Shown here in pieces: positions 1 through 44,905 of a DNA stretch of 44,905 nt; the stretch's first letter is position 1; each line of letters begins with the position of its first letter. The notes under the pieces are model-generated. The model had not been told where the DNA came from. It did not search any database and saw nothing but the letters and a program-made list of their open reading frames with translations. This DNA is from Deltaproteobacteria bacterium (lineage in GTDB: Bacteria > Desulfobacterota > QYQD01). Where the stretch lies: assembly GCA_007280345.1 (NCBI GenBank), contig QYQD01000026.1:1-44905 (forward strand), given 5' to 3'. Both the position numbers and the translations under genes were made by a program.

Positions 1-134
1 CCCCTCTCATCCGCGAGGATCGTGAGATTGGATTGAAGAATTTACAGTTTAATATGCCCGAGTCGTTTGAACGTGAGAACGTTGAGACGTAAAAAGGCAG
101 GGGTCAAGAAATCCGAATTTGTTGTAGTCCTATT

Positions 135-176
135 CGCTAACCGCTATGCGCTATACGCTATACGCTATACGCTATC
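135..176. repeat. Heptamer tandem array (CGCTATA-type, ~6 units)
   Basis: cgctaac cgctatg cgctata cgctata cgctata cgctatc just past the 3' end of the PEP-CTERM gene. Confidence 0.8.
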
Positions 177-188
177 TTTTGCTATACA

Positions 189-938
189 CTACTTTTTAAG
201 CTTCCGCCGGGCTACACAGCCCAGGCTAATCAGCCCGGTTCCCACCAGAAGCATGGTGGCTGGTTCGGGGACACCAGTTGCGCCGTCGTGGGAAAAAGGA
301 CTAAAGATACAGTGGGTCTTGTGGTTGGCCTTGATGTAATGGTCATAAGCGACTATGTCCACCCAGGTATAACCATCAACGGAGATATCGAATTTTTTCG
401 TCTCACCCTTAGCAAGGTCACCCCATTCATCACCGGGGATGTAATTCTGGACCGTCTCGCCCGTGCCAAAATCCCCGATAACATATTCATAATACGAGGT
501 TGGAAACACACCGTGGGGAGGTAATGTATCGCCATCACCCATGATTGGCGTCCCGTCGGGACAAAAAGAAATATAGGGATCAGCGCTATAATCTACCGTC
601 TCATCCAAAATTTCGGAGTCTATAGGCCCATATGGTCCCTTCACGACGGTCCCATTCTCGGTCAGCTCCCCCTTCAGCCAAGTAACCTCTATTGTACCGT
701 CTTGGTCTGTAGGAACCGCAGATGCAAACTTTACATCGTAAATATTCAGGTTTGCCCCGACTACCCAGAGCTCGTAGTCATAAGAGTAAATAACCCACGT
801 TTCGGTGGCAGTATCATACTCAGCCCCCGGAATATATATCTGCAGGTTGGGTATCGCCCAGGCAGACGTGCCAAAGCTCAGGATTACCAGGGTTATTAGC
901 GTCAAGTATCTGTAGATTCGCTTTATCATATATAACAC
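189..938 (-). CDS. PEP-CTERM sorting domain protein (N-terminus resembles choice-of-anchor N type)
   Basis: Signal peptide ending SAWA; mature start IPNLQIYIPGAEYDTATETWV; C-terminal VPEPATMLLVGTGL + TM + basic tail RRKLKK. Start may be 929. Confidence 0.9.
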   Translation of the reverse strand: MLYMIKRIYRYLTLITLVILSFGTSAWAIPNLQIYIPGAEYDTATETWVIYSYDYELWVVGANLNIYDVKFASAVPTDQDGTIEVTWLKGELTENGTVVKGPYGPIDSEILDETVDYSADPYISFCPDGTPIMGDGDTLPPHGVFPTSYYEYVIGDFGTGETVQNYIPGDEWGDLAKGETKKFDISVDGYTWVDIVAYDHYIKANHKTHCIFSPFSHDGATGVPEPATMLLVGTGLISLGCVARRKLKK

Positions 939-1063
939 CTCAAATTAATCAGGACGCTCGCCTGAGGAGGACCGATATCCGCAGAAAAATATTTTCTACA
1001 TTTAAAATCTTGACAATCTGCGTCCAACATGAATAGTAATTCACTTCTTCGCTAATTCATTAA

Positions 1064-1080
1064 TACAATATCTATGCCAA
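1064..1080 (-). promoter_or_regulatory. Putative sigma-54 promoter (-24/-12) of the PEP-CTERM gene
   Basis: Minus strand TTGGCATAGATATTGTA versus consensus TGGCAC-N5-TTGC. Confidence 0.6.
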
Positions 1081-1199
1081 AAGTTGGATAATATCCCAGA
1101 TTGGAAAATATATTAGCCATATCCACAGGTTATGATTATACGGGATTCTCAAGACTAGGATTAGAAAGTTAAAGAAAGAGAAAAGAAATGCCATCTGAA

Positions 1200-1238
1200 T
1201 GGAAAAATACTTCCACTCTATGTGTAAAGTTTTTCACA
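1200..1238. promoter_or_regulatory. Putative tandem enhancer sites for a sigma-54 activator (PrsR-type PEP-CTERM box)
   Basis: TGGAAAAATACTTCCA (1200-1215) and TGTAAAGTTTTTCACA (1223-1238), TGT-N10-ACA type, about 120-160 bp upstream of the sigma-54 site. Confidence 0.5.
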
Positions 1239-1276
1239 TCGAAATTCTCCTGCTCACCGCAAAGGCGTAAAACAAG

Positions 1277-2149
1277 TCAAAACGAAAACTTCTGTCTCTG
1301 GTAATGACGGAGGCAGGTCTTAAGGTTGGTGGCCAGGCCCTTTTTGCTGTTTACTATAAAAAGGTTGTGGTTTATGTGGAAAAGTTCTTCCTTGAGCCGC
1401 ACCACCGGCCTCTGTTTTCTGCCTTCCACCCCGTAAAGGCGGCTTATTTCCTCCTCAAAAAGGGGGACTATTTTATCTTTCATACGAAGCTCGGTATCCA
1501 CCAGAAAGAAAGCCAGATGCGGTGATAGGTCCCCAAGACGTTGATAGAAAGCCCGGACGTCCGCGGCCTCCACGCCCTTCGGCGGAGAGGATTTTACCTC
1601 TACATAGGCCAGGCGGTTATCCAGCCAGGCGATAACATCATAGTCCCCGCCGTGGGGGGTTTCTTTGAACTTTACACCGTAGATAGCCGGGGCCTCAAAT
1701 TCCCGGATGAATACCCGGGCCACAAACCACTCGAGGGTGGGGCCTATACTCGATACCGATTTTATGCCCAAGGCATAGCCACTTTGACCCGATCCGGTAA
1801 CGAGTCCTATCTCCTCAAGAAAACGCAGGTAGTTGGCAGCGGTGCGTGGTGAACAATACCGGGTCAAGTCTTTTAAAGTAAAGTGTTCCTGATGCGCTAT
1901 GAGATCACGCAGAAAAAGCCGGAAGGAATAACGTTGCATTAAGTGATAGAAACATCCCTCTACCCCGGCATCTACCTGAGGGGATAATAATAAGCCTCTA
2001 TCCGGATTATACTGGATCAGATTAAACCCTTTTTGCCGGAGAATAGAGACTACGGTTACATCCTGGCGGGCCAGGCGATGCTCCAGGTGGAGGACCTTAT
2101 CTTTTAGGCGGGTAATCTCTTTCTTCAGCCGCTGAATTTCTTTTTCCAT
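1277..2149 (-). CDS. Hypothetical protein: coiled coil, winged-helix-like region and PD-(D/E)XK nuclease-like domain
   Basis: 290 aa; motifs TLEWFVA...GGDYDVIA...AYVEVKSS fit the (E)..D..ExK restriction-endonuclease fold. Confidence 0.7.
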   Translation of the reverse strand: MEKEIQRLKKEITRLKDKVLHLEHRLARQDVTVVSILRQKGFNLIQYNPDRGLLLSPQVDAGVEGCFYHLMQRYSFRLFLRDLIAHQEHFTLKDLTRYCSPRTAANYLRFLEEIGLVTGSGQSGYALGIKSVSSIGPTLEWFVARVFIREFEAPAIYGVKFKETPHGGDYDVIAWLDNRLAYVEVKSSPPKGVEAADVRAFYQRLGDLSPHLAFFLVDTELRMKDKIVPLFEEEISRLYGVEGRKQRPVVRLKEELFHINHNLFIVNSKKGLATNLKTCLRHYQRQKFSF

Positions 2150-2165
2150 TGTGGATGTATTTATA

Positions 2166-2188
2166 CGCAGGCTAAAGCCTGCGGCTAC
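2166..2188 (-). repeat. GTAG-type REP element, copy 1
   Basis: Reverse complement GTAGCCGCAGGCTTTAGCCTGCG (GTAG + hairpin), identical to 7869-7891. Confidence 0.75.
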
Positions 2189-2211
2189 CCGCTATTCGCT
2201 ATACGCTATAC

Positions 2212-2931
2212 TCAAACCGCCTTTACATAAATATCATGTACGATCTCCGGATCGACCGCTACCGTAGTCTCACCTACCTGTATAATAGGGGAAGGCTTCT
2301 TCTGCCGCAGCTTGATTATACTTCCCGGTACCACACCCAGGGCGCTCAATTTATCCAGCCTGGCCGGAAAATTGGAAGAAATAAAGACAATCCGCCCTTC
2401 TCCGCCCGGATCGAGGTCGCTAAGGGGCATGACCAGGGGCTTTACACTCTTTTCAGGGGCTGTGCAGCATTTTCCTGGTGGAATAGGTTTGCCGTGCGGA
2501 CAGACCGGAGGATGGCCAAGGAAAGTGCAGACACTATCCGTAACCTCCGGGCTCAAAATATGCTCCAATTTACACGCCTCTTTCTCTGCCTCCTCCTCCG
2601 AAAGCTCAAATATCTCCATAAGCAGCCTCTCGGTCAAACGGTGTCTGCGTATAATCCCACGGGCCTTTTCCTCTCCTTTTTCTTTGAGATAGACCTTATC
2701 CCCTTCCCTGGCAAAAAGTCCTTCCTGCTCCATGTAGGAGAGTATATTCCTGGCCTCAGGGTCCGATGCCTCGCTCTGGAGATCGGCCAGGTTTGAAACG
2801 CCGTTTTCACGCAGGTTCCAGATAAATTCCAGCAGTTCATCGATGGCCCGGTCACGGGTTTCTGCTTCCCTGTGACAAAATGGCCCCCGGATATGACAAT
2901 GTGGTTTTCTCTTTCCCCATTTAAATTTCAT
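2212..2931 (-). CDS. DtxR/MntR-family metal-dependent regulator with C-terminal FeoA domain
   Basis: IIRRHRLTERLL, EACKLEH, HPPVCPHGKPIP; FeoA-like PLSDL...KLSALGVVPG...IIQVGETTVAV. Confidence 0.9.
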   Translation of the reverse strand: MKFKWGKRKPHCHIRGPFCHREAETRDRAIDELLEFIWNLRENGVSNLADLQSEASDPEARNILSYMEQEGLFAREGDKVYLKEKGEEKARGIIRRHRLTERLLMEIFELSEEEAEKEACKLEHILSPEVTDSVCTFLGHPPVCPHGKPIPPGKCCTAPEKSVKPLVMPLSDLDPGGEGRIVFISSNFPARLDKLSALGVVPGSIIKLRQKKPSPIIQVGETTVAVDPEIVHDIYVKAV

Positions 2932-3027
2932 AGGTACCTCCCTGCGAATAGCGTATAGCGTTTAGCGGGTAGCGTTCGGCGAAACGAGGAATTCTTTTAT
3001 TTTTAGCTTAACGCTGATCGCTTACAA

Positions 3028-5019
3028 TTATATTTTAAACCCTGTGATTTTTAAAATTAAATTCAGCAGACCTCCCACCGTAAAGGCCACAGCCAGGATA
3101 AAACCACTTATGGCCGCACCAATTTTCCAGCCCCTTTCTTTGACGATGACCAGGAAATTCGCCAGACACGGGACGAACAAGGTCATAGTTACCAATGCCA
3201 CCAGTATCTGTTCGGCGCTCAGCGCATGCGCCCGCGCCAACGCCAGAAGACCGGCTGCGCCATAGTCACGCCGCAAAAAACCGATGAGAAAGGCCTGGGT
3301 GGTCTCTACCGGAAGTCCCAGTACGCCTTTAATAAACGGTGCAGCTCCGTTTTCGATATGTACCATTATCCCGGCCCTATCCAGTATAAAAAGTATAAAT
3401 GTGCTCAGGGCAAAGAGGGGTACGGCCTCTTTTAGATACCACTCAATACGGGACAATGTCTTAATGAGAATATTCCCGATCCTGGGAAGGCGGATAGGCG
3501 GGAGTTCCAGGACAAAATCGGAGGATTCGCCCGGCAGATAGCGTGCCGCCAGGTAGCCGACCACTGCCAGGACGAGGCCTACGACCCCGGCCCAGAGCAC
3601 AACCAGCATGGGAGAAAATCCGGAGAGCATGCCGAAAATAATGGCCATCTGCGCCGAACAGGGGACGCCCAGGGCCAGGAGCAGGGTAACGATAATTCTA
3701 TCCCGCTTGCTTTCCAGGATGCGGGTGGTAAGCGTAGCCATAACGCCACACCCCAGCCCCAGAATCATAGGCAGAATGGCCTTTCCATTAAGACCGATTA
3801 ACCGGAATATCTTGTTACTCATAACCGCCAGCCGGGGCAGATAACCGGAATCCTCCATCAGGCCGAAGGCTATGAAAAAAAAGGTAATAATAGGCAGGAT
3901 CAGGGCAAAGGCATAGGTCATGGCCATGGTCAGAAGACCATACTGACCGACCAGCAGGTCCCTCAGCCAGGCCACCGGCGCCAGGCGCTCGGTCCATCTT
4001 AGGAAAAAGGGGTTGATATACTCTCCGAAAACCGTCTCTTCCATAAAGTCAACGGCCACGCCGGCGCCAAAAACGCCGATTACCTGATAGAGTAAATAAA
4101 CCGCGCCTATCAGAATAACCACGCCCCAAAACGGATGTACGGATAGTTCACCGATGCGGGTGGAGAGCCGCTTCCGTTTGATAGGATTAATCATGGTCAC
4201 CCGGCGCACAATTTCATCCGCCTTTTCCAGACGGGCCTGATTAATCAGATAGCTTATGGGTTGATCGAATCCGGCCTGGCATGATCTCCGGATCGCCTCG
4301 ATCTCATTGACCCTGGATTCCGGCAGGCGTGCATGCAGCCATCGTTTAAGACTTTTATCCCCGGAAAGGAGCATGATAGCGATGGAACGGGGGCTTATAT
4401 TCTCTGCCGGCAGGAAGTCCGCTATCTGAGAAACGGCCTCTTCAAGGGCCGGAGGATAACTTATATGCAATGTGGCCTCTCTCAGATCACCAAGCTCTTC
4501 CGTTATTTTTTCCAGATTCTTTTTCTGTGTGGCTACTGTGGAGATGGCCTTGGCGCCGATCAGCGAGGAAAGTTCCTGGTAATTTATTTTAATGCCGCGT
4601 TCGCGGGCCTCATCCTCCATATTAAGCACAAGAAGGAAAGGCAATCCCATTTCGGCCAATTGGCTGGATATAAGGAGGCTGCGGCGCAGATTTTTGGCAT
4701 CAGCCACCTGGACGATTAAGGCATCCTTCTCATTAAGTAAAATATTGCGCGTAACTATCTCATCTTCAGAGGTGGGCAGCAGGCTGTTTACGCCCGGCGT
4801 ATCCAGCACAGTAACATTTTTACCCCTCCATTTAGTCGTACCATGTGAAACCTCTACGGTCGTCCCCGGATAGTTTGAAACCACTACGTATTTACCGGTC
4901 AGGTAGTTGAAGACCACGCTTTTACCCACGTTCGGGTTGCCGATCAGTATGATTTTCTTTGTTGACTTCCGGTTAATATCCTTACTCTCCATGCCCCTAT
5001 TTTTTCCCCGCTTTCTCAT
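3028..5019 (-). CDS. feoB: Ferrous iron transport protein B
   Basis: G1 GNPNVGKS, NYPGTTV, DTPG, LNMED; EDSGYLPR, gate motifs LGCG/VPCSAQ/FVPCLA. Start 5019 or 4992. Confidence 0.96.
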   Translation of the reverse strand: MRKRGKNRGMESKDINRKSTKKIILIGNPNVGKSVVFNYLTGKYVVVSNYPGTTVEVSHGTTKWRGKNVTVLDTPGVNSLLPTSEDEIVTRNILLNEKDALIVQVADAKNLRRSLLISSQLAEMGLPFLLVLNMEDEARERGIKINYQELSSLIGAKAISTVATQKKNLEKITEELGDLREATLHISYPPALEEAVSQIADFLPAENISPRSIAIMLLSGDKSLKRWLHARLPESRVNEIEAIRRSCQAGFDQPISYLINQARLEKADEIVRRVTMINPIKRKRLSTRIGELSVHPFWGVVILIGAVYLLYQVIGVFGAGVAVDFMEETVFGEYINPFFLRWTERLAPVAWLRDLLVGQYGLLTMAMTYAFALILPIITFFFIAFGLMEDSGYLPRLAVMSNKIFRLIGLNGKAILPMILGLGCGVMATLTTRILESKRDRIIVTLLLALGVPCSAQMAIIFGMLSGFSPMLVVLWAGVVGLVLAVVGYLAARYLPGESSDFVLELPPIRLPRIGNILIKTLSRIEWYLKEAVPLFALSTFILFILDRAGIMVHIENGAAPFIKGVLGLPVETTQAFLIGFLRRDYGAAGLLALARAHALSAEQILVALVTMTLFVPCLANFLVIVKERGWKIGAAISGFILAVAFTVGGLLNLILKITGFKI

Positions 5020-5545
5020 CTGAAAATCCCCCTGTATCCCCCTTTTCCAAAGGGGGAATATGATGGTGCCCCCCTTTACTAAAGGGAGGTGAGGGGGGAT
5101 TTTTCTCTTTTTTCAAGCAATCCGCACATGCACCGTATATCTCTAATCTGTGATCTTTGATAGCGAAATGATGGCGTGCCGCTATCTCCTCCTGCATCTT
5201 TTCGATGCGGTTATCCGTGAATTCAAGTATCTTCCCGCAGGAGATACATATCAGATGGTCATGATGCTCTCCCTGATCAACATTCTCATAACGGGTCTGT
5301 CCATCGGCAAACTTCCTCTCCACCGCCATCCCGCACTCTGTCAGCAGTTTTAGGGTTCGATAGACGGTGGTATAACCTATCCGGGGATTGAAGCGGGCCG
5401 CATGCCGGTAAAGCTCATCTAAGTTTACATGGCCCTTTATACTGAAAAAAATCCGGGCTATCTCATCCCGCTGACGTGAAGACTTGAGCTTCTTCTGGGC
5501 AATATATCCTTTAAGGACACCCTGCTTTTTATTAACAGCTTTCGT
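4997..5545 (-). CDS. fur: Fur-family transcriptional repressor (full length, apparent non-canonical ACG start)
   Basis: Frame stays open upstream of the 5329 ATG, giving KAVNKKQGVLKGYIAQKKLKSSRQRDEIARIFF...IGYTTVYRTLKLL; then HHDHLICISCGK and GACADC. GGAGG lies 8 nt before ACG at 5545. Confidence 0.88.
   Translation of the reverse strand, partial: TKAVNKKQGVLKGYIAQKKLKSSRQRDEIARIFFSIKGHVNLDELYRHAARFNPRIGYTTVYRTLKLLTECGMAVERKFADGQTRYENVDQGEHHDHLICISCGKILEFTDNRIEKMQEEIAARHHFAIKDHRLEIYGACADCLKKEKNPPSPPFSKGGHHHIPPLEKGDTGGFSDEKAGKK
5024..5102. repeat. Double-hairpin palindromic element (AAATCCC...GGGATTT), copy 1, inside the fur 3' end
   Basis: Two CCCCTTT..AAAGGG(G) hairpins within terminal inverted ends; related copies at 6129-6204 and 11224-11300. 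Confidence 0.8.
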
Positions 5546-5583
5546 GGAAACGCCCTCCCTTCACCTGCAAGCCTCCCCTTAAA

Positions 5584-5606
5584 ATGAAAATGAATTTCAT
5601 TTTCAT
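5584..5606. promoter_or_regulatory. Fur-box-like operator upstream of fur-feoB
   Basis: Perfect 11-1-11 palindrome ATGAAAATGAA-T-TTCATTTTCAT; TTGACA on minus strand at 5639-5634. Confidence 0.75.
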
Positions 5607-5744
5607 AATCTATTTAAGACATCCTCCGGGTCTTGTCAAGGGAAATAAGCGCTGGAATATTGGGTGTTGACTTTTATCCACAATTAACTTAGCTATAAGG
5701 GCCTATAGCGTTACCTTAAATCCCAGACTTAACCAGGATAAGAA

Positions 5745-5912
5745 ATGCCCTGTAAGACATGCGGCGGCCAGCTCTCCATCGTCAGGACCTGAAGGGACGT
5801 AATCCTGCGCTGCAAGGATTGCGGCCGCAAATATACAGTTAAAGAACTGCTTGGCGAACTGGATGAAGATTTACTGGAGCGGATCGCCATGATCCGGTGT
5901 GACCGGGTCTAA
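5745..5912 (+). CDS. Dual-CXXC small selenoprotein (55 aa, Sec at codon 16)
   Basis: MPCKTCGGQLSIVRT-U-RDVILRCKDCGRKYTVKELLGELDEDLLERIAMIRCDRV; TGA at 5790-5792 lies between two CxxC motifs and is followed by a SECIS-like hairpin. Confidence 0.8.
5798..5823 (+). promoter_or_regulatory. Putative bacterial SECIS hairpin
   Basis: CGTAATCCT pairs with AGGATTGCG around GCGCTGCA; the apical loop starts with G about 16 nt after the UGA. Confidence 0.65.
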
Positions 5913-6128
5913 TCCCATGAATAGCCCGAAGACCAAAAACAACCTGCCGGTAATCCCTTCCAAGCTAAAAAACGCCCCTAATCCTTCAAATGCCGCAAAA
6001 TTTCTCGACGTTATAAAATCAGACCTCGCCCGGAATATCTATAATAAATATGGCGTTGTCCCTCACTTCGTATAGTTTTAGCAAACACTGTCTAAAAATA
6101 GAGTGTTGTTTTATACCAAGTTGCGTTC

Positions 6129-6204
6129 AAATCCCCCTTAATCCCTCTTTTTCAAAGGGGGATATAATCTCCCCCTCTTTGTAAAGAGGGGTCAGGGGAG
6201 ATTT
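6129..6204. repeat. Double-hairpin palindromic element, copy 2
   Basis: aaatcccccttaatccctctttttcaaaggggg...ccccctctttgtaaagaggggtcaggggagattt. Confidence 0.75.
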
Positions 6205-6268
6205 TATCAGGTAATCCTCCACACTATTCCCGGAAGAACTCAATATTTTCTGTAATTTGGACGGAGGA

Positions 6269-6991
6269 TTAGGAGGCTTGTTTTATCTCTTCAATTATAC
6301 GACGGGCAGCTTCTTGAGGATTTTGGGCGGTTCGGATAGGTCTTCCCACTACTATATAATCGGCGCCATTAAGAATAGCCTCCCGGGGAGTGACAATCCT
6401 TCTCTGGTCATCATCGGATGTAACACTCCAGGCCGGCCGTATGCCGGGGGTAACGATGAGAAAATCCCTTCCTAACCGTTCTCTTATAGCCTTAACTTCC
6501 TGACCGGAAGATATGACGCCGCTGCATCCCGCTTCTCCGGCTACCATGGCCCTCTGCACCACAAGGCAGGAAACATCATCGATAAACTCCCCGGCCAAAC
6601 CCTGGACAGCGAGATCATCTCTTCCTATACTGGTCAGAAGGGTTACTCCAAGTACCTTTGTCCCGGCGCCGGTAGCTATGGATATGGCCCCGGCCAGACG
6701 TCTGCCCGTATCACAGTGAATGGTCACAAAGTCAACGCCGTATCCGGAGATAACGGATAAGGCCCTTTTTACCGTCTCCGGTATGTCGTGGAGTTTCAGG
6801 TCGAGAAAGATTCCGGCCTCTGTCTCTTCTTTGATCTTCTTCAGGATAGAAGGGCCTTCCGCGATAAACAACTCCAGCCCGATCTTAAATACACCAACTG
6901 TACCGGCAAGAAGACGTACGTATGTCGAAGCCTCTTTCCAGGAAGGGAAGTCCAGAGGAAATATGAGCCTGTCTTTGGGGGTTAGAGACAT
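6269..6991 (-). CDS. pyrF: Orotidine-5'-phosphate decarboxylase
   Basis: LIFPLD, FKIGLELF, FLDLKLHDIPETV, VTPGIRP, IVVGRPI. Confidence 0.97.
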   Translation of the reverse strand: MSLTPKDRLIFPLDFPSWKEASTYVRLLAGTVGVFKIGLELFIAEGPSILKKIKEETEAGIFLDLKLHDIPETVKRALSVISGYGVDFVTIHCDTGRRLAGAISIATGAGTKVLGVTLLTSIGRDDLAVQGLAGEFIDDVSCLVVQRAMVAGEAGCSGVISSGQEVKAIRERLGRDFLIVTPGIRPAWSVTSDDDQRRIVTPREAILNGADYIVVGRPIRTAQNPQEAARRIIEEIKQAS

Positions 6992-7099
6992 AATTTCACC
7001 GCAAGACGCCCCAGTACGGTCGGTTCCTCCCTACGGGGCAGGCAAAGGGCGCAAAGTTTAATTCTTTTGTCATATTACAAGGTGTCTCTTTTATCTATC

Positions 7100-7894
7100 T
7101 TAATATCCTTTCTTCAAATACAGGAGAAATTCTCTATTGCCCTTGGCGCCCAGAATGGGCGACTCAATAAGACCTATGGGAATCAGGCCGATGTCTCCCG
7201 CAAATGTCTGTATTTTTTCAGTCGACTGCATCTGAAGCGCCGGGTCACGGACTATGCCCCCCTTCCCCACCTGTCCTTTTCCAACCTCAAACTGAGGTTT
7301 AACCAGCGCTACTATCTCCGCCTGCTCTTTTAGCAGGGTAACGACTACCGGGATAACCTTGGTCAGGGAAATAAAGGATACGTCTATGACCACTATGTCC
7401 GCTTTTTCGCCTATGTCTTCCGGCCCCAAGTAACGAATATTTTTTCGCTCCAGAGATATGACGCGCTCATCCTGTCTAAGCTTCCAGTCGAGCTGCCCAT
7501 ATCCCACGTCTATGGCATAGACCCGCCGGGCCCCATGCTTCAGGAGGCAGTCCGTAAACCCGCCCGTCGAGGCCCCGACGTCAATAGCCACCCTGCCCTG
7601 GATGTCTATACCAAAGGCCTTTATGGCCTCCTCTAACTTTAGACCGCCCCGGCTGACATACGGTATGTCAGGCTCTTTCAATAAGATATAAGCATCCACC
7701 GGCACCATAGCCCCGGCCTTGGTTACCGGGACCCCATTAATCAGAACCGATCCCGCCATTATCAGGGCCCGGGCCCGCTCCCGACTCGAAACCAGACCTT
7801 GATCCACAAGTATCTTATCCAGCCTCTGTTTATGGAGATGTTTTGACAGGCGTTCAGCCATCAGCTTGGTAGCCGCAGGCTTTAGCCTGCGCAT
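7100..7894 (-). CDS. tlyA: TlyA-family rRNA methyltransferase
   Basis: S4 domain RLDKILV, YVSRGGLKL, DVGASTGGFTDCLL, DVSFISL, KPQFE, GNREF; TAATG overlap with dxs. Confidence 0.95.
   Translation of the reverse strand: MRRLKPAATKLMAERLSKHLHKQRLDKILVDQGLVSSRERARALIMAGSVLINGVPVTKAGAMVPVDAYILLKEPDIPYVSRGGLKLEEAIKAFGIDIQGRVAIDVGASTGGFTDCLLKHGARRVYAIDVGYGQLDWKLRQDERVISLERKNIRYLGPEDIGEKADIVVIDVSFISLTKVIPVVVTLLKEQAEIVALVKPQFEVGKGQVGKGGIVRDPALQMQSTEKIQTFAGDIGLIPIGLIESPILGAKGNREFLLYLKKGY
7869..7891 (+). repeat. GTAG-type REP element, copy 2, within the tlyA 5' end
   Basis: GTAGCCGCAGGCTTTAGCCTGCG identical to copy 1. Confidence 0.75.
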
Positions 7895-9891
7895 TAGCCT
7901 TTCAGTAAAGATAAACCGGCCTCGGCTATGGATTCCGCAGTCAAGCCATATCTCTCGCGAAGCTTCTTTTGACTGCCATGCTCCACAAAACGATCCGGGA
8001 TGCCTATTCGTTTTAAGGGCTTATTTAGGATATGACGGCGTTCAAATAGTTCCAGGATGGCACTGCCGAATCCACCGTCCAGGACGTGTTCTTCTACGGT
8101 CAACACGGCCTTGCTTCGTTGAGCCCTTGAGACGATAAGTTCCTCGTCCAGGGGCTTTACAAACCGGGAGTTGACCACAGCGGCGCTAATCCCTGATTCT
8201 GCCAGTAACTTTGCGGCTTGAACAGCCGTATTGACCGTGACCCCGATCGCCAGTATCAAAATATCGTCGCCTTCCCGTAAAACTTCGGCCTTGCCGATCG
8301 GTATGACGTTCAGGCGCTGATCCAGGGGGATGCCCTCACCGGCTCCCCTCGGGTAGCGCACGGCGGCCGGACCCGGATGTTTAACGGCCGTATAAAGCAT
8401 ATGCTGGAGTTCATTCTCATCCTTAGGGGCCATAACTACCATATTAGGCAGGTGCCGCAAGTAGGCAAAGTCGAAGAGCCCATGATGAGTAGGCCCGTCT
8501 TCGCCTACAATTCCACCCCGGTCCAGGGCAAAAGTTACCGGTAAATTAGAAAGGCAAACGTCATGGGCTATCTGGTCATAGGCCCTTTGCAGGAAAGTGG
8601 AATAGATAGCCACAACCGGTGACAGGCCCTCCGAGGCCAATCCGGCCGCAAAGGTCACGGCATGCTGTTCGGCGATACCCACGTCAAAAAATCTCTCAGG
8701 AAATTTCTCGGAGAAATCATTCAGCCCGGTGCCCTCCGGCATGGCCGCAGTAATAGCCACAACTTTTTTATCTTCAGACGCCAGTCTTATGAGCGTATTT
8801 CCAAAGACCTTGGTGTAACTCATAGGAGAGTTGAGGTTGACTTGAATCTCCCCGGTCTCAATATCAAAAGGTCCCACGCCATGGTAAAGGTCTGGCCTAT
8901 CCTCGGCTGGTTTGTACCCCTTGCCTTTTTTTGTCAATACATGCACCAGCACCGGTCCCTCAAGATGTTCCAGGTTGCGTAAGATCGGGATGAGTTCTCC
9001 AAAATCATGACCGGAAATGGGGCCGATGTATTCAAATCTCAGGGCCTCAAAGAGCATCCCGGGCGTGAAAAATCCCTTGAACGATTCCTCTACCTTCTTA
9101 AGGACATGGATTATATTCTCTCCCACCCCGGACAGTGATTTCAGCCTCCGCTCCACGTCTTTCTTAAACCTTACCATGGTGCGTCCGGTGAGTTTGCGGC
9201 TGAGATACGCCGAGAGGGCCCCGACATTCTTGGATATCGACATCTCATTGTCATTCAGGATAACGATCAGGTTCTTATCCAGGTGTCCGGCCTGATTCAA
9301 TCCTTCGAAGGCCAATCCGGCGGTCATAGACCCATCACCGATGACGGCAATAACCTTGGCCTTTTCTCCTTTAAAGCATTTAGCCGCCGTGATGCCTAAC
9401 GCCGCTGAAATGGAGGTGCTGCTATGGCCGGCGTCGAACGCATCATAGGCGCTTTCGGCCCGTTTAAGAAAGCCGCTGATTCCTCCATCCTGGCGCAGGG
9501 TGTGAAACCGGTCCCGGCGGCCGGTGAGGAGCTTATGGGCATAGGCCTGATGGCCCACATCCCAGATGATCTTGTCGCGCGGAGTATCAAAGACATAATG
9601 CAGGGCGATGGCCAGTTCCACAGTCCCAAGACTTGAGGCCAGGTGGCCGCCATTCTTAGAGACCGTTCGGATTATCTCTTCCCTTATCTCCTGGGCCAGA
9701 AGGGTTAGTTGATTCTCGTTGAGGGACTTCATGTCTGCCGGGCTATTAATGCGAGGGAGTATCGGAGATATAATCACTTCCGCCTCCTTTTCATCGTCGA
9801 TCGGCCTGCCTTTAGCGGAGGGTGTTTTTACCCGCTTTTGAGAGACACCTTGCTTCAAATCCATCCCCTGTGCTACCGCCATCTCTCCCAC
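7894..9891 (-). CDS. dxs: 1-deoxy-D-xylulose-5-phosphate synthase
   Basis: [44 protein letters not shown]; exact start uncertain. Confidence 0.97.
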
Positions 9892-9898
9892 CTACCCT

Positions 9899-10033
9899 TG
9901 ACGGCTTCGTAAAAAAGTCTTTTCACCGCTGAGCACGCAGAGTCCGCAGAGAAAAACTGTAAACCATTCAATATGTTATCTCAGCGTCCTCGGCGACCTC
10001 TGCGGTAAACTTTTACTTTTTACGAAATCATCA
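9899..10033. mobile_element. MITE-like element with nested palindromic repeat
   Basis: Ends TGACGGCTTCGTAAAAAAGT and (reverse complement) TGATGATTTCGTAAAAAGT; internal ACCGCTGAGCACGCAGAG...CTCGGCGACCTCTGCGGT; right end contains the ispA stop codon. Confidence 0.65.
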
Positions 10034-10921
10034 CTTTTTTCTATCTAAAGTATAGTGGGCTATGGCCCGAAGGGGCTCAGCCTCGGCCCCAAACCCACGC
10101 AGGCTATCTATGGCCTCTTCAACGAGCCTACCGGCTATGCCCCTGGATTCCTCAAGCCCATAAACAGATGGATAGGTAGCCTTCTTTTTTCTTATATCAC
10201 TACCCGTAGCCTTACCCATCTCTTTTGGATCACCCTCGACATCCAGAATATCATCAATTACCTGAAAAGCCAGTCCCAGGGCCTCTCCATAACGCCCTAA
10301 CGCCTTTATCTTATTCCGACGGCCGCCCGCTATCAAGGCCCCGGCTTGAATCGAACCGGCGATAAGGGCTGCGGTCTTATGCGTATGAATGTACCGGACG
10401 GTCCCGGCATCCGCGTCTTTACCTTCGGAAGCCATATCCACAACCTGGCCGCCCACCATACCGTGCACTCCCGCGGCCCGGGCTATCACCTGGGTGGCCT
10501 CGATGGGATTGGACTTACGCCTCCCCGCATTATGTGAGACGCCGGACAGTAGTTGAAAAGCAAAAGTAAGAAGGCCGTCACCGGCCAGTATGGCCATAGC
10601 CTCTCCAAAGACCTTGTGGCAGGTTGGCGCCCCGCGACGATAGTCGTCATCATCCATAGCCGGCAGGTCATCGTGAATGAGCGAATAGGTGTGAATACAT
10701 TCCAGGGCACAGGCCACAGGTAACGCCTGTTCTATATCTCCGCCCATGGCCTCGCAGGCGGCCAGGCACAGGATTGGCCGCACCCGTTTGCCCCCCGCAA
10801 AAACGCTGTAGCGCATAGCCCGCATAACTTCCCCGGCCGGACCTTCTTCCTTTGGCAGGTATCTATCCAGGACCTGGTCAACCAACGCCCTGCGCTCAGC
10901 AATATAGGTCTTTAAATCCAC
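10031..10921 (-). CDS. ispA: Farnesyl diphosphate synthase / geranyltranstransferase
   Basis: GGKRVRP, SLIHDDLPAMDDDDYRRG, FQVIDDILD, KATYP. Confidence 0.96.
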   Translation of the reverse strand: MDLKTYIAERRALVDQVLDRYLPKEEGPAGEVMRAMRYSVFAGGKRVRPILCLAACEAMGGDIEQALPVACALECIHTYSLIHDDLPAMDDDDYRRGAPTCHKVFGEAMAILAGDGLLTFAFQLLSGVSHNAGRRKSNPIEATQVIARAAGVHGMVGGQVVDMASEGKDADAGTVRYIHTHKTAALIAGSIQAGALIAGGRRNKIKALGRYGEALGLAFQVIDDILDVEGDPKEMGKATGSDIRKKKATYPSVYGLEESRGIAGRLVEEAIDSLRGFGAEAEPLRAIAHYTLDRKK

Positions 10922-11155
10922 TTACACATTCCCTTCCGACTCAAAGGGCTTGGTCAATAACTTACCGCCTTCGCCTTTTACCAGAAGTTCAATCTTCTTC
11001 TCTGCTTCATCAAGTTTACGGAGACAAAACTGTGAAAGTTTAACCCCTTCTTCAAATTTTTTCAACGATTCTTCGAGAGATAGATCGCCGGCCTCCAGCG
11101 CCCGGACGATCTCTTCTAACTTCTGCATGGCCTCTTCAAAATTCTCTTTGCCCAT
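10922..11155 (-). CDS. xseB: Exodeoxyribonuclease VII small subunit
   Basis: FEEAMQKLEEIVRALEAGDLSLEESLKKFEEG; start taken at MGKEN. Confidence 0.95.
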   Translation of the reverse strand: MGKENFEEAMQKLEEIVRALEAGDLSLEESLKKFEEGVKLSQFCLRKLDEAEKKIELLVKGEGGKLLTKPFESEGNV

Positions 11156-11223
11156 TAGACCCCCCCAGAAAAATCTCAAAATTGAGATTTGGTATCAGTT
11201 TAGCTGTTTGAAAGAGTATTCTT

Positions 11224-11300
11224 AAATCCCTCCCAACCTCCCTTTTCCAAAGGGAGGAGAAACACTTCCCCCTTTGGAAAAGGGGGATTGAGAGGGATTT
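11224..11300. repeat. Double-hairpin palindromic element, copy 3
   Basis: aaatccctcccaacctcccttttccaaagggagg...ccccctttggaaaagggggattgagagggattt. Confidence 0.8.
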
Positions 11301-11372
11301 TGGCTCTTATAGCGCCTTGCTTAGGCATATTTTTCAAAAACCTAAAGTGTTACAAGATTTGAAATTTGAAAT

Positions 11373-12257
11373 CTATTTGTCAGCAATCATAGCCGTGGCC
11401 TCGATGAGGGATAGCGGGTCCACCCTTGCGCCACAAATAACCGCGCCCCAGTGCAGATGCGGCCCGGTAGCCCTTCCTGTAGCCCCTACTTCTCCAAGTG
11501 AATCTCCTTTGGCCACCTGCTGCCCTTCTTTCACCGCCGCTTTTGAGAGGTGACAGTATATAGTAAACACCCCCTGGCCATGATCCAAAATAACCGTACT
11601 GCCCAGGAGATAAAAATCACCGGCCAGTGCTATACGTCCACTGTTCGCACAACGGATCGGCGTCCCCTCTGTTCCCCGGATATCAACACCCAGATGACGA
11701 CTGCGCTCCTCGCCGTTTAAGATGCGCCTGCTGCCGAATAAACCGACGATATCACCCGCCACGGGTTTAATAAAACCTCCGTTCCAGAGCAGAGACGCGC
11801 TGGTTTTCTCAAAAACCGCATCTACGGCCTTCTTTTCGTCTTGTATGCGCTTAAGTATTTCCTCTGGAAACGTAACCATCTTTTCAGGCAAGGTAAGTTC
11901 CTCTACAGGAAACTCATAGGGTTGCACCTCCACCTGGATGGTTATCACCTTCTTTGTACCATGATGGACGTGCTGATACTCGATGGTGAGCGGATATTTC
12001 CCCGGCGGTGTGGATATGTCCACCGGTAGTAAGGCCGTCAGTCTTCCCAAACCGGGGTGAAAATAAACCGGACGACCAAGAAAGGCGCCCGCCTTAGGCG
12101 GGGTAGCAGGTACATCGCTAATAGAAAAGAGACCTACCTGCCCTATGGCCAGCTTAGCCGGGTGGAGGCTCCAGACGTGACTTTCATCGGCATAAGAAAC
12201 CGTCCCCGAAAAACCAATCGCCAGGAAAAAATAGAGAACAAAAATAAGCGCTTTCAT
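11373..12257 (-). CDS. M23-family metallopeptidase (secreted)
   Basis: Signal peptide; HLGVD, YCHLS, TGPHLHW; ATGA overlap with the xseA stop. Confidence 0.92.
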   Translation of the reverse strand: MKALIFVLYFFLAIGFSGTVSYADESHVWSLHPAKLAIGQVGLFSISDVPATPPKAGAFLGRPVYFHPGLGRLTALLPVDISTPPGKYPLTIEYQHVHHGTKKVITIQVEVQPYEFPVEELTLPEKMVTFPEEILKRIQDEKKAVDAVFEKTSASLLWNGGFIKPVAGDIVGLFGSRRILNGEERSRHLGVDIRGTEGTPIRCANSGRIALAGDFYLLGSTVILDHGQGVFTIYCHLSKAAVKEGQQVAKGDSLGEVGATGRATGPHLHWGAVICGARVDPLSLIEATAMIADK

Positions 12258-13594
12258 TCCATCACCTTTTCCACCCGGCAAAACAATTTTCCTTTAGAAA
12301 GCCCCACCCTGACCTGGGAATTAATGGCTACGTCTTTTGTATCGCGCAGGATTTTTCCATCCGGCCATAATTCGGTTATGCTGTAACCCCGGCCAAGGAT
12401 GGCCAGAGGGTTAGCGCCTTCCAGACGGGCCGCGAGTTCCCGGAAGCGGGCATCCTGCTGCGCCAGATGCTGCCCTGTTTTTACCTCTAATTCTCTTCTT
12501 AAGGTATCCACTCTGAACCGGGCCGTCCGTATCTGTTCACGTGGATGGCGCTCCCCAAGGCGAAGGAGATAGCTGTAGAGCAAGCGGTGCAGGCTTTGTA
12601 TCTGACTTAAAAGATTATGCCTCATCTCCAGGCAGAAAGTATCTACCTTCAGACGGCCGTCCTGAATGCGGCCCCTTACCCTGGCCAATCTCGTTATAAA
12701 ATGGGCCAGCCTTTCTTTAAAAAGGGCGTGTTCTCTCCCCGCCGCCCTGGTAAGACGGAGCTGCAACATGCCGATCTGATAACTTAAATCATCCTTTTTG
12801 GGCACGACAAGTTCGGCCGCAGCCGTAGGGGTAGCCGCCCGGATATCGGCCACAAAATCGGAAATAGTAAAGTCGATCTCATGCCCCACTGCGGAGACTA
12901 CCGGAATTTTCGAGGTAGAAATGGCCCTGGCCAGGACCTCCTCATTAAAGGCCCAGAGATCCTCAAACGACCCGCCGCCGCGAGCCAGTACTATGACATC
13001 TATACCCTTCAACCTATTAAGGCCAAAAATGGCCTCAGCCATCTCCTTCGCCGCTCCTTCACCCTGCACGCGGGTGGGATATACGAGAATATTCACATTG
13101 GCGAAACGGGCGCAGGCCGTGCGCAGGAAGTCATAGAGGGCCGCGCCGGTAATCGAGCTTATGACGGCTATACGGTCAGGGAGTAGGGGCGGTTTCTTTT
13201 TCCGCTCTGCGGCAAAAAGGCCTTCCTTTTCCAGCCGTTGCTTGAGCTGGAGAAAGGCCTGCTGCAAGGCGCCAACCCCTCTTGGCTCCATGTGGTCAAT
13301 GATGAGCTGGTATTCCCCGCGTGCCTCATAAACGCTAACGCGTCCCTGGCAGACTACATACATCCCGTCTTCCGGTTGAAAACGGAGATAGCGCCTGTTA
13401 ATCCTGAAGAGCACGGTCTTTATCTGGGCGGTTTCATCTTTTAAGGTGAAATACATGGTACCGGACGAGATCTCGCGCAGATTTGATATTTCACCTTCTA
13501 CCCAGACAAAGGAAAAATTGGCCTCGACCAGGAACTTAATCGACTGCGTTAAGGCGGAAACGGTTAAAACCTTCTTTTCCGGTCTCTCGATCAT
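12254..13594 (-). CDS. xseA: Exodeoxyribonuclease VII large subunit
   Basis: WVEGEISN, YFTLKD, RGGGSFEDLWAFN, GHEIDFT, TPTAAAE. Confidence 0.97.
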   Translation of the reverse strand: MIERPEKKVLTVSALTQSIKFLVEANFSFVWVEGEISNLREISSGTMYFTLKDETAQIKTVLFRINRRYLRFQPEDGMYVVCQGRVSVYEARGEYQLIIDHMEPRGVGALQQAFLQLKQRLEKEGLFAAERKKKPPLLPDRIAVISSITGAALYDFLRTACARFANVNILVYPTRVQGEGAAKEMAEAIFGLNRLKGIDVIVLARGGGSFEDLWAFNEEVLARAISTSKIPVVSAVGHEIDFTISDFVADIRAATPTAAAELVVPKKDDLSYQIGMLQLRLTRAAGREHALFKERLAHFITRLARVRGRIQDGRLKVDTFCLEMRHNLLSQIQSLHRLLYSYLLRLGERHPREQIRTARFRVDTLRRELEVKTGQHLAQQDARFRELAARLEGANPLAILGRGYSITELWPDGKILRDTKDVAINSQVRVGLSKGKLFCRVEKVME

Positions 13595-13763
13595 GGAGGA
13601 AAACTAGCATAAATCATCCTATATGGCAATGTAATTGCCCTTTACTGAAAACCCCTAAGCGCCGATTTAAAAAATGAGGTTATTTTTTTATTTCAATTAA
13701 TGTATAATCTCAGACCGTGAGACTATCTAGTGTTCATCCGGAAATTTCTGTTTCCGGATTCAA

Positions 13764-13860
13764 GCTTTCAGCGATTAGCTGTCAGCATGTTTGTTATCCG
13801 TTATCCGTTATCCGTTGTCCGACATTTTCTTTCGGTAAACGGTCAACAGTGAACGGTGGA
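13764..13860. repeat. Cluster of heptamer tandem arrays
   Basis: gctttca gcgatta gctgtca; gttatcc x3 + gttgtcc; cggtaaa cggtcaa cagtgaa cggtgga. Confidence 0.65.
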
Positions 13861-13907
13861 CCGGCTTCATGCCGATAGCTGAATGCTGTAAACCAACCGA
13901 GGAGAGC

Positions 13908-14984
13908 ATGGAAAACATAAAGGCCCTGGTCCTTTCCGGCGGGAGGGGAACCAGACTGCGGCCGTTGACGCACACTATGGCCAAGCAGCTTGTGCCCGTG
14001 GCCAATAAACCCATACTGGGCTATGTCTTTGAACATATTAAGGAGGCCGGCATAAAAGATGTCGGGGTTATCGTGGCCCCCGAAACCCAGGCAGAGGTAA
14101 AGACCTATCTGGGCCATGGAGAAAAATGGGACGTGAAGATTACTTATATTCTCCAAAAAGAACCTCTGGGTCTGGCCCATGCCGTAAAAACAGCGCAAAA
14201 ATTCCTTAAGGAATCGCCTTTTGTCATGTATCTGGGAGATAACCTCCTCGGTAAAGGCATAAAAGAGGCCCTGGACAAGTTTCGTAAGACGGCATGCGAT
14301 GCCCTCCTATTCCTGAAAAAGGTCCCTAACCCGGGGGCCTTCGGCGTGGCCGTGCTCAATGGTAAGGGACGCATTAAAAAACTCATTGAAAAACCAAAAA
14401 ACCCCCCCTCCAACCTGGCCCTGGTGGGCGTCTATCTCTTTTCCCCGCGCATACACGAGGCTATCGATCGTATCCAGCCTTCCTGGCGCGGTGAGTTAGA
14501 GATAACCGATGCCATACAGGAACTCATTAACATGGGCGCGCGGGTGGAAGGAGAGGTCCTTGACTGCTGGTGGCTCGACACCGGTAAGAAAGACGATTTT
14601 CTGGCCGCGAATACGACCGTACTCGATGACTACGTTAAACGCCAGGTCGATGGTTTTGTCGATGAAAAGAGCGAAGTCTCAGGTCGCGTCCATGTCGATG
14701 CCACGGCCAGGGTAATAAACAGCGTCATACGCGGTCCGGTCATAATAGGGCCGGGGGTCGAGATTGTCGATTCCTTCATCGGCCCTTATACAAGCATAGG
14801 CGAAGGAACCCGTATCACCAATTCGGTTATCGAGCATTCCGTTATTCTTTCCCAGGTCATTGTTGAAGGCGTCCCGCGCCTGGAAGATAGTATCCTGGGC
14901 CGGGAGGCAAAGGTTATCAAAAATCAGACCCGGCACAAGGCCCTGCGCCTCATGGTGGGTGACCAGTCACTGGTGGAGGTATGA
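13908..14984 (+). CDS. rfbA: Glucose-1-phosphate thymidylyltransferase (long form)
   Basis: LSGGRGTRLRPLT, KQLVPVANKP, LGDN, RGELEITDA, C-terminal beta-helix repeats; SD GGAG before ATG 13908. Confidence 0.93.
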   Translation: MENIKALVLSGGRGTRLRPLTHTMAKQLVPVANKPILGYVFEHIKEAGIKDVGVIVAPETQAEVKTYLGHGEKWDVKITYILQKEPLGLAHAVKTAQKFLKESPFVMYLGDNLLGKGIKEALDKFRKTACDALLFLKKVPNPGAFGVAVLNGKGRIKKLIEKPKNPPSNLALVGVYLFSPRIHEAIDRIQPSWRGELEITDAIQELINMGARVEGEVLDCWWLDTGKKDDFLAANTTVLDDYVKRQVDGFVDEKSEVSGRVHVDATARVINSVIRGPVIIGPGVEIVDSFIGPYTSIGEGTRITNSVIEHSVILSQVIVEGVPRLEDSILGREAKVIKNQTRHKALRLMVGDQSLVEV

Positions 14985-14988
14985 GGTT

Positions 14989-15087
14989 CAGAAGGCAGAA
15001 TACAGAAGACAGAAGGCAGGAAAGCCAGAGAGCCAGAAAGCAGAAAAGCGGGAAAGCTATGAGCCATGAGTTATGAGCTAAGAGCAG
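14989..15087. repeat. Short tandem arrays between rfbA and rfbC
   Basis: cagaagg cagaata cagaaga cagaagg; aaagccag agagccag; tatgagc catgagt tatgagc taagagc. Confidence 0.7.
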
Positions 15088-15094
15088 GTGGAAG

Positions 15095-15577
15095 ATGACA
15101 GGTTTTAAGAACGGAATCATCGAAGGGGTCATAGTAAAGGATATTAAAAAGCATGTAGATGAACGCGGCTGGCTGGTGGAATGTTTTCGCCACGACGAAG
15201 TACCCCCAGTGATTCGTCCGGCCATGGCCTATGTCTCAATTACCCTGCCCGGCGTTGCGCGCGGTCCGCATGAACATGTCGAACAAACAGACTATTTCTG
15301 TTTTCTTGGGCCGGGCGATTTTAAGGTCGTCCTCTGGGATAATCGCAAGGAATCCCCCACGGTTAACGTTAAACAGATCATCTTCGCCGGTGAAGATAAT
15401 CCAAAGATAGTTATTGTCCCTCCCGGCGTAGTGCACGGATATAAAAATATTGGAAATACAGATGGACAGGTATTAAACTTTCCCAATCGGCTTTATGCCG
15501 GGACGGGGCGAACACAAAAAGTGGACGAGATACGCCACGAGGCGAGCGCTTTATCCCCTTTCAAAATGGACGAGTAA
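15095..15577 (+). CDS. rfbC: dTDP-4-dehydrorhamnose 3,5-epimerase
   Basis: DERGWLVE, PGVARGPHEH, VPPGVVHGY; rml context. Confidence 0.9.
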   Translation: MTGFKNGIIEGVIVKDIKKHVDERGWLVECFRHDEVPPVIRPAMAYVSITLPGVARGPHEHVEQTDYFCFLGPGDFKVVLWDNRKESPTVNVKQIIFAGEDNPKIVIVPPGVVHGYKNIGNTDGQVLNFPNRLYAGTGRTQKVDEIRHEASALSPFKMDE

Positions 15578-15582
15578 ATACT

Positions 15583-16605
15583 ATGCATATACTAATAACC
15601 GGTGGCTGCGGATTTATCGCAAGTAATTTTGTTCATTACCTCCTTGAGCGTTATGATTATCGCATCATTAACCTGGACGCCCTGACCTATGCGGGTAATC
15701 CGGAAAACCTAAGGGAGTTTGAAAACAACCCTCGCTATAAATTCATCCATGGCCGCATCGAGGACGTCAAGACCGTCAAAAAGGCCCTCGGGGGGGTGGA
15801 CCGGGTCGTGCACTTTGCGGCTGAAAGCCACGTTGACCGTTCTATAACCAATGCCCAGCCCTTCATACAGACCAACGTAGCCGGCACGCAGGTGCTCCTG
15901 GATGCCTGCCGGCAGGCAAAAATCGACCGGTTTATCCATGTCTCCACGGATGAGGTCTATGGAAGCCTCGGCGATAAGGACCGCTTTACGGAAACCACCC
16001 CGCTTGCCCCCAATAGCCCTTATGCCGCCTCCAAGGCCGCATCTGACCTCCTGGTGCGGGCAACCGCTAAAACCCACGGCCTTCCGGCCATAATCACCCG
16101 CTGCTCAAATAACTACGGCCCTTACCAGTTCCCGGAAAAACTCATCCCCCTTATGATCACCAATGCCCTGGAAGACAAACCGCTGCCGGTCTATGGCGAC
16201 GGACTGAACGTGCGGGACTGGATACACGTAACCGATCACTGCGCAGCCCTGGATACCGTCCTCCATAGAGGGATAGTAGGCGAGACCTACAATATCGGCG
16301 GTGAGTCGGAACGAAAAAATATTGATGTGGTAAAGACGATCCTCCGTTTACTTGAAAAATCCGAGTCCCTGATTACCTTTGTCGATGATCGCCCCGGACA
16401 TGACCGGCGCTATGCCATGGACATAAAAAAAATCAAACGCCAGCTTAAGTGGAGCCCCGCAGTCACCTTTGAAAAGGGCCTCGAACTCACCATAGACTGG
16501 TACCGGCGAAATGAAAAATGGTGGCGCCGGGTCAAAAGCGGCAGGTACAGACAGTATTACCAGAAAATGTACGGTCAGAGGCTGGCAGAAGGCAAGAAGC
16601 CGTGA
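15583..16605 (+). CDS. rfbB: dTDP-glucose 4,6-dehydratase
   Basis: TGGCGFI, DALTYAGN, AAESHVDRS, STDEVYG, YAASK, DRPGHDRRY. Confidence 0.97.
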   Translation: MHILITGGCGFIASNFVHYLLERYDYRIINLDALTYAGNPENLREFENNPRYKFIHGRIEDVKTVKKALGGVDRVVHFAAESHVDRSITNAQPFIQTNVAGTQVLLDACRQAKIDRFIHVSTDEVYGSLGDKDRFTETTPLAPNSPYAASKAASDLLVRATAKTHGLPAIITRCSNNYGPYQFPEKLIPLMITNALEDKPLPVYGDGLNVRDWIHVTDHCAALDTVLHRGIVGETYNIGGESERKNIDVVKTILRLLEKSESLITFVDDRPGHDRRYAMDIKKIKRQLKWSPAVTFEKGLELTIDWYRRNEKWWRRVKSGRYRQYYQKMYGQRLAEGKKP

Positions 16606-17456
16606 GAATCATGGTCCTGGGAGCGGCCGGTATGCTTGGCGCCGATGTCGTCAGAGTTTTGGCCGATGTACGCCCCGGCGCATCTACGACTCACCAGGTA
16701 CTACCGCGCACCCGCAATGACTGGGATATAACTGACCCCATGGCCTGCCGGGCAGATATTACCGCCATAAAGCCTGATGTGGTCATAAACTGCGCGGCAT
16801 TTACTAAGGTAGATGACTGCGAAAGCCGGCCGGATAAGGCATTTTTGGTCAATGGCGAGGCGGTAAAACATATTGCCGGGGCCTGCCAGACAGTCAATAG
16901 CCGCCTTATCCAGATCAGCACTGATTATGTCTTCGACGGCGCAAAAGGCGCGCCTTACCGGGAGGAAGACACACCTAACCCCATCAACGTATATGGCCGG
17001 TCCAAATTAAAGGGCGAAGAATACGCCTTGAAAATCGAAGGCTCCCTGGTTATTCGCGCCTCCTGGCTCTATGGCCGGAACGGCCCTAATTTTGTGGATA
17101 CCATCCTTCACCTGGCAAAAGAGAAGAAGACACTTACCGTGGTCGATGACCAGTTCGGGTCTCCTACTTATACCTCTGATCTGGCCGGGGCTATCGCCAA
17201 GCTGGTGCAAAAAGAATTGACCGGCATCATCCATATAACCAATAGCGGCGTCTGCTCCTGGTATGAATTTGCCCGGGAGATCTTGAAAATTGCCGGCAAA
17301 GAGGATGTCTCTGTTGCGGCCATAAAAACTACGGTAATAAATCGCCCGGCGAATCGGTCTCAGTTCTCTGCACTCGATAATAGCCGTTATATCTCTATTA
17401 CCGGTCAGCCTCTCCGACCCTGGCCGGAGGCGCTGGCTGAGTACCTTGTCGGATAG
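16602..17456 (+). CDS. rfbD: dTDP-4-dehydrorhamnose reductase
   Basis: GAAGMLG, NCAAFTKVD, STDYVFDG, YGRSK, DDQFGSPT; GTGA overlap with rfbB. Confidence 0.96.
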   Translation: MRIMVLGAAGMLGADVVRVLADVRPGASTTHQVLPRTRNDWDITDPMACRADITAIKPDVVINCAAFTKVDDCESRPDKAFLVNGEAVKHIAGACQTVNSRLIQISTDYVFDGAKGAPYREEDTPNPINVYGRSKLKGEEYALKIEGSLVIRASWLYGRNGPNFVDTILHLAKEKKTLTVVDDQFGSPTYTSDLAGAIAKLVQKELTGIIHITNSGVCSWYEFAREILKIAGKEDVSVAAIKTTVINRPANRSQFSALDNSRYISITGQPLRPWPEALAEYLVG

Positions 17457-17589
17457 AAGCCGGGGGTTTGTTTTATTATTAGGCGGTGCGTGAGTTAGGT
17501 ATGACTCTGACTGATTTAGCCGGGCAAATGGGAATGAGTGCGCCGGCGGTAGAAAGGATTTTGAGCAGTCGAATCTATCATCAGTGAGG

Positions 17590-17636
17590 TTCACCCCGTT
17601 GAATTTCCCTAAGGGAACCCTATTCAACAGGGTGAA
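17590..17636. repeat. Palindromic hairpin element
   Basis: TTCACCCCGTTGAAT...ATTCAACAGGGTGAA (14/15 inverted match) with internal TTCCCTAAGGGAA. Confidence 0.65.
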
Positions 17637-17682
17637 GAGATTAGGCCGAAAGGAGTTCCTGCCAGAAGGAATGACCCTTGCC

Positions 17683-17777
17683 GTAGGAGCAGCATCCCTG
17701 CTGCGATAAGACTCAGTCGCACTGCCCGCCCGCCATCGCTTTCGCTCAGGCGAAGCGGGCGGGGAAGGTGCTCCTAC
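17683..17777. repeat. GTAG REP doublet (REPIN-like) with nested hairpin
   Basis: GTAGGAGCA...TGCTCCTAC inverted ends; internal CCCGCCCGC...GCGGGCGGG. Confidence 0.6.
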
Positions 17778-17839
17778 AGAAGAGGCATGAAATTAACATC
17801 CAGTAAAATAGACGGTGGATTTGGGTGGCCATTTCCCCC

Positions 17840-17868
17840 TTGACACACCATCGCCTTCTTCCTATACT
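17840..17868 (+). promoter_or_regulatory. Sigma-70 promoter of the five-gene operon
   Basis: TTGACA-17 bp-TATACT. Confidence 0.75.
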
Positions 17869-17952
17869 CTCTCATCAAAAAAGCGAGTTCTTATCAAAGA
17901 AACAAGGGGGTATGAGGAAACAAACAGTCAGTAAATTCGCAAAGGAAGGGAA

Positions 17953-18750
17953 ATGGAAAACGTCTGTACTAACAGTCTCGAAAAGGCTCTTGCTAAGACG
18001 GAAGCCGATGTTGATGCAACATTAAGGGCCGCGGTTGCAGTCGTCAGATCCTTAAAAAAATTTCGCGTCGCAACTCAAACAGGAAACCTCCGTGAATTGA
18101 GCAAAACAATAGAATCCGCAGAACAGGCGATCGCTGCGCTGAGACAACAATTTACAAATACCAAGGAGGTATGGAATTTCGATAGTGAAAATTATATTGC
18201 CAGCAGGGCATTTCCTGAAGAGCTTCTGGAGATGTCCAAATCTTTGGGAGTAAAAATCTTTGAACAGGACGAACGACTATACTGTTATCCTTTTCTCATC
18301 CGCATCCTGCCTAATGAACTTGCCGTCCAAATTGATAAGACCAGAGAAAAGCGTTTACAACCATCCACCCTTGTTAATCACCTTAAGGCATTACAAAATA
18401 AGCCTGTAAGATTCAGACCGGAGACGTTTCTGGAAAGTCTTTTCTCGGCATATGAAACTCTCATAAAAAGTCGCGGGAAGGATCACGTAGGCAAGGGAAT
18501 CGTGATAACCCTTCTTGAAATTTACAGATTATTAACCCTTCTACCGGGGCAGGCCAAGGAATATTCGCGTCAGGAATTTGCGCGAGATATTTATCTTCTT
18601 GATCGCAGCGGTGTAACAACAACAAAAAGGGGGGTTGTCGTCAGCTTTCCGGCGAGTACGGGTACAAGATGGACCACAGGCACTATTCGCGTCATTACAC
18701 AGGAAGGCCAGGACAAACGATATTACGGTATTTCATTTTCAGAGGCTTAG
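17953..18750 (+). CDS. Hypothetical protein (helical N-terminus, possible winged-helix C-terminus); gene 1 of putative defence operon
   Basis: 265-aa ORF with SD; 12 bp to the next gene; no recognised catalytic motif. Confidence 0.8.
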   Translation: MENVCTNSLEKALAKTEADVDATLRAAVAVVRSLKKFRVATQTGNLRELSKTIESAEQAIAALRQQFTNTKEVWNFDSENYIASRAFPEELLEMSKSLGVKIFEQDERLYCYPFLIRILPNELAVQIDKTREKRLQPSTLVNHLKALQNKPVRFRPETFLESLFSAYETLIKSRGKDHVGKGIVITLLEIYRLLTLLPGQAKEYSRQEFARDIYLLDRSGVTTTKRGVVVSFPASTGTRWTTGTIRVITQEGQDKRYYGISFSEA

Positions 18751-18762
18751 GAGGCATAAACC

Positions 18763-19764
18763 ATGTCCTACATCACACAAGATGAGTGGCTAGATACGAT
18801 TCGTGGGGAGTATTTGTATGATTTCATTAAACGCGGTGGCGCAGCCGTAAAATTTGTAGTTCCTATGGAAGATGATGACCATAACCAATTACTTAATCTG
18901 CTGCGTAAAACTTCAGAAGAGGAAAACTATTTTTTTACATCCGTCAATGCCGTGTCAACCAAGATTCACATGATTGATAAGTTGTTTCACAAGGTAGCTC
19001 GGCAGATTGATTGGGATGAGTTGTCTCATTCATTTGTAAAAAAAATATTTACGCAAAATGGGTATGAGCTGCCACAGCAACGTGAAGATTTCAATCTTCA
19101 GAATATCGCCGCAATCAATAACCGGGAGGAAAAATTTTTACGAAGGGAAATGCATTCATGGTTTGAAAAAGAAATCTTTCGCGATTTTGAAATGAGCCAG
19201 GAATTCAGAATCGCTATGATGCGCCTCTGTTTAGATCAGCTTGACACCACAGGACCGACCACATTTTTAAGCAATGCTGTTAAAGAATGGCTTGGGGGCG
19301 AACTCCGGTTGATTTCAACATTGAAGGAAGCGCTCATCTTTCAAAAAATTGCGCGGCACAATGCCCGGCATATGTTGTTTTCACTCGCCCACTGGTTGAG
19401 GGTCAACGGGAAGAGTGGTCTTGTACTTGTGCTCGACATCACTCGCTATCTTATTTCAACAAGATCGAAGAATCCTGATGATGGCTTTTTCTATTCAATT
19501 CCTGCCGTGCTCGATGCCTATGAGGTTCTTCGCCAATTCATTGATGGAACGGATGAAATGGAGGGCTGTCTGATTGTGGTTTTTGCATCAAAGGACTTTC
19601 TGAATGATGACAAGCGGGGTTTAAACCGTTATGATGCTCTAAAATTGAGGGTCTGGGATGAAGTCAGAGACAGGCAAAGACAAAATCCTCTGGCGTCTTT
19701 AATACGCCTGGCAAATAATAAAACAGCCTCAGTCCATCAAGTGTTAAGGGAGGTGCAAAGATGA
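18763..19764 (+). CDS. DUF2791/BrxD-like P-loop protein with degenerate Walker motifs
   Basis: GGAAVKFVV at the P-loop position but no GxxGxGK; EWLGG...KIARHNARHML...GLVLVLD...YEVLRQFID...YDALKLR match the DUF2791 pattern. Confidence 0.7.
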   Translation: MSYITQDEWLDTIRGEYLYDFIKRGGAAVKFVVPMEDDDHNQLLNLLRKTSEEENYFFTSVNAVSTKIHMIDKLFHKVARQIDWDELSHSFVKKIFTQNGYELPQQREDFNLQNIAAINNREEKFLRREMHSWFEKEIFRDFEMSQEFRIAMMRLCLDQLDTTGPTTFLSNAVKEWLGGELRLISTLKEALIFQKIARHNARHMLFSLAHWLRVNGKSGLVLVLDITRYLISTRSKNPDDGFFYSIPAVLDAYEVLRQFIDGTDEMEGCLIVVFASKDFLNDDKRGLNRYDALKLRVWDEVRDRQRQNPLASLIRLANNKTASVHQVLREVQR

Positions 19765-21029
19765 ATATCGACGAACAAGTGAAAAATCGGCGTGCCATAG
19801 AAGCGCTACGTAATGGTGTGCCGAACCGTGATGCTGTTGCGGTGTTAGGATGTAATCAACCGGAAATAGAAGATAAATTTCGACGACAACTTCAAAATAC
19901 AAGAGATATGATTACCGATGGAAGACCAAACGAAGGGATGCTGGTGGCAGGTGACTTTGGTTCTGGAAAATCACATCTCCTGGAATATCTGATGCACCTT
20001 GCTCTGGAGCAGAATTTTGTGTGCAGTAAGATTGTCATCAGTAAGGAGACCCCCTTATTTGATCCAGCAAAATTATATCGTGCTGCGGCTGAAGCTGCAA
20101 TTGTACCAGGTAAACGGGGCGGCGCTATGACCGAAATTGCAACTGCTTTGAATCCTAACCACACCGCCTACAAGGATTTTTATCTATGGGTACATCAGAG
20201 AGCCGGTCTTAATTCGAGATTTGCCGCAACACTGTTTTTATATGAAAGAATGCAAAATGATCCCGAATTCAGTAACCGCATTATCAGATTTTGGTCTGGT
20301 GATAAAATTGGTTCAGGTGAGATAAGAAAATATCTCAAGGCATGCCGGGAACCGGTAACCTATAAGATTGACAACATTCCGGCGAAAGAACTTGCGTTAC
20401 AGAGGTTTAAGTTTGCTGCTCGTTTAATTGTTGCAGCCGGTTATGCTGGTTGGGTCCTACTGATTGATGAAACGGAATTGTTAGCTAAATACTCACTTAT
20501 GCAGAGGGCAAAATCTTATGCAGAATTGGCGCGATGGATGGGGAAACTGGATGAGTCTAATTTTGCAGGATTGACGGTCGTTTTTACTATAGCCCATGAT
20601 TTTGGAGAAAAAATCATGATGGAAATTAATGACTTAGAAAAGGTACCTGGCCGATTGAGAGCGAAAGGAACAGAGAATGACCTTCTATTGGCAAGCCAAT
20701 CAGAGAGAGGAATGCGCTTGATTCAAAAAGAATTTGAACTTTTAAAAGGGCCAGACGAAACAACATTAAATCAAACATATGAAAGGGTACAATCCATACA
20801 TGCACAAGCATATAATTGGTCTCCACCGCCGGTACAATCTATCGAACGTTTACGTAGTAACAGAATGCGTCAGTATGTAAGAGGTTGGATAACCGAATGG
20901 GATCTCAAGCGTCTTGACAGCGGATATACGCCGGAAATTGAGGTTACAAAACTTGAGCAAGACTATACCGAGGATAAGAATTTAGAGGTTGAAACGGAGG
21001 GAGGATCGGATAGCAACAACCTTAACTAG
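19761..21029 (+). CDS. DUF2791/BrxD-like ATP-binding protein
   Basis: RRAIEALRNGVP N-terminus, Walker A GDFGSGKSH, ISKETPL, Walker B GWVLLIDE; ATGA overlap with the upstream gene. Confidence 0.85.
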   Translation: MNIDEQVKNRRAIEALRNGVPNRDAVAVLGCNQPEIEDKFRRQLQNTRDMITDGRPNEGMLVAGDFGSGKSHLLEYLMHLALEQNFVCSKIVISKETPLFDPAKLYRAAAEAAIVPGKRGGAMTEIATALNPNHTAYKDFYLWVHQRAGLNSRFAATLFLYERMQNDPEFSNRIIRFWSGDKIGSGEIRKYLKACREPVTYKIDNIPAKELALQRFKFAARLIVAAGYAGWVLLIDETELLAKYSLMQRAKSYAELARWMGKLDESNFAGLTVVFTIAHDFGEKIMMEINDLEKVPGRLRAKGTENDLLLASQSERGMRLIQKEFELLKGPDETTLNQTYERVQSIHAQAYNWSPPPVQSIERLRSNRMRQYVRGWITEWDLKRLDSGYTPEIEVTKLEQDYTEDKNLEVETEGGSDSNNLN

Positions 21030-21191
21030 GAGCCTGTCGGACTTAGGGGATCGTCACGAGGGAAGTGGGAGGACAAGCCAAAATGTTCACGAATTTGAGG
21101 CACATAGTGGAGGCTATGTAACGAAAATTCGGGGATATTTGGGCGTCCTCCCACTTTCCGCAGTAGATTATCATAAGTCCGACAGGCTCCT
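21028..21191. mobile_element. MITE with perfect 18-bp terminal inverted repeats
   Basis: AGGAGCCTGTCGGACTTA ... TAAGTCCGACAGGCTCCT; flanked by CTAG/CTGG; long internal foldback; no transposase. Confidence 0.8.
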
Positions 21192-21220
21192 GGGTCTAGA
21201 CATTCGGGAGGTCACTTGAA

Positions 21221-21778
21221 ATGCCGATTCCCTATCGTGATGCCGATGAACTAAGCGATTTAGGAATAGCAGGATATCTCAGGATTCAGCCTGCACAGGA
21301 AGGATCCGGCTATCTGGCTGCGCTCTTTTTGATCAATGCGCGCGGCGAGCCGATAGAATTTACGTATAACAGAATAGAAACTCCTCACACCTTCCTTTGG
21401 CGACAGGCGGATATCCGCCGCCATGCCACAAGAAAATTGACTGCGTCGCTTCTCTCCTTATGTCCGAAAACACCACGATTGATACTATGCCTCGCTGAAG
21501 AGATAGGCAGCGAACTTTTCTGTCAGGATATTCAATTGTCAGTTCCAGTCTGCCGGATTGCGCCAGCAATTAAAGCCCTTCCTTATTCAGCAACCGAAAT
21601 CCAGGATAGGATCGAAGTAGAAGGACCAATGAATCTCTTTTGGTATCCGGGAAGACCGGCTGACGATGCAATTGAATTAAAGCTTTTACACGAATTGGCA
21701 GTGCATGGTTTACTTACAGAGCCTTTCGAGCGAGCATTAATTGGACTTCGGGAAGTCTATTCAGATAAAGGTGAATGA
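21221..21778 (+). CDS. Hypothetical protein; gene 4 of putative defence operon
   Basis: 185 aa, SD GGAGG, ATGA overlap with the SNF2 gene; beta-rich N-terminus AGYLRI..GYLAALFLINARGEPIEF. Confidence 0.8.
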   Translation: MPIPYRDADELSDLGIAGYLRIQPAQEGSGYLAALFLINARGEPIEFTYNRIETPHTFLWRQADIRRHATRKLTASLLSLCPKTPRLILCLAEEIGSELFCQDIQLSVPVCRIAPAIKALPYSATEIQDRIEVEGPMNLFWYPGRPADDAIELKLLHELAVHGLLTEPFERALIGLREVYSDKGE

Positions 21779-24000
21779 TGACCGGAGTTGCGATTTGGTG
21801 GAAAGAACGGAACATTGATCATGTCCCGTTGGCACGCTGGTTTGGCGTTTTTAGACGTCCGGTTAAACTTAGCGGCCATATCCCACAAAAGCTGTCTGTA
21901 CCGCCATTATTTCTATCTGCGCCGGATTACTTATCAGCATCTGATGACAGCATTCCGCCCCTGCCCATTTCATTAATTGTCTCATGCGCCTTAAATACAC
22001 CAGCTAATCTCATTACCGATTGTAAACATCCAGATGAGCATTTCCACGGTAGTGTCGGCCTCAACGGCATTCTTTTAAAAGGGGAACAGACTGGCCCAAA
22101 GTCAGCAAAGCAGATACGATCAGACTTAGTAGCTCATCCTTTGGAGGATGTGAGTCATGATGCGGATGCTGAAATCCCACTTTCAAGAAGGTTAGCTTAC
22201 CTTCTCCAACCACCAACTGACTTTTTGCTCTCAAAGCTCGGACCCTTGGAATGGCCAGCAGCGCTGTTCGACTATCAAATTGAAGGAATAAAAACCCTGC
22301 TGTCAAGAGACGCCTTGTTGCTTGCAGATGATATGGGGCTCGGTAAGACAATTCAGGCGATAGGCGCCCTAAGAATACTTTTTCTTCAAAGTCTCATTGA
22401 ATCTTGTCTATTAATCGTCCCAGCAAGCCTTATCGGACAGTGGCGAAAAGAGATTCACCATTGGGCTCCGGAACTACGTGTCTCTACCATTCGTGGTATA
22501 ACGACAGAACGAACATGGCAATGGGCAACACCTGCTCATATTTATCTCACGAGTTATGAAACCTTCCGATCTGATTGTACGGACCATGCTCAATCACCTC
22601 CCCGCCGCTGTGTGTGGGACGTTGTCATTCTTGATGAAGCTCAAAAAATAAAAAATCGGGATGTAGAAATCAGCCGTAAATGTAAACTTTTGCATCGAGC
22701 ACGGGCATGGGCGCTTACAGGCACACCGCTTGAAAATCGGGAAGATGATCTTGCCTCAATTCTCGAATTTGTAACATCTATGAAAGAAGGTGAAACACCT
22801 CCACGGTTCAACCCAGGCTTAGAGCTCCAAGAAAAACATAAGTCTTTACAGCTTCGCCGGAAAAAACATGATGTGCTCCCTCAACTTCCGCCTAAAATAG
22901 TAAGTCAAATATCGTTAACAATGGATGTCAAACAACGCAAATATTACGAGCGGGCCGAAAAAGAAGGCATTATCCAACTTAAGGAAAGTGGCGAGTTTGT
23001 TCGCATAGAAAATGTTCTCGCACTCATTATGAAATTGAAACAGATATGCAATTTTTGTCCATCTTCAGGGGCGTCAGTTAAACTTGACGATGTCCTGGAA
23101 CGTTTAAATATTCTCGCATCTGAGGGATATCGTGCACTAATATTCTCACAATTCACGGATTCACTGTACGGGGCGCATGCCATAGCATCAAAGCTCGAAT
23201 CCTTTAACCCACTTCTTTATACTGGTGACTTATCCGCAAGACAGCGAGATGAGATCATCAGTACCTTCAAAAAAGATCAAGATCATAAAGTTCTCATTCT
23301 TTCCCTCCGTGCCGGGGGACAAGGGCTTAATTTACAGGATGCTTCGTATGTTTTTCATTTTGATCGCTGGTGGAATCCTGCCGTTGAGCATCAGGCTGAG
23401 GGCAGAGCACACCGTCTGGGCCAAACCTTTCCTGTTCACATTTATAAGTATACTATAGGAGATACGATTGAGGAACGGATCGAGAAAATATTGGTGGAAA
23501 AACAGCTGCTTTTCGATGAGTTGGTGGACAGCGTTTCGATTGACTTAAAATCAAAACTATCAGGCGAAGAACTATTTGGTTTGTTTGGTTTGGTCCCGCC
23601 AGAATATTTAAAATCGTCAAAACGCAAATCGGCATTCACAGGAAGTTACACTGATATGAGTGGCGTGGAATTTGAGGAACATGTGAAAGGGCTATTGGAA
23701 CGAAAGAAGTGGCGGGTGGAAACTACTTCTTTGACACGCGATGGAGGTGTTGACCTCATCGCCCGACGAGACGACGATATTGGTTTAGAGATAACCCTTT
23801 ACATTCAATGCAAAAATCATGCAGCTCCCGTAGGCGTTGACGTGATAAGAGCGTTAAGGGAAGTAATGCCGAAGGATGTTACTGGCACAAGAGGCGTTGT
23901 AGTTTGTCCGAGCGGCTTTTCGACTGACGCAATAAATTTTGCCAAAGACCGGGGCATTGCCCTCTGGAATCGGCATCATCTTTTTGAATTATCCGAATAA
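21775..24000 (+). CDS. SNF2-family helicase/ATPase fused to a C-terminal Mrr-like restriction endonuclease
   Basis: ADDMGLGKT, DEAQKIKN, LTGTPLEN, LIFSQF, GGQGLNL, DRWWNPAVEHQAEGRAHRLGQ; then MSGVEFEE...DGGVDLIA...YIQCKN. Confidence 0.92.
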   Translation: MMTGVAIWWKERNIDHVPLARWFGVFRRPVKLSGHIPQKLSVPPLFLSAPDYLSASDDSIPPLPISLIVSCALNTPANLITDCKHPDEHFHGSVGLNGILLKGEQTGPKSAKQIRSDLVAHPLEDVSHDADAEIPLSRRLAYLLQPPTDFLLSKLGPLEWPAALFDYQIEGIKTLLSRDALLLADDMGLGKTIQAIGALRILFLQSLIESCLLIVPASLIGQWRKEIHHWAPELRVSTIRGITTERTWQWATPAHIYLTSYETFRSDCTDHAQSPPRRCVWDVVILDEAQKIKNRDVEISRKCKLLHRARAWALTGTPLENREDDLASILEFVTSMKEGETPPRFNPGLELQEKHKSLQLRRKKHDVLPQLPPKIVSQISLTMDVKQRKYYERAEKEGIIQLKESGEFVRIENVLALIMKLKQICNFCPSSGASVKLDDVLERLNILASEGYRALIFSQFTDSLYGAHAIASKLESFNPLLYTGDLSARQRDEIISTFKKDQDHKVLILSLRAGGQGLNLQDASYVFHFDRWWNPAVEHQAEGRAHRLGQTFPVHIYKYTIGDTIEERIEKILVEKQLLFDELVDSVSIDLKSKLSGEELFGLFGLVPPEYLKSSKRKSAFTGSYTDMSGVEFEEHVKGLLERKKWRVETTSLTRDGGVDLIARRDDDIGLEITLYIQCKNHAAPVGVDVIRALREVMPKDVTGTRGVVVCPSGFSTDAINFAKDRGIALWNRHHLFELSE

Positions 24001-24126
24001 GTTTGCATATTCATTCTAATACGGAATACGTCCTTAAGTAATTAAGCAACATCGGTCAAAAATAAGGACGTATGGACAGATGAAGTATTAAATGTAACCG
24101 CCTATCATGCTATCCAGGAGCAAGAA

Positions 24127-26637
24127 TTGAAATCATTTTCGAGCATGCCTGTTGCCGAGCTTCTCGATCAACTACAAACCACGTCGCACGGCCTGACGGA
24201 CGACGAAGCCCGGCAGCGTCTCCAGACCTACGGACCGAACCTCCTGCGGCCACAAAAGAGAATAAAAGAATTCTCACTCCTCCTGGCCCAGTTCAAAAGT
24301 CCGATCATCCTCATCCTTCTTTTTGCCGCCGGATTGTCGATATTTCTGCGTGATCCCACAGATGCCTTCATTATCCTGACAATCATCGTTATAAGCGCTT
24401 TCCTTGGATTCTGGCAGGAGCGGGGGGCAGCCCACGCGGTGGAGAACTTGCTGGCCATCGTCAAGATAAAAACAAGAGTGCTTAGGGATAGCCGGGAGAA
24501 GGAGACTCCGGTTGATGAGATCGTGCCCGGTGATATTGTTCTCCTCACAGCCGGCGATATTATCCCGGGAGACGGTATTATCCTTGAATCCAGGGATCTT
24601 TTTGTGGATGAAGCCACTCTGACCGGTGAGACCTATCCGGCAGAAAAGGCAACCGGGGTATTATTACCGGATACGCCACTCGGACAAGCGACCAATACGC
24701 TTTTCATGGGAACCCATGTGGTGAGCGGCACGGCGAAGGCAGTGGTTGTGCACACCGGCCAGAGCACTGAATTCGGCAAAATTTCCGAACGCCTGAAACT
24801 ACGGCCGCCGGAGACGGAATTCGAGCGTGGCGTTCGGCGGTTCGGGTATTTTCTCATAGAGATTACGCTGGTGCTGGTGATCGCCATCTTTGCTATCAAC
24901 GTCTACCTGGCGCGACCGGTGTTGGATTCCTTTCTTTTTTCCCTGGCCCTTGCGGTCGGCATGACCCCGCAACTCCTGCCGGCCATTATCAGCGTCAACC
25001 TCGCCCACGGCGCCAGGCGCATGGCCTCTCAGAAGGTGATTGTAAAACGCCTGGCCTCTATTGAAAACTTTGGCAGCATGAACGTCCTCTGTTCCGATAA
25101 AACCGGTACCCTCACGGAAGGGATGGTGAGGTTAAGCTCTGCGCTTGATGTCGAGGGCAATGAAAGCGAAAAGGCGCTCTTCTATGCCTATCTCAACGCC
25201 ATTCATCAGACCGGCTTTGTAAACCCCATCGATGAGGCCATCCACGCCTATCGCCGGTTCGACGTATCCGGCTACCAGAAACTGGATGAAGTCCCTTATG
25301 ACTTCATCCGTAAGCGCCTGAGCATCCTGGTGGTCAAAGACGGCGTACATCTGATGGTGACCAAAGGCGCCCTTAAGAATGTGCTCGCCGCCTGTTCGTC
25401 GGTGGAAACTTCCGGCAAAGGGATCGTAGATTTAGAAGATATGCAGGAGCGGATTCAGCAACTCTTTGCAGGGCTTAGCGCCAAAGGATTCCGGGTTCTG
25501 GGGATTGCTTACCGCGATGTAGGCCCTGGCGTTACTATCACCAGGGAACACGAAACCGATATGACCTTTTTAGGGTTGCTGGCTCTCTTTGATCCGCCCA
25601 AGCATGGAATTGTCGAGACTATCAGTCATCTGAAGGATCTCGGCGTTTCGCTGAAGATGGTTACCGGCGACAACCACTTGGTGGCGGCCAGTATCAGTGA
25701 ACAGGTGGGCCTGTCAAATTCAGAAATCCTTACCGGTCAGGACCTCCATGAGATGAGCGACGAGGCCCTTCTCAACCGGGTAAATGATGTACATGTCTTT
25801 GCAGAAGTCGAGCCCAATCAGAAAGAGCGCATCATCCTGGCCCTGAGGAAGGCCGGAAATGTCGTGGGTTATATGGGAGACGGGATCAACGATGCCTCAG
25901 CGCTCCATACTGCGGATGTAGGTATCTCTGTCGACAGCGCTGTGGATGTGGCCAAAGAGGCGGCTGATATTGTGCTGCTCGAAAAGAACTTAGGCGTTCT
26001 GGCCCAGGGTATCCGCGAAGGAAGGAAAACCTTTGCCAATACCCTCAAGTACGTCTTCATGGCCACCAGCGCCAATTTCGGCAACATGTTCAGTATGGCC
26101 GGGGCGTCACTATTTCTGCCCTTTCTCCCCTTGCTGCCCAAACAAATCCTGCTTACCAATTTAATGACTGATTTCCCCGAAATGGCCATCGCTACCGATA
26201 GCGTGGACAGCGAGATGATGGACAGGCCCCGGCGATGGGATATTAAATTCATCCGCAATTTTATGATTATTTTTGGTTCTCTGAGTTCGGTATTTGACTA
26301 CCTTACCTTTGGGGTACTGCTGTTCGTCCTGCACGCCACTACGGATCAGTTTAGAACCGGCTGGTTTCTGGAGTCGGTTATTTCGGCCTCGGTAATAGTG
26401 CTCGTGGTCCGGAGCCGCAGGCCTTTCTTTAAAAGTAAACCGGGAAGGTATCTTTTACTCGCCACACTGCTCATTATCGGTATCACCCTTACCTTGCCAT
26501 TCCTCCCGGTCGGAAAAATCTTTGGATTTACCCCGCTACCCCTTTCATTCTTTTTGCTGATGGGCATAATTATTTTATTTTACATTATCTCGGCAGAGCT
26601 ATTGAAAAGGAACTTTTATAAGAAGATAAGATTCTAA
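24127..26637 (+). CDS. mgtA: Magnesium-translocating P-type ATPase
   Basis: AVGMTPQLLP, DKTGTLT, EVPYDFIRKRLS, GDGINDA, SANFGNMFS, FRTGWFLES; TTG start with SD AGGAG. Confidence 0.88.
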   Translation: MKSFSSMPVAELLDQLQTTSHGLTDDEARQRLQTYGPNLLRPQKRIKEFSLLLAQFKSPIILILLFAAGLSIFLRDPTDAFIILTIIVISAFLGFWQERGAAHAVENLLAIVKIKTRVLRDSREKETPVDEIVPGDIVLLTAGDIIPGDGIILESRDLFVDEATLTGETYPAEKATGVLLPDTPLGQATNTLFMGTHVVSGTAKAVVVHTGQSTEFGKISERLKLRPPETEFERGVRRFGYFLIEITLVLVIAIFAINVYLARPVLDSFLFSLALAVGMTPQLLPAIISVNLAHGARRMASQKVIVKRLASIENFGSMNVLCSDKTGTLTEGMVRLSSALDVEGNESEKALFYAYLNAIHQTGFVNPIDEAIHAYRRFDVSGYQKLDEVPYDFIRKRLSILVVKDGVHLMVTKGALKNVLAACSSVETSGKGIVDLEDMQERIQQLFAGLSAKGFRVLGIAYRDVGPGVTITREHETDMTFLGLLALFDPPKHGIVETISHLKDLGVSLKMVTGDNHLVAASISEQVGLSNSEILTGQDLHEMSDEALLNRVNDVHVFAEVEPNQKERIILALRKAGNVVGYMGDGINDASALHTADVGISVDSAVDVAKEAADIVLLEKNLGVLAQGIREGRKTFANTLKYVFMATSANFGNMFSMAGASLFLPFLPLLPKQILLTNLMTDFPEMAIATDSVDSEMMDRPRRWDIKFIRNFMIIFGSLSSVFDYLTFGVLLFVLHATTDQFRTGWFLESVISASVIVLVVRSRRPFFKSKPGRYLLLATLLIIGITLTLPFLPVGKIFGFTPLPLSFFLLMGIIILFYIISAELLKRNFYKKIRF

Positions 26638-26657
26638 GGAAGTGACATTCCCCGGCT

Positions 26658-27260
26658 ATGCCCTCAATCTCAGAAATTATAGCACACTTTCCTTATCTGG
26701 GGCTCTCTCTAATGCTTATTTTAGGAGGGGTTGGGTTCCCGCTGCCTGAGGATACCACACTGATCCTGTGCGGCTTTTTAATCTCTACCAAGGTGATAAG
26801 GCCCCTGTATGCCTTATTGGTTGTCTACTTAAGTCTCTTGACGGCAGATTTTACCCTTTACTCCTTTGGGAAAAGATATGGTCGCACGATTGTTACGCAT
26901 AAGAGGTTTCACAGAATCATATCCCCGGAGAGACTTTCCATCCTTGAGGATAAATTCAAAAAAAGAGGGACACTTATCCTCCTCCTGGGAAGACATCTCG
27001 TCGGCCTGAGGGCCCAGCTTTTTATTGTAGCCGGTATTATGAAAATGCCGCCCCTGAAATTTCTAGCCGTAGATGCGGCCTCTTCCATATTTACCATGGC
27101 TATAATGATTGGGGCAGGCTATATAGGTGGGCATAGCTTGGAGGCGCTGAAGAGGGATATAACAAAGATTGAACATATGGGAATTTTGCTGGCCATAATC
27201 TTGCTAACAATTTATTTGTTTCTAAGATACGTTAAATCCAGAAAGGGATGGGGCAGATAA
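26658..27260 (+). CDS. DedA-family membrane protein
   Basis: GVGFPLPED, LLGRHLVGLR, multiple TM segments. Confidence 0.9.
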   Translation: MPSISEIIAHFPYLGLSLMLILGGVGFPLPEDTTLILCGFLISTKVIRPLYALLVVYLSLLTADFTLYSFGKRYGRTIVTHKRFHRIISPERLSILEDKFKKRGTLILLLGRHLVGLRAQLFIVAGIMKMPPLKFLAVDAASSIFTMAIMIGAGYIGGHSLEALKRDITKIEHMGILLAIILLTIYLFLRYVKSRKGWGR

Positions 27261-28645
27261 ACAGATACGGTAGTTCCAGCGCCCAACTTGCTCTTTATAT
27301 CTATTCTGCCCCCATAGAGATTCACTATTTCATCGCAGATACTAAGGCCGAGTCCGACACCGCCGCTCTCTCTTGAACGGGATTTATCAACCCGGTAGAA
27401 GCGGTCAAACACCCTGTCTATGTCTTCTTCAGGTATGCCCATCCCGGTGTCCTTTACTTCGGCGACGATGAAACCCGTTTCTTTTCTCATAGAAATATCT
27501 ATCTTTCCCTGAGGGACATTGTATTTTATGGCATTATCTACGAGATTGACGAACAGTTCCAATAATGCCGGACGATCCCCGATGATTATACATGGCCCGT
27601 CTGCAGATATGTTTATGCTGATACCCTTCTGTTCAGCAAGCGAACGTAACAGCTTTACCGCCTCATGGATGATTTCGCTCAGGTCTATTTTCCCGGCCTT
27701 AAACTCACCTTTATCAGTGGTCAGGCGGGCCATGATAAGGAGTTTCTGCACTATTTCCGACATCATTCTTGCCGCTTTCATGATGGCGGTAAGGGCATCC
27801 TTGTATTCCCCGGCAGTCCTCTCTTTCCTCAGCATAATCTCTCCCTGGCTCAGGATGACCGATAACGGCGTCCTCAGCTCATGGGAGGCATCCGCGGTAA
27901 ATTGCGTCTGACGCTTGAATGACCTCTCCAGACGGTCGAAGGTATGGTTGAAAGAAGATGCCAGTATCCTCAGTTCCTCCGGGATGCTCCCCGGCGCTAT
28001 CCTCTCCGAAAGGTTTGATTCCGAAATCCTGTCTATGGCCTCTGAGATCTCCTTTACGGGAGTGAGCGCCTTTTTTGCGATTAAAAAGCCACCTGATACA
28101 GAAATGAGCATGATGGAAAGGATGGAAAGGTAAAGGATGACCCTGTAATTCTTAAGGAGACTTATCCGGTCCTGTATGTCCTCAGCGCACTGGATAATGA
28201 GGCCATGTCCTTTGCCGGCCGTTTCTTTATCATGCCCGTTTTCCTCTGAAATATGAAAATTGATGACTCTTACCAGGGTCCCATTGAGAAGAACGGTTTT
28301 AAGGGTTGTCTGCCTCTCCCCGGCCTGAAAAGGGAGTACCTGATCTCGCAAGGATGCTGATTTCTCCAGGATAGTTCCATCAAGACGGCGAATCTGAAAG
28401 AAGCTCTTTGATTTTGGTGAATTATACTCCCACATAACCTCGTCGGAAAAGTTAAATTCTGTTTCATTATTATCATTGTCGATAAGCGTCGCCAGGGCCT
28501 TTGCCCGCGAGAGTAGGCTTGAGTCAATGGAATCATAGACGATTTTCCCAAGGCTGAGATAGAGGAATATCCCCAGTACGCATAGGCTCACAAACAGAAC
28601 CATTGTGTAGAATACGATGATTTTTGCCTTTATGGAAGAAAACAT
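27212..28645 (-). CDS. HAMP-domain sensor histidine kinase (heavy-metal/CusS-like)
   Basis: 2 TM, HAMP, FTADASHELRTPL, NLVDNAIKY, DTGMGI, GLGLSI. Confidence 0.94.
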   Translation of the reverse strand: MFSSIKAKIIVFYTMVLFVSLCVLGIFLYLSLGKIVYDSIDSSLLSRAKALATLIDNDNNETEFNFSDEVMWEYNSPKSKSFFQIRRLDGTILEKSASLRDQVLPFQAGERQTTLKTVLLNGTLVRVINFHISEENGHDKETAGKGHGLIIQCAEDIQDRISLLKNYRVILYLSILSIMLISVSGGFLIAKKALTPVKEISEAIDRISESNLSERIAPGSIPEELRILASSFNHTFDRLERSFKRQTQFTADASHELRTPLSVILSQGEIMLRKERTAGEYKDALTAIMKAARMMSEIVQKLLIMARLTTDKGEFKAGKIDLSEIIHEAVKLLRSLAEQKGISINISADGPCIIIGDRPALLELFVNLVDNAIKYNVPQGKIDISMRKETGFIVAEVKDTGMGIPEEDIDRVFDRFYRVDKSRSRESGGVGLGLSICDEIVNLYGGRIDIKSKLGAGTTVSVYLPHPFLDLTYLRNK

Positions 28646-28646
28646 C

Positions 28647-29315
28647 TTATCTCTTCAGCATGTATCCGGCCCCACGGATGGTATGGATGAGCCTTCTGCT
28701 AAAATCTCGGTCTATCTTGTTCCGGACGCGATTGATAAAGACATCTATGACATTGCTATCCAAGTCAAAATCCTGGTCATAAATATGTTCCGTCAGGGAT
28801 GTCCTTGTAAGCACCTTATCACTGTTAATCGCCATATACTCAAGGAGGGCATATTCTCTTGCCGAAAGCGAAATCAGTCTCCCTCCCCTTTTCACTTCAT
28901 GGGAGGCCGTGTCGATAACCAGATCTCCTATCTCAATAATGGAGGATTTAACCTCGGAGCCCCGCCTGATTAAGGCCCTTATTCGGGCCAGGAGTTCGTC
29001 AAAGGAGAAGGGTTTGGTCAGATAGTCGTCAGCGCCGCTATCGAGCCCGGACACCTTATCCATTACTGTATCCTTGGCTGTAAGCATGAGGACAGGGGTT
29101 CTCACCCCAGCCTTACGTATCCTTTTGAGAATGGTCATCCCATCAATAACAGGCAGCATGATATCCAGTAGAATGAGGTCTGATGCCTCGTTTTCCGCCA
29201 TAAAGAGCCCATCCTCGCCATTGTATGCAACATCCACTGCATATCCCTCTTCCTCAAGTCCCTTCTTTACAATGTCCGCAAGAGATTTTTCGTCTTCAAC
29301 AATTAATATGCGCAT
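28647..29315 (-). CDS. OmpR-family response regulator
   Basis: ILIVEDE, LLDIMLP, DYLTKPF, winged helix IHTIRGAGY. Confidence 0.96.
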   Translation of the reverse strand: MRILIVEDEKSLADIVKKGLEEEGYAVDVAYNGEDGLFMAENEASDLILLDIMLPVIDGMTILKRIRKAGVRTPVLMLTAKDTVMDKVSGLDSGADDYLTKPFSFDELLARIRALIRRGSEVKSSIIEIGDLVIDTASHEVKRGGRLISLSAREYALLEYMAINSDKVLTRTSLTEHIYDQDFDLDSNVIDVFINRVRNKIDRDFSRRLIHTIRGAGYMLKR

Positions 29316-29324
29316 ATGCTTTCG

Positions 29325-30003
29325 TTACAGCTTTTTGAAATAGTCCTCCAAGAGGTCCACTTCATCTAAGATCATCTGACCGATGAAATAAAGCTGTTCA
29401 CCATCCCTTTTGCGAAGGACCTCCGGCAGCCGGGCTATTGTGGTTTCCACGAGACCGCTCAAGGACTTTGTTTTGATCGTGATCGAGAGAGACGTCCATG
29501 TATTCTGTGCCTCTTTCATCGCCCTCTCAGCCGCCTTCCAGTCCTGTATTTTGGGTCTGTACTGTAGTTCCCGTGCCAGATAGTCGAGGTACACGACCTC
29601 CCGAGGTGTAACCTGAGCGCCTGACTTATAAAGCAGGTCGACAAACTCCAGAAAGAGACGGTTGTCGTCTATAATGAATTTGTACACCTCTTTTGTATGC
29701 CATAATTCCTCCATTTTTCTGATCCGGTTCTGGAGCCCATCAGCCTTTTCTGCACCGATCTGCCCATCTGATTCAAGGGCTGAGACCCCATCCTTTAATT
29801 CCTTCAGGGAGTTCATCACAGCGGCAGAATCCCTGGCTGCTGCGTGATCAATCATATCCTCCTGCCAAGGTTTCGAGGTGCTTTAAGAATTGTACGGTTG
29901 TCTTTTGAGCAGGCTGTGCGGATGCCGTCGAGTACGACATGCAGAGGAGAATAGAAACAACAAGCAATAGAATGTTCCTTCTAAAATTGTTTTCTGCCTT
30001 CAT
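29325..30003 (-). pseudogene. Frameshifted secreted helical protein (or sequencing error)
   Basis: ATG 30003 with SD encodes MKAENNFRRNILLLVVSILLC...LETLA; removing one G at 29861-29862 joins it to EDMIDHAAARD of ORF 29325-29855. Confidence 0.7.
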
Positions 30004-30082
30004 GATGCGGCCTCCTTATTATGAGTTTGAAAACAAAATATCTTTATAAAAGAATTATCATTCATTCAATGGAAAATAGCAA

Positions 30083-30104
30083 GGGGCGGAAGAACTTCCG
30101 CCCC
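30083..30104 (-). terminator. Putative intrinsic terminator after the PepSY gene
   Basis: Minus strand GGGGCGGAA-GTTC-TTCCGCCCC followed by TTGCTATTTT. Confidence 0.55.
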
Positions 30105-30114
30105 CCCGGGGTTA

Positions 30115-30510
30115 TTACCTTTCACCTCCTTCTTCATGACCGTTGTCAGAGTCCTCTCCTTCACGGCCTTCGTTGTCCTCTTGGTCGGCCTCGACCTTAA
30201 GGACCCTCCCGCTTCCTGCATCGACCTTTACATCCGCTATCTGCCGGTCAGCCATTACGATCTCTACTCCATAGACTAGATAACCGTCTTCGTTCTCCAG
30301 TTCTGCCTTCAATACCTTGCCCGGAACCTGTTTCAACGCCGCATTCATAGCAGAATCAAGAGAGATCTTGGCCATTCCTGCAAATCCGGCCTCGTCTTCG
30401 CTTTTAACGCGAATACTCCCCGTGTACTTGGCCTGCTGAGCGAATGCCCCGCCGATGGCCAGAAGCACCACCAGAACAACACCGCCGATGATTGTCATCA
30501 TCCTTTTCAT
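30115..30510 (-). CDS. PepSY-domain secreted protein
   Basis: Signal peptide; AKISLDSAMNAAL..VPGKVLKAELENEDGYLVYGVEI..VKVDAGSGRVL; SD AGGAGG before ATG 30510. Confidence 0.9.
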   Translation of the reverse strand: MKRMMTIIGGVVLVVLLAIGGAFAQQAKYTGSIRVKSEDEAGFAGMAKISLDSAMNAALKQVPGKVLKAELENEDGYLVYGVEIVMADRQIADVKVDAGSGRVLKVEADQEDNEGREGEDSDNGHEEGGER

Positions 30511-30570
30511 CTCTTTCACCTCCTTTCACTCCGAATCTGCAAGCTGTATTTGATTTCAGCTTGTGACTCG

Positions 30571-30603
30571 ATTATAACGACGGTAAGATTACAGGAAGAT
30601 TAA
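30571..30603 (-). promoter_or_regulatory. Putative OmpR-type direct-repeat box and -10 element of the PepSY gene
   Basis: TAATCTT repeated at 11-bp spacing on the minus strand, followed by TATAAT at 30576-30571. Confidence 0.5.
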
Positions 30604-30874
30604 AGCGGGAAAGATATACAACAATAGCGGTAAAAATGATCCCGAAAGAGGTTCGCGGGGATTGCCGGAACAGGATAATCGCCGCATAACACGAGTATTT
30701 CAGGAAGAACTGACAACCCCACAGCAAACGTGACAGAAAGGGTTAGCGGTGGTATATATGCCGAAAACGATCACGGCTGCCAAGCTTACCCGGTTCCATA
30801 CCCCAGGGCTATCTTTCATTTTTCAAAGAGTAAAAAGTCGTAAAACGCTAAATTTCATTTAGGAGGAATTTAAA

Positions 30875-31621
30875 ATGGCTTTAAAGGACGAATTAGAAAA
30901 ACACGGAGAGTGGCTTTTTAGACGGAGAAGTTACCTCCCCTTACTTATTCTGCCGATATTACTTGTCGCCTTAAGAAATTCTGAAGGTCTGGAGCAAGTT
31001 TTTGGAGATTTAGCAGATGGCCTCTGGGAAGCCTTCTGCATAGTAATATCTCTTACCGGGTTAGCGGTCCGTTGCATTACGGTCGGCTTTGTGCCGGGTG
31101 GGACATCGGGTAGAAATACAGAAAAACAAATAGCAGAATCACTTAACACGACCGGTATGTACTCAATAGTAAGAAACCCCCTTTATCTGGGAAATTTTTT
31201 CATCTTTTTAGGATTCGCCTTGTTTATTGAGGTATGGTGGTTTACGCTGATCGCTGTTTTGGCATTCTGGTTATATTATGAAAGAATAGTCTTTGCGGAA
31301 GAAGAATTTTTGCGGAGAAAATTCGGGGATGCATTCCTGCAATGGGCCGGGAAGACTCCGTCCTTCATTCCTAATTTTAGAAACTGGCAGCCACCGAGTT
31401 TACCATTTTCCTTAAGAAACGTTCTCCAGAGAGAATACACAGGCCTATTCGTAATAACTACGTCTTTTACTATCCTGGAGATTCTTGGTGATTTGTTAGC
31501 TGAAGGTGAATTAGAAATAGACCTGCCGTGGGTAATAATGTTCATCGTTGGGTTAATAATATATTTAACATTGAGGACGTTAAAAAAGAAAACCGGAATA
31601 CTTTATGTTGAAGGAAGATAA
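30875..31621 (+). CDS. Isoprenylcysteine carboxyl methyltransferase family; LmtA-like lipid A phosphate methyltransferase
   Basis: MAL..E.E..G.WLFR.RSYLP start, GTSGRNT, LNTTGMYSIVRNPLYLGN, YYERIVFAEEEFL. Confidence 0.8.
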   Translation: MALKDELEKHGEWLFRRRSYLPLLILPILLVALRNSEGLEQVFGDLADGLWEAFCIVISLTGLAVRCITVGFVPGGTSGRNTEKQIAESLNTTGMYSIVRNPLYLGNFFIFLGFALFIEVWWFTLIAVLAFWLYYERIVFAEEEFLRRKFGDAFLQWAGKTPSFIPNFRNWQPPSLPFSLRNVLQREYTGLFVITTSFTILEILGDLLAEGELEIDLPWVIMFIVGLIIYLTLRTLKKKTGILYVEGR

Positions 31622-32967
31622 TGGAACATAAGATCATTGGATTCCTGCTCCCTCATCTCAATCACTGGGGATACTATGTTCTACTCCTCGTAACCTTCCT
31701 TGAGACCTCCGCATTCCTCGGCTTCCTTGTGCCAGGTGAAAGCATGATTGTAATAGCCGGGCTTCTGGCCTCCAGGGGGGTACTTGAACTGGGTGATGTG
31801 ATCTGGGTTGCCTCCCTTGGCGCAATAATGGGGGACACGGTGGGATATCTTATAGGTAGCAGATTCGGAGAAGGAGCCTTGCTAAGATACGGCAAGTACT
31901 TCTTCCTCAAAAAGGAGCATCTCGATGATGCCAAGAGATTTTTTGCCAAACACGGCGGGAAGACCGTGTTCTTCGGTCGCTTTATGGCCTGGCTCAGGGC
32001 CTTTGCCCCGGTTGTTGCCGGCATAACAGGAATGCATTATCCCAAATTTCTCCTTTTCAATGTGGCTGGCGGTATAGCATGGGCAGCAATATTTTCGTTG
32101 CTCGGCTATTTGGTCGGTAATAGCTGGGACATAATTAAGATATACCTCGGCCGTCTGGGAATCTTCGCATTTATAATTGGAGTTATTGTTGTTTATATTT
32201 ATTTTCTTTTCACAAAAAAGAGGCGGCTGATTCGGGAGAAGGCGAGCTGGATTGACAGAAGGCTGTCTGGTCAGATGCCAAAGACATGGGAATTTGTTAA
32301 AGCCCGTTTCAGCGCCAGCAGATGGTACGGATTGAACCTGACACTGGGCATTGTACTTTTTGTCATTGCCCTTTTGTCCTTTGGTGAAATTATTGAAGAT
32401 TTAATAGATAGGGAAACACTATTTTATCTGGACTTCAGGATACAGAGGCTTGTGGAGAGAATTATCACCCCTCAGGTAACGAGGTTTATGGTGGATATAA
32501 CCAATGTCGGCGGTGTCTATCTTGCCTTGCTTGTAACCTGCGCAATCGCCTTTTATCTCCTGTATAAAAGATACTGGTGGGAGCTTTTTAGCGCCTTTTT
32601 AGTGATCGGAGGGGGAGAAACCATCCTGACCCTTTTGAAACTCCTCTTCCACAGGCCAAGGCCAGCCGAACAATTAATAACGGCGCATGGTTATAGTTTC
32701 CCAAACGGCCATGCCTTTTCGGCCGTAATAGTGTATGGTTTTTTAGTATATGTTACATGGAAATTTATCAGGAGTGAGGCAATAAGGTTTATAATATTTT
32801 TTGCATCAATCTTTCTTACCGTTTTCGTCGGTATCAGCCGGGTCTATCTCAATGTGCATTGGTTGACAGATGTGCTTGGAGGCTATACTTCAGGATTTGC
32901 ATGGCTTGTATTTAGCATTATTATGGTGAATACAACCAGGCAGTATTATAAGCATGTGCCATGCTAA
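31621..32967 (+). CDS. Bifunctional DedA / PAP2 phosphatase
   Basis: DedA ETSAFLGFLVPGE, FFGRF; PAP2 KLLFHRPRP, FPNGH, SRVYLNVHWLTDV. Confidence 0.92.
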   Translation: MEHKIIGFLLPHLNHWGYYVLLLVTFLETSAFLGFLVPGESMIVIAGLLASRGVLELGDVIWVASLGAIMGDTVGYLIGSRFGEGALLRYGKYFFLKKEHLDDAKRFFAKHGGKTVFFGRFMAWLRAFAPVVAGITGMHYPKFLLFNVAGGIAWAAIFSLLGYLVGNSWDIIKIYLGRLGIFAFIIGVIVVYIYFLFTKKRRLIREKASWIDRRLSGQMPKTWEFVKARFSASRWYGLNLTLGIVLFVIALLSFGEIIEDLIDRETLFYLDFRIQRLVERIITPQVTRFMVDITNVGGVYLALLVTCAIAFYLLYKRYWWELFSAFLVIGGGETILTLLKLLFHRPRPAEQLITAHGYSFPNGHAFSAVIVYGFLVYVTWKFIRSEAIRFIIFFASIFLTVFVGISRVYLNVHWLTDVLGGYTSGFAWLVFSIIMVNTTRQYYKHVPC

Positions 32968-33057
32968 GTATCTGTCCCTGACTTTTTTCTTTTACCCTCT
33001 CCATATCTGGTCTCTGATAGTGTGCCCCTAATCGTCTGTGTACCCTTGTTTAATATT

Positions 33058-33240
33058 TCAGGCAGCAGTCTGGATCTTCCTTTCGTGAAGTATTCAGGCG
33101 AGAGGAAGCCCTAAAAGAGACAATCCGACAATCCACCACAACGATGCGTCGATACCGTAGTAATCAACGACAAAGCCGGGGGCGAAAACAGCAACTGCGC
33201 CGAGCGCATCGCCTACACCCAATGCGATTCCCGAAGCCAT
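33058..33240 (-). pseudogene. Remnant resembling the C-terminus of an MFS transporter
   Basis: MASGIALGVGDALGAVAVFAPGFVVDYYGIDASLWWIVGLSLLGLPLA*ILHERKIQTAA*; internal TGA at 33094-33096. Confidence 0.45.
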
Positions 33241-33274
33241 ATTTGCAATAATAGCTTTAACCTTTGTTCAGTTC

Positions 33275-35695
33275 TTATAATCCGAATCTTCTGAATAAAT
33301 AATATTTCGGAAAATCTATGCCCAGTGTGAATATGGCCGAGAATGCCAGAACAGTGAGAACCTGGTGCAATGTGAGTGACGGGACAAAGATGCCATATAT
33401 GCCTAACAGTGCAAAGCTAATTATAGTAGCCGCACTCAGGATTAATAATTCCCTGCCGGGAATGGATGACCAGAAATGCCTTCTCTCCCTCACGATCAGT
33501 ACTCTGAACTGACTGTTGAATATAAGATTAAGCATTACCATGGTTCGCAGCCTTTCCCCTTCGAGGTGAAAATAATTTATACCAATGAATATCACTATCA
33601 AACCTTCTACTACCAGCAGTATTCCCGGAATGAGTGATGCCAGAGTAATATTTTTCACATTCCACTTGTTAGGATTCGGTGTATGCTTTACATTGTCGGT
33701 TGCCAACGACATGGTTACGAAATCATTTGCGAATACGAGCAGTGACATGCCAAGGAGAGAAAGGACAATATCATGGAGCCATAAAAAGCTTATGGTCAAC
33801 AGGCCCACAAATTCTATAACCTTGGTAACCTTGTTTATAACCCATGAAAGCATCCGTTGATATGTCTGCCTGCTTATAGTTATTGCATCAATTATTACAC
33901 CTATACCCTGCTCGGTCAGCACCACGCTCGCAGATGCCTTTGCCACATCTGCTGCATTGTAAACAGCTATCCCCATCTCTGCCTGTTTCAGTGCAGGTGC
34001 ATCATTGACTCCATCACCTGTCATACCTACCATGTGTCCTCTGGATTGTAAGAGCTTTACTATCCTGTATTTGTCTTCAGGGTATATCTCTGCAAGGCCG
34101 TCAATTTCACCAATAATCTTTACCTGTTCATCCTCGCTTAAGCCTTTAATGTCCTCAAGCCGGATAATCTTATCACCAATCTCCACTTGACGGGCTATCT
34201 CTTTAGCTATGGCTATGTTATCCCCTGTAAGCATCATGGGCTTTACCCCCAGTCTTCTTGCCTCCTCTATCATGCTCTCTGCATCAGGACGGGGCGGATC
34301 GGAAAGCGGCAGCAATCCGGCAAGCCTGAGATTATCCAGGTCATCGCCGTGTGACATGGCGACGGCTATGGTCCTGTAGCCTTTTCGGGAGAACTCCTCT
34401 ATTATTCTGTTAGCATTCTCTATGGTCTCCTTATAAATTCCACCACACATGGACATGACCACCTGTGCTGCGCCTTTAATGGCACTGAACTGCCTTCCAT
34501 TGGCTTCAACAATAGCCTCTGTCCTCTTGATCGAAGGATTAAAAGGCGTATATGAGACCTGCCTGTAGGCATTCAAGTCGATTCCCGTATTTTTGGCATA
34601 TTCAATAACTGCAAGGTCTATGATATCCATGCCCTCTTCTTTGGACGCCAGGGATGCCATTTTGACAACATCCTCCTTTGTGTAGCCCGGAAACGGTATG
34701 CTGTCTGTGACCGTCAATCTGTTCTGCGTTATGGTGCCTGTCTTGTCGAGGCACAAGACATCTATGGAAGCGGCATCTTCTATCGAGTCCAGTCTCGTTA
34801 CCAGCGCTCCTTTTTTTGCAAGCTCCATCGCGCCGACCGCCTGCACTATGGTCAACACCGCTGGAAGCGCCACAGGCACCGCTCCCATAAGGAAAATTAC
34901 AATGAATGTCAATATCGTCAATACGCCGATATGCATCATGAGGGCGTACAGTGAGACCACGACTGATGCGGCTAAGCCCAGATACATCATGTACTTGACT
35001 ATAGCCATCATCACTTCTTCCTGATGGGACTTCGGCTGTGCTGTCCTGACCAGTTCGGCTGTCTTGCCGAAGAATGTATTCCCGCCGGTATTGACCACTG
35101 CACATCTGGCTTCTCCCTGTCGTATTACAGAACCTGAATAGACAATATCCGATTGATGAGCACTTGCAGGCAGGGATTCGCCTGTCAGGGCAGACTGGTC
35201 TACAGAGAGTTCACCGTTCACAATCATGGCGTCGGCAGGCACTATGTCGCCGAGTTTTACGGCTATAATATCTCCGGGCACTATCTCCCTCGCCTCTTTC
35301 ATCGTCCATTTGCCTTCCCGCAATACCTTTGCCCTGACAGCCAGTTTTTTCTTCAGAAGCTCTACTGCCTTTTGTGAACTGCTGGAGTGCTTATGCCCTA
35401 TGACGGCATTTAATGTCAGCAATGCAAAAATTATTAGCCCTTCAAGATAATGTCCTAATATTAATGAAAGTCCCATCGCAAGCTCCAGCAGCCACGGCAT
35501 CGGGCCCCAGTAACGCAGCAGGAATTCGAGGAAAGGGTTTTTCTTTTTCTCCACTATTTCGTTATATCCGAATATCTTAAGCCTATTTTCGACCTCGGAT
35601 TCAATGAGACCATCCATTGATGTTTCTAAGGATTTGAGGGTATCATCAATGGAAAACTTTTCGTATTCAGATGTATTGCGAACTTTTAAATTCAT
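33275..35695 (-). CDS. Plasma-membrane proton-efflux type (P3A) P-type ATPase
   Basis: WGPMPW, DQSALTGES, VPVALP, DKTGTITQN, GDGVNDAPAL, NDFVTMS; start taken at MNLK. Confidence 0.9.
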   Translation of the reverse strand: MNLKVRNTSEYEKFSIDDTLKSLETSMDGLIESEVENRLKIFGYNEIVEKKKNPFLEFLLRYWGPMPWLLELAMGLSLILGHYLEGLIIFALLTLNAVIGHKHSSSSQKAVELLKKKLAVRAKVLREGKWTMKEAREIVPGDIIAVKLGDIVPADAMIVNGELSVDQSALTGESLPASAHQSDIVYSGSVIRQGEARCAVVNTGGNTFFGKTAELVRTAQPKSHQEEVMMAIVKYMMYLGLAASVVVSLYALMMHIGVLTILTFIVIFLMGAVPVALPAVLTIVQAVGAMELAKKGALVTRLDSIEDAASIDVLCLDKTGTITQNRLTVTDSIPFPGYTKEDVVKMASLASKEEGMDIIDLAVIEYAKNTGIDLNAYRQVSYTPFNPSIKRTEAIVEANGRQFSAIKGAAQVVMSMCGGIYKETIENANRIIEEFSRKGYRTIAVAMSHGDDLDNLRLAGLLPLSDPPRPDAESMIEEARRLGVKPMMLTGDNIAIAKEIARQVEIGDKIIRLEDIKGLSEDEQVKIIGEIDGLAEIYPEDKYRIVKLLQSRGHMVGMTGDGVNDAPALKQAEMGIAVYNAADVAKASASVVLTEQGIGVIIDAITISRQTYQRMLSWVINKVTKVIEFVGLLTISFLWLHDIVLSLLGMSLLVFANDFVTMSLATDNVKHTPNPNKWNVKNITLASLIPGILLVVEGLIVIFIGINYFHLEGERLRTMVMLNLIFNSQFRVLIVRERRHFWSSIPGRELLILSAATIISFALLGIYGIFVPSLTLHQVLTVLAFSAIFTLGIDFPKYYLFRRFGL

Positions 35696-35711
35696 ATCGC
35701 ACCTCAAATTA

Positions 35712-37835
35712 TTATTCCCCGGCCGATTTCAGTGCATTCTGATAGAACTTCTTTGCATATTCTTTCACCATTCTTCTGGCGCTGAATGACGGAGATGTGC
35801 TTTTAATGGCCCCTTTTATGACCTTTACCCATCCGTGAGGTATGCCGTCATCATCCACCCTGTAAAATAATGGAATTATCTCCTTCTCCAGGAGTTCATA
35901 AATGGCTTCTGCATCCTCCTCATCATTCCCTTTCCCGCCAAAGGCCCATCCATTCTTCCCGTTAAAACCCTCTATCCACCATCCATCAAGAATACTCAGA
36001 TGGGGAACACCATTCAGCGATGCCTTCATCCCGCTGGTTCCGCACGCCTCAAAAGGGGGGAGAGGGTTGTTGAGCCATACATCCACTCCGTGGGTCATGT
36101 ACTGGGCCAGTTGTTCATCATAATCCTCCACAAAGGCTATCCTTCCTCCAAGATCAGGGTCGTGGGCAAAATTAAAAATCCTCTGGAGGATTCTCTTCCC
36201 CGGGTCATCTGCCGGATGGGCCTTGCCTGCAAATATTATCTGCAGCGGCCGCCATCGATTATTTAAAAGTTTCTTTAATCTCTCCATGTTATGAAAGATT
36301 AAATCTGCCCTTTTATAGGTGGCAAAGCGGCGGGCAAAGCCAATAGTTAAGGCAGATGGATCAAGCAGTGTCCCTCCGGCAATAATATTGGTAGGGCTGA
36401 TCCGGTCTTCCACCCATCTCTGGCGCGCCCTATCATGGATGAAATTAATAAGTTTCATCTTCAGCCAGTAATGGGTCTGCCACAGTTCCTTATCAGGGAT
36501 GTCGTCTATCAATTTCCATGTGACCGGGCTGTCATGATCTTCCAGCCAGTTAGGGTCAAGGTATTTATTCAAGAGGAGTTCAATCTTCGGTTCGATCCAT
36601 GTAGGGACGTGAATTCCGTTGGTTATGGAATCGATGGGGACGTCTTCTTCTTTTGTGTCAGACCAGAGGGATTGCCACATCCTTCTGGAGACCTCGCCGT
36701 GCCTCTTACTGACGCCATTGTGATAAGCCGACATTCTGAGGGCAAAGGCGGTCATATTGAAACCGGCATCCGGGTCGCCTGAATGAATTCCCATTCTTAA
36801 AAATTCATCCCTGTTTAATCCCAAAATAGGATAGTAGTGGCCGAAATATTTATCCATCAGATGAAAGGGGAAGACATCATGCTCTGCTGGAACGGGCGTG
36901 TGTGTTGTAAAAACAGTGGTGGAATGCACTCGCCGGGCTGCCTCATTATAATTCATCCCTTCCTCCACCCTCTCCCTGACCCTTTCCAGAATAGCAAAGG
37001 CAGGATGACCTTCGTTCAGATGAAGCACCGAGTGCTTGATTCCCAAAGTATCCAGAACCTCACTTCCTCCAATGCCGAGGACGATTTCCTGGCGCAGCCT
37101 CTGTTCAATATCGCCAATATAGAGATGGGCGGATATACCCCTGTTCCATGGGTCATTTATCTCTATATCCGTATCCATAAGATAGAGTGGTATCCTTCCA
37201 ACCTGAACCTTCCATACAGCCACATGGATGGAAGGTTCAATAAAGGGCACCTTTACCACAAGCTGCTCACCATTTTCATTTAAGACCCTTGAAATGGGAG
37301 CAGCATCCCTGTCGAGGACCTCGTCTATATTCTCCTGCCAGCCATCCGAGCGGATTTTCTGGCGTAAATATCCTTCGGGATACATGAAGCCCACTGCCAC
37401 TAATGGCACTCCGAGGTCGCTGCATTCCTTGATATGATCACCGGCCAGAAACCCCAATCCACCTGCATAAAATGGCAGGGAATGGTGCAACCCGTATTCT
37501 GCTGAAAAGTAGGCAATGGGAAGGCATTCGGGGTCTGCAATGTTTTCTGAAAACCAGCCTCCCTTTGTATTCATCTCTTTACTGAATCTTGCAAGCACAG
37601 CATCATAATGACGGAGATATTCTGGATCGCCTGCAGCAGTTTGCAAAACCTCATGAGGAAGCTCCCTTAGCATCTTTACCGGATTATGCCTGCACTCCTT
37701 CCATATCTGGCGGTCCAGCATCTTAAAGAGCATCCTCGCCGCAGGATGCCAGCTCCACCAGAGGTTGTAAGCCAGTTCTCCGAGACCTGATATCCTGTCA
37801 GGAATATCGGGGAACCTGTTTTTCAAGTCGTCCAT
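35712..37835 (-). CDS. glgP: Alpha-glucan (glycogen) phosphorylase
   Basis: NLWWSW, AYFSAEYG, GGLGFLAGDH, ARRFATYKR, EACGTSGMKA. Confidence 0.96.
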   Translation of the reverse strand: MDDLKNRFPDIPDRISGLGELAYNLWWSWHPAARMLFKMLDRQIWKECRHNPVKMLRELPHEVLQTAAGDPEYLRHYDAVLARFSKEMNTKGGWFSENIADPECLPIAYFSAEYGLHHSLPFYAGGLGFLAGDHIKECSDLGVPLVAVGFMYPEGYLRQKIRSDGWQENIDEVLDRDAAPISRVLNENGEQLVVKVPFIEPSIHVAVWKVQVGRIPLYLMDTDIEINDPWNRGISAHLYIGDIEQRLRQEIVLGIGGSEVLDTLGIKHSVLHLNEGHPAFAILERVRERVEEGMNYNEAARRVHSTTVFTTHTPVPAEHDVFPFHLMDKYFGHYYPILGLNRDEFLRMGIHSGDPDAGFNMTAFALRMSAYHNGVSKRHGEVSRRMWQSLWSDTKEEDVPIDSITNGIHVPTWIEPKIELLLNKYLDPNWLEDHDSPVTWKLIDDIPDKELWQTHYWLKMKLINFIHDRARQRWVEDRISPTNIIAGGTLLDPSALTIGFARRFATYKRADLIFHNMERLKKLLNNRWRPLQIIFAGKAHPADDPGKRILQRIFNFAHDPDLGGRIAFVEDYDEQLAQYMTHGVDVWLNNPLPPFEACGTSGMKASLNGVPHLSILDGWWIEGFNGKNGWAFGGKGNDEEDAEAIYELLEKEIIPLFYRVDDDGIPHGWVKVIKGAIKSTSPSFSARRMVKEYAKKFYQNALKSAGE

Positions 37836-37860
37836 AAGACTTTTCCTTTAATATACGATA

Positions 37861-38349
37861 TTACAAGCCCATAGACAGTGTGATTAAACCATTAATAATA
37901 CCTGCTTCAACGAAACCAAGCTTCCTCCAGAATGACAATGCACTATGATTGTCTGCTTTAACCTTTACGAAAATCTCTTTTACAACAGAATGCCTTTGCA
38001 TACCTTGCGCGCAAAGCTTAAATGCCCTGGTTCCATAACCCATTCGTCTGTTATTTCTGTCGAATATCACCAGGGTCATCTCAGCAGATTTACCGAGTAT
38101 CAGGTTATATAGGCTGATAAACCCTATCCGCCCTGAAGCACACTCTATACAGTAGGCAGGCATAAAGGTCTTTTTTATCCACCACCAGGCGAAAAACCAT
38201 GGTGATACTATAGGTCTGCTCAGACCGCTTGCCTTCAGAATTGCCCCGTCATTCAATCCCCTGAGAATGAAAGGGCCGTCGGACATTCTCAACGGTCTTA
38301 ACCTCAAATTTCCGTCCTCCATGTATCCCGGGATTTTAAGAAAAAGCAT
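37861..38349 (-). CDS. GNAT-family N-acetyltransferase
   Basis: RRMGYGT motif A, NHSALSFWRKLGF motif B. Confidence 0.85.
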   Translation of the reverse strand: MLFLKIPGYMEDGNLRLRPLRMSDGPFILRGLNDGAILKASGLSRPIVSPWFFAWWWIKKTFMPAYCIECASGRIGFISLYNLILGKSAEMTLVIFDRNNRRMGYGTRAFKLCAQGMQRHSVVKEIFVKVKADNHSALSFWRKLGFVEAGIINGLITLSMGL

Positions 38350-38369
38350 GAAACACCTCTGTGTCCATT

Positions 38370-39029
38370 TCAGATCCCCTGCCTGGCACGCCTCTGACGG
38401 GACTCAAAAAGACGTGCAGAGGCCATACCGAATATAAACCCGCCGATGTGCGCCATATAAGCCACCCCACCGCCGGTCTGCCTTTGTACCAATGTCCCAA
38501 CCTCGCTGAATAACTGTATGAGAAACCAGAATCCCACCAATATTATTGCAGGGATAAAACGAATAAAGACAAACCAGCCAAACAAAATCACCGTGCGAAT
38601 TCTATCATGCGGGAAGGTAACAAGAAATGCACCCATGATGGCTGCAATTGCACCGCTTGCACCCAGGCTGGGAACAGTGGAGGAGGGGTTAATGAAAACC
38701 TGTGCCAGAAAAGCTACAAATCCTCCGAGCAGATAAAATACCAAATAGCGGAACCGCCCCATCATATCCTCTATCTCTGGACCGAATGCCCAAAAATATA
38801 CCATGTTGCCAATTATATGCAGCCAGCTGCCATGCATGAACATAGCGGTTATGATGGTAATTAAGTTCCGTCCTGCGGCAATTTCCGCCGGTATGACGGA
38901 CCACCGGATGACGAAGGCATCTCCATTCAATAATTCAAGGAGGAACACTATAGTACTTATCCCGATAATAAAGGCGGTAATTATAGGAAAACTTATAGGC
39001 CTTCGGTCAACATCGCTTAAAGGGATCAA
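38370..39029 (-). CDS. Rhomboid-family intramembrane serine protease
   Basis: MFMHGSWLHIIGN, GASGAIA, VAYMAHIGG. Confidence 0.95.
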   Translation of the reverse strand: MIPLSDVDRRPISFPIITAFIIGISTIVFLLELLNGDAFVIRWSVIPAEIAAGRNLITIITAMFMHGSWLHIIGNMVYFWAFGPEIEDMMGRFRYLVFYLLGGFVAFLAQVFINPSSTVPSLGASGAIAAIMGAFLVTFPHDRIRTVILFGWFVFIRFIPAIILVGFWFLIQLFSEVGTLVQRQTGGGVAYMAHIGGFIFGMASARLFESRQRRARQGI

Positions 39030-39141
39030 ATATTACCTCCACTTGTAATTCTCTTATCTTACCTATTTTCTTAATCCCCCCTGCCAGCGACACAAAAATA
39101 AATCATCCATATATACGCTTTATTTTCAGTAAATTTTTTGT

Positions 39142-39672
39142 TTACGGCTGAATCTGTACATACCCTTCCTGCGTAAGCTGGATTAAGCGGCTCGCCGCTC
39201 CGGTATTTACCTTCACACCCGGCAGCAGGTCTTCATTGCCCCATTTATGGTTTTTCATAGAAACCGCACACTCCTCTATCTGCACTCCCTGCCTTATAAG
39301 TTCGGCTATGAGACCTTTGTAAGGGTTGCCGGTGCTGACCTTGCGAGCCGTATTGTAAGCATTGTCATTCAGAGTCATGTAGGCTGCGTCGCCGTGGAAG
39401 ATGCCTATGATCTGACCTTTTGTCCCCAGGTCCTTAAAACGGTTAGCCAGCAGATGCATATAATTGATGCCTACTGGCAGGTCACCAGCAAACGCCAGAT
39501 GATCCATATTAAATACTACATTAGCCTTTTCCAGTACCAGTGGAATCTCTACATGAATCGCGTGCTCCGCTTTAATGTTTTTGGCATCGGCAGCCGATAC
39601 GATTGGCTCCTGTGCAAAACACACTAACAAAAACGCTGCGAATAAAATCTTCATCCATTTATTCCTGCTCAT
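39142..39672 (-). CDS. DsrE-family protein with signal peptide
   Basis: IIGIFHGDA, IEECAVSM, LTQEGYVQIQP; start taken at MSRNK with SD GGAGG. Confidence 0.8.
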   Translation of the reverse strand: MSRNKWMKILFAAFLLVCFAQEPIVSAADAKNIKAEHAIHVEIPLVLEKANVVFNMDHLAFAGDLPVGINYMHLLANRFKDLGTKGQIIGIFHGDAAYMTLNDNAYNTARKVSTGNPYKGLIAELIRQGVQIEECAVSMKNHKWGNEDLLPGVKVNTGAASRLIQLTQEGYVQIQP

Positions 39673-39765
39673 TGTAACACCTCCGTTTATATCAATAATG
39701 CGGATATACATCTTTCTGCTCCTTCCTTACCTCCTTTCAATGGACACAAAAATGTCAACTTCCTC

Positions 39766-41214
39766 TTATACCGCCACAAAAGTGCCCCTGAGTTCCGCGT
39801 GAATGGGGTGATGCGCCGCCAGATACTTTCGCAGCGCATCTATAATCCGCTCCGACCGGTTTTCTCGATTGCGGCCGTATTTCTGAGGCACCCCTTGCGG
39901 CGTGACGAATGCCGCTGTGTAGTACCGGCCGGGCTGCACCTCTTCATCGCCTGCAAATAGTTTTTGAATACGGTGTCCCGGAGGATTCTCTATCTTGAAG
40001 TATACATTAAGACCGAGACATCGCTTGACATACCCTCCCATCTGCTGATACGGATCGCATGAAAACGTCCTTTCGAGATTCTCCTCCAACATCACCAGAA
40101 GTTCTTCTCCCGTCAACTCTACTGTCGAGACAGGCGGATTCATGGGGATAACGTTGTAAAGTTCGTTCAAGGTTATCTTCCCTGGAACTATCGGTGCGCC
40201 GTAGCGCCAGCCGTTAGAAAATGCCAATTGCGCCCCGGTGCCTTCAAGTAGGGTCTGAAGAAGGAAATTGTCCATCGTGGCCTCCAGGGTTGTTCCCCGA
40301 TTGAGCGCTGTGGCAGTTTCACCGACAACCTCTGAGAGGTCATTCTTATAGGGTGCGAGTGTCTGTCTTGTCAGTTCATCAACTGCTGGGTCAGGTTGTA
40401 TACCTGCTTCAACCTCAATCAACCGGTGCCGGTAATCCAAGATTTGTCCTTCCTCCACCTCTATATCCAGTCGACCCAAAAAAGAACCATGGCAGCCTGA
40501 CTGTATAACAATAGTTTTCCCATTGAGAACCGGCTTGTACAGGCGGTTATGGGTGTGGCCGCTGAGACAAACATCTATGCCGTGCACCTCGGACAAAAGC
40601 TTCATCTCCTGAGGAAATCCAAGGTGCGAGACCAGAACGATTAGGTCTACCTTCTCCTCAGCACGTAACATATCAATGATTGGCGGAAGTTCGTCCCTAC
40701 CCAGGGTAAAGGATATGCCTTCGCTGTAAGAAGGCGGCATGGTCTTGTCCACAATATTTGAGGCTATCCCTACAAGGCCGATCCGTAATCCGCCAATCTC
40801 TTTTATGATATACGACTGATAGACCAATTTATTTGTCTCTTTATCATAAACATTGTTTGCCAGCATCGGATAATTGAGCTCAGCGACTCGCTGGTGAAAT
40901 ACCTTTGGACCATAAGCAAATTCCCAGTGCGCCGTCATGGCATCAAGACCCAATGAATTCAAAACAGGGATCAATGCCTGTCCCTGGGTCTCTAGTGCAG
41001 GATAGGTGCCGTGGATGGTATCGCCGCAATCGCAAAAGAGAATATGCCCTTGGCTCTCAGCCCAAATCTGCTTTACTATCGTGGCGATGCGCGCGTAACC
41101 TCCAGCGGGACGGTATACAGCGTGGTCGCCCTGCCAGAACATCTCCTGGTGCAAATCAAAATAGGCATGGCTGTCGTTCATTTGAACGATTGTAAGTTTT
41201 TTGCTGCCGCTCAT
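39766..41214 (-). CDS. SoxB-like metallophosphoesterase / 5'-nucleotidase family protein (no signal peptide)
   Basis: NDSH, GGYARIA, DCGDTIHG, AHWEFAYG, SHLG, SGHTH, SNGWRYG, DPYQQMGG. Confidence 0.85.
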   Translation of the reverse strand: MSGSKKLTIVQMNDSHAYFDLHQEMFWQGDHAVYRPAGGYARIATIVKQIWAESQGHILFCDCGDTIHGTYPALETQGQALIPVLNSLGLDAMTAHWEFAYGPKVFHQRVAELNYPMLANNVYDKETNKLVYQSYIIKEIGGLRIGLVGIASNIVDKTMPPSYSEGISFTLGRDELPPIIDMLRAEEKVDLIVLVSHLGFPQEMKLLSEVHGIDVCLSGHTHNRLYKPVLNGKTIVIQSGCHGSFLGRLDIEVEEGQILDYRHRLIEVEAGIQPDPAVDELTRQTLAPYKNDLSEVVGETATALNRGTTLEATMDNFLLQTLLEGTGAQLAFSNGWRYGAPIVPGKITLNELYNVIPMNPPVSTVELTGEELLVMLEENLERTFSCDPYQQMGGYVKRCLGLNVYFKIENPPGHRIQKLFAGDEEVQPGRYYTAAFVTPQGVPQKYGRNRENRSERIIDALRKYLAAHHPIHAELRGTFVAV

Positions 41215-41272
41215 TTTCTTCTCTCCCCCCTTCCTGTCAGTTCAGGGTGTTCTTTTGTCTCCTTGTTCATAG

Positions 41273-42031
41273 TCATATCTTCAACTGGCTTATAAAGAAA
41301 TAAACGGAAAAAACTACCATAACGATGCCGTAGAGCAGCATGACGGTTTTTGAGCTTGTCCTGATATCCAGTTTTGCTCCGATATATGCCATCGGAATCA
41401 CTCCTATGGCCATGGAAGCGCTTATCGTTAGATTGATATGTCCAAGATGGTAATGTATAATGCTTCCCGGAAGGGCCATTACAATCACTGTTAGCAGTGA
41501 AGTAGCAATTGCCTCCTTTATTTTCATACGGAAGAATATGACATAGGCCGGAACAAGAAATATACCGCCTCCATTGGCAAGGATTCCCGACAGAATACCG
41601 ATAACAGCAACAACAGCAACTATGTAATACACAGGCGGTGGAGAAAAAGTTTTTTCTAATGCAAAGGTCTTTTCCATAATATTTTTGATTATAAAATCAA
41701 CCCCGACAAGGCAGAGCACAACAGCGGTCAGGAGCATGAGGAACTTCCCTGAAAGATAGGCAGTAAGATACGACCCTAAGACCATTCCCGGCACTCCTGC
41801 GAGAAGGCTGTAAAGGGCAATTCTGAAATTGACGAGGTGTTCCCTTTTATATGCAAAAGAAGCTATGGAGGCTGTAAGGACAGTCAGGGGGAGCGGGGTT
41901 CCGAGGGCGACGAGAGGCGGGAGATCAAGAAACGTCCTGAGAATCGGAGTATCGACGCTGCTGCCTCCGATGCCGAAGAAGGCTGATAAAAAACCCGTGA
42001 TGCAGCCGATAATAATTGCCTCAAAGTTCAC
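41273..42031 (-). CDS. TauE/SafE-family sulfite exporter
   Basis: Internal repeat FFGIGG / ILANGGG, AIATSL, about 8 TM segments. Confidence 0.88.
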   Translation of the reverse strand: MNFEAIIIGCITGFLSAFFGIGGSSVDTPILRTFLDLPPLVALGTPLPLTVLTASIASFAYKREHLVNFRIALYSLLAGVPGMVLGSYLTAYLSGKFLMLLTAVVLCLVGVDFIIKNIMEKTFALEKTFSPPPVYYIVAVVAVIGILSGILANGGGIFLVPAYVIFFRMKIKEAIATSLLTVIVMALPGSIIHYHLGHINLTISASMAIGVIPMAYIGAKLDIRTSSKTVMLLYGIVMVVFSVYFFISQLKI

Positions 42032-42235
42032 ATTATCCTATATTAGTCCCTCAACTCAATATATTAGCCGTCGTTGCCAATAAACCAGATAAATCAGCGC
42101 AAGAAACTGCCTTCTTTATGGTTTGCGGCAACCCCCGTCCAATAGCTACGGAGGCTGCCGCATCAAGCTATACCCTTTGCTATACTTATAACCCAACAGC
42201 TCCCAATCTCGTAATTATCTCTTGGGAGGCTCAAC
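41889..42235. repeat. Segmental duplication, copy A
   Basis: Aligns with 44557-44905 over the tauE 5' end, the intergenic spacer and the upstream gene's 3' end. Confidence 0.9.
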
Positions 42236-42901
42236 CTGTTTGCCAAATTTCTCGACCTCTTTACCGATAAATTCTAAGCCGTTGCCAACTTCATCGGGGA
42301 CCCAGCCCGATCCTTCGATCAGCTTGCCTGCAACAAGCCGGGCATCTCTTATCGCTGTTTTACCTCCTGCCTCTGCCTTATGGCCGGCCCACGCCAAGCC
42401 GTATTCCAGATTATCAGCAGCGGTCTTAAGGGAATAGCCAACCTCCCTGGTTGTCTTTTTAACCCACGATTCAGAAGCCTTTACATGGTACGCCGTGGCA
42501 AGGGCATGATCAGCACGGGCGAAAGCCTGTTCAAGCGCTTTGGCAGAGGCGACCCCGCCTTTCCCCATATCATCGGCCAGTTTTTCCAGTTCATTCACTG
42601 AGTCAGTGAGCGCCTTCTTCCCTTCACCGGCAGCAACCGCAGCGTCAAGTTTCAGAAAGGCAACTGCTTTCCTGATGTCGGCAGCAGCGGCCTTATAGTT
42701 CTTTTTAAGAACTGCCTGGTGAGCTTTTTGAAAGTAGTTCTCATGCTCATCTGACAAGACAATCGCAACATCTTCCTCTACCACAATGTAACCCTCGGGG
42801 GCTTTTGGCGGGGTCTGTGTTTTGTCCGTACCTGCCCGTGCACCAGTGGCAAAAAATACCAGTGTTAAGGCGATCAAAAAACCTGATACCGCTTTCTTCA
42901 T
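42215..42901 (-). CDS. Secreted helical hypothetical protein (YfdX-like)
   Basis: Signal peptide ending ARA, Ala/Lys-rich helices. Confidence 0.7.
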   Translation of the reverse strand: MKKAVSGFLIALTLVFFATGARAGTDKTQTPPKAPEGYIVVEEDVAIVLSDEHENYFQKAHQAVLKKNYKAAAADIRKAVAFLKLDAAVAAGEGKKALTDSVNELEKLADDMGKGGVASAKALEQAFARADHALATAYHVKASESWVKKTTREVGYSLKTAADNLEYGLAWAGHKAEAGGKTAIRDARLVAGKLIEGSGWVPDEVGNGLEFIGKEVEKFGKQVEPPKR

Positions 42902-42974
42902 AAATATCCTCCTTGTATGGTTACGCCGTGACCGTCAAGTGTCACGGGAAGCCTCCTGTAGCTCAGACTTCTAT

Positions 42975-43490
42975 TTAAGCGCTATGAATCGTTGTCTCAG
43001 TTGCTTTAGTTGTCTCTAAAATTTTCTTTGCCTTTTCAACTTCTTCACCTGTCCCGTGCGCCACCAGCATGAACTTGTTCGCCTTGAGGGAAGTCTCGTA
43101 TTTAACGATACTGTCCTTTGGTATACCGATGCCGTATAACGCTGCTCCAACGGCGCTCATTCCACCCATAATAACGACCCCTTCAAGCGCGCCAATGATC
43201 CACGACACCAGCGGGCCACCAACGACGATCGGACCAATTCCGGGAATGAAAAAGAATGCAGAACCGAAAAGGAATCCCCATAAGCCGCCCCAGAATGCCC
43301 CCAACTTTCCCCAGTATTTAACACGGTCACCCGTATTGTAATAGCCCACCACATGCTCATCAGAATGATAGTCCTTGCCTACGATGGATAACTTCTTCAT
43401 GTCAAACCCTGCTTTCTGCAGTTCCTTGACAGCATCCTCAGCCTCTGTGTGGGTGTTGAAAATAGAGACTGCCGAATTTTTCTCTGACAT
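42975..43490 (-). CDS. General stress protein 17M-like / DUF1269-type membrane protein
   Basis: AEDAVKELQKAGF..LSIVGKD, glycine-zipper GAFWGGLWG..PGIGP, GIGIP. Confidence 0.8.
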   Translation of the reverse strand: MSEKNSAVSIFNTHTEAEDAVKELQKAGFDMKKLSIVGKDYHSDEHVVGYYNTGDRVKYWGKLGAFWGGLWGFLFGSAFFFIPGIGPIVVGGPLVSWIIGALEGVVIMGGMSAVGAALYGIGIPKDSIVKYETSLKANKFMLVAHGTGEEVEKAKKILETTKATETTIHSA

Positions 43491-43609
43491 AGTACACCTC
43501 CTGTTTTTTAATGGTTAATTTTTAATCAGGCTCAATGAGCCGTTTGGGAAAAATCTCTTTAAACTATATATTATTTTCTCAACCACTTCTGCTACTTAAG
43601 TTACATATC

Positions 43610-44371
43610 TCATCCCTTCTCGTTGTTTTTATCTTTATTAAAATGCAGGTGTTCCTCTATTTTTCTTATCAGGGCATGCAGGTCTTTGATCTCTAAATAA
43701 CCCCTGTGCGCAATCATGATGCCTTCTTGCTTTAATTTCTGCAAATGTCTATTCACAACTGCACGGACAGACCCTATCATGCCGGCTAATTCTTCATGGG
43801 AAAGGTCTTTAATCAGCTTCAATCTGGATGGTACATTATCGCTGTCCTCGTTATATTCATGGTCTATATGCCGGAGGATAAGTTTGGCAAGTCTGATCTC
43901 TGTATCGTGAAGGGCTAAATCGGATGCCAGCTCCGTCAATACACGCATCTGCTTTCCGAGGCAGGGGAGAAATGACCGATTGAATTCAGGATGCTTATTA
44001 ATCCAGTCCCGCACCGTATCAATTGGCGCAGATAATGCCGAAAGGTCGTCCACAGCCACCGCATACACATCATGTTTTTTACCGTCCAGAAGGGATACCA
44101 CATCAAAGCAGTCACCCGATCCAAATAAAAAGAGAGTAAATTCCCGGCCCGTGGCAGGATTAGTCCGCACAACCTTCACGCGCCCGGTCACTAAGACAAA
44201 AAACTGCTCGACTGTTTGAGCGGGCTCCATAACAACCTGTTTTTTCTCCCATTCTTGATGCCTGAAAATCAGAAACATTTTCTTGAGGACATCCTCATCG
44301 AGTCTTGAGAATAAAGCTGATTTTTTAAGCAGTTCAAAACTCTGCAAATAAAACGGTGAATTGGTTCTCAT
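43610..44371 (-). CDS. Crp/Fnr-family transcriptional regulator
   Basis: cNMP-type domain GRVKV..GREFTL, HTH LSHEELAGMIGSVRAVVNR. Confidence 0.93.
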   Translation of the reverse strand: MRTNSPFYLQSFELLKKSALFSRLDEDVLKKMFLIFRHQEWEKKQVVMEPAQTVEQFFVLVTGRVKVVRTNPATGREFTLFLFGSGDCFDVVSLLDGKKHDVYAVAVDDLSALSAPIDTVRDWINKHPEFNRSFLPCLGKQMRVLTELASDLALHDTEIRLAKLILRHIDHEYNEDSDNVPSRLKLIKDLSHEELAGMIGSVRAVVNRHLQKLKQEGIMIAHRGYLEIKDLHALIRKIEEHLHFNKDKNNEKG

Positions 44372-44450
44372 TCATATCCTCCCGGCGATTTCAAGGCGCC
44401 CTCATACAATTTCCTTCGCATAACAGGCTTTGCAAATAGCAATTGAAAAT

Positions 44451-44699
44451 TTAATTCGCACTGCTAAAGCCATAGCCGGCGTATATATCCTGAGCCTGCC
44501 TGCCCTTCATGAAGTCAAGAAATGCCTCTGCCGCGCCGCCAGCCCGTAATCTCCTTGGAAGCGGTGTCCCGAGGGCTACAAGCGGCGGGAGGTCGAGGAA
44601 TGTCCTGAGCACAGGGGTATCGACACTGCTACCTCCGATGCCAAAAAAGGCCGACAAAAAACCTGTGATGCAGCCGATAATAATTGCCTCAAAGTTCAT
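44451..44699 (-). pseudogene. Chimeric remnant: TauE N-terminus fused to a ModA-like substrate-binding protein C-terminus
   Basis: First 48 aa match the TauE at 42031 except one I/V; then AAEAFLDFMKGRQAQDIYAGYGF. Confidence 0.7.
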
Positions 44700-44905
44700 A
44701 TTATCCTATATTAGTCCCTCAACTCAATATATTAGCCGCGATTGCCAATAAACCAGATAAATCAGCGCAAGAAACTGCCTTCTTTATGGTTTGCGGCAGC
44801 CCCCATCCAATACCTCCGGAGGCTGCCGCATCAAGCTATACCATTCCAATGCTATCCTTGATCCAATAGCTCCCACTTTCGTAATTATCTCTTGGGAGGC
44901 TCAAC
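44557..44905. repeat. Segmental duplication, copy B (runs off the window)
   Basis: Aligns with 41889-42235. Confidence 0.9.
44885..44905 (-). CDS. 3' end of a paralog of the 42215-42901 gene (partial)
   Basis: Encodes VEPPKR*, identical to the end of the 42215-42901 ORF. Confidence 0.6.
   Translation of the reverse strand, partial: VEPPKR

Follow-up and report, generated by a model that had tools for sequence, protein, structure and literature searches.

The window analysed here is the whole stretch of 44,905 nucleotides of contig QYQD01000026.1 from a Deltaproteobacteria bacterium (NCBI GenBank assembly GCA_007280345.1). The gap between its fur and pyrF genes holds a 55-codon gene (Table 1). 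The fur and feoB genes lie upstream and are divergent from it, in agreement with the first-pass annotation, while pyrF is convergent downstream. The reading frame contains a single TGA codon, located between the motifs CKTC and CKDC, and all the coordinates originally assigned to the start, the stop and the internal TGA hold. Translated with TGA as selenocysteine (U), the product reads MPCKTC...VRT-U16-RDV...CKDC...RCDRV and features the motifs C3-K-T-C6, R14-T15-U16 and C23-K-D-C26. No plus-strand ORF of at least 30 amino acids in the translation table 11 list covers positions 5745-5912, which is why the gene was missed by the ORF track, as had been claimed. The nearest plus-strand ORF (5899-6075) overlaps only the last codons of the gene.

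Two metagenome contigs from different studies, X4 from groundwater and X5 from sediment, span the gene. Both have positions 5790-5792 unchanged and, as the two metagenomes are independent, the TGA is not a sequencing error. The groundwater contig carries congener-type substitutions at positions 5789, 5794, 5803 and 5818. In the one RNA run compared (X20) coverage is found only at 5271-5477 and at the repeat 6126-6164, both outside the gene.

A dispersed short repeat of the type CCCCCTT...AAAGGGGG occupies positions 6102-6200, with a core at about 6127-6164. It gives 32 blastn matches on 26 contigs of the genome and has a very high summed contig depth in four metagenome/metatranscriptome runs; one sediment contig is devoid of 6092-6194. 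The translations of the repeat (FSKG-, EKEG-like) resemble by eye two protein tails, the carboxyl-terminal one of Fur (about 5000-5100) and that of paralog L041.

Table 1. Features of the fur-pyrF interval and its borders (coordinates of the window)
Feature	Position	Strand	Remarks
Predicted dual-CXXC small selenoprotein CDS	5745..5912	+	55 residues; ATG 5745-5747 to TAA 5910-5912; translated with TGA = U
UGA codon 16, predicted to be read as selenocysteine	5790..5792	+	sole in-frame TGA; TGA or Cys at the same column in homologues
AGGA, ribosome-binding-site-like	5735..5738	+	6 nt 5' of the ATG; kept in 7 congeners
Hairpin S1, SECIS candidate	5798..5823	+	9-bp stem CGUAAUCCU/AGGAUUGCG, extendable to 5794-5826; apical loop GCU 5809-5811
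Hairpin S2, alternative SECIS candidate	5809..5825	+	7-bp stem GCUGCAA/UUGCGGC; loop GGA
Conserved upstream block GTTGACTTTTAT...ACTTAGCTATA	5666..5697	+	TTGACT at 5667-5672; likely the gene's own promoter
Perfect 11+1+11 palindrome ATGAAAATGAA-T-TTCATTTTCAT	5584..5606		Fur-box-like operator candidate just upstream of fur
fur and feoB, divergent neighbours	3028..5562	-	fur frame about 5562-4997; feoB 5019-3028
pyrF, convergent downstream	6991-6269	-	

Family membership and the codon at position 16

The product was scored with Cys substituted for Sec against NF041197, an NCBIfam equivalog model named 'dual CXXC motif small (seleno)protein' that has a curated cut-off of 40 bits. The match reaches 64.6 bits (E 6.7e-18) and aligns residues 3-55 with positions 1-53 of the 53-position profile. 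In a six-frame search, where the stop was left in, the same model scores 55.3 bits across one TGA. Sixteen Pfam zinc-finger or zinc-ribbon families are found at E ≤ 1, every one of them below its own cut-off. The NF041197 family is OS_HP3 of Zhang & Gladyshev 2007 (PMC1976440). Two selenoproteins of this family are listed there in Table 2 and the predicted SECIS appears in Figure 5E; its table entry and figure legend show that the family has been in print since 2007. OS_HP3 is also tabulated with the motif RxU in a 2026 review (PMC13188914). The entries for OS_HP3 in these two publications give no function.

The assignment to this family is based on a score above the cut-off over the whole model, on two CXXC motifs within 55 residues (members have about 55-70) and on Sec at RxU. 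The statement in the first-pass annotation that small dual-CXXC (seleno)proteins with RxU/RxC exist in deltaproteobacteria is borne out by this full-length match within the same phylum. Size, the two CXXC motifs, Sec at RxU, a SECIS directly downstream and the phylum are all shared with OS_HP3. The gene differs from other OS_HP3 lineages in the T found between R and U in this genus and in the adjacency to fur-feoB, a link seen only in this order.

A search for relatives with the single protein as query yielded 5 true relatives and 3 chance matches from Natrialba. When a natural Cys-form relative was used to query the ESM Atlas, only clusters bearing the same family name were found. In 41 related genomes, a six-frame search detected 22 matches distributed over 14 genomes; 21 of these matches contain exactly one TGA and one contains none. 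All 21 TGA codons fall at one column, where the exception has Cys. The phylum was searched in 401 genomes, of which 91 yielded a match at E ≤ 1e-5 and 76 a match above the cut-off. The 76 above-cut-off rows, counted from the table, divide into 52 with one TGA and 24 with no stop, and 30 of the 32 rows below the cut-off have one TGA. The loci read number 91, all from the same phylum (22 from the 41-genome search, 29 from the 401-genome search and 40 additionally fetched). At the Sec column, 67 of them have TGA and 24 a Cys codon (TGY); no other codon occurs. Homologues with Cys aligned to the UGA, which the first-pass annotation proposed to look for, are thus present, and neither Trp nor Arg occurs at this column at the DNA level in the 91 loci. 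Only C3, C6, U16, C23 and C26 are invariant among 54 aligned members.

The comparison of the 7 genus genomes reveals 22 variable sites in the gene, with 14, 5 and 3 of them at codon positions 3, 2 and 1, respectively. Downstream of U16 there are 13 variable codons, 7 of which vary with no residue change, the TAA/TGA stop codon included. TGA is the true terminal stop of the selenoprotein gene in 5/7 genus genomes and ends 433 of the 1272 ORFs of at least 250 amino acids in the genome under study. Its common use as a stop speaks against a general reassignment, so the internal TGA requires local recoding.

The same frequent use of TGA (433/1272 long ORFs), its definition as a stop in translation table 11 and the lack of selD and of tRNA-Sec(UCA) in this assembly would all fit a real stop at codon 16. 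The locus would then code for a peptide of at most 15 residues or be a decayed pseudogene whose downstream frame is open by chance. Such an arrangement is extremely improbable: most of the family match lies downstream of the UGA (profile 1-53 of 53), this downstream part evolves like coding sequence, and TGA recurs at one column in 67 loci belonging to many genera, with Cys there in 24 others. One stop kept at one column across genera does not correspond to a pseudogene. It is the family match (E 6.7e-18) together with the comparison with relatives, and not the hairpin alone, that places the ORF beyond chance.

The Sec forms of the family are mishandled by the gene calls behind public protein records, of which the best 150 of 303 family representatives were examined. 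Fragments of at most 50 amino acids account for 24 of these best 150, most of them starting just after the Sec column. In a protein-only library, 7/106 small full-motif representatives have W at the Sec column. One of these W proteins has a motif identical to that of locus L117, whose DNA has TGA. The W residues most likely are TGA codons translated under another code by the pipeline, which for the other six proteins would hold by extension. Longer proteins were considered as candidate domain fusions; the handful read among the best 150 of 303 seem either to come from gene calls extended too far or to be unrelated proteins with several zinc fingers.

A second TGA-bearing dual-CXXC gene is found on another contig of the source genome, G000 (G000:C172:10461-10637; L002:1486-1662, + strand). 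It codes for 58 residues with the arrangement CIFC...GR-U-YND...CKDC, and its ATG comes directly after the TAG of an upstream gene, which weakly matches CxxCxxCC (PF03692). The word-indexed protein collection yielded no full-length relative of this paralog. The paralog group has the motif CIFCGG...G[RK]U[YFA]N.RVVCKDCG; of its loci that were read, 17 are Sec forms and 1 is a Cys form. Four members scored with Cys for Sec reach 35-46 bits with NF041197, three of the four being below the cut-off of 40. The group shares with the main family its architecture, the Sec column and an S2-type hairpin (see next section), while the carboxyl-terminal half differs. The group appears to be a poorly annotated branch of the NF041197 family.

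Hairpins downstream of the UGA and the decoding machinery

The first-pass annotation reported a hairpin directly 3' of the UGA, with a loop G about 16 nt away, and attributed to it the geometry of bacterial SECIS elements. Both statements stand. Hairpin S1 has a 9-bp stem, to which two inner and two outer pairs can be added, and its loop starts with G5809, 16 nt after the UGA. The loop of a second hairpin, S2, is found 23 nt after the UGA and its stem is centred on the codons of the second CXXC. S1 and S2 overlap and are mutually exclusive. In the consensus bacterial SECIS model (PMC13188914) the first two loop positions include a G, located 16-37 nt from the UGA, and both S1 (16 nt, GCU) and S2 (23 nt, GGA) agree computationally with this geometry. 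An Rfam scan of the window gave no match, either at the hairpin or elsewhere.

S1 has a minimum free energy of -16.4 kcal/mol, and S2 has -8.5 kcal/mol. The fold does not stand out from dinucleotide shuffles of a 56-nt segment (z -0.96; 35/200 shuffles as stable). When 300 synonymous recodings of the same 15 codons are taken as reference (mean -7.86), it is unusual, with z -3.17 and 1/300 as stable. The mean z of synonymous recoding is -1.47 for Sec forms (20/50 at ≤ 0.05) versus -0.82 for Cys forms (2/23).

Both structures were followed in 50 main-family Sec forms aligned without gaps. S1 is paired in 69.3% of cells, against 39-48% in slid controls, and its covariation is 0.321 versus a shuffled mean of 0.230. 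For S2, taken in its extended 9-pair form, 74.0% of cells are paired, against 26-52% when slid, and the covariation is 0.297 versus 0.213; in neither case are any of 500 shuffles as high, though these hairpin statistics overstate the effect because the sequences are related and not independent. At least 8/9 pairs of S1 or at least 6/7 pairs of S2 are found in 43/50 main-family Sec forms versus 1/23 Cys forms, the two structures having been derived from members of the same sequence set used for these counts. Both hairpins are present in 9 of the 43 qualifying Sec forms, S2 only in 25 and S1 only in 9, while 7/50 Sec forms have neither hairpin in the S1 and S2 registers. The S2 loop triplet begins with G in 41/50 Sec forms.

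Within the genus all 7 pairs of S2 are kept in 7/7 genomes, and S1 has a C.U mismatch in 5/7. The S1 pair concerned, 5803/5818, is U-A here, C-G in congener G003, a compensatory change, and C.U in 5 congeners. The paralog group is mostly in the S2 register (mean of 5.65/7 pairs; at least 6/7 in 11/17). S1 is thus the more stable hairpin in this genome and S2 is the hairpin that the genus as a whole and both subfamilies have kept, a situation in which SelB may use either. The predicted arrangement resembles the SECIS of the E. coli fdhF type in having, within the ORF and immediately 3' of the UGA, a stem-loop whose small apical loop starts with G. It differs from that type in that two overlapping, mutually exclusive hairpins fit, both of them covarying.

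Verification of the Sec machinery, also proposed by the first-pass annotation, gave a split result. The source genome (81% complete, 223 contigs) encodes selA (647 bits vs cut-off 268) and a full-length selB (366 bits vs cut-off 242). At this completeness no selD is found (best match 40.6 bits vs cut-off 125), and no TCA anticodon is present among its 33 ARAGORN tRNAs. Both missing components occur in 5/5 searched congeners, which are 97-98% complete: tRNA-SeC(tca) with 74-78 bits and selD with 381-385 bits. Each congener selD, found at loci L054-L058 of G001, G002, G004, G005 and G006, bears one in-frame TGA, which makes the selenophosphate synthetase of the genus a selenoprotein as well. The Sec machinery is thus present in the genus; for G000, in which selD and tRNA-Sec(UCA) were not found, a complete set is argued from the congeners, and these gaps are best explained by assembly incompleteness.

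A tRNA(Sec)-like tRNA of 89-93 nt with the Cys anticodon GCA is encoded at G000:C6:155-247 (L014:155-247, + strand). It is the sole match above threshold to the tRNA-Sec model in G000 (C6:155-243, 52.6 bits) and accompanies the canonical tRNA-SeC(tca) in 5/5 congeners. It fits the selC* tRNA(Cys) class, which has been described in anaerobes equipped with a full Sec apparatus as well (PMC5389517). Only one selB was detected in G000.

This tRNA brings in the alternative of UGA16 being decoded as Cys or another standard residue, either by a selC*-type tRNA(Cys) or by near-cognate read-through. A selC* tRNA(Cys) with an opal anticodon that inserts Cys at UGA has been described (PMC5389517), and Cys is functional at the column in 24 relatives. 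However, the anticodon of the Sec-like tRNA is GCA here and in 5/5 congeners, which means that it reads the Cys codons UGC/UGU and not UGA. The congeners furthermore possess the canonical tRNA-SeC(tca), selA, selB and selD, and a hairpin linked to TGA is what SelB-dependent insertion requires. Decoding as a standard residue is accordingly judged highly unlikely.

The NF041197 match, the Sec/Cys column, the hairpin associated with Sec and the Sec machinery together support the hidden selenoprotein gene put forward by the first-pass annotation. From its sequence, the segment 5745-5912 of the plus strand is very probably a genuine gene for a 55-residue NF041197/OS_HP3 member whose UGA16 is predicted to be read as Sec. 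According to the established bacterial pathway, SelB-GTP with Sec-tRNA(Sec) would bind the SECIS hairpin a few bases 3' of UGA16, in frame, and the ribosome would then insert selenocysteine and not terminate.

Genomic neighbourhood and upstream signals

The fur-feoB pair is found upstream of the selenoprotein gene in 8/8 genomes of the order (7 of the genus and G008). Outside the congeners, fur is next to the gene only in G000 and L031, of the same order, among 67 family loci. The flanks were surveyed in these 67 main-family loci, one per genome outside congeners, and in 13 loci of the paralog group. They are heterogeneous, with FabD in 9 loci, a TGS GTPase in 9, an HI0933-like flavoprotein in 6 and ArgJ in 5, and also DnaX, TopA and TPR proteins. 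No conserved partner gene is found in the flanks of the 67 main-family and 13 paralog-group loci. Such heterogeneous neighbourhoods give no pointer to a partner or pathway.

Two conserved elements separate fur from the selenoprotein gene. The block with TTGACT stands at a constant 77-81 nt from the ATG in 7/7 genus genomes. In a MAFFT alignment a GTTGACTTTT-like stretch is also recognized in G008, of the same order; a 12-mer search of G008 with one mismatch allowed did not find the TTGACT block. The palindrome, positioned 60 nt upstream of this block, is kept with 0-1 changes in 7/7 genus genomes at 159-334 nt from the selenoprotein ATG, and was not found in G008. The distance between palindrome and ATG varies because the spacer varies, the palindrome staying with fur. 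The simplest reading of these sequence features is that the palindrome serves fur, for which it is a candidate autoregulatory operator, and that the selenoprotein gene has its own promoter. A Fur-type operator on the gene's own promoter, kept wherever the gene occurs, was not observed. The suggestion of the first-pass annotation that the gene may share the regulation of fur-feoB therefore retains the adjacency in 8/8 genomes of the order; against it stand the restriction of this adjacency to part of the family, the gene's own upstream block and a palindrome that moves with fur.

A promoter-scan match at 5633-5661 was discarded, being no better than shuffles (3 found vs 2.0 expected) and not the block conserved in relatives. 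The fur frame (4997-5562, - strand) is open to about 5562 and encodes the amino-terminal DNA-binding part of the protein. It has no in-frame ATG, GTG or TTG upstream of the Met at 5329; a rare start such as ATT is possible.

Predicted fold and possible roles of the selenoprotein

The AlphaFold2 model, built from 54 aligned members, has a mean pLDDT of 78.4, with predicted strands at residues 9-14, 19-23 and 29-31 and helices at 32-35 and 41-48. Sec16 is placed in the turn (residues 15-18) between the first two predicted strands, with the basic neighbours R14 and R17. The second CXXC is followed by an acidic helix and then by a conserved carboxyl-terminal DR[LIV]. Foldseek gave no match to the PDB at E ≤ 0.001, the best being ZifS 8yoz with E 0.19, and VIA-align wide gave no Z of at least 5 (best Z 3.4). 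The weak structural matches are zinc ribbons, namely those of ZifS, RNA polymerase and NrdR. Searching the literature for ZifS led only to unrelated chemistry papers on 'ZIFs'. Among PDB sequences, a profile comparison picked out the HypA zinc domain (E 7.2e-5), aligned at profile positions 19-51, which correspond to the second knuckle and the helix. Resemblance to LysW is below threshold (NCBIfam 18.8 bits vs cut-off 75; PDB profile E 0.075-0.08).

The zinc-ribbon character proposed by the first-pass annotation is consistent with the four invariant Cys and the predicted beta-hairpin fold, while no structural match is significant and no Pfam family exceeds its cut-off. Small stand-alone zinc ribbons such as ZifS 8yoz, RNA polymerase subunits and LysW are similar in having two knuckles ~16 residues apart, a three-stranded sheet (predicted here) and ~55 amino acids. 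They differ in having no fifth invariant Cys/Sec at the hairpin tip, and the matches to them are all weak. C3, C6, C23 and C26 would form the two knuckles of the predicted ribbon, with Sec/Cys in the hairpin turn between them. Canonical zinc ribbons have this turn of their long beta-hairpin at the end distant from the two knuckles. On the predicted scaffold Sec16 would thus be exposed, away from the knuckles. The usual interpretation of a Sec/Cys pair suggests, by analogy, that Sec16 acts as a redox nucleophile. The zinc-ribbon scaffold would then present one exposed reactive selenol, which would exchange with thiols, disulfides or metal/chalcogen on some partner.

Alternatively, Sec16 might not be a redox nucleophile and serve instead as a metal or cluster ligand, either as a fifth ligand or bridging two chains, or as the covalent attachment site of a LysW-like carrier. 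The five invariant Cys/Sec, the sub-threshold resemblance to LysW (18.8 bits vs 75; E 0.075-0.08), the weak one to the HypA zinc domain (E 7.2e-5) and the acidic helix with a conserved extreme carboxyl terminus all point in this direction. Sec is furthermore a metal ligand in several newer selenoprotein families (PMC13188914). To judge from the predicted secondary structure, however, Sec16 is at the far turn and a monomer could not bring it to the zinc site. The LysW and HypA similarities are all below curated cut-offs, and the family flanks have no conserved partner gene. A ligand or carrier role is thus rather unlikely, though it keeps an appreciable share of the probability; the preferred role of Sec16 is that of an exposed redox nucleophile.

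A more specific proposal ties the selenoprotein functionally to iron uptake in this order. Kept head to head with fur-feoB in 8/8 genomes, it would be a LysW-like Sec zinc-ribbon adaptor or carrier. Its exposed selenol would handle Fe(II) or some other metal, or transmit the redox state, for FeoB/Fur, and the two mutually exclusive SECIS hairpins could tune the yield of full-length protein. This is a speculative long shot, to be considered improbable. It is more likely that the divergent paralog group is a selenoprotein subfamily missed by the curated model and by gene callers.

Both the family and its decoding mechanism, the ordinary bacterial SelB/SECIS route, were already known, and the locus offers no decisive clue to function. 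Its analysis corrects the annotation of this genome by one gene and a second paralog on another contig, both invisible to standard gene callers, and shows how the family is treated in public protein sets, where some of its members appear as fragments or with W at the Sec column.
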